Positions 1-46,178 of a stretch of 46,178 bases of DNA are shown in pieces. The stretch's first letter is position 1, and the number at the start of each line of letters is the position of its first letter. A program made the translations under genes and the position numbers. Source of the stretch: a virus (lineage: Duplodnaviria > Caudoviricetes); the IMG/VR virus record IMGVR_UViG_3300033412_000026, positions 1 to 46,178 of that record, one strand, 5' to 3'. The notes beneath the pieces are model-generated. The model worked only from the letters and a program-made list of their open reading frames with translations. It had not been told where the DNA came from and searched no databases.

Positions 1-216
1 TTACTTGGCCATAGTCCCGCCACCACGGGTCATGCCCGTGTTGACGAGGATGTGCGTCTCCCACCCGATGGTAGGCGCAGGTGCCTGTGCACGGCTGTCG
101 CCGTGCGAGGTGGAAGTCATCGGCTGCCGGGTGTGAGGCTCCAGCATACGACCCTTCAGGGTCTTCCAGTCGCCCTCGGGTCCGTGGTTACCCCCGAACC
201 ATCCCTGCTCGCTCAT
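1..216 (-). CDS. Hypothetical 71-aa late protein (duplicate of 45930-46145)
   Basis: MSEQGWFGG start after AAGGAG RBS, ATGA overlap with upstream ORF. Confidence 0.75.
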   Translation of the reverse strand: MSEQGWFGGNHGPEGDWKTLKGRMLEPHTRQPMTSTSHGDSRAQAPAPTIGWETHILVNTGMTRGGGTMAK

Positions 217-249
217 GCCTTGCTCCTTGTAGTTCGCTTCGGAACGGTC
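1..249. repeat. Direct terminal repeat / circular overlap, left copy
   Basis: Matches 45930-46178 except C128 vs T46057. Confidence 0.95.
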
Positions 250-371
250 TTGACGACGGGCTGGTTGGCCGGGTCGTCCTTCTCCTTCTGCCCGCATGCG
301 GGACAGCGGATGCCATGTCGGTCCTTGTAGTCGTGGTACTCGGACCTCTTGCAGTACCAGCAAAGTGCCAT
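213..371 (-). CDS. Small zinc-finger protein (52 aa, CxxC...CxxC)
   Basis: Read manually: MALCWYCKRSEYHDYKDRHGIRCPACGQKEK...; TGATG overlap with portal stop and ATGA overlap with next gene. Confidence 0.75.
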   Translation of the reverse strand: MALCWYCKRSEYHDYKDRHGIRCPACGQKEKDDPANQPVVKTVPKRTTRSKA

Positions 372-2191
372 CAGATACCAGTCTGCCTCTGAGTTCGTGC
401 TGACATAGTTGCTTCGCCCTTACCGGTTAGACCGGCCAGGAGACTCATCATGTCGAATCCCTGTGGCTGACCAGCACCGCCTGGAGCGGTGCTTCCCTGT
501 GGCGCTCCGCCTCCGGGGCCACCTGGTGCCGCTGGGCCTCCACCACCCATAAGGGCGGCCAGCGGGTCCTGGGCCGCTGCTGCGGCCTGCTCCTTGGGCT
601 TGAACACCTTCAGTACAGCATCGTGCACCGAGGTGCCCTTCTCCCTCTCCTCGATCAGCTTGGCCGTCTTGGTGAGGGCGTCGACGGGATCGACCATACC
701 CTGCTGCGCCATCGGAAGGATAGCCTGCATGTATGCCATGATCCCCTGCTTGAGAGAGTCAGTGAACTGTTCGTTGTCGATCTGCGTCTGGAGCTGAACG
801 ACATCGAGATCCATCGGGAGCTGTCGCTGGACGAAGTCGCGTGAAACGAGCTGATCGCCACGAAGCTGGAGAAGTGCGACGATCGCACGTGCAGGGTCCT
901 GTCCCGCTGCGAACCCGAAGGTGACGTCCGTAGTGTAGGACCCCTTGATGTCACGCGAAGGCGAGTACGTCTCCTCGAAGGGCGTTCCCTGAACGACACC
1001 ACTGACTACCTTCTTCTCGCCGGGCCAGAACTTCTCATCCATCTCGAAGCATAGCTCAAGCGCCCTGGCCAGAGCTGCCGAGATGACAGACTGCCCAGTG
1101 GTGATGACGGTGTTGAAGCCACCCATCAGGGCCTGGACGCCCTTGCCGGTGATGATGCTCGCATCGATGTTGCCAGAGCGAACCTCCGGGGAGCGCATGG
1201 CCTGACGCGCCTCCATGTCCAGCATGCTGCCCTCCTGGAAGGCGTACTGCGGAACATCGAGAGCCACACGACGGACACCCTCTGGGTTGTCCGTCCTGAT
1301 GATTGCGTCATCTCCGAACGTCATCTTCTGGACGTCACGAGGGACGGCCAGCGGTGCACGCACAGACTTCTCAGTTGCCTCAAGGCCGAGCAGTGCCATG
1401 CGGGCCTTAGCGAGCTGAACCCAGATCGCATCGTCGAATGCACCACGGACCTCGTTGTCGAAGCCGGGGCGCTTGGCGATGGAGACGTAGACCTTGCCGA
1501 GAGGATTCGGCATCATGTCTACGATCTGGTTTCCGTGATTGGGGAGGAACATCGTGATCTGATCGCCGTCGCAGTACTTCACGACCTCGATCTCGCGGTG
1601 CTCCCACCCCATGGACTCCTGGCTACCAACCTCGTTGGACTGAAGTACGCGAAGAAGGTGTGGGAACTTCGCCACTAGGTTGATTGCCTCGTCACGCCAG
1701 ATCTTGCTGTAGCTGCGGACGCGTCCGTACAGGTCCAGCTCCGGGTAAACGCCCATCGGGTTCTCTACTCGGATCCTCGGCATCTTGGACTCGAAGTCCG
1801 GCTCGATCACGTAGATCGCCATGCCGAAGGTGTTGTAGTAGTCGCAGAAGGTGACCTGCGGACCGGAGTGAAGCTGACTGTGCTGCACGTAGGCATTGGC
1901 GATCTTGGTCCTCTTGCCAGAGAACTTCTTCGCCTTGTCAGTCGTTACCACTCCGGATGCGCAGTTGATCGACGGCATAGCGCCCATGACCTCAGCCATG
2001 TCTCGTGCTGCCGTATCGATCATGTTGGCCACGATAGGCTTGGGCCATGCGTCAGGCATGGCACCAGGCATCACCGTGTCAATGTCGCCAGAGCGAACAT
2101 CGTGGACATCGCGCTGACGCTGATCACGGTCAGCCGCTGCCCGACGCAGCGACTCCACCTTCTGCGCTACCTTGTCGATGGTCAGCGCCAT
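371..2191 (-). CDS. Portal protein (podovirus type)
   Basis: 606 aa, two genes after terminase; P22/T7-like portal length with low-complexity G/P/Q C-terminal tail. Confidence 0.85.
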   Translation of the reverse strand: MALTIDKVAQKVESLRRAAADRDQRQRDVHDVRSGDIDTVMPGAMPDAWPKPIVANMIDTAARDMAEVMGAMPSINCASGVVTTDKAKKFSGKRTKIANAYVQHSQLHSGPQVTFCDYYNTFGMAIYVIEPDFESKMPRIRVENPMGVYPELDLYGRVRSYSKIWRDEAINLVAKFPHLLRVLQSNEVGSQESMGWEHREIEVVKYCDGDQITMFLPNHGNQIVDMMPNPLGKVYVSIAKRPGFDNEVRGAFDDAIWVQLAKARMALLGLEATEKSVRAPLAVPRDVQKMTFGDDAIIRTDNPEGVRRVALDVPQYAFQEGSMLDMEARQAMRSPEVRSGNIDASIITGKGVQALMGGFNTVITTGQSVISAALARALELCFEMDEKFWPGEKKVVSGVVQGTPFEETYSPSRDIKGSYTTDVTFGFAAGQDPARAIVALLQLRGDQLVSRDFVQRQLPMDLDVVQLQTQIDNEQFTDSLKQGIMAYMQAILPMAQQGMVDPVDALTKTAKLIEEREKGTSVHDAVLKVFKPKEQAAAAAQDPLAALMGGGGPAAPGGPGGGAPQGSTAPGGAGQPQGFDMMSLLAGLTGKGEATMSARTQRQTGI

Positions 2192-2199
2192 GTCTCTCC

Positions 2200-3111
2200 T
2201 TACTTGGGCTTAGCTACCTTCAGCTTGTCCCAGCTCGACTTGCCGGGGTAGCCGTCAGCATCGCTGCCGGTGTAGCCCAGCTTCCTCTGCCACCAGGCAT
2301 ACGCCTTGATGTCAGCCCTGGTGAACTCGGGGCCAGGTCCCTGCTTGTATCCCTTGTATCCCGCCCTGACGAGGGCCTTGCCCATCTCAGTGATCAGCGG
2401 GTGCTTCTTACCCAGACGGAAGAAACCGACGCCCGGGAAAGGGGCGTACACCGGCTTCGGCTTGGGTGGCTGCTTCGGAGGGGTAACACCGCCGTCCAGG
2501 ACCTTCTGCACGCGAGTGCGGAAGTCCTTCATGTCGATGCCGCGCGGATCCGACTTCCAGTCGCTCCACTCCTTGTGAGCGATGACGCTCTTGGCCTTCC
2601 AGCCGAAGTGACGGCAGATCGCAGCCGAAGCCTTGACCATCGCCTCCACCTGAGCCGCAGGCCACGGGTCATCGCCGTCTCCGAGGTTGATGCACTCGAA
2701 GCCGTAGAAGACGTCGTTGCCGTCCACTGCACCAGCACTGCCCTCGTGATACTGAGAGGCGGGCGGGTAGTCGCCGTAGCTCTCGGACTCCACTGCGTCG
2801 AGGACGTTCGGGTCACCGCCGCCAGCGTGGTTCGCACGCCCCTTGGAGATGAGGTAGACGGTTCCGTCCTTGGCGATGACGCCGTGGCAGAGCGGGCCAG
2901 GCAGGGCCGCGTAGCCGTCGTAGCAGATGTCCACGCTGTTCTGCGTACCGCTGGTCACGGTGTGGTGGATCAGCACACCCTTGACTGGACCGAACGCCTT
3001 GCCGGTCTCATCGTCGCGCTCGTGGTTCTCCCAGTCGCGAACCTCGACTACCTTCACCCCCTCGTCCTTCAGGGCCTTGACGAGCTGTGCAGCCGTCATG
3101 GGAGTTGCCAT
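2200..3111 (-). CDS. Endolysin, N-acetylmuramoyl-L-alanine amidase with C-terminal peptidoglycan-binding domain
   Basis: VLIHHT, ANHAG, GFEC, IAHKE, KSDP amidase_2 motifs; Pro/Lys linker; WQRKLGY..ADGYPG..SW binding domain. Confidence 0.92.
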   Translation of the reverse strand: MATPMTAAQLVKALKDEGVKVVEVRDWENHERDDETGKAFGPVKGVLIHHTVTSGTQNSVDICYDGYAALPGPLCHGVIAKDGTVYLISKGRANHAGGGDPNVLDAVESESYGDYPPASQYHEGSAGAVDGNDVFYGFECINLGDGDDPWPAAQVEAMVKASAAICRHFGWKAKSVIAHKEWSDWKSDPRGIDMKDFRTRVQKVLDGGVTPPKQPPKPKPVYAPFPGVGFFRLGKKHPLITEMGKALVRAGYKGYKQGPGPEFTRADIKAYAWWQRKLGYTGSDADGYPGKSSWDKLKVAKPK

Positions 3112-5093
3112 TAGTTACCCCACCAACTTCCTGATCCTTGTGACATGTCTGCCTGGGCCATGTAGTCCAGGTCGATCGTGATAGAGCGCTCGCGGTCGCG
3201 GGGGCTCTGGTACTCGTTGGCTACGTGGAACACGTTGTCCACCTCGCCGACCAGCTCTCGTGCGCGGATCTCCGCGAACCAGAGGGCCATGACTGTGTCT
3301 GTCTTCTTCTTGGTCTTGACGCCCGGAGGCAGAGGCTCCCAGGTGGTCAGCTGCTCGATCAGCATCTTGACGCCCTCCCCGCCAGAGCGGGAGGGCAGGT
3401 GGATCAGGTTCTCTCCACGCTCGTGCCCCTCGAACAGGACAGACATGGAGGCGACGCCGAAGTCAGCATCCCACTTGTTGGAGCCGGTGAAGTGCTCACG
3501 GAGCAGGCATCCACGAGAGCCGAGGAACTGCTTGATGTCCCGGTTCTGGGTCACCATGAGGTTCATCGCGTTCTTCTCGATGCGCCACTCGTTGATGCCG
3601 TACTTGACCGTCAGTTCCTTGATCTTGTCGAAGATGTCGTCCGGCTTCAGGTTGCCCTTCGACCAGACCTCCAGTACCCAGCGGTGGCCGGAGTAGCGAT
3701 CCACTCCCATCACGACTGCGGCACTGTGCCCAGTCATGGCGGGGTCGAAGCCTCCGACGATGTACAGGCCATCCATGCCGTTGGGCCTGTGTCCGGGAGC
3801 ACCCTTCGACATGACGCCAGCGGCTCGCATTCCATCCACGCATCCGGTTACCGCCTTCACGGGGAAGATGGCATCCTCGATCACGGACTCCTGCATGTAG
3901 ACCAGAGCCCAGTTCCTCGGGTTCATGGATGCGCGGCGCTTCTTGAGCGCCTCGCCCGTCCACATCGGCCAGGTGCCGTCCTCGTACTGCTGGACTAGCT
4001 GCCGTCCCGCCACAGAAACAGGCGGACGGTTAGTGCGAGGCCAAAGCGTCTTCCAGTCCGCTGGATCCTCGGCAAACTCAAGGACCGCAGGCTGAGTGAG
4101 GTACGTCCATGGAGAAGCCTCCTCACCATAGTAGTCATCCTTGATGATCTCACCGTATAGATCGACAGGTGCCAGCCGTGTACCCACGAGTAGAATCCGA
4201 CCTCCAGGGTAAGACAGTCGGTTGTAGACCTCTCGCTGGAGCCAGTCCATCTGCTTCTCATACTCATGGGCGTTCTTTCCGGTTACGCAGTCATCGAGGA
4301 TGATGAGGTCTGCGCGGGACCCGTAGATGTGACCACCGATACCCAGGGCCTGGACGGTGGGGTCCTTCTCACCAGAGTCACGCGTGCTGGAGCTGACGTA
4401 GATGGAGTCGGCGGTCCATGCCGCCGCTCCTGCGTCGAAGCCGCCCTCTGGACCGAAGTCGATCTGGAGCTTCTGGTAGTTCTTGTTCTCCGAGGCCAGT
4501 CGGTCCTTGATACCACGAAGGAACCTCTTGGCCATCTCCTGAGTCTGGGAGACGATGATGACACGGATGTTCGGGTCCTGGCAGATCCGGTACGTCACGT
4601 AGTTCATCGTGATGGTCGTACTCTTGGCGTGCTCAGGGGGGGTGTTGATCAGCAGGAACTCGGGCTCACCAGGGATGTACGTCTGGTTCGGGTGGAGGTT
4701 CCTTGGCTCCCGACCCTCAAGCACGTCCACCCACTGTAGGTGGTGGTTGAACAGCTCGGTGTCCAGGTACTCCTTGCACCAGTCCGGGAAGGGGAGGATG
4801 TTCTTCCTGTTCTCCTCCGCTCCACTGGCGTTCTGCGTCATGAGACGCAGACGATCCATCTCATCCCTGAAGGCGGCGTCACTCTGTCGTAGGTACTTGT
4901 ACTGGGCCTCCGTGAGGCCCATGTCCAGACAAGCCTCCTTGATGGACTTGCCATTCTTGACGTACTTGATGAAGGTCTCCTTGCGGACCTTCGTGTCAGA
5001 CTTGGCTGCCTTGACCGACTTGCTCCTTGGCTTGGCAGTACGAGGGGGAGTCTTCAGCTGACGTCCGTCCTCCGTCACGTAGACCTTCGCCAT
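3111..5093 (-). CDS. terL: Terminase large subunit with N-terminal HTH extension
   Basis: Walker A-like PPEHAKST, Walker B GSRADLIILDD, coupling motif VGT, nuclease GFDPA and DTVMA. Confidence 0.93.
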   Translation of the reverse strand: MAKVYVTEDGRQLKTPPRTAKPRSKSVKAAKSDTKVRKETFIKYVKNGKSIKEACLDMGLTEAQYKYLRQSDAAFRDEMDRLRLMTQNASGAEENRKNILPFPDWCKEYLDTELFNHHLQWVDVLEGREPRNLHPNQTYIPGEPEFLLINTPPEHAKSTTITMNYVTYRICQDPNIRVIIVSQTQEMAKRFLRGIKDRLASENKNYQKLQIDFGPEGGFDAGAAAWTADSIYVSSSTRDSGEKDPTVQALGIGGHIYGSRADLIILDDCVTGKNAHEYEKQMDWLQREVYNRLSYPGGRILLVGTRLAPVDLYGEIIKDDYYGEEASPWTYLTQPAVLEFAEDPADWKTLWPRTNRPPVSVAGRQLVQQYEDGTWPMWTGEALKKRRASMNPRNWALVYMQESVIEDAIFPVKAVTGCVDGMRAAGVMSKGAPGHRPNGMDGLYIVGGFDPAMTGHSAAVVMGVDRYSGHRWVLEVWSKGNLKPDDIFDKIKELTVKYGINEWRIEKNAMNLMVTQNRDIKQFLGSRGCLLREHFTGSNKWDADFGVASMSVLFEGHERGENLIHLPSRSGGEGVKMLIEQLTTWEPLPPGVKTKKKTDTVMALWFAEIRARELVGEVDNVFHVANEYQSPRDRERSITIDLDYMAQADMSQGSGSWWGN

Positions 5094-5151
5094 GCTCTGT
5101 CTCTACCCCTCTATCTATGCAACTCAAGCGCCGTGCGGCTTAAAAGATGAC

Positions 5152-5178
5152 GGGGTCCGCCTTTAGGGCGGAACCCCT
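5152..5178 (-). promoter_or_regulatory. GC-rich hairpin in terminase leader
   Basis: GGGGTCCGCC-TTTAG-GGCGGAACCCC inverted repeat. Confidence 0.45.
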
Positions 5179-5320
5179 TGGTCGGAGGAATGATCCCGAG
5201 GTACGAGGGCATCTCCCTAACTAGGTTAAACCTGGTTCAGCAAGAGGCCCAGCCGCTAGGGCGGCTGGACCTGCTCACCGTCAGCAGGGGGTCTAGCTCG
5301 TCTCCTCTGTGCCTCACGAT

Positions 5321-5445
5321 CTACCCCAGTATATATATACCCGTCTTTTGCGTCCTGGAGGACAGGGGTAACCGTGTGATCTGAGTCACGCCCCTACAGC
5401 CCTTGGTACGCCTGGCCTCTGACGTCCTGTGTGACGGAGGTCACA
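5321..5445 (-). promoter_or_regulatory. Candidate late promoter with two Crp-family boxes
   Basis: -10 TATACT (5333-5328); TGTGA-N6-TCACG 5375-5390; perfect TGTGA-N6-TCACA 5430-5445. Confidence 0.55.
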
Positions 5446-5541
5446 TGTATTTATGGTGGAAATTTATGGGGACTCACTCCCCCATGATCATCTCCCGTTA
5501 ACAACCCCCGGGTGACTTATCACGACATGGCAGGGCAAACC

Positions 5542-5586
5542 GGACATCGGACATCGTGGGACATGGTAGGACATGGTGGGACATGG
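5542..5586. repeat. GGACAT direct-repeat array, 10-bp phased
   Basis: GGACAT at 5542, 5549, 5559, 5569, 5579. Confidence 0.8.
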
Positions 5587-6229
5587 GTGGAGCGCCCAGG
5601 CTTGGCGTGGTGCGGGTCGGTGTGTGGTCATGTGTATAGATATGTGCCCTCTTGTGTACATATGTGCGCCCATATGTCCAGATTGTGCACGATGTGGTGC
5701 GATGTACACGCTCAGATGAGCGGGGGACTGTCCACATGAGCAGCCCTACGCGTGCGCGTGTGTTCCATCTACCCCTACGTACGAGCGCTCACATGAGCAG
5801 GGCAGGCGCTCACATGTGCAGGTTTGCTGGCAAACAGCGAATCGAGGGGTGGACAAACTGGACATCAAGGCATCTTCTAGCCCAGTTCTGTAGCAACTTC
5901 TGTAGCAGGGTGTCCGTTTCGCCCCACTGTGCACCAATCATCCTGCTTCATCCTCCGTCCTGCCTGTGACCAGGCAGTCTCACCTACTGATACGGACAAA
6001 TCGGGACATACCTAGTTTGCCGGCCGGTTTGCACATGCACATCTCATGATCAAACTTGCGATGATCATGCCTCTGACCTGCAATGCTTGACCGACCTACC
6101 TGCAAAGCCCCAATGTTCTCGGTGTCAGCACGGCACGCAGCAACCAGGCGAGCCGGGTAGCCCACAAGGGCAAGCGACTTGATCAACTCAACAGCGTGCG
6201 TCAGTCTCTAAGAGGGCTAGTTCTGCCTC

Positions 6230-6258
6230 TTGACAGATTCCCTGTCACCTGAGATTGT
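6230..6258 (+). promoter_or_regulatory. Early promoter P1 (host principal-sigma type)
   Basis: TTGACA-17bp-GATTGT with extended TGn. Confidence 0.6.
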
Positions 6259-6371
6259 CTCTCTAGCAACCCGTGAGCACGACCGACGGGAAGCGCCAGT
6301 CACCCCTAGCGGGCTAAAACACGGTGCCACTTAGGTCAACATGCTCACAAGCGGGAAGCGAAACGAGGGAC

Positions 6372-6400
6372 TTGACAAGGTCGACGCGATCTGAAAGAGT
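6372..6400 (+). promoter_or_regulatory. Early promoter P2 (host principal-sigma type)
   Basis: TTGACA-17bp-AAGAGT with extended TGn; shares CTGA.A..GTCT with P1. Confidence 0.65.
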
Positions 6401-6407
6401 CTGACTC

Positions 6408-6890
6408 ACGCCGAACGAGGGCAATCGACTCGCTCGACACGCTTTACAAGGATGCGCCCGGAGGTAGCCGGGGGTGACCACAGGCACATGCTGTCTCACG
6501 CTTCCATAGGTGAGTGTGTCTCCGCACGGTGAACGTGCGGCACCCAAGGTCAAAGGCAGCGCTCGTTGCTTGTGAACTAAATACTGTGAAGACCTAGTGA
6601 ACATACCTAGGCCGTGCTTACTCGCAAACCGTTGCGGACCGGAGTGGTTAACCTGCTCTGGACGACGGGTGATCTGCGCCACTGACCGGGAACCTGCCGG
6701 AGGTCAGCGCAGACACGCCAGAGTGATGGTGAGTGGCACGCTCTCTTCCCCCCTTGTTGAGGGGCTTGGTAGTCAGGAATGCCGCCTGTACGGGGCGTGA
6801 ATGGTTGCTGTAGCCCCTCGGGGAGCCGCTTGGGCACGAGAGTGCCCAGCGGTTGTCCGGGAGCCGTACGATCGAATCTGCGGCCCTTAA
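6408..6890 (+). ncRNA. Putative large structured RNA / long early leader
   Basis: No credible CDS; many nested helices, including a multi-way junction at 6613-6740 and a GAGA-tetraloop hairpin at ~6824-6854. Confidence 0.45.
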
Positions 6891-6905
6891 CGCAAGGGAG
6901 AGAGA

Positions 6906-7160
6906 ATGTACTCTGGGATCGCATACGCTGTCACCTGTCACGATGGCAGGGGCAACGCGGTCAAGCCGGAGCAGGCGCAACTGGACGATCTTGACCAGGT
7001 GTTTCTGCCACTCTCCGACTTCATCGAGTGGACCGAGCTGGACGCCCTCATGGACGACTGCTTGGACCGCATGTACGATGCCCACTACGCCCAGGACGCT
7101 GATGAGCCTGGTCTGACGTGGGAAGTCCGCGCTTACGCCCTGCTGAAGGTGATCGCATGA
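6906..7160 (+). CDS. Hypothetical acidic early protein
   Basis: AAGGGAGAGAG leader, GC3-biased codons. Confidence 0.75.
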   Translation: MYSGIAYAVTCHDGRGNAVKPEQAQLDDLDQVFLPLSDFIEWTELDALMDDCLDRMYDAHYAQDADEPGLTWEVRAYALLKVIA

Positions 7161-7390
7161 TGCCGACATACACCGTGATCTTGCTGGTCGATGGCCAGAA
7201 GGTCGGTGGACAGAGTGACGCCACCTACAAGCAGGTCTTGGACCTGGTGCACGATGAGCACGGACCGGACGTTGTGTTCGATCTCCGACTCACTCGGTAC
7301 GGGTACGCCATGAAGCACGAGAGCTACAAGGTGTTCCCCACGGACCAGCGGGAGACCGCTTCCACTCTGGTGGCGTACCGGAACCAGTGA
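7157..7390 (+). CDS. Hypothetical early protein
   Basis: ATGA overlap with upstream gene. Confidence 0.7.
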   Translation: MMPTYTVILLVDGQKVGGQSDATYKQVLDLVHDEHGPDVVFDLRLTRYGYAMKHESYKVFPTDQRETASTLVAYRNQ

Positions 7391-7465
7391 CCAGCGTGAG
7401 CCGGTCCGTCCCGAAGGGGACGGCCGGTTGACTCGGCATCACTGCCGTGACAAGGGAGAGAGACC

Positions 7466-7879
7466 TTGAAGAACGCGATTGAGTTCAATGAGGCGTTCAT
7501 GGGAGCCGGTGACCCGCTGAAGGGTTCCCGTATCCCTGGGTTCGGAGCGGGCAACCGCACTCCGCAGACCAGCCGGGTACACGTTCGCCGCGCCAAGGGT
7601 GCGGTGGTGCACACGGTCAAGTGCCAGCAGTCCGGCCGCAAGGCTTGTGAGTGCAGGGCCGGTCGTAAGGGTCTGTCCCGCTCCGCAGTGGTCGTGATCC
7701 GTCTCGACCCGCGAACCTACGAAGTCCGCGTCAAGGGCACTCGTGCCCTGGTGGGCATGATCCGAGCGGTCAAGGGTGCTGGTGGCAAGGCTTACAGCTA
7801 CCAGATCCCCGGAGACAAGGCCCACAAGGGCTTCGGATCCCAGCGTGCCGCTGTTCTCCGGATGCTGGAGAAGGTGTGA
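7466..7879 (+). CDS. Basic hypothetical early protein
   Basis: TTG start after AAGGGAGAGAG; K/R-rich with Cys cluster. Confidence 0.75.
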   Translation: MKNAIEFNEAFMGAGDPLKGSRIPGFGAGNRTPQTSRVHVRRAKGAVVHTVKCQQSGRKACECRAGRKGLSRSAVVVIRLDPRTYEVRVKGTRALVGMIRAVKGAGGKAYSYQIPGDKAHKGFGSQRAAVLRMLEKV

Positions 7880-7880
7880 C

Positions 7881-7967
7881 ATGGACAAGGGTTCAGCCGT
7901 AGCAATCCTCATCATCGCCGTGATCCTGATTCTCGCCGGTTCTGCCGGTGGGAGCAATGATCGCTGA
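7881..7967 (+). CDS. Small membrane peptide (28 aa)
   Basis: MDKGSAVAILIIAVILILAG hydrophobic stretch; GGAGAAGG RBS. Confidence 0.55.
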   Translation: MDKGSAVAILIIAVILILAGSAGGSNDR

Positions 7968-8069
7968 CCAGGGAGTGTGATCCACAATCTCATTCATCGG
8001 CGTCTCGTACGTCGGTGGGTGTGTGCCATGGATCATAAGGAACCATGCACAACACAAGGGGAGAGAACA

Positions 8070-8768
8070 ATGACTGACTACGCCGCCAAGGTTGCTGCCG
8101 GGATCAAGTTCCTCGACAGCAAGGCCGCGTCCGGCAAGATCTCCGCCAACTGGCGGGACAAGGTCAAGCTGGACAGCCTCGACCTCGGCTCGTGCGACGT
8201 CTGCGTGCTCGGCCAGCTGTTCGGGTCCTACTCGGACGGCCAGTACGAGCTGGGTCTGGACACGTACGACTCCAAGTCGTTCGGGTTCAACACCGACTAC
8301 TCCTTCGGGGAGCTGACGCAGGCGTGGAAGGACGCGCTCGGCAAGAGCGGCGTCCTGGTCGAGAAGGGTGACATCTACAAGGACCGGTACGGCTACTCCG
8401 TCAAGGTCCTGAGCACCACGCTCGTCACCCTCGACAACGAGACCATCACCACGTACATCGTCCAGACGGGCGAGATCAAGGGTGGTGTGTTCAAGGCGTA
8501 CGACGAGAAGTCCGTCACGATCCTTCGCAAGAAGGACTTCGAGACGACCTTCACCACGAAGGTGGAGAAGTTCGTGCCCAAGAAGGGCATGTTCGTCACC
8601 ACCGCGTCCGGGAAGAACTACTACATGATCTCGGACGACGAGCTGCGCGAGCTGAAGGACGGCGCGTACTCGCAGTGGCTGATCGACCTCTCCGCCTCCG
8701 AGCGTAGCTCGATGCGTGAGATGGTGACCGGCGTCGGCAAGAAGTTCTCCGAGACGATCGTCAAGTAG
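8070..8768 (+). CDS. Hypothetical early protein with repeated beta-barrel-like modules
   Basis: AAGGGGAGAGA leader; VEKGDIYKD and PKKGMFV motifs. Confidence 0.85.
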   Translation: MTDYAAKVAAGIKFLDSKAASGKISANWRDKVKLDSLDLGSCDVCVLGQLFGSYSDGQYELGLDTYDSKSFGFNTDYSFGELTQAWKDALGKSGVLVEKGDIYKDRYGYSVKVLSTTLVTLDNETITTYIVQTGEIKGGVFKAYDEKSVTILRKKDFETTFTTKVEKFVPKKGMFVTTASGKNYYMISDDELRELKDGAYSQWLIDLSASERSSMREMVTGVGKKFSETIVK

Positions 8769-8870
8769 GCGATCACATCGCGGTGAGTCGCGAGGGTTGT
8801 GCAGGGTCTTCGGCCCCTGCACTTCCTGCATGACTCACAACGAGCATGCAACACCCAAGGGGAGAGAACA

Positions 8871-9362
8871 ATGACGCTCAAGGCTCTCGACAAGTCGTAC
8901 GAGAACTTCAACGTCGGTGACATCGTCGTCCACAGCGGCTACGGTGCCCCCTACGGCGTCAAGATCGTCAAGAAGGTCTTCCTCGACACGACCGGTGAGT
9001 ACCACTTCATCGTGACCGAGGGCGACGTGTCGGGCAACAAGTGGGTGGACGCCAAGAGCGGCGGCCAGCACCTGCTGTCCATCCACACCGTCAAGCAGCT
9101 CCGGTCGTACTCGCACAAGTGGACGCCGGGCGAGACCTTCAACGTCGGTGACATCCTGAAGGACCAGGACGGCACCATGTACCTGTACGCCTCGGCGACG
9201 GACGTCTGGAACCTGTCCAAGGGTACCCGGACGACTCAGGCCAAGTGGGAGGCGACCGGCACGACGTACGGCGGTCGCGTCTTCAAGCGGCAGACCACGG
9301 CCTCCGGTGACCCGTTCACCAAGGTCGTCAAGATGGAGAACATCTGGTCCAGCCGCTGGTAG
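8871..9362 (+). CDS. Hypothetical early protein, two FNVGDI repeats
   Basis: AAGGGGAGAGA leader; internal duplication; paralogous to next gene. Confidence 0.85.
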   Translation: MTLKALDKSYENFNVGDIVVHSGYGAPYGVKIVKKVFLDTTGEYHFIVTEGDVSGNKWVDAKSGGQHLLSIHTVKQLRSYSHKWTPGETFNVGDILKDQDGTMYLYASATDVWNLSKGTRTTQAKWEATGTTYGGRVFKRQTTASGDPFTKVVKMENIWSSRW

Positions 9363-9457
9363 TACATCTCCAACCGTGCAGTGATGGTTGCGCTCACCCT
9401 TCCGGGGTGAGCGTTTCCACCCCTTCGCACGGAGGGGAAAGACACAGGGAGAGAGTT

Positions 9458-9919
9458 ATGGCTACGGTCGAGCACAAGGGTTCCTTCACCGCTGGCGCTG
9501 TCGTCGTCTACACCGGCTACGGCACCAACTACGGGTACTCGCTCGTCAAGGAGATCTACATCGACGCGATCGGCGAGTACCGCTGGATCGCGGAGCCGGT
9601 GAAGATCGTCGGCAACGAGGTTGTCAAGTACACCAACGGCAACCTGGAGCTGATCTCCGACAAGTACATCAACGACGAGTACAAGTCCCGGTGGACCAAG
9701 GACCCCGAGTACAAGAAGGGTGACATCCTCCTCGGCAAGGACAACATGGTGTTCGTGTACATCTCGGACTCCCACGTCGAGCGGCTCACCCCCCGTAAGG
9801 ACATGCCCAGCCTGGGCACCAACGACAGGCAGGGCTACTCCAGCCTGAACGACTACCGTACGAACTTCGGCCCGCTGACCAAGGCGGTCCCGGCTCACCC
9901 GTACACGTCCTCGTTCTGA
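9458..9919 (+). CDS. Hypothetical early protein, paralogue of 8871-9362
   Basis: GYG..YG...VK....D..GEY..I shared motif; AGGGAGAGAG leader. Confidence 0.85.
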   Translation: MATVEHKGSFTAGAVVVYTGYGTNYGYSLVKEIYIDAIGEYRWIAEPVKIVGNEVVKYTNGNLELISDKYINDEYKSRWTKDPEYKKGDILLGKDNMVFVYISDSHVERLTPRKDMPSLGTNDRQGYSSLNDYRTNFGPLTKAVPAHPYTSSF

Positions 9920-10114
9920 TCCTCACTCCGACGAGTGGAGTCGTTCACGGGCCCCAAGGCCCGTGGGCGGCTCGATCTGCCGGAATACCTGGTTAGATCC
10001 AGTTCCCCCAGTGGTTGACCACATCCGGGGCGTCCGCTAGGGCGTCCGCCCGGAGTCACTAGGTGATCCGTAGGGGAAACAATCCAGGCCCAGGGATCTA
10101 TTCCTGAGCCACAG

Positions 10115-10130
10115 TGTGACGCTAGTCACG
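10115..10130. promoter_or_regulatory. Third Crp-like box
   Basis: TGTGA-CGCTAG-TCACG immediately upstream of an RBS. Confidence 0.4.
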
Positions 10131-10148
10131 GAACAAGGGAGAGAGATC

Positions 10149-10583
10149 ATGTGCGGAATGAACGCGACCTGCCCCGTGCACGCCCGTAACGACGTCAAGG
10201 ACGCGGTGGAGGACAACACCCCCGCCCGCGCCGTGACGTACCTCGGCGAGTACGCGGTCGCCACGCTGGACAACCCGTCGTACCAGTCGCCCATGGCGGC
10301 CCTCTCGGCGCTGTTCGGCCAGAAGGCCCCGGACATGTTCATGCACCTCGTGGTCAAGGTCGGCGAGACCGGCTGCCTCGGCGACGTGCTGGACGCCCAG
10401 GGCCTGAAGGACAAGACGGTCTTCCGGGAGACGTTCCTGCCCGGCGACGACGCCCGCCTGACGCCGTTCGTGGACGACCTGTCCATGGGCAACAGCGACA
10501 AGTTCAACGCGGAGCTGACCAAGATCCTCCACGAGTCCCACGACCTGGTCGTGGACTCCGTCCGCAACAAGGTCATCGGCTGA
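10149..10583 (+). CDS. Hypothetical early protein
   Basis: AAGGGAGAGAG leader, strong GC3 bias. Confidence 0.85.
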   Translation: MCGMNATCPVHARNDVKDAVEDNTPARAVTYLGEYAVATLDNPSYQSPMAALSALFGQKAPDMFMHLVVKVGETGCLGDVLDAQGLKDKTVFRETFLPGDDARLTPFVDDLSMGNSDKFNAELTKILHESHDLVVDSVRNKVIG

Positions 10584-10663
10584 CCTGAGCAGTGATGGTG
10601 CGGCACGTCTCCTGACGTGCCGTTGCCACCCCAGCTTAGGGGAAACACGCAAGGGAGAGAGAT

Positions 10664-10933
10664 ATGGCAGTAATCGACACGGACAGGGTGGTCACTGTCG
10701 CGCAGCTCGTGGAAGAGTTGCACGTCAGCATCCCGACCGCTCGCGGCATCGTGCAGGACCTGAGTGTGGTGGCAACCATCAACCGCACCTCGTTCTACGA
10801 CCGGGAGGACGTCAAGGCGGAGCTTCGTGCCCGCAACGACAACCTTCTCGCGTTCCTGGGTGTGCTGTCCCCCGAGGACAGCTACGACGGCAACATCGTT
10901 GCCAGCATGGAAACGTCGCTCAACGAGCTGTAG
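10664..10933 (+). CDS. Winged helix-turn-helix (excisionase-like) DNA-binding protein
   Basis: VTVAQLVEELHVSIPTARG...FYDREDV pattern. Confidence 0.6.
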   Translation: MAVIDTDRVVTVAQLVEELHVSIPTARGIVQDLSVVATINRTSFYDREDVKAELRARNDNLLAFLGVLSPEDSYDGNIVASMETSLNEL

Positions 10934-10942
10934 GGACACAAC

Positions 10943-11509
10943 ATGACCAACCTGTCTCTGTTCGTGCAGGATCCGGACGGCGAGAACCTGGAGATCGATC
11001 TGGGTGACGTTTGGATCCATCCGGATGTGATCGACGAGGACTCCATGGTGGGTCTTCTCGTTCACAGGATCGCCCTGTGGGCGTTCGAGAACGGCAACCG
11101 GTTCGACGACATCACCCCCCTCACGGTGGACGATGACGACGGCCAGGAGCTGGAGATCCACAAGGAGGACACCAGCCCTCACCTGTGGATCCGTGAGGTG
11201 GTCCAGCTCTACATGTGGCTGGACTGCGACAAGCACTGGATCCCCGACGAGGCCACTCTCGGCTACGTCGACAACCAGGGCTGGAAGTGGACGGACTTCG
11301 ACTCCGACCTCCAGCAGGCAGAGGACGAGTACCACCAGGAGTTCGATGGTGACTACGAGGACTATGCCAGGGAGTGGATGAGCGAGACGGGTGAGTCGCT
11401 GGACGACCACCTGGAGCGCCACTTCGACTACGCCGACTACGGCGAGGAGCTGGTCGACGGGTACTCCCGCGTCTCGTGGGGGTACAAGGAGTTCCTGTTC
11501 TCCGAGTGA
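10943..11509 (+). CDS. ardA: ArdA-like antirestriction DNA-mimic protein
   Basis: Very acidic; C-terminal EDYAREW...LERHFDYADYGEEL...FLF resembles ArdA domain 3. Confidence 0.72.
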   Translation: MTNLSLFVQDPDGENLEIDLGDVWIHPDVIDEDSMVGLLVHRIALWAFENGNRFDDITPLTVDDDDGQELEIHKEDTSPHLWIREVVQLYMWLDCDKHWIPDEATLGYVDNQGWKWTDFDSDLQQAEDEYHQEFDGDYEDYAREWMSETGESLDDHLERHFDYADYGEELVDGYSRVSWGYKEFLFSE

Positions 11510-11577
11510 GTAGGTTTGTGCGGGGCACGTCCCCGCACATTCCGGCCCAACTCGGGGCCAATGAGGGGAGAGATCAC

Positions 11578-12003
11578 ATGACCCGCATCAAGAGGATCGC
11601 CGCCGCTACTGCGATGGTGGTCACTCTCGGGCTCGGTGCGACCGCATGTTTCGAGGACGACGCCACGGTGGCGTCCGAGAACGTGTCGAAGGCTGCCGAC
11701 AACTTCGAGGTGCAGCGTCGGATCGTCGTGTTCAACGGCATCACCGACAAGTACCTCATGGTGGTCGTCGGTGCGTGCTCCATCACGGATGAGGGCAACC
11801 AGCTGGAGATCATCTGCAAGACCGGCAAGGACGAGTACGTCAAGGAGTTCGCCGGTCTGTCGGACAACGTGTCGTACTTCATCGAGCAGGGCAAGCCGGT
11901 CAAGGCGAGCGCGTACCACCACCGGGTGACGTTCAAGCCTCAGTCCATCCTGCCCGACGTCGACTTCCGGGGTTCCTCGGAAGACCTGCCCACCAACCAG
12001 TGA
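11578..12003 (+). CDS. Phage lipoprotein
   Basis: Signal peptide with lipobox GATAC; SKAADNFEV.RRIVVFNGITDKY motif familiar from phage lipoproteins. Confidence 0.8.
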   Translation: MTRIKRIAAATAMVVTLGLGATACFEDDATVASENVSKAADNFEVQRRIVVFNGITDKYLMVVVGACSITDEGNQLEIICKTGKDEYVKEFAGLSDNVSYFIEQGKPVKASAYHHRVTFKPQSILPDVDFRGSSEDLPTNQ

Positions 12004-12162
12004 TCTAGTCGTGTCCCGGCCTCCGGGCCGGGCACGGTGAAGAGTGCACAGGGTCCCGAAAAATAAGTAGGGCCTACCTATGATGGTCTTGTCAACCGGA
12101 GGTAGTTTGTTCGCTCTGTGCACTCCTCTCCGTGATGCACACGGAAGTAAGGGGAGAGAAGA

Positions 12163-12648
12163 ATGACTGTTCACATCGACCTGGCCAAGGCTCAGTCTCT
12201 GGTGGCCGAGTGCATCGCCGAGCGCGGTGCCGACTACACCTACGAGAAGGAGGGGTCGACCTGCAAGTACGTGCACAACGTCGGGCAGGTCATGGGTCAG
12301 AACGAGTTCGAGTACGAGGACGACTTCTCGGAGGCGACTCCGGGCTGTCTGATCGGTCTCGCCCTGTCCAAGGCGGGCGTCCCCCTGGAGTTCATGGGTG
12401 GCAACCGCAACATGGACGGATCGATGGACATGATGAAGCACGCCGCCGAGGCGGGCTACATCACCTTCACCGACCAGGCGGACAACTACTTCGCCAACTG
12501 CCAGTCCTCTCAGGACAGCGGTGCGGAGTGGGGCAAGTCGGCCGATGCCGCCGCTCGCGGCAGGCAGCTCGACAAGAAGTACAACTACGACGGAATCGAG
12601 CCCGAGTTCATCGGCTTCGAGGAGGAGGACGGCGAGCCCGTCCTGTAG
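12163..12648 (+). CDS. Hypothetical early protein
   Basis: AAGGGGAGAGA leader; CKYV..PGCLIG..QDSG..WG motifs. Confidence 0.85.
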   Translation: MTVHIDLAKAQSLVAECIAERGADYTYEKEGSTCKYVHNVGQVMGQNEFEYEDDFSEATPGCLIGLALSKAGVPLEFMGGNRNMDGSMDMMKHAAEAGYITFTDQADNYFANCQSSQDSGAEWGKSADAAARGRQLDKKYNYDGIEPEFIGFEEEDGEPVL

Positions 12649-12766
12649 AGTGTGAACTATGCAACAAGGGACCGCGCCCTCTGGGCGTGGGCCTTTGAGC
12701 TGGCCGGGGTGAGGTGCCTCTCTCCCCCTCATCCTGGCGAGCCCATGGGTCCACGAAAGGAGGAAC

Positions 12767-12994
12767 ATGAGTAGCACCCACTTCGTGGTGTCCACTTCGG
12801 GCACTCTCGACCCCGAGACGCCCGTCGAGGGCGTCTTCACCAGCCTGGCCGACGCAGTCCAGTCGGCAACAGACGGCCTGAGCAACGCTCGCGTCACGCG
12901 AGTCACGCCCAAGTACGTCTACCAGGTTGACATCACTCCCAAGATGGTCGTCCGACAGGACGTGTCCGTCGTGACGGAGGCGGTCAGTGAGTAA
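12767..12994 (+). CDS. Hypothetical protein
   Basis: AAGGAGG RBS. Confidence 0.8.
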   Translation: MSSTHFVVSTSGTLDPETPVEGVFTSLADAVQSATDGLSNARVTRVTPKYVYQVDITPKMVVRQDVSVVTEAVSE

Positions 12995-13220
12995 GCAGCT
13001 GAAGTGCACATGCAACAGCAGCTACCGTAGTCCTGGTGACTACAAACTGGCCATCGCCATGGGTTGGGACGTGGAGTTCGTCCATGCCCTCATCGACGTG
13101 TGGGAAGAATGCCTCGATGACGTGCTTGACAACAAGCGCAGCATCGAGGATCTTCTCGACGAGTTGAAGGAGGAGTATGGCCGTACCGTCACGATCCGCC
13201 CAGATCAAGCGGATAGCTGA
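12987..13220 (+). CDS. Hypothetical protein
   Basis: GGAGG RBS, GTG start overlapping upstream gene. Confidence 0.65.
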   Translation: MSKQLKCTCNSSYRSPGDYKLAIAMGWDVEFVHALIDVWEECLDDVLDNKRSIEDLLDELKEEYGRTVTIRPDQADS

Positions 13221-13707
13221 GTTCCTTGAGGACTCAGCTAATGCTGAACGTACGGTGGAAGAGGTCGCAACCCGGATAGTCGATGGTCTCTACGACATGT
13301 GGAGTGCCAACGTATGGGAGGCGGCCCAGCCACCGAAGGTGGGCATGGCATTCAAGACGCCCGCCGTTACGTCCAAGGTCTACCACGTGGCCTGGATCGG
13401 GCCGGAGTTCGAGGGCGGGCCAGACATCGCATGGGTTATCGATGCGGGCGCTGACTACGGGACGTTCGTCCCGTACGACAGCAGGTTCTGGCGCATCCTC
13501 ACTCCGTCCAACGCCAAGGCTGGCGGGGCAGGCAGCAACAAGGACGGATGGAAGGCGGGCGACAAGGTCTCTCTGCTCCAACGTCGGCGTCACTATGTCG
13601 TCGTGGAGGTGGGCGACAAGTGCGTCCTTCTCCGTGACGTTCAGTCCGGCACACTTCAGGCTGACAGCAACGCCAACCTGAAGAAGTACTACAACAAGGA
13701 GAGATGA
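13177..13707 (+). CDS. Hypothetical protein
   Basis: AGGAGGAG RBS; C-terminal WKAGDKV barrel-like motif. Confidence 0.8.
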   Translation: MAVPSRSAQIKRIAEFLEDSANAERTVEEVATRIVDGLYDMWSANVWEAAQPPKVGMAFKTPAVTSKVYHVAWIGPEFEGGPDIAWVIDAGADYGTFVPYDSRFWRILTPSNAKAGGAGSNKDGWKAGDKVSLLQRRRHYVVVEVGDKCVLLRDVQSGTLQADSNANLKKYYNKER

Positions 13708-14120
13708 GCGTGGTCCTCGCCCTGGTCAAGGGGTTGAAGCTCAGCCCCAACAAGGGTTCCACGTGGGAGACGTCGACTCGACAGGTGGAGCTGATCTCCA
13801 GCTCCACCGTCGATCGTGAGGTCTACTGGTGGGTCAAGAGGCTGGACAAGTCGGGCGCTACGGTGTTCGACACCTTCCTCGGGACCCACCTGCTCACCTG
13901 GGACAAGGTCGCCGAGTTCTACAAGCTCGGCAAGAAGTACCGCTTCAAGCACGGCAACACCCGCGATGTCTACGAGATCACCGAGCTTCACCTGGTGGAG
14001 CGTCCGATATCCGAGGACCATCGTGAAGTGGCGCTGGCCAAGTGTCACGATGCGTACTCCGGCAAGGTCTACCTGACCGTGCTCAACAAGTCGGACTACG
14101 ACTACATGCAGGTCATCTGA
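13704..14120 (+). CDS. Hypothetical protein
   Basis: AAGGAG RBS, ATGA overlap. Confidence 0.8.
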   Translation: MSVVLALVKGLKLSPNKGSTWETSTRQVELISSSTVDREVYWWVKRLDKSGATVFDTFLGTHLLTWDKVAEFYKLGKKYRFKHGNTRDVYEITELHLVERPISEDHREVALAKCHDAYSGKVYLTVLNKSDYDYMQVI

Positions 14121-14353
14121 TGACCTGGCAGTGGATCGTGTGGACGCTAGGGCTTGGTGCCCTAGCGTTCTACGCGCAGTATCAGCGAGTCCTCGCCGAG
14201 GACCTGGCGACTGCGCTTCTGGAAGCCCATGCGTGGGTGGATGAGATCATCGAGGCGCTGGAGAACCCGGATGAATCGGAAGCTAACAAATCCCTTGATC
14301 GCCTCGTTGCTCAGCGCGTCAACGACGAGCGGTCTGTGGGTGATCAGCACTAG
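14120..14353 (+). CDS. Membrane-anchored protein
   Basis: MTWQWIVWTLGLGALAFY N-terminal TM; TGATG overlap. Confidence 0.7.
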   Translation: MTWQWIVWTLGLGALAFYAQYQRVLAEDLATALLEAHAWVDEIIEALENPDESEANKSLDRLVAQRVNDERSVGDQH

Positions 14354-14528
14354 CCTGTTCGGTGCCGACCCCAAGTCGAGCGCCGTCGTGGCAATCTTCA
14401 GCAGCGTGATCCTGTCATGTCTGCTGATGTCGGAAGGAGAGAACCTTGACCGGCTCGCCCAAGAAGAGGTGGAGTGGCCTGAAGATCACCCCCGAGGACC
14501 TGAAGACGATCCTCGGTGGAATGCTTGA
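14271..14528 (+). CDS. Putative membrane protein
   Basis: Two hydrophobic segments; GGAGA RBS; overlaps upstream gene. Confidence 0.55.
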   Translation: MNRKLTNPLIASLLSASTTSGLWVISTSLFGADPKSSAVVAIFSSVILSCLLMSEGENLDRLAQEEVEWPEDHPRGPEDDPRWNA

Positions 14529-14604
14529 CGGTCTCGCCATCGGTCTCGTGTTCGCCGGGGGAGCGTTGATCGGCTTCGCGCTGTCGCTCCCCTTCTGGTA
14601 CTGA
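14521..14604 (+). CDS. Small membrane peptide (27 aa)
   Basis: MLDGLAIGLVFAGGALIGFALSLPFWY, ends just before terminator. Confidence 0.5.
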   Translation: MLDGLAIGLVFAGGALIGFALSLPFWY

Positions 14605-14610
14605 ACATGC

Positions 14611-14642
14611 AAAATGGGGGCCACCGTAGTGGCCCCCGTCTT
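14611..14642. terminator. Bidirectional intrinsic terminator
   Basis: GGGGGCCAC-CGTA-GTGGCCCCC between convergent genes. Confidence 0.85.
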
Positions 14643-14648
14643 GTGTGC

Positions 14649-15341
14649 TCAGCCCTCGTACTGCGCTCCCTGGCTCGCTCGCCAGGCTGCGTTGGAACGG
14701 ACTGTGCGCCTGTCTGCCGGGCTCGGCTCGGCTCCCGGGTCCCTGCGCCCCAGGGACCTCTGAACGGCCCCGTATGCCCGCTGCATGCGCTTCTTCGCAG
14801 CCTCCAGGCTGATGTCGAAGTACTCAGCCAGGTTCTCGGCCGTGTAGTTGTACACGTGGAGCAGGTACAGCAGCTCCTTAGTCTCTTCCGGGAGCGCCTT
14901 CACGGCGGCCCGGATGTCCACCAGCTCGGCGATCCTGTCGCCAGTCTGGTTTGCCTGGGGCTTGGACGACGGCTGACCGTCGCCCTTCAGGCCGAACGAC
15001 TGCCAGTCCTGATACTCGAAGATGTCAGGCAGCAGGGACTTGATCTTGGGAATGGTGTAGCGGTAGAGGTCTTCAACACTGTATCCTTCTACCGCAGCCT
15101 TCTCTCGTGCGCAGTAGTCAGAGGCTACCTTGCGCAGCGTGGATGCGATCTTGGCCTCCCACTGGGGGCCGTCCTCCACAGCCTTCTGGATCTGGGACTT
15201 CTTCTCGTAGACCCAGACCCACAGATGCCCCTCGGTGTCCTCCGAGGTCACATACTGGGGGAAGCTGGAGGACACCGAGCGGGCAACATCCCGGACCATC
15301 TTGGTCATGATGTCGTAGTCCAGCTCAATCATGTTACTCAT
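14649..15341 (-). CDS. RNA polymerase sigma factor (sigma70/ECF-like)
   Basis: Region 2-like SEDTEGHLWVWV; region 4 AVKALPEETKELL...YTAENLAEYFDISLEAAKKRMQRA. Confidence 0.8.
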   Translation of the reverse strand: MSNMIELDYDIMTKMVRDVARSVSSSFPQYVTSEDTEGHLWVWVYEKKSQIQKAVEDGPQWEAKIASTLRKVASDYCAREKAAVEGYSVEDLYRYTIPKIKSLLPDIFEYQDWQSFGLKGDGQPSSKPQANQTGDRIAELVDIRAAVKALPEETKELLYLLHVYNYTAENLAEYFDISLEAAKKRMQRAYGAVQRSLGRRDPGAEPSPADRRTVRSNAAWRASQGAQYEG

Positions 15342-15369
15342 CAGTACCTCCGAAAATTTCCACTGGGTC

Positions 15370-16134
15370 TCAGTACTTCACGCCGTTGAGCCAGAACCCA
15401 CGATCAACCATCGTGATCAGCTCCGGATAGACGCGCTTGCCGTCGTCGCGAAGGATCGCGAACGACATCACCCAGTTGACAGCTCCGTCCTTGACGTAGG
15501 TGGCACGGACGGGATCCATGATCGAGCCTACGTTCATGGTGAATCGGGGAGTCACCTTCCCGTCGAAACCGAACGCCTTGGTTAGGAGGTAGGGCTGGTG
15601 AGTGTGCCCAAAGATGATGTTCTTGTCGGTCCCGTAACGCTTGCCGAACTTGGTGTCCCAAGCCTGCGGAGTGCTGGCGTAACCGGGCGCTTCGTGACCG
15701 TGCACCGCATATGTGTTGGTTGCGATACGTACTGGACCACGGACGTAGCCAATCTTGCTGGCTTCGAGATCAAACAGGTTCTCCGTTGTCAGTGCGTCCA
15801 GAGTCCGGAGCGGTGCCGCGTACTGCTGTACAAAATCACGGAGTCGGAGGTCATGATTGCCCTCCAGCCACGTGATCTTAGCCTTGGGAGCGGCGTCACG
15901 CAGCTCTCGTAGAACTCCCTTGAAGCCGTCGATGTGCTTCTGTAGGGTGGGGGCGTACTCGCCCGCAGTCCCCTTGGTCCAACGTGAGACCTGGGGGAAG
16001 TCGATAGCGTCGCCGATCTGGAAGATGGCGTCGGGCTGGAGGTCTTCGATCACCTTGACGATCTTGGACAGGACCAGCGCATCGTGGTAAGGGTACTGGA
16101 TGTCCGGCAGGATCACCGTGGTCTTGGTTGCCAT
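15370..16134 (-). CDS. Metallophosphoesterase (calcineurin-like)
   Basis: PDIQ, GDAID, GNHD, HGH, GHTH motifs; start trimmed to MATKTT. Confidence 0.9.
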   Translation of the reverse strand: MATKTTVILPDIQYPYHDALVLSKIVKVIEDLQPDAIFQIGDAIDFPQVSRWTKGTAGEYAPTLQKHIDGFKGVLRELRDAAPKAKITWLEGNHDLRLRDFVQQYAAPLRTLDALTTENLFDLEASKIGYVRGPVRIATNTYAVHGHEAPGYASTPQAWDTKFGKRYGTDKNIIFGHTHQPYLLTKAFGFDGKVTPRFTMNVGSIMDPVRATYVKDGAVNWVMSFAILRDDGKRVYPELITMVDRGFWLNGVKY

Positions 16135-16140
16135 GTACCC

Positions 16141-16149
16141 GTAGTCTAC
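16141..16149. promoter_or_regulatory. Overlapping divergent -10 elements
   Basis: GTAGTCTAC palindrome reads TAGTCT (+) and TAGACT (-) in a 30-bp divergent gap. Confidence 0.45.
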
Positions 16150-16164
16150 ACCAAGGAGAGAGAT

Positions 16165-16365
16165 ATGAAGGTGACTCGCCCTGTGCGTAGGGTGAACAGA
16201 CAGGAGGTGGCGTGCTCGCATTGCAGCACGACCATCCCCAAGGGAGCCTGTGTCTCCACCCTGTTCAACTACTACGCATGCAAGAATGCGGTGTGCGAAG
16301 AGGCCATCACCCAGCGGTACCACGCCGCCAAGGTGAGCGCCAAGGTGCACCGGGTGTACGCATGA
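16165..16365 (+). CDS. Small zinc-binding protein
   Basis: CSHC...CKNAVC; AAGGAGAGAG leader. Confidence 0.75.
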   Translation: MKVTRPVRRVNRQEVACSHCSTTIPKGACVSTLFNYYACKNAVCEEAITQRYHAAKVSAKVHRVYA

Positions 16366-16925
16366 GCTTCGGTGTCTGGGCGGCGAAGTCGGCCAGGTAC
16401 GAGAAGAACAGAGCAAGCAATCCCTTTCTCGTCCCCGACACGGTGTCGGAGGACAGGTGGGAGGACAGTGCGAACTGCAAGGGCAAGGCGTTCGAGCTGT
16501 TCGAGTACCAGGAGAAGGACTCCCCTCTGACGGAGGGGATGAACTTCAAGCAGCGGATCGACTTCAACCGTGTCAACTTCGAGTTGGCAGGTGAGATCTG
16601 CATCGAGTGCCCCGTCTACTTCAAGTGCGAAGAGACGGCCTCTCCAACGGAGAGGTACTGGACCGTACGTGGGGGCAATCCTCCGGGCCGGTTCGATGAG
16701 GAGTCCAAGCGGTACGACAACGTGGGTCGTCCGCCCGGAGCCAAGAACAAGCAGGCCCGAGCCGTGGCCTCCCCGACCGACCGCGTGTGCCAGCGTGGGC
16801 ACGTGGTCAAGGGTGGCGGCAGGTGCAAGGACTGCAAGCGGGCCAACAACACCGCACGTCAGCGGCGTGTCCGCAGGGAAGCCCGTGAGAAGGCTGGCAT
16901 CCAGGGTCAGGATGCTGTAACCTAG
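16362..16925 (+). CDS. whiB: WhiB-family transcription factor with AT-hook-like and Zn-binding C-terminus
   Basis: W...A.C...F, CIECPV..KC, TVRGG; then GRPPG and CQRGH...RCKDC. Confidence 0.8.
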   Translation: MSFGVWAAKSARYEKNRASNPFLVPDTVSEDRWEDSANCKGKAFELFEYQEKDSPLTEGMNFKQRIDFNRVNFELAGEICIECPVYFKCEETASPTERYWTVRGGNPPGRFDEESKRYDNVGRPPGAKNKQARAVASPTDRVCQRGHVVKGGGRCKDCKRANNTARQRRVRREAREKAGIQGQDAVT

Positions 16926-16982
16926 AGCTTGTCGCTCAGGGGACGCCCACGAGAGACTGCACCCATGCTGATCACATGGGTG

Positions 16983-17053
16983 AGGGTGATGGTGTAAGTG
17001 GTAGCACAGCGCCGAGGAGGCGCTGGTGTCGGTTCGAACCCGGCTCATCCGCA
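16983..17053 (+). ncRNA. tRNA-like element with defective anticodon loop
   Basis: Acceptor GGGTGA/TCATCC, canonical D-arm GTGT-AAGTGGTA-GCAC, T-arm GTCGG-TTCGAAC-CCGGC, but anticodon arm GCGCC-GAGGA-GGCGC lacks U33. Confidence 0.7.
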
Positions 17054-17229
17054 CAGAATTACGGTGAAGACGAGGGCTAACTACCTGAGTCGCCGGTCAC
17101 CCCGGTCCACACGCCAGTGGATTACCCGTAGTTAGGACACCGTGACTGGTGGTACGCTCAGCAGGTGCGACGGGTTTGAGGCCCCGCCTGCGGCTGTAGG
17201 TCGTCAACTCCCTCCCCCTAGGAGTCCTC

Positions 17230-18090
17230 GTGGAACTAGAGCACATGTCTTACAGTGCTCTGTCCCGCTACGAGGAATGCCCACGTAGCTTCTACCTCGG
17301 TCGAGTCAAGTCGGCCGAGGAGAAGCAGACGTGGTTCTTCCCAATCGGGACCGCAGTACACAACATGGTGGAGGAGCACCTCAATGGCAAGATGAACCTC
17401 AAGTACGATCCGGGGAACATCAAGGCTGAGGACTACTTCTACCCACTCATCGAGAAGCAGATGAAGATCGACCCTGTCGACGTCAACTGGCTTGCCGGTG
17501 GGAGCCCCGATGATCCTGTCATCAGGGACAAGGCGCTTGATCTAGTCAAGCGCTGCTTCGAGAACGCAGTCGCGTTCCTCGAAGACATAGATGTCTGGGA
17601 GGTCGAGTACGACGCTTCCGGAATGATCGCTGGCTGTGAAGTCCCGGTCAAGGCGTTCATCGACATCGTCGGTGAGCACAAGAAGCATGGCCCCGTGATT
17701 GTGGACTGGAAGTCCGGAAAGCAGAAGCCGAAGAACAACCTACAGCTAGAGACCTACGGGGTCCTGCTGAACACTTCGACTCCCCTCTCCGGTAACGACC
17801 ATCCGTTCACCGATCACGGTTCGATCAAGTTCGACGTCGGACTGTGGGCCATGGTCAATCCAGATGCACCCAATGCTCGCCCCGTCAAGGGCCTGACAGA
17901 GGTGGATGCGAGCGCTCTTGGCGCTCGCTACCAGGCGGCATACGAGAAGGTCAAGGAACGGAAGTGGCAGGCCAACGCTGGCTTCCACTGTCGCTTCTGC
18001 ACCCAGGCTCCCAACTGCCTGATCGAGGCTGGCCCGACTAAGCGGGCCAGGTTCTACGACAAGTCCGACGAGGAAGGTTACCCGTTCTAG
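17230..18090 (+). CDS. Cas4/RecB-like PD-(D/E)XK exonuclease
   Basis: SYS.L..Y..CP, GTAVH, FIDIV, IVDWKSG, QLETY, C-terminal CRFC....NC Fe-S ligands. Confidence 0.9.
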   Translation: MELEHMSYSALSRYEECPRSFYLGRVKSAEEKQTWFFPIGTAVHNMVEEHLNGKMNLKYDPGNIKAEDYFYPLIEKQMKIDPVDVNWLAGGSPDDPVIRDKALDLVKRCFENAVAFLEDIDVWEVEYDASGMIAGCEVPVKAFIDIVGEHKKHGPVIVDWKSGKQKPKNNLQLETYGVLLNTSTPLSGNDHPFTDHGSIKFDVGLWAMVNPDAPNARPVKGLTEVDASALGARYQAAYEKVKERKWQANAGFHCRFCTQAPNCLIEAGPTKRARFYDKSDEEGYPF

Positions 18091-18473
18091 TGGTGGCTAT
18101 CACCTACCGGATTCCGTCGAAGAAGGTCCCTTACGGCTACCTGGAGTTCACTGTGTCGGAGGGCGAGAGCCTCCCCGATCCGGTGACTCTGGCCGAGGAC
18201 TACGCCCAGTACATCAAGGACTACCAGACCGCTGAGGTTCAGGCTTTCGAGAACCCCAGCCTTGGTCAGATCCAGCGTGCTGACGCGCGGTCCAAGGTGC
18301 AAGACGAGGACAAGGCTGTCGATGAGGCAGCCAAGATGCTCAGCGATGGACTCGGCGGTGCCGAGGAGATCGAGGAGGGTGCCCCCGTCAAGCCGTGGGA
18401 CAAGACGTCCGACGAAACCGAGACAACTACCGAGAAGCCCTGGGATCTTGACGATTCCGCATGGGACATGTGA
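18090..18473 (+). CDS. Hypothetical acidic protein
   Basis: Coupled to nuclease gene; YRIPSK..YGYLE N-terminus, acidic tail. Confidence 0.75.
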   Translation: MVAITYRIPSKKVPYGYLEFTVSEGESLPDPVTLAEDYAQYIKDYQTAEVQAFENPSLGQIQRADARSKVQDEDKAVDEAAKMLSDGLGGAEEIEEGAPVKPWDKTSDETETTTEKPWDLDDSAWDM

Positions 18474-18487
18474 CAACAAGGAGACAA

Positions 18488-18919
18488 ATGAGCGACGTCG
18501 ATGACATCCTCGGTGGCAGCAAGACCCCGCCCGGCCTGAAGTTCGGGTCGGTCGGCACCAAGCACATCATCCTCGTGACCGAGGACCCCAAGGCCGTGGC
18601 CGTTCGTGAGTTCGTGAACGGCGTGCCGAAGGAGCGGCTGTACTTCCAGTCGCAGAAGAAGGTGCGCGAGTCGGAGCTGAACCTTCAGCTCCCGTACGAC
18701 CCGATCCCCGCGATCCTGCTGGTCGGGCAGACCAAGGACGGCGAGGCTGTCTCCCTCCGACTGGAGGGCGAGAAGCTGAAGGCCGCTCGCAAGGCCGTCC
18801 GTGAGGGTGGCAAGCTGGTCAAGGGGTGCATGTTCGCCATGGAGTACACGGCGGACGACCCCGACAGCAAGGGTCCCTTCCCGAAGAAGCTGTACTCCGC
18901 TCAGATCAAGAACCAGTGA
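18488..18919 (+). CDS. Putative single-stranded DNA-binding protein
   Basis: PGLKF..VG start and KLYSA end typical of actinophage SSBs; located between nuclease and helicase. Confidence 0.6.
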   Translation: MSDVDDILGGSKTPPGLKFGSVGTKHIILVTEDPKAVAVREFVNGVPKERLYFQSQKKVRESELNLQLPYDPIPAILLVGQTKDGEAVSLRLEGEKLKAARKAVREGGKLVKGCMFAMEYTADDPDSKGPFPKKLYSAQIKNQ

Positions 18920-19002
18920 GCGACGAGCAGGAGGCGGAGCTTGACGAGGCCGCCGACAAGTTCGAACGTACCCTAGGTTCCAACGATCCCGTAGAGGAGT
19001 AG
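18916..19002 (+). CDS. Acidic micro-protein (28 aa)
   Basis: GTGA overlap; fills the gap to the helicase. Confidence 0.5.
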   Translation: MSDEQEAELDEAADKFERTLGSNDPVEE

Positions 19003-19005
19003 TCC

Positions 19006-19860
19006 TTGAAGACGCTCTTTCGGAGCGTCCGACGTGGGCTGTCGGCTGGGGAGCCTCTTCCGGCTCCCTGGCCGATCTTCGAACAGAAGAAGATCACGTT
19101 CCGACGCTCGTCCATGCAGATGATCGCCGGTCCTCCGGGCTCCATGAAGACGGTCATGATGCTCAACATCGTTGACCAGATGGGCCCGGTCGTCCCGACC
19201 CTTTATCACTCGTCCGACTCGGACGACTTCACCATGGCAACCCGTGTCCTCTCGATGAAGACCGGACTCACCACGGAGGAGTCGGAAGAGATCATCATGG
19301 CGGGTGAGCACACTCAGTCCGATGCGCTTCGTTCGTTCGGCCACGTCAAGTGGTCGTTCCATGCAGCGCCTACGCTGGATCACATGTGGCGTGAGGCTGA
19401 GGCATTCCGTGAGGTGCACGGTGAGTACCCGCATCACACGGTCATCGACATCCTGATGGATGTCGACTACGAGGGAGCCGGTGAGCAGAACTACTGGGCT
19501 CTGATGGCCGAGCTGAAGGTGATGGCTCGTGACCAGCAGACCTCCCTCACCATCGTTCACCACACATCGGAGGCGGCAAAGGGTGGAACCCCACCTCCTC
19601 GCTCAGCAATCATGGGCAAGGCGAACCAGCTCCCCACGACCATCCTCACGCTATGGGGCGATGCCCACAACGAGTCCATCGACGTCGCAGTGGTCAAGAA
19701 CCGCTTCGGCCCGCAGGACGCCATGGCGAAGAAGTTCTTCAGGATGAAGGCACAGCCCGCGCTGTGCCACATCGAGGAGGATGAGGTCGGGGAGATGCTG
19801 TTCCGTGACGGCGTCTCGGTGTCCGACGACGAGAAGGTGGATCTCTTTGGAGACCAGTGA
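19006..19860 (+). CDS. DnaB/RecA-like replicative helicase
   Basis: Walker A GPPGSMKT, Walker B TVID, IVHH, VKNRFG. Confidence 0.88.
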   Translation: MKTLFRSVRRGLSAGEPLPAPWPIFEQKKITFRRSSMQMIAGPPGSMKTVMMLNIVDQMGPVVPTLYHSSDSDDFTMATRVLSMKTGLTTEESEEIIMAGEHTQSDALRSFGHVKWSFHAAPTLDHMWREAEAFREVHGEYPHHTVIDILMDVDYEGAGEQNYWALMAELKVMARDQQTSLTIVHHTSEAAKGGTPPPRSAIMGKANQLPTTILTLWGDAHNESIDVAVVKNRFGPQDAMAKKFFRMKAQPALCHIEEDEVGEMLFRDGVSVSDDEKVDLFGDQ

Positions 19861-19975
19861 CATCATCGGCCTGTGCATCGTCTCGTTCCTTGGTGGCGTC
19901 GTCACCTGGATGTGGATCTCGCTCCTGATGGAGCGAGCCATAGAGAGGCGAATCAGTGCCAAGTCAGAGTCGTAA
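19847..19975 (+). CDS. Small membrane protein
   Basis: IIGLCIVSFLGGVVTWMWISLL TM segment; start uncertain. Confidence 0.5.
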   Translation: METSDIIGLCIVSFLGGVVTWMWISLLMERAIERRISAKSES

Positions 19976-20306
19976 GCACCGTGGGTACGCAACACAGCGC
20001 ATCGCCGCTGACTACGTTCGGGAGGTATTCCCTTACGTGGAACCTACGGGGGCAGGCCGTCAAGGTCGTGACCTTCTCAGTACGCCGGGTGTCTGGTTCG
20101 AGTGCAAGGCGAGGCGGGGATTCTCCCCGCTCGCAGCCCTCAAGCAGGCCAAGGCCGATGCTGGATCTGACCTTCCGGTCGGGATCCTCCGGATGGACGG
20201 TCAGGGCGAGAAGTCCGTATCCGAGTGGGTAGCTGTGCTCAGGTTCGAGGACCTGATGCGGCTCCTCAAGGAGGCTGGCTATGGTCCGGAGGACGCAAGA
20301 GGATAG
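19956..20306 (+). CDS. Holliday junction resolvase (Hjc-like PD-(D/E)XK)
   Basis: SRKHRG, GRD, FECKAR motifs. Confidence 0.78.
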   Translation: MPSQSRKHRGYATQRIAADYVREVFPYVEPTGAGRQGRDLLSTPGVWFECKARRGFSPLAALKQAKADAGSDLPVGILRMDGQGEKSVSEWVAVLRFEDLMRLLKEAGYGPEDARG

Positions 20307-20670
20307 GGAGTGGCCGGTCTTCCCGATCGGCCCTATCCTGGTCGAGTATGGTGGCGAAGAGGTCGTGGAAGACCGAGGATGGTACGCCTACAAGTGCCCG
20401 TTCCATGGGGACAGGTCGGCGTCCGCCTCGGTCAACACCATCCTCAACGTGTTCGTCTGTCACACCTGTGACATGAAGGGCAACGCCACTCAGCTCATCA
20501 TGAAGAAGGAGAACTGCTCCTATGGCGACGCTCTCAGTCGTGCAAAGGAAGTTGCTGGCCAGGGCGCAGGAAACGTACGCGTCACACCTGGAGGAGGCGA
20601 GCGAGTATCTGGCAGGTCGGGGAATCGATCTGGCAGCCGCGCGCTCCGCAGGACTTGGCGTAGTTCGTGA
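20281..20670 (+). CDS. DNA primase zinc-binding (CHC2) subunit
   Basis: CPFHGD..ASAS....FVCHTC..KGN. Confidence 0.88.
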   Translation: MVRRTQEDREWPVFPIGPILVEYGGEEVVEDRGWYAYKCPFHGDRSASASVNTILNVFVCHTCDMKGNATQLIMKKENCSYGDALSRAKEVAGQGAGNVRVTPGGGERVSGRSGNRSGSRALRRTWRSS

Positions 20671-21154
20671 CCCGCTTCCCGGTCAGGAGCGGCTGGTTGG
20701 CAGGCTCGCCATCCCGTACATGACGGGGGCTGGCTGTGTCAACATGAACTTCCGGTGCATCGCTCCGCACAAGTGCAAGGACGTGGGGCACGGGAAGTAC
20801 CAGCACTGGCAGGGTCTCTCCTCCAATCTGTACAACGTCCAGGCGTTGGACAGTGCGGGCACTGCTATTGCTGTAGCTGAGGGAGAGCTTGACGCCCTCA
20901 GTTCCACTCTGGCCGGGATCCCCTGCGTGGGGGTTCCCGGAGCAACCAAGTGGGAAGATCACTGGAACCTGGTTTTCGAAGATTTCACAAGGGTGTACGT
21001 CTGGCAGGAGGGCGATGACGCCGGTAAGAAGTTTGCCGACCGTCTCGTCCAGGAGGTCAACGCCATCAGGGTTGAACTTCCGTCTGGCGAAGATGTAAAC
21101 TCGATCTGGGCGGCGTCCGGAGCGGACGCCCTAAGAGCAAGGATCCGGCGATGA
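20522..21154 (+). CDS. DNA primase TOPRIM subunit
   Basis: YLAGRGI, RLAIPY, AEGELDALS, EGDDAG, EDVN; own AAGGAG RBS. Confidence 0.88.
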   Translation: MATLSVVQRKLLARAQETYASHLEEASEYLAGRGIDLAAARSAGLGVVRDPLPGQERLVGRLAIPYMTGAGCVNMNFRCIAPHKCKDVGHGKYQHWQGLSSNLYNVQALDSAGTAIAVAEGELDALSSTLAGIPCVGVPGATKWEDHWNLVFEDFTRVYVWQEGDDAGKKFADRLVQEVNAIRVELPSGEDVNSIWAASGADALRARIRR

Positions 21155-21384
21155 GCACGATGTACCTCATCCTCAACGAGACCACGTTCATCGGCACCGA
21201 CCAGGTGACGACCGAGCCGGTCGAACTGTACGACAACCTCCAGGGTGCGATGGACTGGATCCACGAGCTGGCCCTGGACAACGGCGTCACGGTGGAAGAG
21301 GATGCCAACAGCGTCTACATCCCGCCTTCCGAGGGGATCGAGACGGACGAGTACTACATCATCGAGATGGAGGTCAAGTCCTGA
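21151..21384 (+). CDS. Hypothetical acidic protein
   Basis: ATGA overlap. Confidence 0.75.
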   Translation: MSTMYLILNETTFIGTDQVTTEPVELYDNLQGAMDWIHELALDNGVTVEEDANSVYIPPSEGIETDEYYIIEMEVKS

Positions 21385-21572
21385 TGGGCAAGCACAGCGG
21401 AGGGTCGGCCAAGGAGCCGACCACTGACCAGGGCAAGCCGTTCGACCAGATGACCGGAGCCGAGAAGGCGGCGGAGTTCGACGCCTCTCACTCCAACCCG
21501 GCTGGTTACGCGGCCCGCAACTTCTCCGACGAGAACCAGGGGAAGAACGGAAGGAAGCCGAAGCATGGCTGA
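21384..21572 (+). CDS. Hypothetical protein
   Basis: GGAGG RBS, TGATG overlap. Confidence 0.7.
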   Translation: MGKHSGGSAKEPTTDQGKPFDQMTGAEKAAEFDASHSNPAGYAARNFSDENQGKNGRKPKHG

Positions 21573-21630
21573 GCACAACTGCACCAACCCGCCCCACTTC
21601 CCGCCTCACTGCGGGTGCCCTGCCGGATGA
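21565..21630 (+). CDS. Cys/His/Pro-rich micro-peptide (21 aa)
   Basis: MAEHNCTNPPHFPPHCGCPAG; ATGA overlap with next gene. Confidence 0.5.
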   Translation: MAEHNCTNPPHFPPHCGCPAG

Positions 21631-22106
21631 GCCGCAAGGACTCCTTCGGCGTTGAGGTGGAGAAGGGCGACATCGTCCTCTCCTGCCCGAAGCACAAGTG
21701 GTCGGGCAAGCCCGAGGTCGGTCAGGTGTCCGGAGTCTTCGACTCCGGGCGCGTGACCATCAAGCTCCCGCAGAAGGTTCCCGTCTACGCCTACCAGGAG
21801 GGCGCTCCGGACATCGAGAAGGAGTCGTACCGCTGGGTCGTGGACAACGACGCAGAGCCTGACAGGTGGGGCCGTAGGCCCTACAAGCAGGAGCCCTACA
21901 AGTACATGGCGAAGGACTACACGGTCCTTCGCAACGAGTGGAAGTGGATCCGCAAGCAGGCTGCGGACATCACTCTCATCGTCCTCCGTAAGGGTGGCGA
22001 GGAGGCCAAGGGTCTCGAAGAGATCCTGGCCGAGCGTGTCGGCTTCAACGAGCTGACCCGTAACCTCAACCTGGACTACGATGCCGAGCGACCGGCCCTT
22101 TCGTAA
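21627..22106 (+). CDS. Hypothetical protein
   Basis: KDSFGVEVEKGDIV SH3/YopX-like start. Confidence 0.8.
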   Translation: MSRKDSFGVEVEKGDIVLSCPKHKWSGKPEVGQVSGVFDSGRVTIKLPQKVPVYAYQEGAPDIEKESYRWVVDNDAEPDRWGRRPYKQEPYKYMAKDYTVLRNEWKWIRKQAADITLIVLRKGGEEAKGLEEILAERVGFNELTRNLNLDYDAERPALS

Positions 22107-22500
22107 GATGACCGATGTCTGGGCTGACGAGGCGAAGTGCACTCGACGTCAAGTGGGTGCCGTCCTCGTCAGCCCAGATGGTCACACGATCTCGACAGGA
22201 TACAATGGAACGCCGAGCGGCAGGCCCAATTGCACGGAGGGTGGATGTCCTCGGGGGAAGCTGGCCTATGACGAAGTCCCAGCAGGGACCGACTACAACG
22301 CAGTCCCCTGTACCGGAGTCCACGCCGAAGCGAATGCCCTCCTTCGAGCTGGATCCAGGGCTGTGGGGTGCACCATCTACATCAACCATGAGCCCTGCCA
22401 GCAGTGCAGGAACCTCATCCTCGCAGCAGGAGTCGTCCGTGTCGTTTATCGAGACGGCCCTGGAGGAGCTTGGCGCAGTCTTGAAGCGGAAGAACTCTGA
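22081..22500 (+). CDS. dCMP deaminase
   Basis: C.RRQVGAV, GYNG.P, HAEANA, PCQQC. Confidence 0.92.
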   Translation: MPSDRPFRKMTDVWADEAKCTRRQVGAVLVSPDGHTISTGYNGTPSGRPNCTEGGCPRGKLAYDEVPAGTDYNAVPCTGVHAEANALLRAGSRAVGCTIYINHEPCQQCRNLILAAGVVRVVYRDGPGGAWRSLEAEEL

Positions 22501-22729
22501 CTACAAGGTCACATCGTCTGAGTTCTCGAACTTCCACTACGCCGCAGATGTCGCGGGTATCAGTACCCGCGATGCGATGCTGACTCAGATCGGCATCAAG
22601 CTGGGCAGGCTCAAGGGCCTGACCCAGTCCGGAAAGAACCCCGAGTGGGAGTCCATCGAGGACACCGCCAAGGATCTTGCCGGGTATGCAGTGATCCTGT
22701 ACGCCTACTACCTGGAGATGAACTCGTGA
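22439..22729 (+). CDS. DUF1599 / nucleotide-modification-associated domain protein
   Basis: KNSDY, K..RL, ESIEDT..DLAGYAVI; GTG start after AGGAG. Confidence 0.75.
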   Translation: MSFIETALEELGAVLKRKNSDYKVTSSEFSNFHYAADVAGISTRDAMLTQIGIKLGRLKGLTQSGKNPEWESIEDTAKDLAGYAVILYAYYLEMNS

Positions 22730-22818
22730 GTCACGAGCGCGGAGAAGACCAGGACAGCACGGAGGAGAAGGTGGAGCACGACGCCCCTCACCCTTCCTCC
22801 ATCGAGGAGGACGAGTGA
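22726..22818 (+). CDS. Acidic micro-protein (30 aa)
   Basis: GTGA overlaps at both ends. Confidence 0.5.
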   Translation: MSHERGEDQDSTEEKVEHDAPHPSSIEEDE

Positions 22819-22880
22819 CGGACATGCCGATCCTCAAGCCTCCGTTCCCTCCGAAGCCGGAGGATCCCGATGGCGAGTAA
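22815..22880 (+). CDS. Pro-rich micro-peptide (21 aa)
   Basis: GAGGAGG RBS; VTDMPILKPPFPPKPEDPDGE. Confidence 0.45.
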   Translation: MTDMPILKPPFPPKPEDPDGE

Positions 22881-23028
22881 CCCGGACAACCCGACGATCA
22901 AGCTGGAGCTGACCTTCGATGACGCCGTTGTCGAGGTCGAGCTGGAGTTCCACTTCAGCGAGAACGCCGAGGATTACCTTGACGTAGCGACATTCGTGTC
23001 GACTGCCGCAGCGATGCTGTTGGCATGA
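22870..23028 (+). CDS. Hypothetical protein (52 aa)
   Basis: GGAGG RBS; MASNPDNPTIKLELTF... Confidence 0.6.
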   Translation: MASNPDNPTIKLELTFDDAVVEVELEFHFSENAEDYLDVATFVSTAAAMLLA

Positions 23029-23171
23029 GGATGGTCCGTCACCAGTGCACGATATGCAAGGTGGATCGCCGCTACACAGACGGGCGTGATGGCCACAAGA
23101 TGTCGTGTCCCGTCTCCAAGTATGGCGTCACGCCGATGTGGCGTCTCGTCATAGTGAAGGACAACCGGTGA
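23025..23171 (+). CDS. Small zinc-finger protein (48 aa)
   Basis: CTIC...H...C; ATGA and GTGA overlaps. Confidence 0.55.
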   Translation: MRMVRHQCTICKVDRRYTDGRDGHKMSCPVSKYGVTPMWRLVIVKDNR

Positions 23172-23374
23172 AGATCATCAACGCCCGAGTCATGGAGTGT
23201 GGCCAGCCCAGGCTGGCCTACTACATGGGCACGCACGTCAGCGGAACCAAGCACTACGTGGAGATCCGCTACCACCAAAGGCAGACGCGCAAGTGGATGC
23301 CTGCCAGCAAGGTCACGATCGACCCCGGAGTGAAGCTCAAGTACTGCGAGAAGGTGAGTGAGCTTCGTGAGTAA
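23168..23374 (+). CDS. Hypothetical protein
   Basis: GTG start after AAGGA RBS. Confidence 0.65.
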   Translation: MKIINARVMECGQPRLAYYMGTHVSGTKHYVEIRYHQRQTRKWMPASKVTIDPGVKLKYCEKVSELRE

Positions 23375-23657
23375 CGGCAGGAAGTACACGGTCATCACCT
23401 GCCCCCACTGTAAGGTCAGGCTCAACAGTAGGAAGCCGCACCGCAAAGGGTGCAGAGCAGGAGTGAACTTCATGGGCAAGAAGTATGACGCGTATGTCAA
23501 GGCCGCTCAGGCTGAGGGCATCGCCAAGAACCGGTACTCCGACGTTCAGGGTGGTTCCACCAAGGACGCCATGACGGAGGCCACCAACAACGCCATCCAG
23601 GCGGAGCGCGCGTCGAACGACGCGTGGCAGCAGTTCATCGAAGACCCGGAGGGTTAG
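23367..23657 (+). CDS. Zinc-finger hypothetical protein
   Basis: CPHC...H...C; start 23358 or 23367. Confidence 0.7.
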   Translation: MSNGRKYTVITCPHCKVRLNSRKPHRKGCRAGVNFMGKKYDAYVKAAQAEGIAKNRYSDVQGGSTKDAMTEATNNAIQAERASNDAWQQFIEDPEG

Positions 23658-23660
23658 TCA

Positions 23661-23939
23661 ATGCAGAAGGACACGCTTCGCATCCTTGCGAGCCAGGCGC
23701 TCACGCACGTGGTGCGTGACCTGGGCAAGGAGAACACCGATGCGGTCGCCCTCGGGGAGCACATCGCCTCCGAGCTTCCCGGTCTCGACTCCGACGCGTC
23801 GGAGGAGATCATCGATCTCGCTCTGAAGCTCCTGCCTCACGTCGAGGTGCACGTCGAGGTCGCTCACTGGCGGCTGGAGGAGCTGGAGCACCGGGAGGCG
23901 CACAACGCCCAGCCCGGTGAGGTCAGCGCAGTCTGGTAG
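23661..23939 (+). CDS. Hypothetical protein
   Basis: GGAGG RBS; last rightward gene. Confidence 0.75.
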   Translation: MQKDTLRILASQALTHVVRDLGKENTDAVALGEHIASELPGLDSDASEEIIDLALKLLPHVEVHVEVAHWRLEELEHREAHNAQPGEVSAVW

Positions 23940-23944
23940 AACGC

Positions 23945-23977
23945 AAAGAAGGGGCCCCCTTGCGGGGGCCCCTCTCT
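23945..23977. terminator. Bidirectional intrinsic terminator
   Basis: AGGGGCCCCC-TTGC-GGGGGCCCCT between convergent operons. Confidence 0.9.
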
Positions 23978-23980
23978 GTC

Positions 23981-24178
23981 TTACTTGTGGAAGCCTGCGT
24001 TGTTCGGGTCACCCACGAACTTGCCTAGCCAACCACGTACCACCTCTGCCGCAGCAGCGGCTCCAGCGATAGCAGCATCCTTGGAGGTGCTGAGATCAGT
24101 GAAGCTGAGCACGGAGAGGAACGCGAACGCGAACGTCGCGACCACGCGTAGTGCGAGATCCTTGATGTACGGTGTCAC
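23981..24178 (-). CDS. Holin (r1t-like)
   Basis: YIKDLALRVVATFAFAFL, two TM segments, GDP C-terminus; GTG start. Confidence 0.7.
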   Translation of the reverse strand: MTPYIKDLALRVVATFAFAFLSVLSFTDLSTSKDAAIAGAAAAAEVVRGWLGKFVGDPNNAGFHK

Positions 24179-24297
24179 TTGCTTCCCTTCTTCTTCATTG
24201 CCTTGAGCTGCGCTGCCTTCTTGACAACGGTCTTGCGAGCCACGGCCTTCTTCATCCTGGCCTTCTCGGCTGCGGTGTACTTCTTGGGGTACGGCAT
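24175..24297 (-). CDS. Lys/Ala-rich basic micro-protein (40 aa)
   Basis: MPYPKKYTAAEKARMKKAVARKTVVKKAAQLKAMKKKGSK, abuts both neighbours. Confidence 0.65.
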   Translation of the reverse strand: MPYPKKYTAAEKARMKKAVARKTVVKKAAQLKAMKKKGSK

Positions 24298-24528
24298 TCA
24301 TGCTCCATACGGGAAGATGCGCTCGATCTGCTCGGCCGTATCGTCATCGATGATGGCCGTAGGTCGTAGCCCGAAGAGGACCTGGAGTCCCCGGATGTGA
24401 GACTTGGTCTCATCGTCCAGCTCGCCAGTCTCTCGTAGGCCGAGGACACGCTGCACGTAAGTGACAGCGTCCCTCTCCTCTTCAGTTGTCACAGCGTAGA
24501 TGCGTCGCGTGTACCAGGCAGGCTTCAT
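24298..24528 (-). CDS. Stand-alone peptidoglycan-binding domain protein
   Basis: AVTYVQRVLGL..TGELD..T...I..LQ..FGL.PT.IID..T PG_binding_1 pattern. Confidence 0.7.
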   Translation of the reverse strand: MKPAWYTRRIYAVTTEEERDAVTYVQRVLGLRETGELDDETKSHIRGLQVLFGLRPTAIIDDDTAEQIERIFPYGA

Positions 24529-24842
24529 ACTCCCACCTTACTCGCAATGCGGTCGACCACGCCGCGTACTCCCTTGACCTCCTCGTGAACCAGCTCCACC
24601 TCAGCGCGCTGAGTTACGAGGCTTTCAAGAATCTCGACCCTTGCTCCGAGGTCAGCCACCTGCCTGTCCTTATCTGCGACCTGCGTGCGAAGCTCAGCCA
24701 CAGCGATCTGTAGCAGCTCCACGGTGTCGATCGAGATCTGGGCAGCCTGACTGTGACCGAACCTCTTCCCCCCCACAAATCCACCGGCAACGCCAGCGGC
24801 CCCTGTGAGGATGGCGATGATGGCATCCATCTCAAGCGCCAT
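24525..24842 (-). CDS. Membrane protein with coiled coil (lysis-associated?)
   Basis: N-terminal TM followed by heptad repeats. Confidence 0.75.
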   Translation of the reverse strand: MALEMDAIIAILTGAAGVAGGFVGGKRFGHSQAAQISIDTVELLQIAVAELRTQVADKDRQVADLGARVEILESLVTQRAEVELVHEEVKGVRGVVDRIASKVGV

Positions 24843-24854
24843 ACTCTCTCCCTG

Positions 24855-26783
24855 TTAAGTGGACTCAGCGACGGTCCTCATCTGAACCGTCAGGTATCCT
24901 CCCAGTGCCCCCCTATTGGGTCCAGGCGGTGCAGTCTGCCTGTACTCCCAGTCGTCAATGACGACAAGCGTGCTCAGATCCTCCTGTAGTTCCTGGTAGA
25001 GGACGACGTCGCCTGCTCGGGCGACGGACTTGAAGTCCTCGAACCTATCCCTTGCGTATCCGTCATAGCCGATACGCTGACCGGTGCGGTCGGTCTCCTC
25101 ATCGAACATGGAGAAGATCTGCGTGATCGTGCGCTGCCTGATAGATCCAGGCAGGGCCTTCATCTGCCATCCATTGAGCACCCCGCCGAACGCTGGGTTG
25201 CTTCCCTGGAAGAGGGTGAACTTCAGCCTCATCCAGTTCTGCGATCCGGACGGGTTGCTGATCGCCACGTCCTTGACTCCGGATGCAATGTCCGGAGAGT
25301 AGGTGATGTAGTCGATCTCTCCTCCGCCCTCGGTGAGGACGGTCACGGCGACGTTGCCCTGAAGTGGAGATGGTGTGCGGATGGAGAAGAACTTGTAGAG
25401 CTTGGGCTCCTCAGTGTTGTACCTGATGCGCCCAGTCTCCAGGTACCCAGAGGGTACCAGGGTGGTAGCGAACTCCTTGACGTGACCGAACCCAGAGAGA
25501 GTGAAGACCTTACGGTCGCTCGCTCCGAACATGGTTACTGCGGTGACGGGACTCTCGTCCCCCCCGTAGTAGATGTCCCTGGCGTACGCGTACCTGATGG
25601 CACGCGTGGTCTGCTCCTGGACTGCGTTACCCAGGTCGACCCTGTACAGTCCGGAGTTGCCGTCGTGAGAGTTTGCGGACCCGACGTACATGAACCTGTC
25701 GTGTCCTACGATTCCCTCGCACCCACCGGTTGGCTCGAACAGGAGCGGCCCATACGAGATGTCGCCGTTCTGATCGATCTCTCCGACTCGGAATCCCTTG
25801 CTCGTGGCGATGCCAACGAAGCTACCCACGTACTGGTAGATGGTCTTGATGACCTCTCCAGTAGGCATGGTGGCAGTCACGCCAGCCCACGTCAGAACTG
25901 GAACACCAGAGCTGTCCAGGGTTGCGGTGAACTTGTGGATCTCGCTCAGTGTGCCGCTGTCACCAGCGGCATAGATGGCGGTTGGTCCATCAGTGAACGA
26001 AGACCAGGTCCATGCAGTGTCCTGGTGCGTGTAGACAGCAGTCGGCAGTGCCGCAGAGGATGCGGACGTGAGTAGCTGGTAGACCTTGTTATCCTGCCCG
26101 AAGACGAGGCGGCCCTTCAGGAACTCGATCTCAGAGGTGGAGTTGTAGGTGCCGGTGTACATGACGCTGGTTGCGCCAGCGTCCACACCAGTCTTGATGC
26201 CGTTGGAGACCACGATGAAGTAGCGCTTACCCGAAGACGTCAGGTCGTAGATCGGGTCAAGCGTGGCACCGATGATGGCGGTAGTGCCGGAGTCGGTGAC
26301 CTTGTCGAAGTGGTCGTTGTAGGACACCCAGTATGCGTCGACACCAGAAGTGTCGACGAATCCCCTGACGCGGATCGGAGTGGATGCGGTAGCTCCGACC
26401 AGCCCCACATCCCTGAGCAGCTTGAGCTGTCCAGATGTCCATGGATCTACGCCAAGGGACTCGGCGAACTTGAAGTTGAACTGGTTGTCGTTGTCCGGGT
26501 CCTGGTACAGCAGGCCAGCTCCACCATTGAAGGTGGACTGGGACCTGAGCCACCAGAAGTTACCGGAGATCGACTGCTCACCAGGCTCAGCGAATGAGTC
26601 GAACTGCTGCTTCCTGATCTCCGCCATGCGCTCAGTGTATGGACGGTTGTCCTGCGTGGCGGAGAGGAAAGGGATACCAGCGAGGGCGTAGTCATACGCG
26701 TTGTCCTGGAGACTGTACTGACCCTGAACGGCAGAACCCAGGCCACTGAGCTGGTCCGGGATCTTACGTACGAGTGTTGCCAC
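24855..26783 (-). CDS. Tail nozzle / tail tubular protein B-like
   Basis: 642 aa, beta-rich propeller-like; position in tail module. Confidence 0.6.
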   Translation of the reverse strand: MATLVRKIPDQLSGLGSAVQGQYSLQDNAYDYALAGIPFLSATQDNRPYTERMAEIRKQQFDSFAEPGEQSISGNFWWLRSQSTFNGGAGLLYQDPDNDNQFNFKFAESLGVDPWTSGQLKLLRDVGLVGATASTPIRVRGFVDTSGVDAYWVSYNDHFDKVTDSGTTAIIGATLDPIYDLTSSGKRYFIVVSNGIKTGVDAGATSVMYTGTYNSTSEIEFLKGRLVFGQDNKVYQLLTSASSAALPTAVYTHQDTAWTWSSFTDGPTAIYAAGDSGTLSEIHKFTATLDSSGVPVLTWAGVTATMPTGEVIKTIYQYVGSFVGIATSKGFRVGEIDQNGDISYGPLLFEPTGGCEGIVGHDRFMYVGSANSHDGNSGLYRVDLGNAVQEQTTRAIRYAYARDIYYGGDESPVTAVTMFGASDRKVFTLSGFGHVKEFATTLVPSGYLETGRIRYNTEEPKLYKFFSIRTPSPLQGNVAVTVLTEGGGEIDYITYSPDIASGVKDVAISNPSGSQNWMRLKFTLFQGSNPAFGGVLNGWQMKALPGSIRQRTITQIFSMFDEETDRTGQRIGYDGYARDRFEDFKSVARAGDVVLYQELQEDLSTLVVIDDWEYRQTAPPGPNRGALGGYLTVQMRTVAEST

Positions 26784-26793
26784 TGGTTACTCC

Positions 26794-28218
26794 TTACTGC
26801 GGGTAGACGTAGGTGAAGCGAACGGTGTGACCGTTGTCGATGGTGCTAGTGCTGTGCGCGTCGAGAAGCTCGACCGCTCCGGTCGACGGGTTCAGGCCCA
26901 CTCCACCGGAGGTGAAGCCAGTGCCGAACGAGGTCACCATACGGTCGGAACCGAAGGCGCTGTCCGGCCTCCAGGACGCCTGAATGGTGCACAGGGCAGT
27001 GTCGGTCAGGTTGCCCGCTGCGGACGCCGTGAGCGTGCTTCCGGTGCGCAGGAGGACGCCAGTCACGATGATCCAGCCAGACTTCACGATGGCCTGCGTA
27101 GCTGCATCCACACTGAATCCCGCCGCTGCGGTGAGCACCGAGGTGCCAGTAGCCGCAGTGTGGCCAGACACCAGCAGCGTTCCCGTGATGTCCGCACCAG
27201 CATTCAGTACGGCAAGACCGTTGGCGGTCAGCGCACCACCAGCGGTCACGCTGGAGCTGAAGCTAGCCGCACCATCCTGATTGATGGAGGCTACGATGGC
27301 GTTACCGGGGCTGACCCACTGAGTCAGGTTGCCCGAGTAGCCGACGTTGCTTCCTCCGACCTGAAGGACTGCGCCAGTCAGCACGCCCGGCTGGGCGATG
27401 GTTGCACCACGGTTGGCCAGGGTCTTGCCGGTGCTCTGCACTGCCATAAGGGTTGCAGAGCTGGAGTCCTGAACGCGCATGATGTCGCCGCTCTGCGAAG
27501 CGGCGGCCTGTACGTCGAGGACGGATGCGGTCGGATCCTTACCGAAGATGTCCACCTGTCCTCCAGAGAGGACGCGGAACGTGTCGGTGGTTCCGTTGTC
27601 GAAGGTAACCCTGATCCTGTACGTGTTGTGTACAGAGTCGGCTGCCGCGTTCTGGTTGCGCAGGAAGAGTCCACCGTTGTTGGTGATCTTGGCAACCTCG
27701 TGCGGCTCGGAGGAATCCCTCAGCCACTTCATGATGTCTGCCGTACCTGTGATGTCCGCGTTGACCGTGGTCACCCAGGTGGGGCTGTTGGCGAAGATGT
27801 CGATGTTCGACAGGGTTCCGCTGGCATCGTTCAGGGTCTTGTTTGATAGGGTCTGAGTGTCGTTCGTACCCACGACCGCACTGCCCACGGCAGTGCCGTG
27901 AACATTGGTTGCCGCCTGCTCGTGAGTGCGGGAGTCCGAGAAGTCTCGGGCGGAGCTGACGTGACGAACCCTTGCACCTGCATTGTGTGCTGCCGCAGAG
28001 GTTCCGTCGATCCCTCGGGTGACGGTCAGAGTGGTACCCGCTACTGCGGTTACCTCCACCAGCTCCTCGGTTGCCGCCTCATAGTCCAGGGCTAGAGTGA
28101 ATGGCGTCAGGGCTGGCAGACCAGTCGCCGAGGCGATCTGGATGCTCGTGTTTCCATTGGTGATGGAAGCCACCAGCGTGGTCTCTGCGGCCACGCTGCT
28201 GTAGTAACGGGTAGCCAT
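26794..28218 (-). CDS. Tail fibre / minor tail protein
   Basis: ELVEVT....TLTVTRG.DGT.AAAH..GA.V N-domain; A/G/S/T-rich. Confidence 0.75.
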   Translation of the reverse strand: MATRYYSSVAAETTLVASITNGNTSIQIASATGLPALTPFTLALDYEAATEELVEVTAVAGTTLTVTRGIDGTSAAAHNAGARVRHVSSARDFSDSRTHEQAATNVHGTAVGSAVVGTNDTQTLSNKTLNDASGTLSNIDIFANSPTWVTTVNADITGTADIMKWLRDSSEPHEVAKITNNGGLFLRNQNAAADSVHNTYRIRVTFDNGTTDTFRVLSGGQVDIFGKDPTASVLDVQAAASQSGDIMRVQDSSSATLMAVQSTGKTLANRGATIAQPGVLTGAVLQVGGSNVGYSGNLTQWVSPGNAIVASINQDGAASFSSSVTAGGALTANGLAVLNAGADITGTLLVSGHTAATGTSVLTAAAGFSVDAATQAIVKSGWIIVTGVLLRTGSTLTASAAGNLTDTALCTIQASWRPDSAFGSDRMVTSFGTGFTSGGVGLNPSTGAVELLDAHSTSTIDNGHTVRFTYVYPQ

Positions 28219-28227
28219 GGTGCTCCC

Positions 28228-29157
28228 TTATCCGTTGAAGGTCTGGTAAGACTCGTACAGCCTCTGAAGCCTGGTGCGCTCCTCGTTGAGCCTCTTGGTG
28301 TAGAGGGCCAGGAAGAACTGGGACGTCTGCGAAGCGGCGCTCGTAGGTACGAGCGGTGCCCTCTCAGTAGCCTCGATGGAAGCCTGCTGAAGTCGGGCTG
28401 CCTCGTAGGCAGGAAGGAGTCGCCACGCTGCGCCGTACGTGATCATGTCCACGTAGCGCTCCGGGAAGCCGGTGACAGTCGTGAAGTCATCGGTGTTGTT
28501 CGTTAGTGTGGAAGGGCCCTTCGTGTAACTCACCCGCACGTTCCTTCCGGGAACGACGCGGTCATAGATCTGAAGAGTCTTGCCGGTTGGTGTAGGGGTT
28601 GGCTTGACCTGACCCACGGTGGTGGATGCCATCGGGTTGAAGCGCCAGCTCTGCGCCGGGAACCACACACCGGATGGACCGATGGTGTTGATGGTCACCT
28701 TGTACACGTCATCGACGTCAGCCGGGATCGGGTACTCGTACCTTGCGGAGTTGTACGGGAACTCATACTGAGCGAAGACCCAGAGGTCTGGGTACAGACC
28801 GAGGATGGTGTCGTTGATGGCCTCCTTCACGCGCTGACGCGGGAAGCGAGGATCGTTGGTGACGATGTCGTCGATGTTGTGAGTGGCTGCCGTGGTACCT
28901 GCATACCCGCGCCCATTCACTCCACCCAGCACCATGACGGTACCGGACCCACGGTCGAAGCTCTTGACCTGGATCAGCTCGTCACCGATCTCGATGAGAC
29001 CGCGAGACAGGTTGGTCGCAGTCGAAGGATCCACGGTGAAGGTGGTGTCCGTAGCAGTCACTGCTGCCGTCAGGTACGACACAGACGCCTGATCCTTGGT
29101 GTAGCCGAGTAGCTGCTGATTCACTCGGTCCACGATGTTGGCAAATGTGACTGCCAC
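28228..29157 (-). CDS. Head-to-tail adaptor / tail tubular protein A-like
   Basis: VKEAIND, EYPIPAD, FPERYVDMITYGAAW adaptor pattern. Confidence 0.6.
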   Translation of the reverse strand: MAVTFANIVDRVNQQLLGYTKDQASVSYLTAAVTATDTTFTVDPSTATNLSRGLIEIGDELIQVKSFDRGSGTVMVLGGVNGRGYAGTTAATHNIDDIVTNDPRFPRQRVKEAINDTILGLYPDLWVFAQYEFPYNSARYEYPIPADVDDVYKVTINTIGPSGVWFPAQSWRFNPMASTTVGQVKPTPTPTGKTLQIYDRVVPGRNVRVSYTKGPSTLTNNTDDFTTVTGFPERYVDMITYGAAWRLLPAYEAARLQQASIEATERAPLVPTSAASQTSQFFLALYTKRLNEERTRLQRLYESYQTFNG

Positions 29158-29166
29158 GGTTACTCC

Positions 29167-29544
29167 TTACGGAAGGCGGATGACTGTGATGCCAGCCGTT
29201 ACGCCGATGTTTGCTGAACCATCACCGATGGACCTGACTCCGATGGCAGTAGTGCCGTTCAGGGTCAGGAAGTACTGGTACTCGTACAGGACGCCCAGGA
29301 TTCCACCAGTGGTCAGGGTGTGGTTGACGGCACCAACAAAGAAGTGGCTGTTGTTGGCGATCTGCGGGGTCCCGGTACCATAGGCCAGCCTGGTCACGTC
29401 GATCCTCCAGTGTCCCGCTGGCAGCGTGAGCTGACAGAAGACAGTGTTGGCGACGACTGGGAACTGGAACCCCGCGTTGGTGAGGATGTCTGCCTCGGGG
29501 ATGTACTGAACCATCCCTGTCACGCTTGCATACTGCTTGGGCAT
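29167..29544 (-). CDS. Hypothetical virion protein
   Basis: Beta-rich, in late operon. Confidence 0.7.
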   Translation of the reverse strand: MPKQYASVTGMVQYIPEADILTNAGFQFPVVANTVFCQLTLPAGHWRIDVTRLAYGTGTPQIANNSHFFVGAVNHTLTTGGILGVLYEYQYFLTLNGTTAIGVRSIGDGSANIGVTAGITVIRLP

Positions 29545-29813
29545 TACGCCCCCTTGTACGCCACCCCCGTGGCGTTACTGATCTCTACGGCCTCTTGCAC
29601 CTTGGCCATGGTCGTACCGGCAGGCTGAATCCCCTGGGACCTTGCGTCCCTATACGCCTGGAGTTCGGCGTCCCACGCCTTGCTCTTTCCGGTGTCGCTC
29701 AGGTTCGGGTTGAGCTGGAGATTCTTGCTACGCATGCACTCGCCGAACGTCTTGTGGTCCTTCGTCGGGCACCCACTCGAACAGTGGGTGCCCTTCTTGA
29801 CTCGCTTAGTCAT
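29544..29813 (-). CDS. Hypothetical Cys/His protein
   Basis: CSSGC...H....EC; WDAEL.AY..AR.QGIQP.GT. Confidence 0.75.
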   Translation of the reverse strand: MTKRVKKGTHCSSGCPTKDHKTFGECMRSKNLQLNPNLSDTGKSKAWDAELQAYRDARSQGIQPAGTTMAKVQEAVEISNATGVAYKGA

Positions 29814-30057
29814 TGTCTCCCACGCTGTTCGTGGTGTAGATGCCCTGCTTGTACGAGTCGTGGTCGGAGCCTAGCTCCGCCTGCTGGTGAGTGGCGATGA
29901 CCTCGAAGAGGCGAGTCTCCAGGATCCCCTTCTCGTTGTTCTCCGTGATGGTGGAGTTTCCACCAGGTCCAGCAGGGCACATCGCTCCTGGGCAGCACTC
30001 AGTGTGCCACTGCGGGGAGCAAGGCTGCTTCGCCGGGTCGTAGTACTCGTGAGCCAT
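29806..30057 (-). CDS. Hypothetical protein
   Basis: AAGGAG RBS 6 nt before ATG. Confidence 0.7.
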   Translation of the reverse strand: MAHEYYDPAKQPCSPQWHTECCPGAMCPAGPGGNSTITENNEKGILETRLFEVIATHQQAELGSDHDSYKQGIYTTNSVGDND

Positions 30058-30066
30058 GCTCACTCC

Positions 30067-31098
30067 TTAGAAGATTGCACCCCAACGCGCGGACGCGTTG
30101 GTGGCAGCACTGGATAGGGTGATGGACGCTGGAAGCGTGGTCTGTCCTGCTCCGGAGTCTACGAACCTCGGTGCGCCACCCGAAGGCAGCAGGTTGATGT
30201 TCAGGGCGGAGGCGGAAGTGCCGTTGCCATACAGGAACCTTGGTGGCGTAGTTCCGTTGGTCAGGATCGCCAGGTAGACGTGTCCTGCGGACACGGCGGT
30301 CGGAGTGATCGCCTTGGTCTTGGTGCCGATGGAGGTGAAGTCGCTGTCCATGTTGACCTCCTGGAGCTTGGTACCGGTCGGACCATACAGTCCGATCCAG
30401 TTCTGCCCAGCGGTGAGCGTAGCTCCCGCAGTCTGGACAGTTACCACCAGGTTGGAGATGGTGGTGGCCTGGCGTACAAGGATCTTGCTCAGGTAGACCA
30501 CGCCCGAGGTGCTGATGGCACCATCGGCGTTCAGTCCAGCAGGGTCCTGTGTCCATCCGATGAGCCCATGGTCCTGGGCCTGGAAGTCCACGGTAGCCAG
30601 GTTGGCCAGGTTGACGACCTTGCCGTCAGCCATGCGGATCTTGAGGAATCCACCCTCGGAGTAGATGATCACGCCACCCGTAGGGTTGGCGTTCGGGACG
30701 GCGGTTGCGTCGTCCACTCCGATGATGCCTCCGGTACCGTTACCGAAGTCGGTATTGGTGGAACCAACCTGCATGCCAGTCGTGATGAAGGCGGTCGAGC
30801 TGGTCTGGAGGTTTCCGGTCGGGTTGATGGCGGTACGTACAGTGCCGCTGGAGTTCTTGAACTCGGCCAGGTTGCTCGTTCCGTTCGCCTGAGCGATCAG
30901 CGAGATGCTGGACGGGTTGTTCACGATCAGCAGACCGGTCATGGTGTCGCCGGACTTGCTCACCTTGCTGCTGATGGCAGAGGAGTTGGTCGCGATGTCG
31001 GTGGTGTTCTGGGTGATGCGTGCCTCGTGATCAGAGAACGCAGCATTGACTGGAACGTCCCAGTCGGACGTTCCCTTGGCGATCGGAGTGTATGTCAT
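30067..31098 (-). CDS. Fibre-like minor virion protein
   Basis: WDVPVN, coiled coil, VSKSGDTMTG fibre motif. Confidence 0.75.
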   Translation of the reverse strand: MTYTPIAKGTSDWDVPVNAAFSDHEARITQNTTDIATNSSAISSKVSKSGDTMTGLLIVNNPSSISLIAQANGTSNLAEFKNSSGTVRTAINPTGNLQTSSTAFITTGMQVGSTNTDFGNGTGGIIGVDDATAVPNANPTGGVIIYSEGGFLKIRMADGKVVNLANLATVDFQAQDHGLIGWTQDPAGLNADGAISTSGVVYLSKILVRQATTISNLVVTVQTAGATLTAGQNWIGLYGPTGTKLQEVNMDSDFTSIGTKTKAITPTAVSAGHVYLAILTNGTTPPRFLYGNGTSASALNINLLPSGGAPRFVDSGAGQTTLPASITLSSAATNASARWGAIF

Positions 31099-31478
31099 CC
31101 GCCGAAGCCTCCCTCTCCGAAGCCTCCAGCACCGAAGGTACCTGTCGGGGCGTCGAAGTTAGCCTCGGTCACGAGACCGGAGGCGATGAGTGATGCCTTC
31201 GTGGCGTCATCTACGAGCCACTCGTAGCCACCACGGTAGTAACGCAGGCCCTCGGAGGGCTGCTGCCAGAAGTCTGGATCTCCCCATCCACCTGCTGGTG
31301 TTGGGTAGTTCGTCGCTCCCTGCTCCTCTGTGTATGCGTCGTAACGCACTTCACGCCAGACGTCAGGGGCGATCTCTCGGATGGAGATAGCTCGGTTCAT
31401 CCTGAACCTCTCCATCAGCGGGTTCCACGCGAAGGGGGCCTCAGCCACCGTAGGCGTGGTAAATAGCCAGGTAGCCAA
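31095..31478 (-). CDS. Hypothetical virion protein
   Basis: YYRGG and FGAGGFGEGGFGG; GGAGG RBS. Confidence 0.75.
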   Translation of the reverse strand: MATWLFTTPTVAEAPFAWNPLMERFRMNRAISIREIAPDVWREVRYDAYTEEQGATNYPTPAGGWGDPDFWQQPSEGLRYYRGGYEWLVDDATKASLIASGLVTEANFDAPTGTFGAGGFGEGGFGG

Positions 31479-31491
31479 GGCCCCTCCTCAC

Positions 31492-31812
31492 TCAGTAGCT
31501 ACCGATGACGTGCCACTCGCCACCATCGGAGATGATGACGCAGGCACCTGCGGTTCCGGCCGCACCCACTGCACGAGTGGTTGCGCCGTTGATGGTCTCA
31601 GATCCAGCACCGTCGAGGGTGACAGTCTGAGTTGCCGTACCATCACGCTTGATGATGTACGTACGGCCGGGCTGTACGGAAGCTACAGCCGGAAGGTTCA
31701 CGGTCACGTTCGCCGCTGGTGCCTCCACGCTCAGAACGTAGTCGTTGTTCGTGAGGGTGGTGGTCGCAGACACGACACGGACGGTGAAACTGGTGTTGTC
31801 GAAGCCAGACAT
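31492..31812 (-). CDS. Capsid decoration / fibre-like protein
   Basis: VTVNLP...GRTYIIK...ETING...IISDG..W; AAGGAG RBS. Confidence 0.7.
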   Translation of the reverse strand: MSGFDNTSFTVRVVSATTTLTNNDYVLSVEAPAANVTVNLPAVASVQPGRTYIIKRDGTATQTVTLDGAGSETINGATTRAVGAAGTAGACVIISDGGEWHVIGSY

Positions 31813-31832
31813 TGTTCTCCTTGGGATGTAAG

Positions 31833-31857
31833 AAAAGGGGCCCCCGAAGGGGCCCCT
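31833..31857 (-). terminator. Intrinsic terminator after major capsid gene
   Basis: AGGGGCCCC-TTCG-GGGGCCCC-TTTT on minus strand. Confidence 0.9.
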
Positions 31858-31862
31858 AGTCA

Positions 31863-32825
31863 TTAGGCGTTGACCGCGATCGAGCTTGCGCTCTCAGCAC
31901 GGATCAGGGCCTCCTGGCGGTAGAGGCTCCAGCCTGCGACACCGTACCAACCGAGAGGCTGGAAACGAGTCAGCTTGTCGACGACCGGTCCACGCACAGT
32001 GTGGAACTCCTCCGCCACAGCCTCGGCCAGGGCCTGCTGTCCGGTGAAGTACGTGTCGTACACGTCGACGGTGCCACCAGCACCGGCGTCCGTCTGGATA
32101 CGAGTACGTGGAGTCTCGATGAAGACTGCACCCTCGTACTCTCCGATCTCTCCTGCCCAGATGTTGTTGGCAGAAGAGTAGCTGTGCGGCAGACGCCATC
32201 CGGCGTCTCCGGTCTCAGCGCGGAGGTCGTGAGAGACCTCTGGGTGGATGTACGCGGTGAAGAAGCTGCCCTTGTTCGGGTGCACCTTGTTGGTACGGAG
32301 CTTCGCTACAGCCAGACGTACCCATGCAGAACCGAACGTGTCGGCTGCGGTGGTACCTACAGTGGTCTGCGCACCGTTGTACACGGGACCAGAGGCACCG
32401 TTGTCACGGATGTAGTTCGTTCCGCCCGAAAGGACGTTACGAACGATGGTGTCGACAGAGTCGACAAGGTTCCACGCCACCTGGTTGACGAGACCAGCGG
32501 TCACGTCGGTGAAGCTGAACAGGTCCAGCTTGTTGGAGACGAGGATGCTGTTACCGTACTCGTTCAGAGTGACGGACACAGTAGTCGGGTTGCCAGCGGC
32601 AACCGCGTCAGGGTCAACCAGCTCATTGAGCGGGGTGATCGCCTGCGCCAGGTCCTGGTACAGGCTGAAGACGACGCTCGAACCAGGCATTGCCTGCTGT
32701 ACGGGACGCTTGTCAGCGATCGTACGGAACATCGGCTGTGCACGGAGCGCGAACTCCAGTGCACGGTCGTACGTGGTCTGGACGAGATTGCTCATCGCCG
32801 CAGTACCGGTGAAGGCGTTAGCCAC
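31863..32825 (-). CDS. Major capsid protein (N4-gp56-like)
   Basis: TL.EYG, AYIHP....DLR, GEIG.YEG..F.ET, DKL.R....GWY; GTG start with GGAGG. Confidence 0.9.
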   Translation of the reverse strand: MANAFTGTAAMSNLVQTTYDRALEFALRAQPMFRTIADKRPVQQAMPGSSVVFSLYQDLAQAITPLNELVDPDAVAAGNPTTVSVTLNEYGNSILVSNKLDLFSFTDVTAGLVNQVAWNLVDSVDTIVRNVLSGGTNYIRDNGASGPVYNGAQTTVGTTAADTFGSAWVRLAVAKLRTNKVHPNKGSFFTAYIHPEVSHDLRAETGDAGWRLPHSYSSANNIWAGEIGEYEGAVFIETPRTRIQTDAGAGGTVDVYDTYFTGQQALAEAVAEEFHTVRGPVVDKLTRFQPLGWYGVAGWSLYRQEALIRAESASSIAVNA

Positions 32826-32849
32826 ACCTACCTCCAAAGAGGATGGGGC

Positions 32850-33329
32850 TTACTTCATGGTCTGCCATGCAGACAGTAGGCCCGCTAGATCAGTAGCGTC
32901 GTTGAGACGAGCCTGTGCAGCCTCGAAGTTGCCGAGCGGCTGACCCTGCTGGCCAGCCTCCTGCATGTTCTGCATCTGCGCTGCAACCGCAGGGTCGATA
33001 CCCTGCGGAGTCTCAACTAGTGGGGTGCTGCCAGGCGTCTGCGCCTGTCCGCCGCCGAATAGCGACTGCATCTGAGTCGCCCACTCACGGACCTTGGTCG
33101 GGTCCGCCTCTCCCTTGTACTGCTCAGCGGCAGCAGCGGGAATGCCAAGCTCGCTGAGGGCCGCACCCACAGACTGATCACGGAGCTGCTTGTTGACGGC
33201 GGCCAGACCGTCTGCTAGCTCCTTGTTCTGCTGCTTCAGTGCGTCGTACGCGTCACGAAGTGCCTTGGGGCCGGAGTTGTCGTTGTTTCCGCCCAGGTCG
33301 TTTGCGTCCTCGATACCCCAGTTGCTCAT
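32850..33329 (-). CDS. Scaffolding protein
   Basis: Directly upstream of capsid; KALR..Y coiled coil; start trimmed to MSNWG. Confidence 0.7.
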   Translation of the reverse strand: MSNWGIEDANDLGGNNDNSGPKALRDAYDALKQQNKELADGLAAVNKQLRDQSVGAALSELGIPAAAAEQYKGEADPTKVREWATQMQSLFGGGQAQTPGSTPLVETPQGIDPAVAAQMQNMQEAGQQGQPLGNFEAAQARLNDATDLAGLLSAWQTMK

Positions 33330-33448
33330 GCGATCTCCTAGATTAGGTAGCGCACGCCAAAAGCCACGGCTAGGGAACCGTGGCTTCGCTCGTGCTATGT
33401 GTGTGCTGGTCTTCACTACGGTACTGCCTGCCAGCAAGGGCGTACCGG

Positions 33449-33519
33449 TACCCAGTGACGGAATCGAACCGCCGTCTGCACTTTGTAAGAGTGCGGCCCT
33501 CCCATTGGACGAACCGGGC
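33449..33519 (-). tRNA. trnV: tRNA-Val(TAC)
   Basis: GCACT-CTTACAA-AGTGC; T-loop TTCGATT. Confidence 0.9.
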
Positions 33520-33521
33520 AT

Positions 33522-33587
33522 AGCCTCGCAGGGAGTCGAACCCTGATCTCAAGTTTAGGAGACTTGACTGCGTCCTACACCGAGGCA
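33522..33587 (-). tRNA. trnR: tRNA-Arg(CCT), D-arm reduced
   Basis: CAAGT-CTCCTAA-ACTTG; ~66 nt. Confidence 0.75.
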
Positions 33588-33588
33588 G

Positions 33589-33660
33589 CTCTCCGAGCTG
33601 GGATCGAACCAGCGCTCTGACGGTTAACAGCCGTCTGCCTTACCACTTGGCCATCGGAGA
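33589..33660 (-). tRNA. trnN: tRNA-Asn(GTT)
   Basis: GACGG-CTGTTAA-CCGTC; G73. Confidence 0.92.
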
Positions 33661-33679
33661 ATAAGAGCTTGCGCTCCAG

Positions 33680-33754
33680 AGCCTGGTGCCGGAATCGAAC
33701 CGGCGTTCTCCTGTTTACTAGACAGGTGCATGGGCCAACGTGTGCTAACCAGGC
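33680..33754 (-). tRNA. trnT: tRNA-Thr(AGT)
   Basis: CCTGT-CTAGTAA-ACAGG; GCC/GGC acceptor, U73. Confidence 0.88.
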
Positions 33755-33777
33755 AGAGCGGCACCTGAGTGCCGCAG

Positions 33778-33849
33778 TACCCCACGGGGGAATCGAACCC
33801 CCGACTCCTAGGTGAGAACCAGGTGTCGTTGCCACTAGACTAGTGGGGC
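33778..33849 (-). tRNA. trnE: tRNA-Glu(CTC)
   Basis: CCTGG-TTCTCAC-CTAGG. Confidence 0.9.
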
Positions 33850-33853
33850 AAGG

Positions 33854-33927
33854 TGATCTAGGTGGGACTCGAACCCACATCCTCAACGGTTAAGAGCCGA
33901 CTGCACGCCCAATTGTGCGACTAGATC
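33854..33927 (-). tRNA. trnK: tRNA-Lys(CTT)
   Basis: Loop CTCTTAA; acceptor GATCTAG/CTAGATC. Confidence 0.9.
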
Positions 33928-33940
33928 ATTGTGTTACAAG

Positions 33941-34012
33941 TACCCAACCAAGGAATCGAACCCTGATCTGACAGTCCGTAGCTGCCTGCTCTGTCCTTTG
34001 AGCTAGTCGGGC
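33941..34012 (-). tRNA. trnR: tRNA-Arg(ACG)
   Basis: GGCAG-CTACGGA-CTGTC. Confidence 0.92.
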
Positions 34013-34014
34013 GG

Positions 34015-34085
34015 GGTGACCAGAGGGAATCGAACCCTCGCTACGGGGGACACAACCCCGAGTCCTACCACTGAACGATGGTCAC
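34015..34085 (-). tRNA. trnH: tRNA-His(GTG)
   Basis: CGGGG-TTGTGTC-CCCCG; C73; G-1 not encoded. Confidence 0.9.
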
Positions 34086-34087
34086 AG

Positions 34088-34158
34088 TACCAAGCCATGG
34101 AATCGAACCATGTCCCCCGGGTTTTCAAGCCGGTGCTCTACCAGTGAGCTAGCAAGGT
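34088..34158 (-). tRNA. trnF: tRNA-Phe(GAA)
   Basis: Loop TTGAAAA; two U.U mismatches in acceptor, C.C at 31-39. Confidence 0.82.
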
Positions 34159-34160
34159 AT

Positions 34161-34380
34161 GTGAGAGGCGGGACGCTACCCGCAACCGGAGCCGAGTCAT
34201 TCAGCCAATGAGTTATCTCCGGAGCCACGTGTTTGCCGCTAAGCGCGTCTTCGGTCCCCCGCTAAGGTTCCCTCCATCCACGACCCTCAGCACTTGCCGT
34301 CAGGTCGTGGCGTTCTCTAACGCCACGTGCACAATCGCTCTGACCCTACTCGTAGGTCAGACTCGATTCTGTCACTCTCC
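34161..34380 (-). ncRNA. Structured ~220-nt ncRNA inside tRNA array (tmRNA-like features)
   Basis: Ends pair (GAGAG/CTCTC) next to T-arm-like GCGGG-TAGCGT-CCCGC; several internal hairpins; no credible CDS. Confidence 0.55.
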
Positions 34381-34402
34381 GAGCAGGTGCCCCCGCTCGT
34401 TG

Positions 34403-34476
34403 TAGTCCATGAGGGATTCGAACCCATCACTTGCTGGTTCCTAAGACCAGTGCCTCTACCGTTGGGCTAATGGACC
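34403..34476 (-). tRNA. trnL: tRNA-Leu(TAG), no long variable arm
   Basis: CTGGT-CTTAGGA-ACCAG; A73. Confidence 0.85.
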
Positions 34477-34498
34477 AAAAGCCTGAGATTCAGGCCAG

Positions 34499-34570
34499 CG
34501 CACATGAAGGGGATCGAACCCTCGACCTACCGCTCGACAGGCGGTCGCTCTACCATTGAGCTACATATGC
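34499..34570 (-). tRNA. trnD: tRNA-Asp(GTC)
   Basis: ACCGC-CTGTCGA-GCGGT; G73. Confidence 0.92.
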
Positions 34571-34573
34571 AAG

Positions 34574-34648
34574 TGGTACGGCTGCACGGAGTCGAACCGT
34601 GATCCCCTGCGTATCAGGCAGGCACACTAACCGTTGTGCTACAACCGA
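34574..34648 (-). tRNA. trnI: tRNA-Ile(GAT)
   Basis: CCTGC-CTGATAC-GCAGG; CCA encoded. Confidence 0.9.
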
Positions 34649-34649
34649 G

Positions 34650-34717
34650 TGGAGATTCGGGGAATCGAACCCCGCTGAGTCGGTTTGCAAAACCAACCTG
34701 TCACCTTAACAACCCCC
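34650..34717 (-). tRNA. trnA: tRNA-Ala(TGC), D-arm reduced
   Basis: Loop TTTGCAA; G3.U70 and A73 retained; 68 nt. Confidence 0.82.
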
Positions 34718-34719
34718 AG

Positions 34720-34787
34720 AAGCCCAGTCGGATTCGAACCGATCCCGCCGCTTTGCAGGCGGCGTCCTCACCAAGAGGATCAGGACC
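34720..34787 (-). tRNA. trnC: tRNA-Cys(GCA), atypical D-arm
   Basis: GCCGC-CTGCAAA-GCGGC; U73. Confidence 0.82.
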
Positions 34788-34790
34788 ACG

Positions 34791-34874
34791 TGGTTGGACG
34801 TCTCGGAATCGAACCGAGCAAGCCGCGTCGCGACGCAGGGGTTACAGCCCCGCTTGTGTCCCAGCACCCATCCA
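34791..34874 (-). tRNA. trnY: tRNA-Tyr(GTA), D-arm reduced
   Basis: Loop CTGTAAC; long variable arm; CCA encoded. Confidence 0.85.
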
Positions 34875-34875
34875 G

Positions 34876-34957
34876 CGGAAGAAGGTGGAGTCGAACCACC
34901 GGGCGTTACCCCGAACTCCCTTAGCAGGGGAGGTGGCCGCCACCGGCCACATCTTCC
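34876..34957 (-). tRNA. trnS: tRNA-Ser(GCT), 6-bp D-stem
   Basis: CTCCC-CTGCTAA-GGGAG; variable arm; G73. Confidence 0.85.
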
Positions 34958-34959
34958 AG

Positions 34960-35044
34960 AGGAAAGTAGAGGAATCGAACCCCCAGGCTGTCACACCCGG
35001 CACGGCTTTCTAGACCGCTTGCCCACCATTGGACGCTACCTTCC
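34960..35044 (-). tRNA. trnS: tRNA-Ser(AGA)
   Basis: GCGGT-CTAGAAA-GCCGT; long variable arm; U73. Confidence 0.85.
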
Positions 35045-35048
35045 ACAG

Positions 35049-35120
35049 CTGCTCCCCCAGGATTCGAACCCAGTACAAGTGGTCCAGAGCCACCTATGTT
35101 GCCGATTACACCAGAGAGCA
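35049..35120 (-). tRNA. trnQ: tRNA-Gln(CTG)
   Basis: GGTGG-CTCTGGA-CCACT; U1:A72, G73. Confidence 0.92.
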
Positions 35121-35125
35121 TAGAG

Positions 35126-35195
35126 CACGCCCGGCAGGAGTCGAACCCGCAGACCTTGGCTTTGGAGACCAGGTCAGTACCACTACCTCGAACGC
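35126..35195 (-). tRNA. trnW: tRNA-Trp(CCA), D-arm reduced
   Basis: Loop CTCCAAA; G73. Confidence 0.82.
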
Positions 35196-35196
35196 A

Positions 35197-35267
35197 TGGC
35201 TCGTCAGGGATTCGAACCCTGGTCTTCAGGTTATGAGCCTGACGTGGAACCTCTCCACTAACGAGCA
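35197..35267 (-). tRNA. trnM: tRNA-Met(CAT) (elongator/initiator/Ile2 unresolved)
   Basis: TCAGG-CTCATAA-CCTGA; 1:72 mismatch. Confidence 0.85.
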
Positions 35268-35268
35268 G

Positions 35269-35339
35269 AGCCCTGTGCGAGAATCGAACTCGCAACCTCT
35301 GTTTGGAAGACAGGTATGTTACCACTACACCAACAGGGC
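35269..35339 (-). tRNA. trnG: tRNA-Gly(TCC)
   Basis: Loop CTTCCAA; U73. Confidence 0.92.
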
Positions 35340-35341
35340 AA

Positions 35342-35423
35342 GTCACGAGCGGCGGGTTGCTGAATCCCCACACCCTAGACGTGGTCCAGGGGCCAGGAGT
35401 TGCACCTGGGATCTCCGCTCTCG
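35342..35423 (-). ncRNA. Circularly permuted tRNA-like module (YrlA/Y RNA-like)
   Basis: GAGCGG-AGATC-[CCAGG-TGCAACT-CCTGG]-CCCCTGG-A-CCA-CG-TCTAGGG-TG-[D-like arm]-CCGCTC. Confidence 0.65.
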
Positions 35424-35494
35424 TCTCTCTGGAAGGAATCGAACCTTCTTTGCCTGTTCCCAAAACAGGTGTGGTGCCAATCCACTACAAAGAG
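35424..35494 (-). tRNA. trnP: tRNA-Pro(TGG)
   Basis: CCTGT-TTTGGGA-ACAGG; C1:G72, A73. Confidence 0.9.
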
Positions 35495-35503
35495 ATAACG
35501 TGT

Positions 35504-35526
35504 CAGCCGTACTTAGGTACGGCTGG
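35504..35526 (-). promoter_or_regulatory. Hairpin between ejection gene and tRNA array
   Basis: CAGCCGTAC-TTAG-GTACGGCTG, no U tract. Confidence 0.45.
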
Positions 35527-35540
35527 TCACGTCTTCTAAG

Positions 35541-36713
35541 TTACCTTGCTCCGCCGCGAGACGCAAGTCCAGAGCGGGCACCACCTGCGGCACCACTGAA
35601 CGTGCCCTTCTCACGGTTGATCAGGGTCTCACGCTGCTTGCTTGCCTCGGTCCCGCCGACGAACACGTCCTCCTCGGCCTGGCGCTGAGTCCAGCCGCCA
35701 CCGTAGATCTGGCCCAGGGTCTTGAGGTCACTGAACTCGTCAGCGATCTTGGCGTATCCCTGAGCTGCCTCCTCGCGACCGATGCCAGAGGTTGCCAGGT
35801 TCTCTGCGTACGTCTTGTCGAAGTCCAGGCCACGCTGTAGCGCCTCGGCTCCGATGGCTGCGGTAGCCGCAGACTTCTGTAGGTACGGAAGGGCTCGGTC
35901 AGCGTCCAGGAAGTACGCTGCCAGCTCTCCATCCGACAGGCCCATCTGCTTCAGGGCTGCCTTGTACGCAGGGTTGGCGAGCGCAGTGGCCTGCGTCGCC
36001 AGATCCACACGAGACTGTAGCTCCGTGGGGCTCATGTCTCCGCTGATCCAGCCGGTGAAGTCGGAGGCGGAGTCGTAGAAGCCCTCGGGAAGTCCCGACT
36101 GCCTCATGATCTGACGGTAGCTGTTCTCCACTGCGATGTACTCAGCAGGCGACAGTACGGACATGCCCGCCTTGAGGCGGGCCTCGTTCGCTGCGAACCT
36201 CTTCTTGTACTCAGGAGTGTCCTGGAGCAGGATGGAGATGGTGTCAGCGCCGTAACCGTTCTTCACGTACTCGTAGATCTTGCCAGCCAGACTGCCGAGA
36301 CCGTACTGCTGGAACAGGGAGTTGAGCGCCATGAAGGCGTCCCTGTTCTCTCCGGTCAGGAGCTTGTCGTACTGGCCAGTCGACTCGTAGTACTTGTTCT
36401 GGACGGACGTGCGCTTGGTGGTTGCAGCCTTGAGCTGTGCGTCCAGCCTCTTGAGCGTCATCTCCTGGAGGGCGATGTTGCGCTTGTCGGCAGCGGTTGG
36501 CTTCTTCTTGGCCTTCAGTGCCTTCAGCTTGGCGTTGGCCGCAGCGGTCTGCTTCTGAAGGACCTTGAGCTGTGCGTCGAGAGCCTTGAGCTGGATCTCA
36601 AGGGATGCGTTGCTGTCCACCTTGCCTGGCAGGGTTGTCCTGGCCAGGCCGGAAGCGGAGGCAGCAGTCCTCTGAGCCATCAGCTGATGGATCATGTCCT
36701 GCCAGTTAGCCAT
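35541..36713 (-). CDS. Putative internal virion (ejection) protein
   Basis: Helical with coiled-coil N-terminus; TPEYKKRF..N..R...G...LSPAEY...E..Y motif. Confidence 0.75.
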   Translation of the reverse strand: MANWQDMIHQLMAQRTAASASGLARTTLPGKVDSNASLEIQLKALDAQLKVLQKQTAAANAKLKALKAKKKPTAADKRNIALQEMTLKRLDAQLKAATTKRTSVQNKYYESTGQYDKLLTGENRDAFMALNSLFQQYGLGSLAGKIYEYVKNGYGADTISILLQDTPEYKKRFAANEARLKAGMSVLSPAEYIAVENSYRQIMRQSGLPEGFYDSASDFTGWISGDMSPTELQSRVDLATQATALANPAYKAALKQMGLSDGELAAYFLDADRALPYLQKSAATAAIGAEALQRGLDFDKTYAENLATSGIGREEAAQGYAKIADEFSDLKTLGQIYGGGWTQRQAEEDVFVGGTEASKQRETLINREKGTFSGAAGGARSGLASRGGAR

Positions 36714-36722
36714 CGATACTCC

Positions 36723-38024
36723 TTAGTACTTGAATCCGAAGTCTGCCAGGACCTGGTGGCCCACCTGGAACAGACTGTCCTGAGCGTTCTTCGTCTTCTT
36801 CCAGCGAGGGTCGCTGCGCAGTTCGTTCTCGAACTGCCACAGAGGCTTGGCCTCCTTCTGGAGGTTCCCTGGGTTGGTGTAGTTCAGGGCCTTCTTGATC
36901 GTAGTGTCAAACAGGTTGACGCTGCCCTGGGGCAGCTCCAGGATCTGAGCCATGGACTGCATGTATGGTGAAGCGATGTCGGCCACGGACTGACCGGCCT
37001 CGATCTGCTTGGTCCACTGAGGGAACGAAGCCTTCGCCTTGTTCATGATCTCAGACTTGTAGTCCTGAATGGTCGCCACTCCACGCAGGATGTTCCTCGC
37101 CCTGTCCGTGTACCAGGTGTCTCCGAGGGAGACGCCCATGGAGTATGCGTACTCACGCATCTCGTTGATTGCCTCGCCGCCCTCGCCCTGTAGCGTCTCG
37201 CCCTTGAAGGAGACGTACTGACCGAGGTAGTAACGCAGCTGACTCTCGTCCCATCCGAGCGCCACCATGTTGTAGGCGGCCTTGTCCAGGTACTTCTGGA
37301 TGTCCTTAGTCATGATCATGCCCATCTGATTGGCGAGCTGCTTGATCTTGACCTGAGCCTGAGACATCTCCTGCTTGGCGGTTGCCGGGTCAGCCTTGAG
37401 CTGGAGTAGCCACTCCCTCTCGTCCTTGCTGTGCCCCTTCCACCACTTCGTATTGCGCAGCTTGGCCTGGAACTTATCGGCGCTCCATCCTCCAGCGACA
37501 GCGTCCTGGAACAGCTTCTTCAGCTCCTTGTTGGAGTTCAGGAAGCTGGAGACGAAGCCGTACTGCTCCGCTAGCTCTGCGCTTGATAGCTTTGGCGTGG
37601 CCGTACTCCCTGTCGAGAAGTTGGAGGATGACCCTCCAGATGGATACTTGTATGCCTTGTTGATGACCGAGTCTACGTAGCCCTTGATGGACGGGCCACC
37701 AGGCTGTGACTTGGTGGACATGTGCAGGTTCGGGTTACCCGAATACCAGGCGCTCGCCGCTCCGCGAGCGCCGTACTTGTTGTAGTACGACTGGAGCTTG
37801 CCCCTCGCTACAGCTTCCTGCGCCTTGGGGTTGTTCAGGTACTGCTGAGGAGTCAGGCTCTTGCCGTAGTACTGCTTGGTCCAGCTCGGGATGTTGAAGT
37901 CCATGACCTGGTACTTACCGTAGGCGCGGTGTCCATTGACCCATACACCCACGGCATTGTACCTGCCGTTGGACTCCTGCTCAGAGATGGCAGAGAAGAA
38001 CTGCTCGAAGGTCGGCTGTCCCAC
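36723..38024 (-). CDS. Internal virion protein with N-terminal lysozyme/lytic transglycosylase domain
   Basis: QES.G.Y, AYGKYQ.M, AWYSG, YV..V; C-terminus paralogous to next gene. Confidence 0.85.
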   Translation of the reverse strand: MGQPTFEQFFSAISEQESNGRYNAVGVWVNGHRAYGKYQVMDFNIPSWTKQYYGKSLTPQQYLNNPKAQEAVARGKLQSYYNKYGARGAASAWYSGNPNLHMSTKSQPGGPSIKGYVDSVINKAYKYPSGGSSSNFSTGSTATPKLSSAELAEQYGFVSSFLNSNKELKKLFQDAVAGGWSADKFQAKLRNTKWWKGHSKDEREWLLQLKADPATAKQEMSQAQVKIKQLANQMGMIMTKDIQKYLDKAAYNMVALGWDESQLRYYLGQYVSFKGETLQGEGGEAINEMREYAYSMGVSLGDTWYTDRARNILRGVATIQDYKSEIMNKAKASFPQWTKQIEAGQSVADIASPYMQSMAQILELPQGSVNLFDTTIKKALNYTNPGNLQKEAKPLWQFENELRSDPRWKKTKNAQDSLFQVGHQVLADFGFKY

Positions 38025-38025
38025 C

Positions 38026-39327
38026 TTACTGTCCTCCGATCATCCCCATGTCCTTCAGGACCTTGAGGCCAGTAGCCATCGCTCCATCCTGAGCGCCCTT
38101 AGTCTGCCTCCAGCGTGGATCATTCCTGATGAGCTGCTGGAACTGTGTCTGGTCAAGCCCCACGGGCTTGCCCTGACTGTTGACGCCATTCAGGGCCCGC
38201 TTGATGAGCGGGTCCGTCAGGCTGATCTTGGTGTACGGAATCTCCAGATCCTCCGCCATGGTCTGCATGTACGGAGAGGCGATGTCCATCATGGTCTGCC
38301 CAGCCTGGAGCTGCTGAGTGTAACCGGGATAGAGGCTGATCGCCTGGTTGGTGATCTGGTTCTTGAAGTCCTGCTCGGTAGCCATCCCCCTGGCGATGAG
38401 CTGTGCCTGGTTCTTGATGGCCTGCTTGTCGACGGACACGCCGTTCGTGTAAGCGAACTGGCGGATCATGTTCTCGTACTGACCGGCCTCGCCGTTGAGG
38501 GTGCTGCCGTTCTTCTGGAACTGAATGTATCCACCGAGCACGTTACGCAGTCCGGCCTCGTCAAGGCCGGTGGTCAGGACCTGCTCGACCACCTTGTTGA
38601 GCTTGTTCGGCGGGATGGCTGCGCCCATCTCCGCCGCTAGCTGCTGCACCTGAACCTTGACCGCAGAGACCTTGGCGTTATATGTAGCCGGGTCAGTCTG
38701 CTTCTCCATCTGGGCCTTGCGCATGGTGTCCGAGTTCTTCTTCCACCACTCGGTGTTCCTCAGCTTGGCCTGGAACTTGTCGGCAGACCAGCTACCGTCC
38801 ACAGCCTCATCGAAGAGGCCGCGTAGCTCCTTGTTGGACTTGAGGAAGCCGTACGCCCAGCCGTACTCGGCTGCCAGCTCCTCTGGGCTGAGCTTCTTGG
38901 TGTCCGTTGGATCCCAGTCGCCAGCCTTGCCTCCGCCCTCGATGCCGCTTACGCGGCGTCCGCCCATGAAGGCGTTCTGGTAGTAGCCGGAGGTGAGGGA
39001 GACGATCTCCACGTTCTTGCCAGGGCGGGGAGCATGGATCATCTTGCCACCACCGAGGTAGATCCCGACGTGGTCGGGACCCTTGACGTTCGGGTTGGTG
39101 TCGAAGAAGACCATGTCCCCAGCCTGAAGCTCGTTCATGCCGACCGACTTGCCCTCACCGATCTGACTGTACGTGGTGCGAGAGACGTTGATGCCGAAGT
39201 GCTTGTAGACCTGCTGGACAAGGCCGGAGCAGTCCACTCCACCGGACAGGGAGTTGCCGCCCCACACGTAGGGCGTGCCGGTCCACTGCTTAGCCCAGTC
39301 AGCTAGCTCTGCTCCGTTGATTGCCAT
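38026..39327 (-). CDS. Internal virion protein with N-terminal NlpC/P60 peptidase
   Basis: GTPYVWGG, DCSG, GDMVFF, HVGIY, MIHA. Confidence 0.9.
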   Translation of the reverse strand: MAINGAELADWAKQWTGTPYVWGGNSLSGGVDCSGLVQQVYKHFGINVSRTTYSQIGEGKSVGMNELQAGDMVFFDTNPNVKGPDHVGIYLGGGKMIHAPRPGKNVEIVSLTSGYYQNAFMGGRRVSGIEGGGKAGDWDPTDTKKLSPEELAAEYGWAYGFLKSNKELRGLFDEAVDGSWSADKFQAKLRNTEWWKKNSDTMRKAQMEKQTDPATYNAKVSAVKVQVQQLAAEMGAAIPPNKLNKVVEQVLTTGLDEAGLRNVLGGYIQFQKNGSTLNGEAGQYENMIRQFAYTNGVSVDKQAIKNQAQLIARGMATEQDFKNQITNQAISLYPGYTQQLQAGQTMMDIASPYMQTMAEDLEIPYTKISLTDPLIKRALNGVNSQGKPVGLDQTQFQQLIRNDPRWRQTKGAQDGAMATGLKVLKDMGMIGGQ

Positions 39328-39330
39328 GCC

Positions 39331-40173
39331 TTAGCTTCCTCCACCGATCATCTGCATCATCGCATCGAAGTACGTAGTCGCTGCCTGGTAGGCACCGAAC
39401 TCCGGATCCCTCTTGACGTCCTCGACTGCCATGAGCTGACGAGCGCCCTCCTTGACTCCACCCTTGGTCGTACTGGACTGGCCAGTGACCGTGTCGCCCA
39501 TGTAGTTGGTCGTCTGGGTGGTGACGGTTGGGTTCGCCTTCTCGTAGGCATTCAGCGCCTTCTGGAAGGCGCTGATCTCAGACTTGGTCGGGTCACGTCC
39601 CAGTAGGGACTGAGCCGCCTGAAGGAAGATCGCATGAGCGTCCTCCCTCGTGGACATGTCGTAGGCGGTGCTCGTCTGAGTCACCGAGCGAGGCGTGTTC
39701 AGGTATGCCTCGCGCTGCTTCATGTCCTTGGCCAGGATGTCCCAGGGTGTCATGGAGTTGCCAGCGGCGTAGTACGCCGCTGCCTGCTGGGCGTATGAAG
39801 CCCACATCCCCGCGATCTGGGAATCCTGCATTCCGTTGGTGTCGTACCCAGCCAGGTTCAGCTGGCTCAGGAACTTGTCCCGAGTCTTCTGATCCCAGTT
39901 GTAGTACTGACCGGCCACCTGCGAGAGCGTGGCCGTCTTGGCTCCGAGGAGCCTCTCGTAGTACTTCGGGTCGGTAGAGCCGACGTTGAAGTGCTCGGGC
40001 AGCGTCTTGTTGCTGTACCCGAGGAACACGAGAGGATCCTGTGCGGATGCCGACTTCTTGGGTGCGGACCCGGCCGCAGCACTCTTCACCGCATCAGAGA
40101 AGGACTGCTCCTTCTTCTTCTGGGTTGGAGAGCCGAGACCGGTTCCACCACCTACTCCATCGCCGTCAGCCAC
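39331..40173 (-). CDS. Putative internal virion protein
   Basis: A/Q/T-rich, LLGRDPT motif, in ejection cluster. Confidence 0.75.
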   Translation of the reverse strand: MADGDGVGGGTGLGSPTQKKKEQSFSDAVKSAAAGSAPKKSASAQDPLVFLGYSNKTLPEHFNVGSTDPKYYERLLGAKTATLSQVAGQYYNWDQKTRDKFLSQLNLAGYDTNGMQDSQIAGMWASYAQQAAAYYAAGNSMTPWDILAKDMKQREAYLNTPRSVTQTSTAYDMSTREDAHAIFLQAAQSLLGRDPTKSEISAFQKALNAYEKANPTVTTQTTNYMGDTVTGQSSTTKGGVKEGARQLMAVEDVKRDPEFGAYQAATTYFDAMMQMIGGGS

Positions 40174-43100
40174 TTACGCCTCCTGCCTCAAGACTGTCCA
40201 TCATTCCGATTCCAGGCTGCTGTGGGGCAGCCTGCTCACCGATGATCGAAGCGTCACCGAAGAGAAGGTTCTGCTGCTCCTCCTCGTCGGCCTTCGTGTC
40301 GAGGTTGAAGCCCATGTCCGTAGCGAAGTACCTGCTGTGGACCCAGGAGAACTTGGTGTCCTGCTCCATGAGCTGCATCACCATGTCATCCCAAGAGGTC
40401 TTCAGGTCGTTGTTCGACTGAGCAGTGATGTCCGCAGATCCACCCTCCTGGTCGCGCTGAGCAAGCACTGCCTGCATCTGTGCACGGTAGGTGAGGTAGG
40501 TCTTCATGGAGTACACGTCGGAGCGCTGGCCGACAGTGCCGTCAGGCAGTGCGGCCTTTGCCCAGATCTCAGGGTCACTCACGATCTTCGACCACTTCTG
40601 AGCGTTGATGTCATACTTCGCCTTGTCCATCTTACCGAACTCACGAGTCCACGCCTCGTTGTACCACTTGTTCGGCTCGCCGTTCAGGGTCGGAGAGGTA
40701 AGCACGGTGATGGCCGCCTTGCGCATGGCCTCAAGATCCTCGGCTCCGTCGTCGTTGTACGACGCCAGACCTCGATCGAACAGGTCAGCGTTGACCATGT
40801 CCATGATGGAGTTGTACTGCTTCCATCCACGGTCGATCTTCGCTGCATCCATGGCCTCGCGAGCCGACATGTTGCTTCGGTCCGGAGTGTTCGATGCGGG
40901 GTCTACGGAGTGGGACTTCTGGTAATAGAATGCCCCGTCCGAGTATACTCCATCACCCTCGGATCCGACTACTGCACCAGCCCACTCGGGGCCGAGGTCG
41001 CCAATCAGATCCTGGTAGTGCTTGGACATCTTCACGCTCTCCGCCGTGGGGCGGAGACCGCTGTTGTTCTTGCTCATGGACTGAGAGAACAGGTACAGGC
41101 TGTCGCCGTACTTGTCGTAGAACTTCTCGTCCGCAGAGTTGGGGTCCAGCTTCTGTAGCCTCTGGAACTCGTCACGGAAGTACTGGTACGGATCCTGGCC
41201 GTTCACGGAGAACGGAAGCCCGAAGGCTGCCGCAGTCCTGAAGATGGTCCAGCGATCGGCCCTGTCCTTCAGCTCATCCCAGGTGGGCTCAGTGTCGCGC
41301 AGCCCCTCCTCGTACTTGTAGTTCTCGACCTGCATCATGTAGAACAGCGCACGCTGCTTGGTCTGGCCCATGTCGTCATTCGCCTGAGACAGGCGCTGAC
41401 CGGTGGTCGGGTTGACGAAGTTGGTCCAAGAGTCCTGCGGCCCGAACGGCAGGACACCCATCTTCTTCGACCAGTCGGCGAAGCCAGGGTCATCCTGTGC
41501 GAAGTGGTTGGCTGCGATCTGGACGTATGGTCCAGCGCCAACCGGAAGTGCACCGTCACCGTTGTTCAGGACCAGCTCAAGGCTGGACATCGGAACGACG
41601 AACGAGGCATCCTCGTCAAGACCAAGGGCCTTGTTGAGCTTCTTCCCACCCAGGTACTCGGGAACCTGGATCAGCATCTTCCTGTCCGTGTACGAGGTGA
41701 GCTTACGCTCACCCGTCAGAGGGTCAGTGCTGTATCCGGCACCGTCGACCGGGTTACCGTCCTGGTCCACCACGAGACCGGCGCGAGCTGGTGCTCCGTA
41801 GACCTGAGCCACATGAGGCAGAACCTGCGGCTTGTCCGAGATGATCCTTGCCCAGCGGTTCCAGCTCTCCTGCTGCGCCCCGAAGAACGCGCCGAAGTTG
41901 CGGAGCATGTAGCTCATCTTGGACTCGGAGTCAAGCGTGAAGGTGAACTTCTTGACATCGTCGAGCGCACCCTTGCGGGCGTTCTCCTCCATCGCCTTGC
42001 GCATAGTGTCGTCAAGGTGGGTTACACCCTGAGCGCGCATGATGCGAAGCTGGTCAGCCAGGTGAGCCTTGTAGCTCTGGCCGAACAGCGGGTGGCGAAG
42101 GAACTTCTGAGCGGGCAGCTGGTTCGCCCACTTGTAGAAGCTGTTGATGCTGGAGTTCATGAGCTGCGCGACAGGGCTGGTACCCTCCGCGTACCTCCAC
42201 GTCTCACCGTTGACCATCGGCCTGTTGGCGAGTGGCGTGTCCTTCAGTAGCTGGGTGATGCTCTCGCCCTTGGCTGCTGCGGCCCTGATCTGATCCATGC
42301 CTGGAAGGGCAGGGTTCATCACGTGGTCCACCTCGGCCTTGATGAGGCGAGCCTGCTCATCCACGCTGCGAGCGGAAGGCTTCACGTCGTGAGCGTAGCG
42401 TCGACCCTCTGGGGTCGACCTCATCCAGTGAGCCAGCTCGGATTCGGACTTGCCAGCCATTGCCAGCTTGCCGACCTCGGACTGAGCGATCTGACGGGAG
42501 ATGACACGCTCCCACGCCTGTAGGTGCTTCTCGGCTCCGTGAGTCACGGGGTCGATGTGCTCCCAGTCGCGACGACGAACCTCCTTCAGGTACCAGTCGG
42601 TCTGGGTTCCCATCAGGTTGAACATGTTGCGACCACCGCTGGAGAGGTCTGCGAACAGCTCTCCCTGCTGGCCTCCGAAGTACGGAGAGAAGACCTCGCG
42701 GCCGATCCTCACGTCCTTCTTGGATGCACCAGTCGCGGCAATGGCAGACAGGTTCGCGTGCTCGTCACGCACGCGCATGGTGTCGTCAATCAGAGTGGTT
42801 AGGTCATCCTCAAGTGAGGTGACGTCCTGGCCCTTGGCCTTCCCTCGGGTGATCTGCGCCTTCAGGTTGGCCTGCATGGTTGCCATCTGGCTGAGCTGAG
42901 TCTCCTTGTTGGCCATGTCCAGCTTGAGCTGAGCCGTCCTGTTGCGACGGATCGTTGCGTTGAACATGTCCTTCATGCCGTCAGCCGTACCGGAGGCGGT
43001 GCGCATCAGCATGGCAGCCCCACCGAAGCGGGCTACCTGACCAAGGAAGTCGTCGGCCAGCGCCCTCGGCGCGTAGCCGATACGGAACAGCTGAGCGAAC

Positions 43101-45073
43101 TTCCAGTAGGTGGTCAGCTCATCGGTTACCTTCTGGGTGCGAGTCCATCCGGTACCGAACTTCTCCCTCATCTTCGCCCAGTTGGAACCATTCGCGAAGA
43201 CTGCCTTCTCGAACAGGTCGAAGTCCATCAGGACGTGGTGGTTGGCCATCTGAGACTCGAACAGCGGAGTCGGAACCAGTCGAGCGCCGTCACTGTCCAC
43301 CGCTGCCGTACGAACTGGCAGGCCAGTCGTCGGGTCGGTCGTGGTGGCGGATCCGTACGTACGACGCTGAGAGGACTCGGCCTGCGCATTCCTGCGCATA
43401 CGAGCAAGCTCACCATACAGCTCACGGCCCATGGCCATGTCGAGCGGCTTGCTTGGGTTCTTCGCGTTGTACCTGCGGATGACATCAGAGGCGATGTCAT
43501 TCTCGATCTGGATCAGCTTGAGGTTGCGGTCGTTCGGAGATGCGGTGATGTAGTCAGAGACCCACTTCTCGCGAACGTCCCGTGGGACGTTCTTGTTCTC
43601 CTGGAGTGCAGCGTCAAGCTCCTTGTATCCGTTCTCTGCGTGTACGTCGATGTAGTACGACGGCTTGATGCCGTTGTACGTACGGACCAGCTTGATCGGG
43701 AAGGCAACCGACCCGTTGTAGATCAGGTTGGTAGTCCCACGGATGAAGCCCTGTCCGGTCACCTTCTGCCAGTTGGCATCCTGTACGGCACGAGATCCCT
43801 TCACCTTCATGCCGAGAGGCGTGGTCACCCTGTTGTAGTTCAGGTTGTCCAGGGAGGCGAAGCTGTCGATCTTGTCGGAGACAATACGAGACTGGCCGTC
43901 CGCCTTGGCGATCAGCTTGGTCTCGTTGTCAAGCATCGCCTTCACGCGCTGACCGTGGGAGGTCAGCTTGGATGCGTCACTCATGCTGTCGTAGTACTGG
44001 CCGAGCACGGACTGCTTGGCGGTTGCGCCGTCGATCTGCATCTTCAGGGTCGCGTTGCGAACCTCAAGGGCATCCTTGGCGGCTACGTCACCGATGGACA
44101 CACGGAGAACGTCAGAGACCTCGTCCGCGTCCTTCGCGGACGTGAGCAGTCGAGCCAGTACGTCACCGTTCGCAGACTTGGCGATGGTTGGCATGTCGCG
44201 ACGGAGGATCAGTGCGGCGTTGTCCGGGTTGGCGGTCTTGACCTTCATGACCTGGTTGACCATGGACTGGAAGCTGCTGTGCTGAGAGAGGACGTCGAAC
44301 GTTCCCTCCGGTCCCAGCCCCTGCTTCTCCGCTACCTTCGAAGCCTTCTCCACCATGGGCGCAGTCGGCTTGGTAAAGGTGAGAGCCTTGGCCGCACCGA
44401 GAGACTTACCTCCAAGCACGAGCGGGTCGAGGTACCAGGAGACCGCGAGGTCAGTGGCACCAGACACGTACTTGGATGCACCGGAGCTGAAGTATTCCTC
44501 GGATGCGATGCGTGCACCGAACGGGTCGTTCAGGGTTGGCTTGTCCCTGTACTGTCCCTTCAGCACGAGGTCCTTGTCGCGAGCGATCTGGTCAGGGCGG
44601 ATGCCCCTGTCCTTCAGCTCCTGGTCGTTCATGCCGAGCATCCAGACGGCCTGGCCTGGACTCACCTTGTGAGCTAGGTTCCAATAGTCCTGGAAGGCGT
44701 CCCACTCGCCATCCTCGCCGATGTAGTCCGGACGTCCGTAGATGACGCTGTGCAGCGACATCGTTCCGGCAGACAGGATAGGAGAGACCGTTGCGGAGTA
44801 GAACTTGTAGAGCTTGGACCCTACCCACTCGATAGGCTTGAGAAGCCACGGAGTGCCGCCACCCTCGGCGGCACCACGCTGACGGGCCAGCTCCGCGAGC
44901 TGAGCCTGGGTCATATCAGAGTTAGGGTTGGACATGTCGATGCCCTGCCCTGCCCAGTAGTCGGCTAGCTTCGCCTGGACATTCGCAGGTAGCTGCTCCA
45001 TGGAGCCGACACCAGAGAGCACGCCGTCACTGATGACCTGCATGTCCTTTGGGTTGTACTCAGTACCCGCCAC
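40166..45073 (-). CDS. Large internal virion (ejection) protein, ~1635 aa
   Basis: Largest ORF, helical, no tape-measure repeats; GTG start after GGAGA. Confidence 0.7.
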   Translation of the reverse strand: MAGTEYNPKDMQVISDGVLSGVGSMEQLPANVQAKLADYWAGQGIDMSNPNSDMTQAQLAELARQRGAAEGGGTPWLLKPIEWVGSKLYKFYSATVSPILSAGTMSLHSVIYGRPDYIGEDGEWDAFQDYWNLAHKVSPGQAVWMLGMNDQELKDRGIRPDQIARDKDLVLKGQYRDKPTLNDPFGARIASEEYFSSGASKYVSGATDLAVSWYLDPLVLGGKSLGAAKALTFTKPTAPMVEKASKVAEKQGLGPEGTFDVLSQHSSFQSMVNQVMKVKTANPDNAALILRRDMPTIAKSANGDVLARLLTSAKDADEVSDVLRVSIGDVAAKDALEVRNATLKMQIDGATAKQSVLGQYYDSMSDASKLTSHGQRVKAMLDNETKLIAKADGQSRIVSDKIDSFASLDNLNYNRVTTPLGMKVKGSRAVQDANWQKVTGQGFIRGTTNLIYNGSVAFPIKLVRTYNGIKPSYYIDVHAENGYKELDAALQENKNVPRDVREKWVSDYITASPNDRNLKLIQIENDIASDVIRRYNAKNPSKPLDMAMGRELYGELARMRRNAQAESSQRRTYGSATTTDPTTGLPVRTAAVDSDGARLVPTPLFESQMANHHVLMDFDLFEKAVFANGSNWAKMREKFGTGWTRTQKVTDELTTYWKFAQLFRIGYAPRALADDFLGQVARFGGAAMLMRTASGTADGMKDMFNATIRRNRTAQLKLDMANKETQLSQMATMQANLKAQITRGKAKGQDVTSLEDDLTTLIDDTMRVRDEHANLSAIAATGASKKDVRIGREVFSPYFGGQQGELFADLSSGGRNMFNLMGTQTDWYLKEVRRRDWEHIDPVTHGAEKHLQAWERVISRQIAQSEVGKLAMAGKSESELAHWMRSTPEGRRYAHDVKPSARSVDEQARLIKAEVDHVMNPALPGMDQIRAAAAKGESITQLLKDTPLANRPMVNGETWRYAEGTSPVAQLMNSSINSFYKWANQLPAQKFLRHPLFGQSYKAHLADQLRIMRAQGVTHLDDTMRKAMEENARKGALDDVKKFTFTLDSESKMSYMLRNFGAFFGAQQESWNRWARIISDKPQVLPHVAQVYGAPARAGLVVDQDGNPVDGAGYSTDPLTGERKLTSYTDRKMLIQVPEYLGGKKLNKALGLDEDASFVVPMSSLELVLNNGDGALPVGAGPYVQIAANHFAQDDPGFADWSKKMGVLPFGPQDSWTNFVNPTTGQRLSQANDDMGQTKQRALFYMMQVENYKYEEGLRDTEPTWDELKDRADRWTIFRTAAAFGLPFSVNGQDPYQYFRDEFQRLQKLDPNSADEKFYDKYGDSLYLFSQSMSKNNSGLRPTAESVKMSKHYQDLIGDLGPEWAGAVVGSEGDGVYSDGAFYYQKSHSVDPASNTPDRSNMSAREAMDAAKIDRGWKQYNSIMDMVNADLFDRGLASYNDDGAEDLEAMRKAAITVLTSPTLNGEPNKWYNEAWTREFGKMDKAKYDINAQKWSKIVSDPEIWAKAALPDGTVGQRSDVYSMKTYLTYRAQMQAVLAQRDQEGGSADITAQSNNDLKTSWDDMVMQLMEQDTKFSWVHSRYFATDMGFNLDTKADEEEQQNLLFGDASIIGEQAAPQQPGIGMMDSLEAGGVSG

Positions 45074-45299
45074 CGATCTCTCCGATCTCTGGTTCTGGCA
45101 GCTCCGCCAGACCAGTATCGTCATACGGAGTGATGCCACTGTTAAGAAGGTTCTTGGCCATGTCGTTGGCCTGGTCCCTGGACACGCCGGAGCGTGCCAG
45201 GGAAATGCCCATCACTGGGGCGTCACCGAAAGCTAGAGCCAGGGCTCCCATGTCATCGAACCACTGGCCGCCGTACTTGTAGTCCAGGTCGGCCATCAC
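45060..45299 (-). CDS. Hypothetical late protein
   Basis: GTGA overlap with upstream gene. Confidence 0.7.
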   Translation of the reverse strand: MMADLDYKYGGQWFDDMGALALAFGDAPVMGISLARSGVSRDQANDMAKNLLNSGITPYDDTGLAELPEPEIGEIGGGY

Positions 45300-45715
45300 T
45301 GGCTCGCCTTCACCTTGCGCACGGTGTTACGCATGGCCCATGAAGCCCCAGGCTGGTTGGCCATGAACTCCAGGACCGGAAGGTAAGGAGCGAGGGACTG
45401 TAGATCCTCCTCGCGCTGGTTGACCAGCCCAAGGGCCTCCTCGCCTGCGCCCGCTCCCATCGCAGCTCCGTCAGTGACAGGAACGTCGGGCTGGGCAGAA
45501 GGGGCGTTGAGCCCCACCACCCTGGATGCAGGGTCGCCGAATAGCGAGGCAAAGTCTACGTTGCCTCCAGGGCTCTGGGCCACCTGTGCGCCCTGTCGCT
45601 GATCCTGGTAGGCAGCCTGCTCACCATAGTCAGCGTTGGGCAGGCTACGGTTGGCCTCGCCTACTGCCTTATCGGTCCTCTTGCTGAACTGTCCTGGTCC
45701 GGATACCTCAGCCAT
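45296..45715 (-). CDS. Hypothetical late protein
   Basis: SGPG.FSKRTD...YGE...PVT.GA..G.G pattern seen near portals of actinophage podoviruses. Confidence 0.8.
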   Translation of the reverse strand: MAEVSGPGQFSKRTDKAVGEANRSLPNADYGEQAAYQDQRQGAQVAQSPGGNVDFASLFGDPASRVVGLNAPSAQPDVPVTDGAAMGAGAGEEALGLVNQREEDLQSLAPYLPVLEFMANQPGASWAMRNTVRKVKASQ

Positions 45716-45920
45716 TCTCTTCCCCTACGATCTCATAGAACTTGTCCTCTTCACGCTTGTGAAGATTATGCTGTGCCGCAGCGATGGAGACCATCTGAAG
45801 TGTCTCAGCGGTCTCCCGCGCTACTCCTGCTAGCCAAGAAGCACCGAGGACGAGGAGCGTCCACTTTGTGTGCTTGAGCGGTCGGATCTCCACGTACTCT
45901 GTGGTTGCTTCCTCGTCCAC
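45708..45920 (-). CDS. Hypothetical late protein
   Basis: AAGGAGA RBS, GTG start. Confidence 0.7.
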   Translation of the reverse strand: MDEEATTEYVEIRPLKHTKWTLLVLGASWLAGVARETAETLQMVSIAAAQHNLHKREEDKFYEIVGEENG

Positions 45921-45929
45921 GGTATCTCC

Positions 45930-46145
45930 TTACTTGGCCATAGTCCCGCCACCACGGGTCATGCCCGTGTTGACGAGGATGTGCGTCTCCCACCCGATGG
46001 TAGGCGCAGGTGCCTGTGCACGGCTGTCGCCGTGCGAGGTGGAAGTCATCGGCTGCTGGGTGTGAGGCTCCAGCATACGACCCTTCAGGGTCTTCCAGTC
46101 GCCCTCGGGTCCGTGGTTACCCCCGAACCATCCCTGCTCGCTCAT
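45930..46145 (-). CDS. Hypothetical 71-aa late protein
   Basis: AAGGAG RBS; duplicate of 1-216. Confidence 0.75.
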   Translation of the reverse strand: MSEQGWFGGNHGPEGDWKTLKGRMLEPHTQQPMTSTSHGDSRAQAPAPTIGWETHILVNTGMTRGGGTMAK

Positions 46146-46178
46146 GCCTTGCTCCTTGTAGTTCGCTTCGGAACGGTC
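45930..46178. repeat. Direct terminal repeat / circular overlap, right copy
   Basis: Matches 1-249 with one mismatch. Confidence 0.95.

Follow-up and report, generated by a model that had tools for sequence, protein, structure and literature searches.

Why phages carry tRNA genes is a long-standing question, and it is raised here by an array of 22 tRNA genes covering all 20 amino acids (Table 1). The window analysed, a stretch of 46,178 nt, belongs to a Streptomyces cluster BF podophage with ~99% identity to Dennebes. The ARAGORN calls agree exactly with the tRNAs, amino acids and anticodons listed in the earlier note. Looser ARAGORN settings yielded numerous false calls in coding genes, which were set aside. 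In Rfam, 15 of the 22 reached the RF00005 gathering score with fast filters, and an E-value search gave tRNA-clan matches at all 22 positions, several of them weak (Tyr, E = 2.1). U1:A72 in tRNA-Asn and tRNA-Gln, G73 in tRNA-Asp and G3.U70 in tRNA-Ala are taken as aminoacylation identity positions; across 22 arrays they are conserved in 22/22 (Asn), 21/21 (Gln), 21/21 (Asp) and 21/22 (Ala) cases. The array lies on the late strand between gp13 and the scaffolding gene. A sigma-70 promoter scan of positions 33200–36000 returned no sites, and a terminator scan of the same interval gave three terminator-like matches, each of them a T arm and no more than chance would give. The array would be co-transcribed with the late genes, host enzymes then cutting out the tRNAs, adding CCA and charging them.

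The cluster BF cassettes of the Beephvirinae Dennebes, FlowerPower, Stella, Manuel and Abafar occupy the same locus, with the same anticodons in almost the same order. The tRNA cassette is already annotated, and both it and a correlation with capsid codons have been reported (PMC9753666). What is added here is the depletion of eight codons from the late genes, the contrast with relatives poor in tRNAs, and two unannotated RNAs; these, like the one-per-box logic, do not appear in the available portion of that paper.

Table 1. Positions of the array, its parts and associated features in the window (gene numbering as in Dennebes).
Feature	Position	Strand	Basis
Late-strand genes gp1-gp4 (terminase, endolysin, portal)	213..5093	-	
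23rd tRNA-shaped element, early region; variable GC hairpin instead of anticodon arm	16982..17054	+	ARAGORN, relatives
Late-strand genes gp36-gp50 (scaffold, major capsid, holin), purged of uncovered codons	23981..33329	-	
tRNA array, 22 genes, gp13/scaffold interval	33447..35494	-	ARAGORN, relatives
tRNA-Val(TAC)	33447..33519	-	ARAGORN
tRNA-Arg(CCT)	33521..33590	-	ARAGORN
tRNA-Asn(GTT), U1:A72	33588..33660	-	ARAGORN
tRNA-Thr(AGT)	33679..33754	-	ARAGORN
tRNA-Glu(CTC)	33777..33849	-	ARAGORN
tRNA-Lys(CTT)	33852..33927	-	ARAGORN
tRNA-Arg(ACG), likely I34 via host TadA	33940..34012	-	ARAGORN; CGG purge
tRNA-His(GTG)	34013..34085	-	ARAGORN
tRNA-Phe(GAA)	34087..34158	-	ARAGORN
manA-like structured RNA, 243 nt, covarying long-range loop pairing, unannotated	34159..34401	-	Rfam alignment, covariation
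tRNA-Leu(TAG), short variable arm	34402..34476	-	ARAGORN
tRNA-Asp(GTC)	34498..34570	-	ARAGORN
tRNA-Ile(GAT)	34574..34648	-	ARAGORN
tRNA-Ala(TGC), G3.U70, reduced D arm	34649..34717	-	ARAGORN
tRNA-Cys(GCA)	34719..34787	-	ARAGORN
tRNA-Tyr(GTA)	34791..34874	-	ARAGORN
tRNA-Ser(GCT)	34875..34957	-	ARAGORN
tRNA-Ser(AGA)	34959..35044	-	ARAGORN
tRNA-Gln(CTG), U1:A72	35048..35120	-	ARAGORN
tRNA-Trp(CCA)	35125..35195	-	ARAGORN
tRNA-Met(CAT), 1:72 unpaired; anticodon stem without three consecutive G:C pairs	35197..35267	-	ARAGORN
tRNA-Gly(TCC)	35268..35339	-	ARAGORN
Circularly permuted tRNA-shaped RNA, YrlA-like, unannotated	35340..35422	-	Relatives, Rfam alignment
tRNA-Pro(TGG)	35423..35494	-	ARAGORN
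Late-strand genes gp5-gp13, purged of uncovered codons	35541..46145	-	

Each codon box is served by one anticodon, here and in relatives. As the earlier note had claimed, every four-codon box has a single U34 (Val, Ala, Gly, Pro, Leu) or A34 (Thr, Ser, Arg) reader and the split boxes use G34 or C34 without exception, with C34 in Gln, Lys, Glu and Arg(AGR) and no reader for UUR. Met(CAU) is present in one copy only, and the Ser(AGA) and Thr(AGT) anticodons are absent from all six Streptomyces genomes checked. An unmodified U34 or A34 would read all four codons of a family box, and under such four-way wobble 53–54 of the 61 sense codons are readable. Those without a reader are TTA, TTG, ATA, AAA, AGA, CAA and GAA, joined by CGG if Arg(ACG) is deaminated; the list originally proposed was right in what it named, but omitted AUA and, on the same condition, CGG. 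The suggested likeness to mitochondria holds in part. As in the minimal sets of mitochondria and Mollicutes, there are 22 genes and each family box has a lone U34 or A34 reader, but those sets read all of their own sense codons whereas this one leaves seven or eight unread, and in the A/G-ending split boxes, where they have modified U34 readers, the phage has C34. The further suggestion that C34 and G34 avoid xm5s2U modifications does not suit the host genus as tested, since one study describes S. albidoflavus as having no MnmEG homologues, with the modification not confirmed there (PMC12772374). Arg(ACG) would be converted to I34 by host TadA, leaving it unable to read CGG; in TadA-bearing Mollicutes CGG is depleted beside a lone Arg(ACG) (PMC3711424).

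Late-gene codon usage was compared with the covered codons, a check proposed in the earlier note, with late genes assigned by strand and position. The seven uncovered codons are nearly absent, at 18/8186 in late-strand genes vs. 84/5059 in the other genes (p = 7.5e-20). TTG accounts for none of 586 late Leu codons (11/365 in other genes), and CGG stands at 13/289 in late genes (54/226 in other genes), though both have dedicated readers in all six Streptomyces genomes. ACG and TCG are only modestly lower in late genes while CGG collapses, as would be expected if Arg alone were deaminated (PMC3711424). The major capsid, scaffold and endolysin genes contain no uncovered codons and no CGG. Overall, 8155/8186 late codons (99.6%) are readable under four-way wobble but only 5740/8186 by standard wobble; ~30% depend on four-way wobble or on host tRNAs. 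C-ending codons are still common in the U34 boxes of late genes (GTC 237/535, GGC 278/761), which implies either that four-way reading is efficient or that host tRNAs persist. The set fully covers 14 of 28 late genes, and 11, including those for terminase and portal, retain unread GAA or CAA.

Among orthologous late genes, the median number of uncovered codons is 6.6 per 1000 in 15 array-bearing relatives and 22.8 in 29 tRNA-poor ones, at similar median GC3 (0.73 and 0.72, respectively), the relatives not being independent of one another. TTR codons number 15/4760 vs. 369/6745 in the two groups, and CGG 122/2897 vs. 642/4021. The eight unreadable codons are precisely the eight most depleted in array carriers; among the 12 codons showing the strongest enrichment, 11 pair with a phage anticodon in Watson-Crick fashion. 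No such difference is found in early genes, at 39–42 uncovered codons per 1000 in three uncultured array genomes and 39–50 in seven tRNA-poor genomes. Array presence switches at least four times on a capsid tree. One array-bearing relative (L033) nevertheless has 28 uncovered codons per 1000, and the arrays themselves vary. Leu is swapped to CAG in some relatives, where CTC and CTT are nonetheless heavily used and codons other than CTG fill 139/340, 166/278 and 213/330 CTN positions. Abafar, described as having a broad host range (PMC11536984), has 14 array tRNAs, eight being missing, and keeps the codon purge; Manuel lacks both Ser tRNAs. The coverage under four-way wobble, and an effect that follows array presence among relatives, support a set built for coverage, with late genes co-adapted to the array.

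The near absence of predicted unreadable codons from late-strand genes suggests that late translation is based mostly on phage tRNAs. On balance this seems the likelier explanation, the array probably serving as insurance against depletion of host tRNAs. Selection would then come from conditional host tRNA loss, most likely through tRNA-cutting defences of the host, with some host tRNA still required.

Pure supplementation, in which host tRNAs remain intact, the phage boosts supply economically with a single added tRNA for each box and late codons drift toward the abundances of the combined pool, is possible but less likely. The leftover GAA and CAA, the frequent C-ending codons, the Leu(CAG) swaps and the losses in Abafar and Manuel are all accounted for in this way, but not the depletion of TTG and CGG in the face of dedicated host readers, nor the two phage anticodons missing from the six host genomes; moreover, seven of the eight family-box anticodons fail to match the top late codon by Watson-Crick or G:U wobble pairing, the exception being Arg(ACG) as I34.

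The stricter proposal made in the earlier note, that the phage destroys host tRNAs and translates its late genes solely with a self-sufficient, modification-light set, is improbable, even with 99.6% of late codons covered and the major capsid, scaffold and endolysin genes clean. Readers of GAA or CAA are needed by 11 of the 28 late genes, there is a single Met(CAU), and the eight tRNAs missing from Abafar already put a strain on it. With both Ser tRNAs gone from Manuel and the Leu(CAG) variants as well, strict self-sufficiency is not supported. As for destruction of host tRNAs, no candidate nuclease was identified, and none of the window proteins was shown to be confined to array carriers and also present in all of them.

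Least credible of all is that GC content, high expression and shared ancestry brought about the purge independently of the tRNAs. In its favour, purged codons are mainly A/T-rich, a single clade of the capsid tree holds most array carriers, and tRNA-poor relatives also have somewhat fewer uncovered codons in late than in early genes, which makes the effect partly a general one. Against it, late GC3 lies under early GC3 (0.77 vs. 0.83), G-ending TTG and CGG are purged whereas A-ending CTA, CCA, GGA and GTA are enriched in late genes of array relatives, the gap persists at GC3 ≥0.72 (1.5–8.8 per 1000, n = 9, with the array vs. 15.0–27.1, n = 13, tRNA-poor), and L042 and L068 show the purge while placed among tRNA-poor relatives.

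Two window genes were considered as partners of the array and rejected. The product of gp58 (22108–22500) is a dCMP deaminase, as are its closest structures, and not a TadA for the A34 tRNAs (18.5 bits with the TadA model, against a cut-off of 150); the gene has no link to the array, occurring in four of seven tRNA-poor genomes. By tblastn gp61 appeared specific to array carriers, but a profile found it in five of the seven tRNA-poor genomes, and an atlas search with it returned no family.

Inside the array are two structured non-tRNA RNAs that the first reading of the sequence missed. The larger aligns with manA (RF01745) end to end, through the 5' hairpin, a GrGAGUG-type motif, the 3' hairpin and the closing stem. 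The RosePharie copy scored 43.4 bits (E = 2.9e-10), short of the gathering score of 55.2 bits, and the window copy gave no match to RF01745 up to E = 10. Long-range pairing between the third loop and the 3' domain is maintained in 40/40 cells over seven sequences, with two of six pairs doubly changed; by its position it may be equivalent to the L3-L8' contact of a recent preprint, in which the manA family is found to form cages in vitro (10.64898/2026.07.01.735769). The motifs, closing helices and long-range pairing with compensatory changes are shared with manA. The differences are a core ~45 nt longer, extra hairpins, the sub-gathering score, a soil actinophage as source, and a tRNA instead of a coding gene downstream. 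Flanked by tRNAs, the RNA is not in a 5' UTR position. A pattern drawn from its 3' part matched 65 viral loci, of which 10 of 20 tested are canonical manA above gathering, and three of the 65, with canonical-type sequence, likewise lie between tRNAs. With the R1 model, manA-like copies were found in array loci only (four full and one stub, in 94 sources), apart from a longer, distant copy (L173). None of 17 matching GenBank records has a feature over the manA-like RNA. Identification as a tmRNA, RNase P RNA or intron was rejected, with no corresponding Rfam match.

The smaller, 83-nt RNA consists of a T arm, a closed acceptor hairpin and a D arm, its ends pairing where an anticodon arm would be; the T stem and closing stem are kept in 12 distinct sequences. 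This is the permuted order of YrlA (RF02553). The Percastrophe copy aligns to that family over its full length, the best score is 35 bits (gathering, 69 bits), and the window copy has no match. Unlike YrlA, it lacks the long Ro-binding stem and has only part of the GNCGAAN0-1G motif, an invariant CGAG at the 5' end; no Ro60 (TROVE) gene was matched among the 67 window proteins. A further tRNA-shaped element, in the early region, likely has no decoding role. Its identification as an extra Pro/Leu reader was rejected, the loop varying among relatives and the window copy having G at position 33.

A more elaborate scheme, as yet doubtful, would have the Beephvirinae shift late infection to their own 22-tRNA, four-way-wobble, 53-codon decoding, the same transcript carrying a manA-type RNA that forms cages and a tRNA decoy that has no anticodon and is independent of Ro, both of which would counter host tRNA-targeting defence.

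Large phage tRNA sets have been tied to late translation before, in Shigella phage Sf14 (26 tRNAs), in a Vibrio phage (Yang et al., as cited in PMC12482277) and in mycobacteriophage C1 (PMC10264068). In these, as here, late genes suit the phage pool better than early ones do, and host tRNA loss or anticodon nucleases were the proposed drivers. The present case differs in having one anticodon per box, a 46-kb genome, and orthologues with and without the array as a natural control. In C1 phages codon frequencies did not differ, and Ser(AGA), part of the present set, is avoided (PMC10264068).

For the question of why phages carry tRNAs, the Beephvirinae are a rare controlled case, with orthologous genomes that have or lack a set of one tRNA per box, and with late genes from which precisely the codons that the set cannot read have been dropped. 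Sharp predictions follow about host tRNA loss and about four-way wobble in Streptomyces. A manA-like RNA, whose family has no known function, and a YrlA-like orphan are now also placed in cultured phages that infect laboratory hosts and have natural deletion variants, which makes both testable by genetics.

The cluster of 22 tRNA genes, with the anticodons read in the earlier note, was recovered by ARAGORN, and the same 22 genes are annotated between gp13 and the scaffolding gene of Streptomyces phage Dennebes (Beephvirinae, cluster BF), to which the window is 98.5–99.2% identical, reversed and with a different opening point. Anticodons are the same throughout 13 arrays (the window and 12 named phages). 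Eight have 22 tRNA calls and another three have 21, the gap showing a Tyr- or Phe-like gene; Manuel has 20, having lost both Ser tRNAs, and Abafar has 14. Positions which we take to be tRNA identity elements are largely kept across 22 arrays: U1:A72 in Asn (22/22) and Gln (21/21), G73 in Asp (21/21), G3.U70 in Ala (21/22), and U73 in Gly and Thr (22/22). The CCA end is mostly absent from the gene sequences, and the lone Met tRNA, with positions 1 and 72 unpaired in 20 of 21 arrays and an anticodon stem without a fixed G:C run, could serve in initiation or elongation.

Some related elements were also seen (see table). A 23rd ARAGORN call is a tRNA-shaped element between WhiB-like and exonuclease genes in which a variable GC hairpin forms the anticodon arm. 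Annotated in relatives as Pro, Leu or OTHER, it might serve as a processing signal or be another mimic lacking an anticodon. Tomas and Naboo, two large Streptomyces phages, have a tRNA with 100% identity to tRNA-Lys(CTT) over 77 bases, which suggests exchange across phage groups. In one distant relative the array holds 24 genes in another order: the 22 anticodons seen here are joined by Ser(CGA) and a further Tyr, and the permuted element described below is present too. Open-reading-frame-like inserts found by eye within two arrays resemble insertions of homing endonucleases; one of them follows a second, broken copy of the start of the Gly gene. Several relatives, but not the window, have a conserved 65-nt unit following Arg(ACG); it can be folded by eye as a pseudoknot and is a candidate small ribozyme or processing element.

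Coordinates of features in the window and in other loci
Feature	Location	Strand
22-tRNA array	window 33447-35494	-
tRNA-Lys(CTT)	window 33852-33927	
manA-like RNA (243 nt)	window 34159-34401	-
Permuted tRNA-like element (83 nt)	window 35340-35422	-
Scaffolding gene leader	window 33330-33446	
tRNA-shaped element, 23rd call	window 16982-17054	+
ArdA-like gene	window 10943-11509	
gp88	window 8070-8768	
24-gene array	L068:7264-9389	
Inserts within arrays	L030:7544-8007; L021:8730-9101	
65-nt unit	L004:1828-1892; L007:1617-1681; L011:1503-1567	
Longer manA-like RNA	L173:309-625	

Two further RNAs lie inside the array. The permuted element is a rotated tRNA, with a T arm, a loop-closed acceptor, a D arm, and paired ends at the place of the anticodon arm. 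It is complete in 10 of the 13 arrays, and its 12 distinct versions keep their stems through compensatory changes; scanning with a pattern gave 11 viral loci, of which the two further ones are BF arrays. YrlA RNAs were defined as neighbours of Ro60 genes (PMC4201824), and no Ro60 gene was found among the window proteins. The best YrlA score was 35 bits (cut-off 69). The element is predicted to work like the YrlA tRNA-like domain but is not classed as a YrlA member. It may act as a decoy or binder that has the shape of a tRNA and lacks a cuttable anticodon loop.

The fold of the second, manA-like RNA is better than that of every one of 200 shuffles (z=-4.4). Seven of the 13 arrays have this RNA, placed after Leu, Glu or Asp; Abafar keeps a 3' stub. 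Among the seven sequences, from which the structure was itself derived, double changes are seen at 18 of 79 pairs, and pairing is kept in 99.5% of cells. With the manA model (RF01745), the RosePharie copy gives a full-length alignment of 43.4 bits, below the cut-off of 55.2; the window copy gave no match to that model. Searching with a 3' pattern taken from the RNA gave 65 viral loci; of 20 tested, 10 were canonical manA. A six-pair loop contact covaries, and the same position is a complementary pair in canonical copies (L139). First described as a riboswitch candidate in marine phages (PMC2864571), manA has variants that form 8-, 10- and 60-mer cages, one via an L3-L8' kissing contact (2026 preprint, 10.64898/2026.07.01.735769). 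A longer, GC-rich manA-like RNA with a 291-nt core, at a locus without a called tRNA nearby, bridges the BF form and canonical manA. RNA contigs span most of the window RNA in six of seven RNA runs from four studies; three stop at 34393 (two studies), two extend into Leu, and in one run of unrecorded type the contig passes across it, which hints weakly at a discrete RNA. Hairpins and motifs of the scaffolding gene leader are found again in tRNA-poor relatives, and scaffold-capsid RNA contigs stop at 33383-33438 in several runs.

Codon use was compared after transfer of 68 Dennebes gene models, with 28 late-strand genes (gp1-13, gp36-50) separated from 40 others by position, not timing. The uncovered codons TTA, TTG, ATA, AAA, AGA, CAA and GAA make up 18 of 8186 late codons (16 GAA, 2 CAA) and 84 of 5059 others (p=7.5e-20), despite a lower late GC3 (0.77, vs 0.83). 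CGG falls to 13/289 from 54/226, with milder drops for ACG (147/606 vs 97/289) and TCG (72/363 vs 84/219). This is consistent with host TadA making I34 in Arg(ACG) only, because I34 cannot decode CGG and this codon is likewise depleted in Mollicutes that have TadA and a single Arg(ACG) (PMC3711424). All six Streptomyces genomes compared encode readers for TTG, TTA, CGG, AGA and GAA, and Thr(AGT) and Ser(AGA) are missing from all of them (PMC4932002). TAG stops are found in 0 of 28 late genes and 10 of 40 others.

Array status could be read, from the presence of both flanking genes, in 61 of the best 80 of 270 viral matches to the capsid (18 with 18–24 tRNAs, 43 with 0–4); removal of 17 near-duplicates left 15 array and 29 tRNA-poor loci. 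At similar GC3, median uncovered codons per 1000 in orthologous late genes were 6.6 and 22.8, respectively. At GC3 of at least 0.72 the ranges do not overlap (1.5–8.8, n=9, vs 15.0–27.1, n=13); below 0.66 the array values are 8.4, 11.7, 11.9 and 28.0 (tRNA-poor 17.1–45.5, n=5). When 59 codons were ranked, the eight most depleted in array carriers were exactly the eight unreadable ones, with a naive chance of 4.5e-10 that ignores relatedness and the bigger swings of rare codons, and 11 of the 12 most enriched pair Watson-Crick with phage anticodons. On a capsid tree of 60 rows, at least four switches of the array label are needed, part of which may be due to gene exchange. Among 16 whole records, early genes are alike (39–42 per 1000 in three uncultured array genomes, 39–50 in seven tRNA-poor ones) and late genes differ (1.6–4.0 in six named phages, 17.5–34.6 in tRNA-poor genomes; 11.7, 20.0 and 29.0 in the uncultured array genomes). 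The purge is therefore specific to late genes, strong in Beephvirinae and weaker elsewhere.

The BF cassette and its correlation with capsid codons are already published (PMC9753666; PMC13097060), late-gene adaptation to phage tRNAs has been argued for Sf14 (PMC12482277) and nuclease evasion for mycobacteriophages (PMC10264068); no mention of Streptomyces was found in the accessible part of PMC13015707. The literature covered, which includes few subscription papers, yielded no account of a purge of the eight codons in cluster BF phages, nor of RNAs resembling manA or YrlA there.

The proposal that the set is self-sufficient is not supported in its strict form. GAA or CAA is retained in 11 late genes, including terminase and portal, and about 30% of late codons require four-way reading or host tRNAs: standard wobble covers 5740 of 8186, and four-way reading with I34 Arg covers 8155, leaving 14 of 28 late genes fully covered. 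C-ending codons of U34 boxes are only mildly lowered in the late genes of array carriers. Leu(CAG) replaces Leu(TAG) at five loci, yet non-CTG codons fill 139/340 (L017), 166/278 (L024) and 213/330 (L030) CTN positions in three of them, in incomplete contigs that may omit another Leu gene. Abafar, a virulent isolate with a broad host range (PMC11536984), is without eight array tRNAs and still keeps the purge. Avoidance of xm5s2U, also proposed, does not fit S. albidoflavus, where MnmEG homologues are absent (PMC12772374); that absence could leave Gly(UCC) free for four-way reading. No tRNA nuclease candidate was identified among the window proteins. The ArdA-like anti-restriction gene and gp88 occur in 7/9 and 8/9 array genomes and 0/7 tRNA-poor ones, which relatedness may explain; a DNA mimic could set off tRNA-cutting defences. 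Of the earlier interpretation, a set built for coverage and late genes adapted to it are the supported part. Pure supplementation, in which the phage tRNAs add to those of the host, is still the main rival, though the less likely reading. On balance the array is better read as a tRNA set built for coverage, with late translation probably dependent on it.
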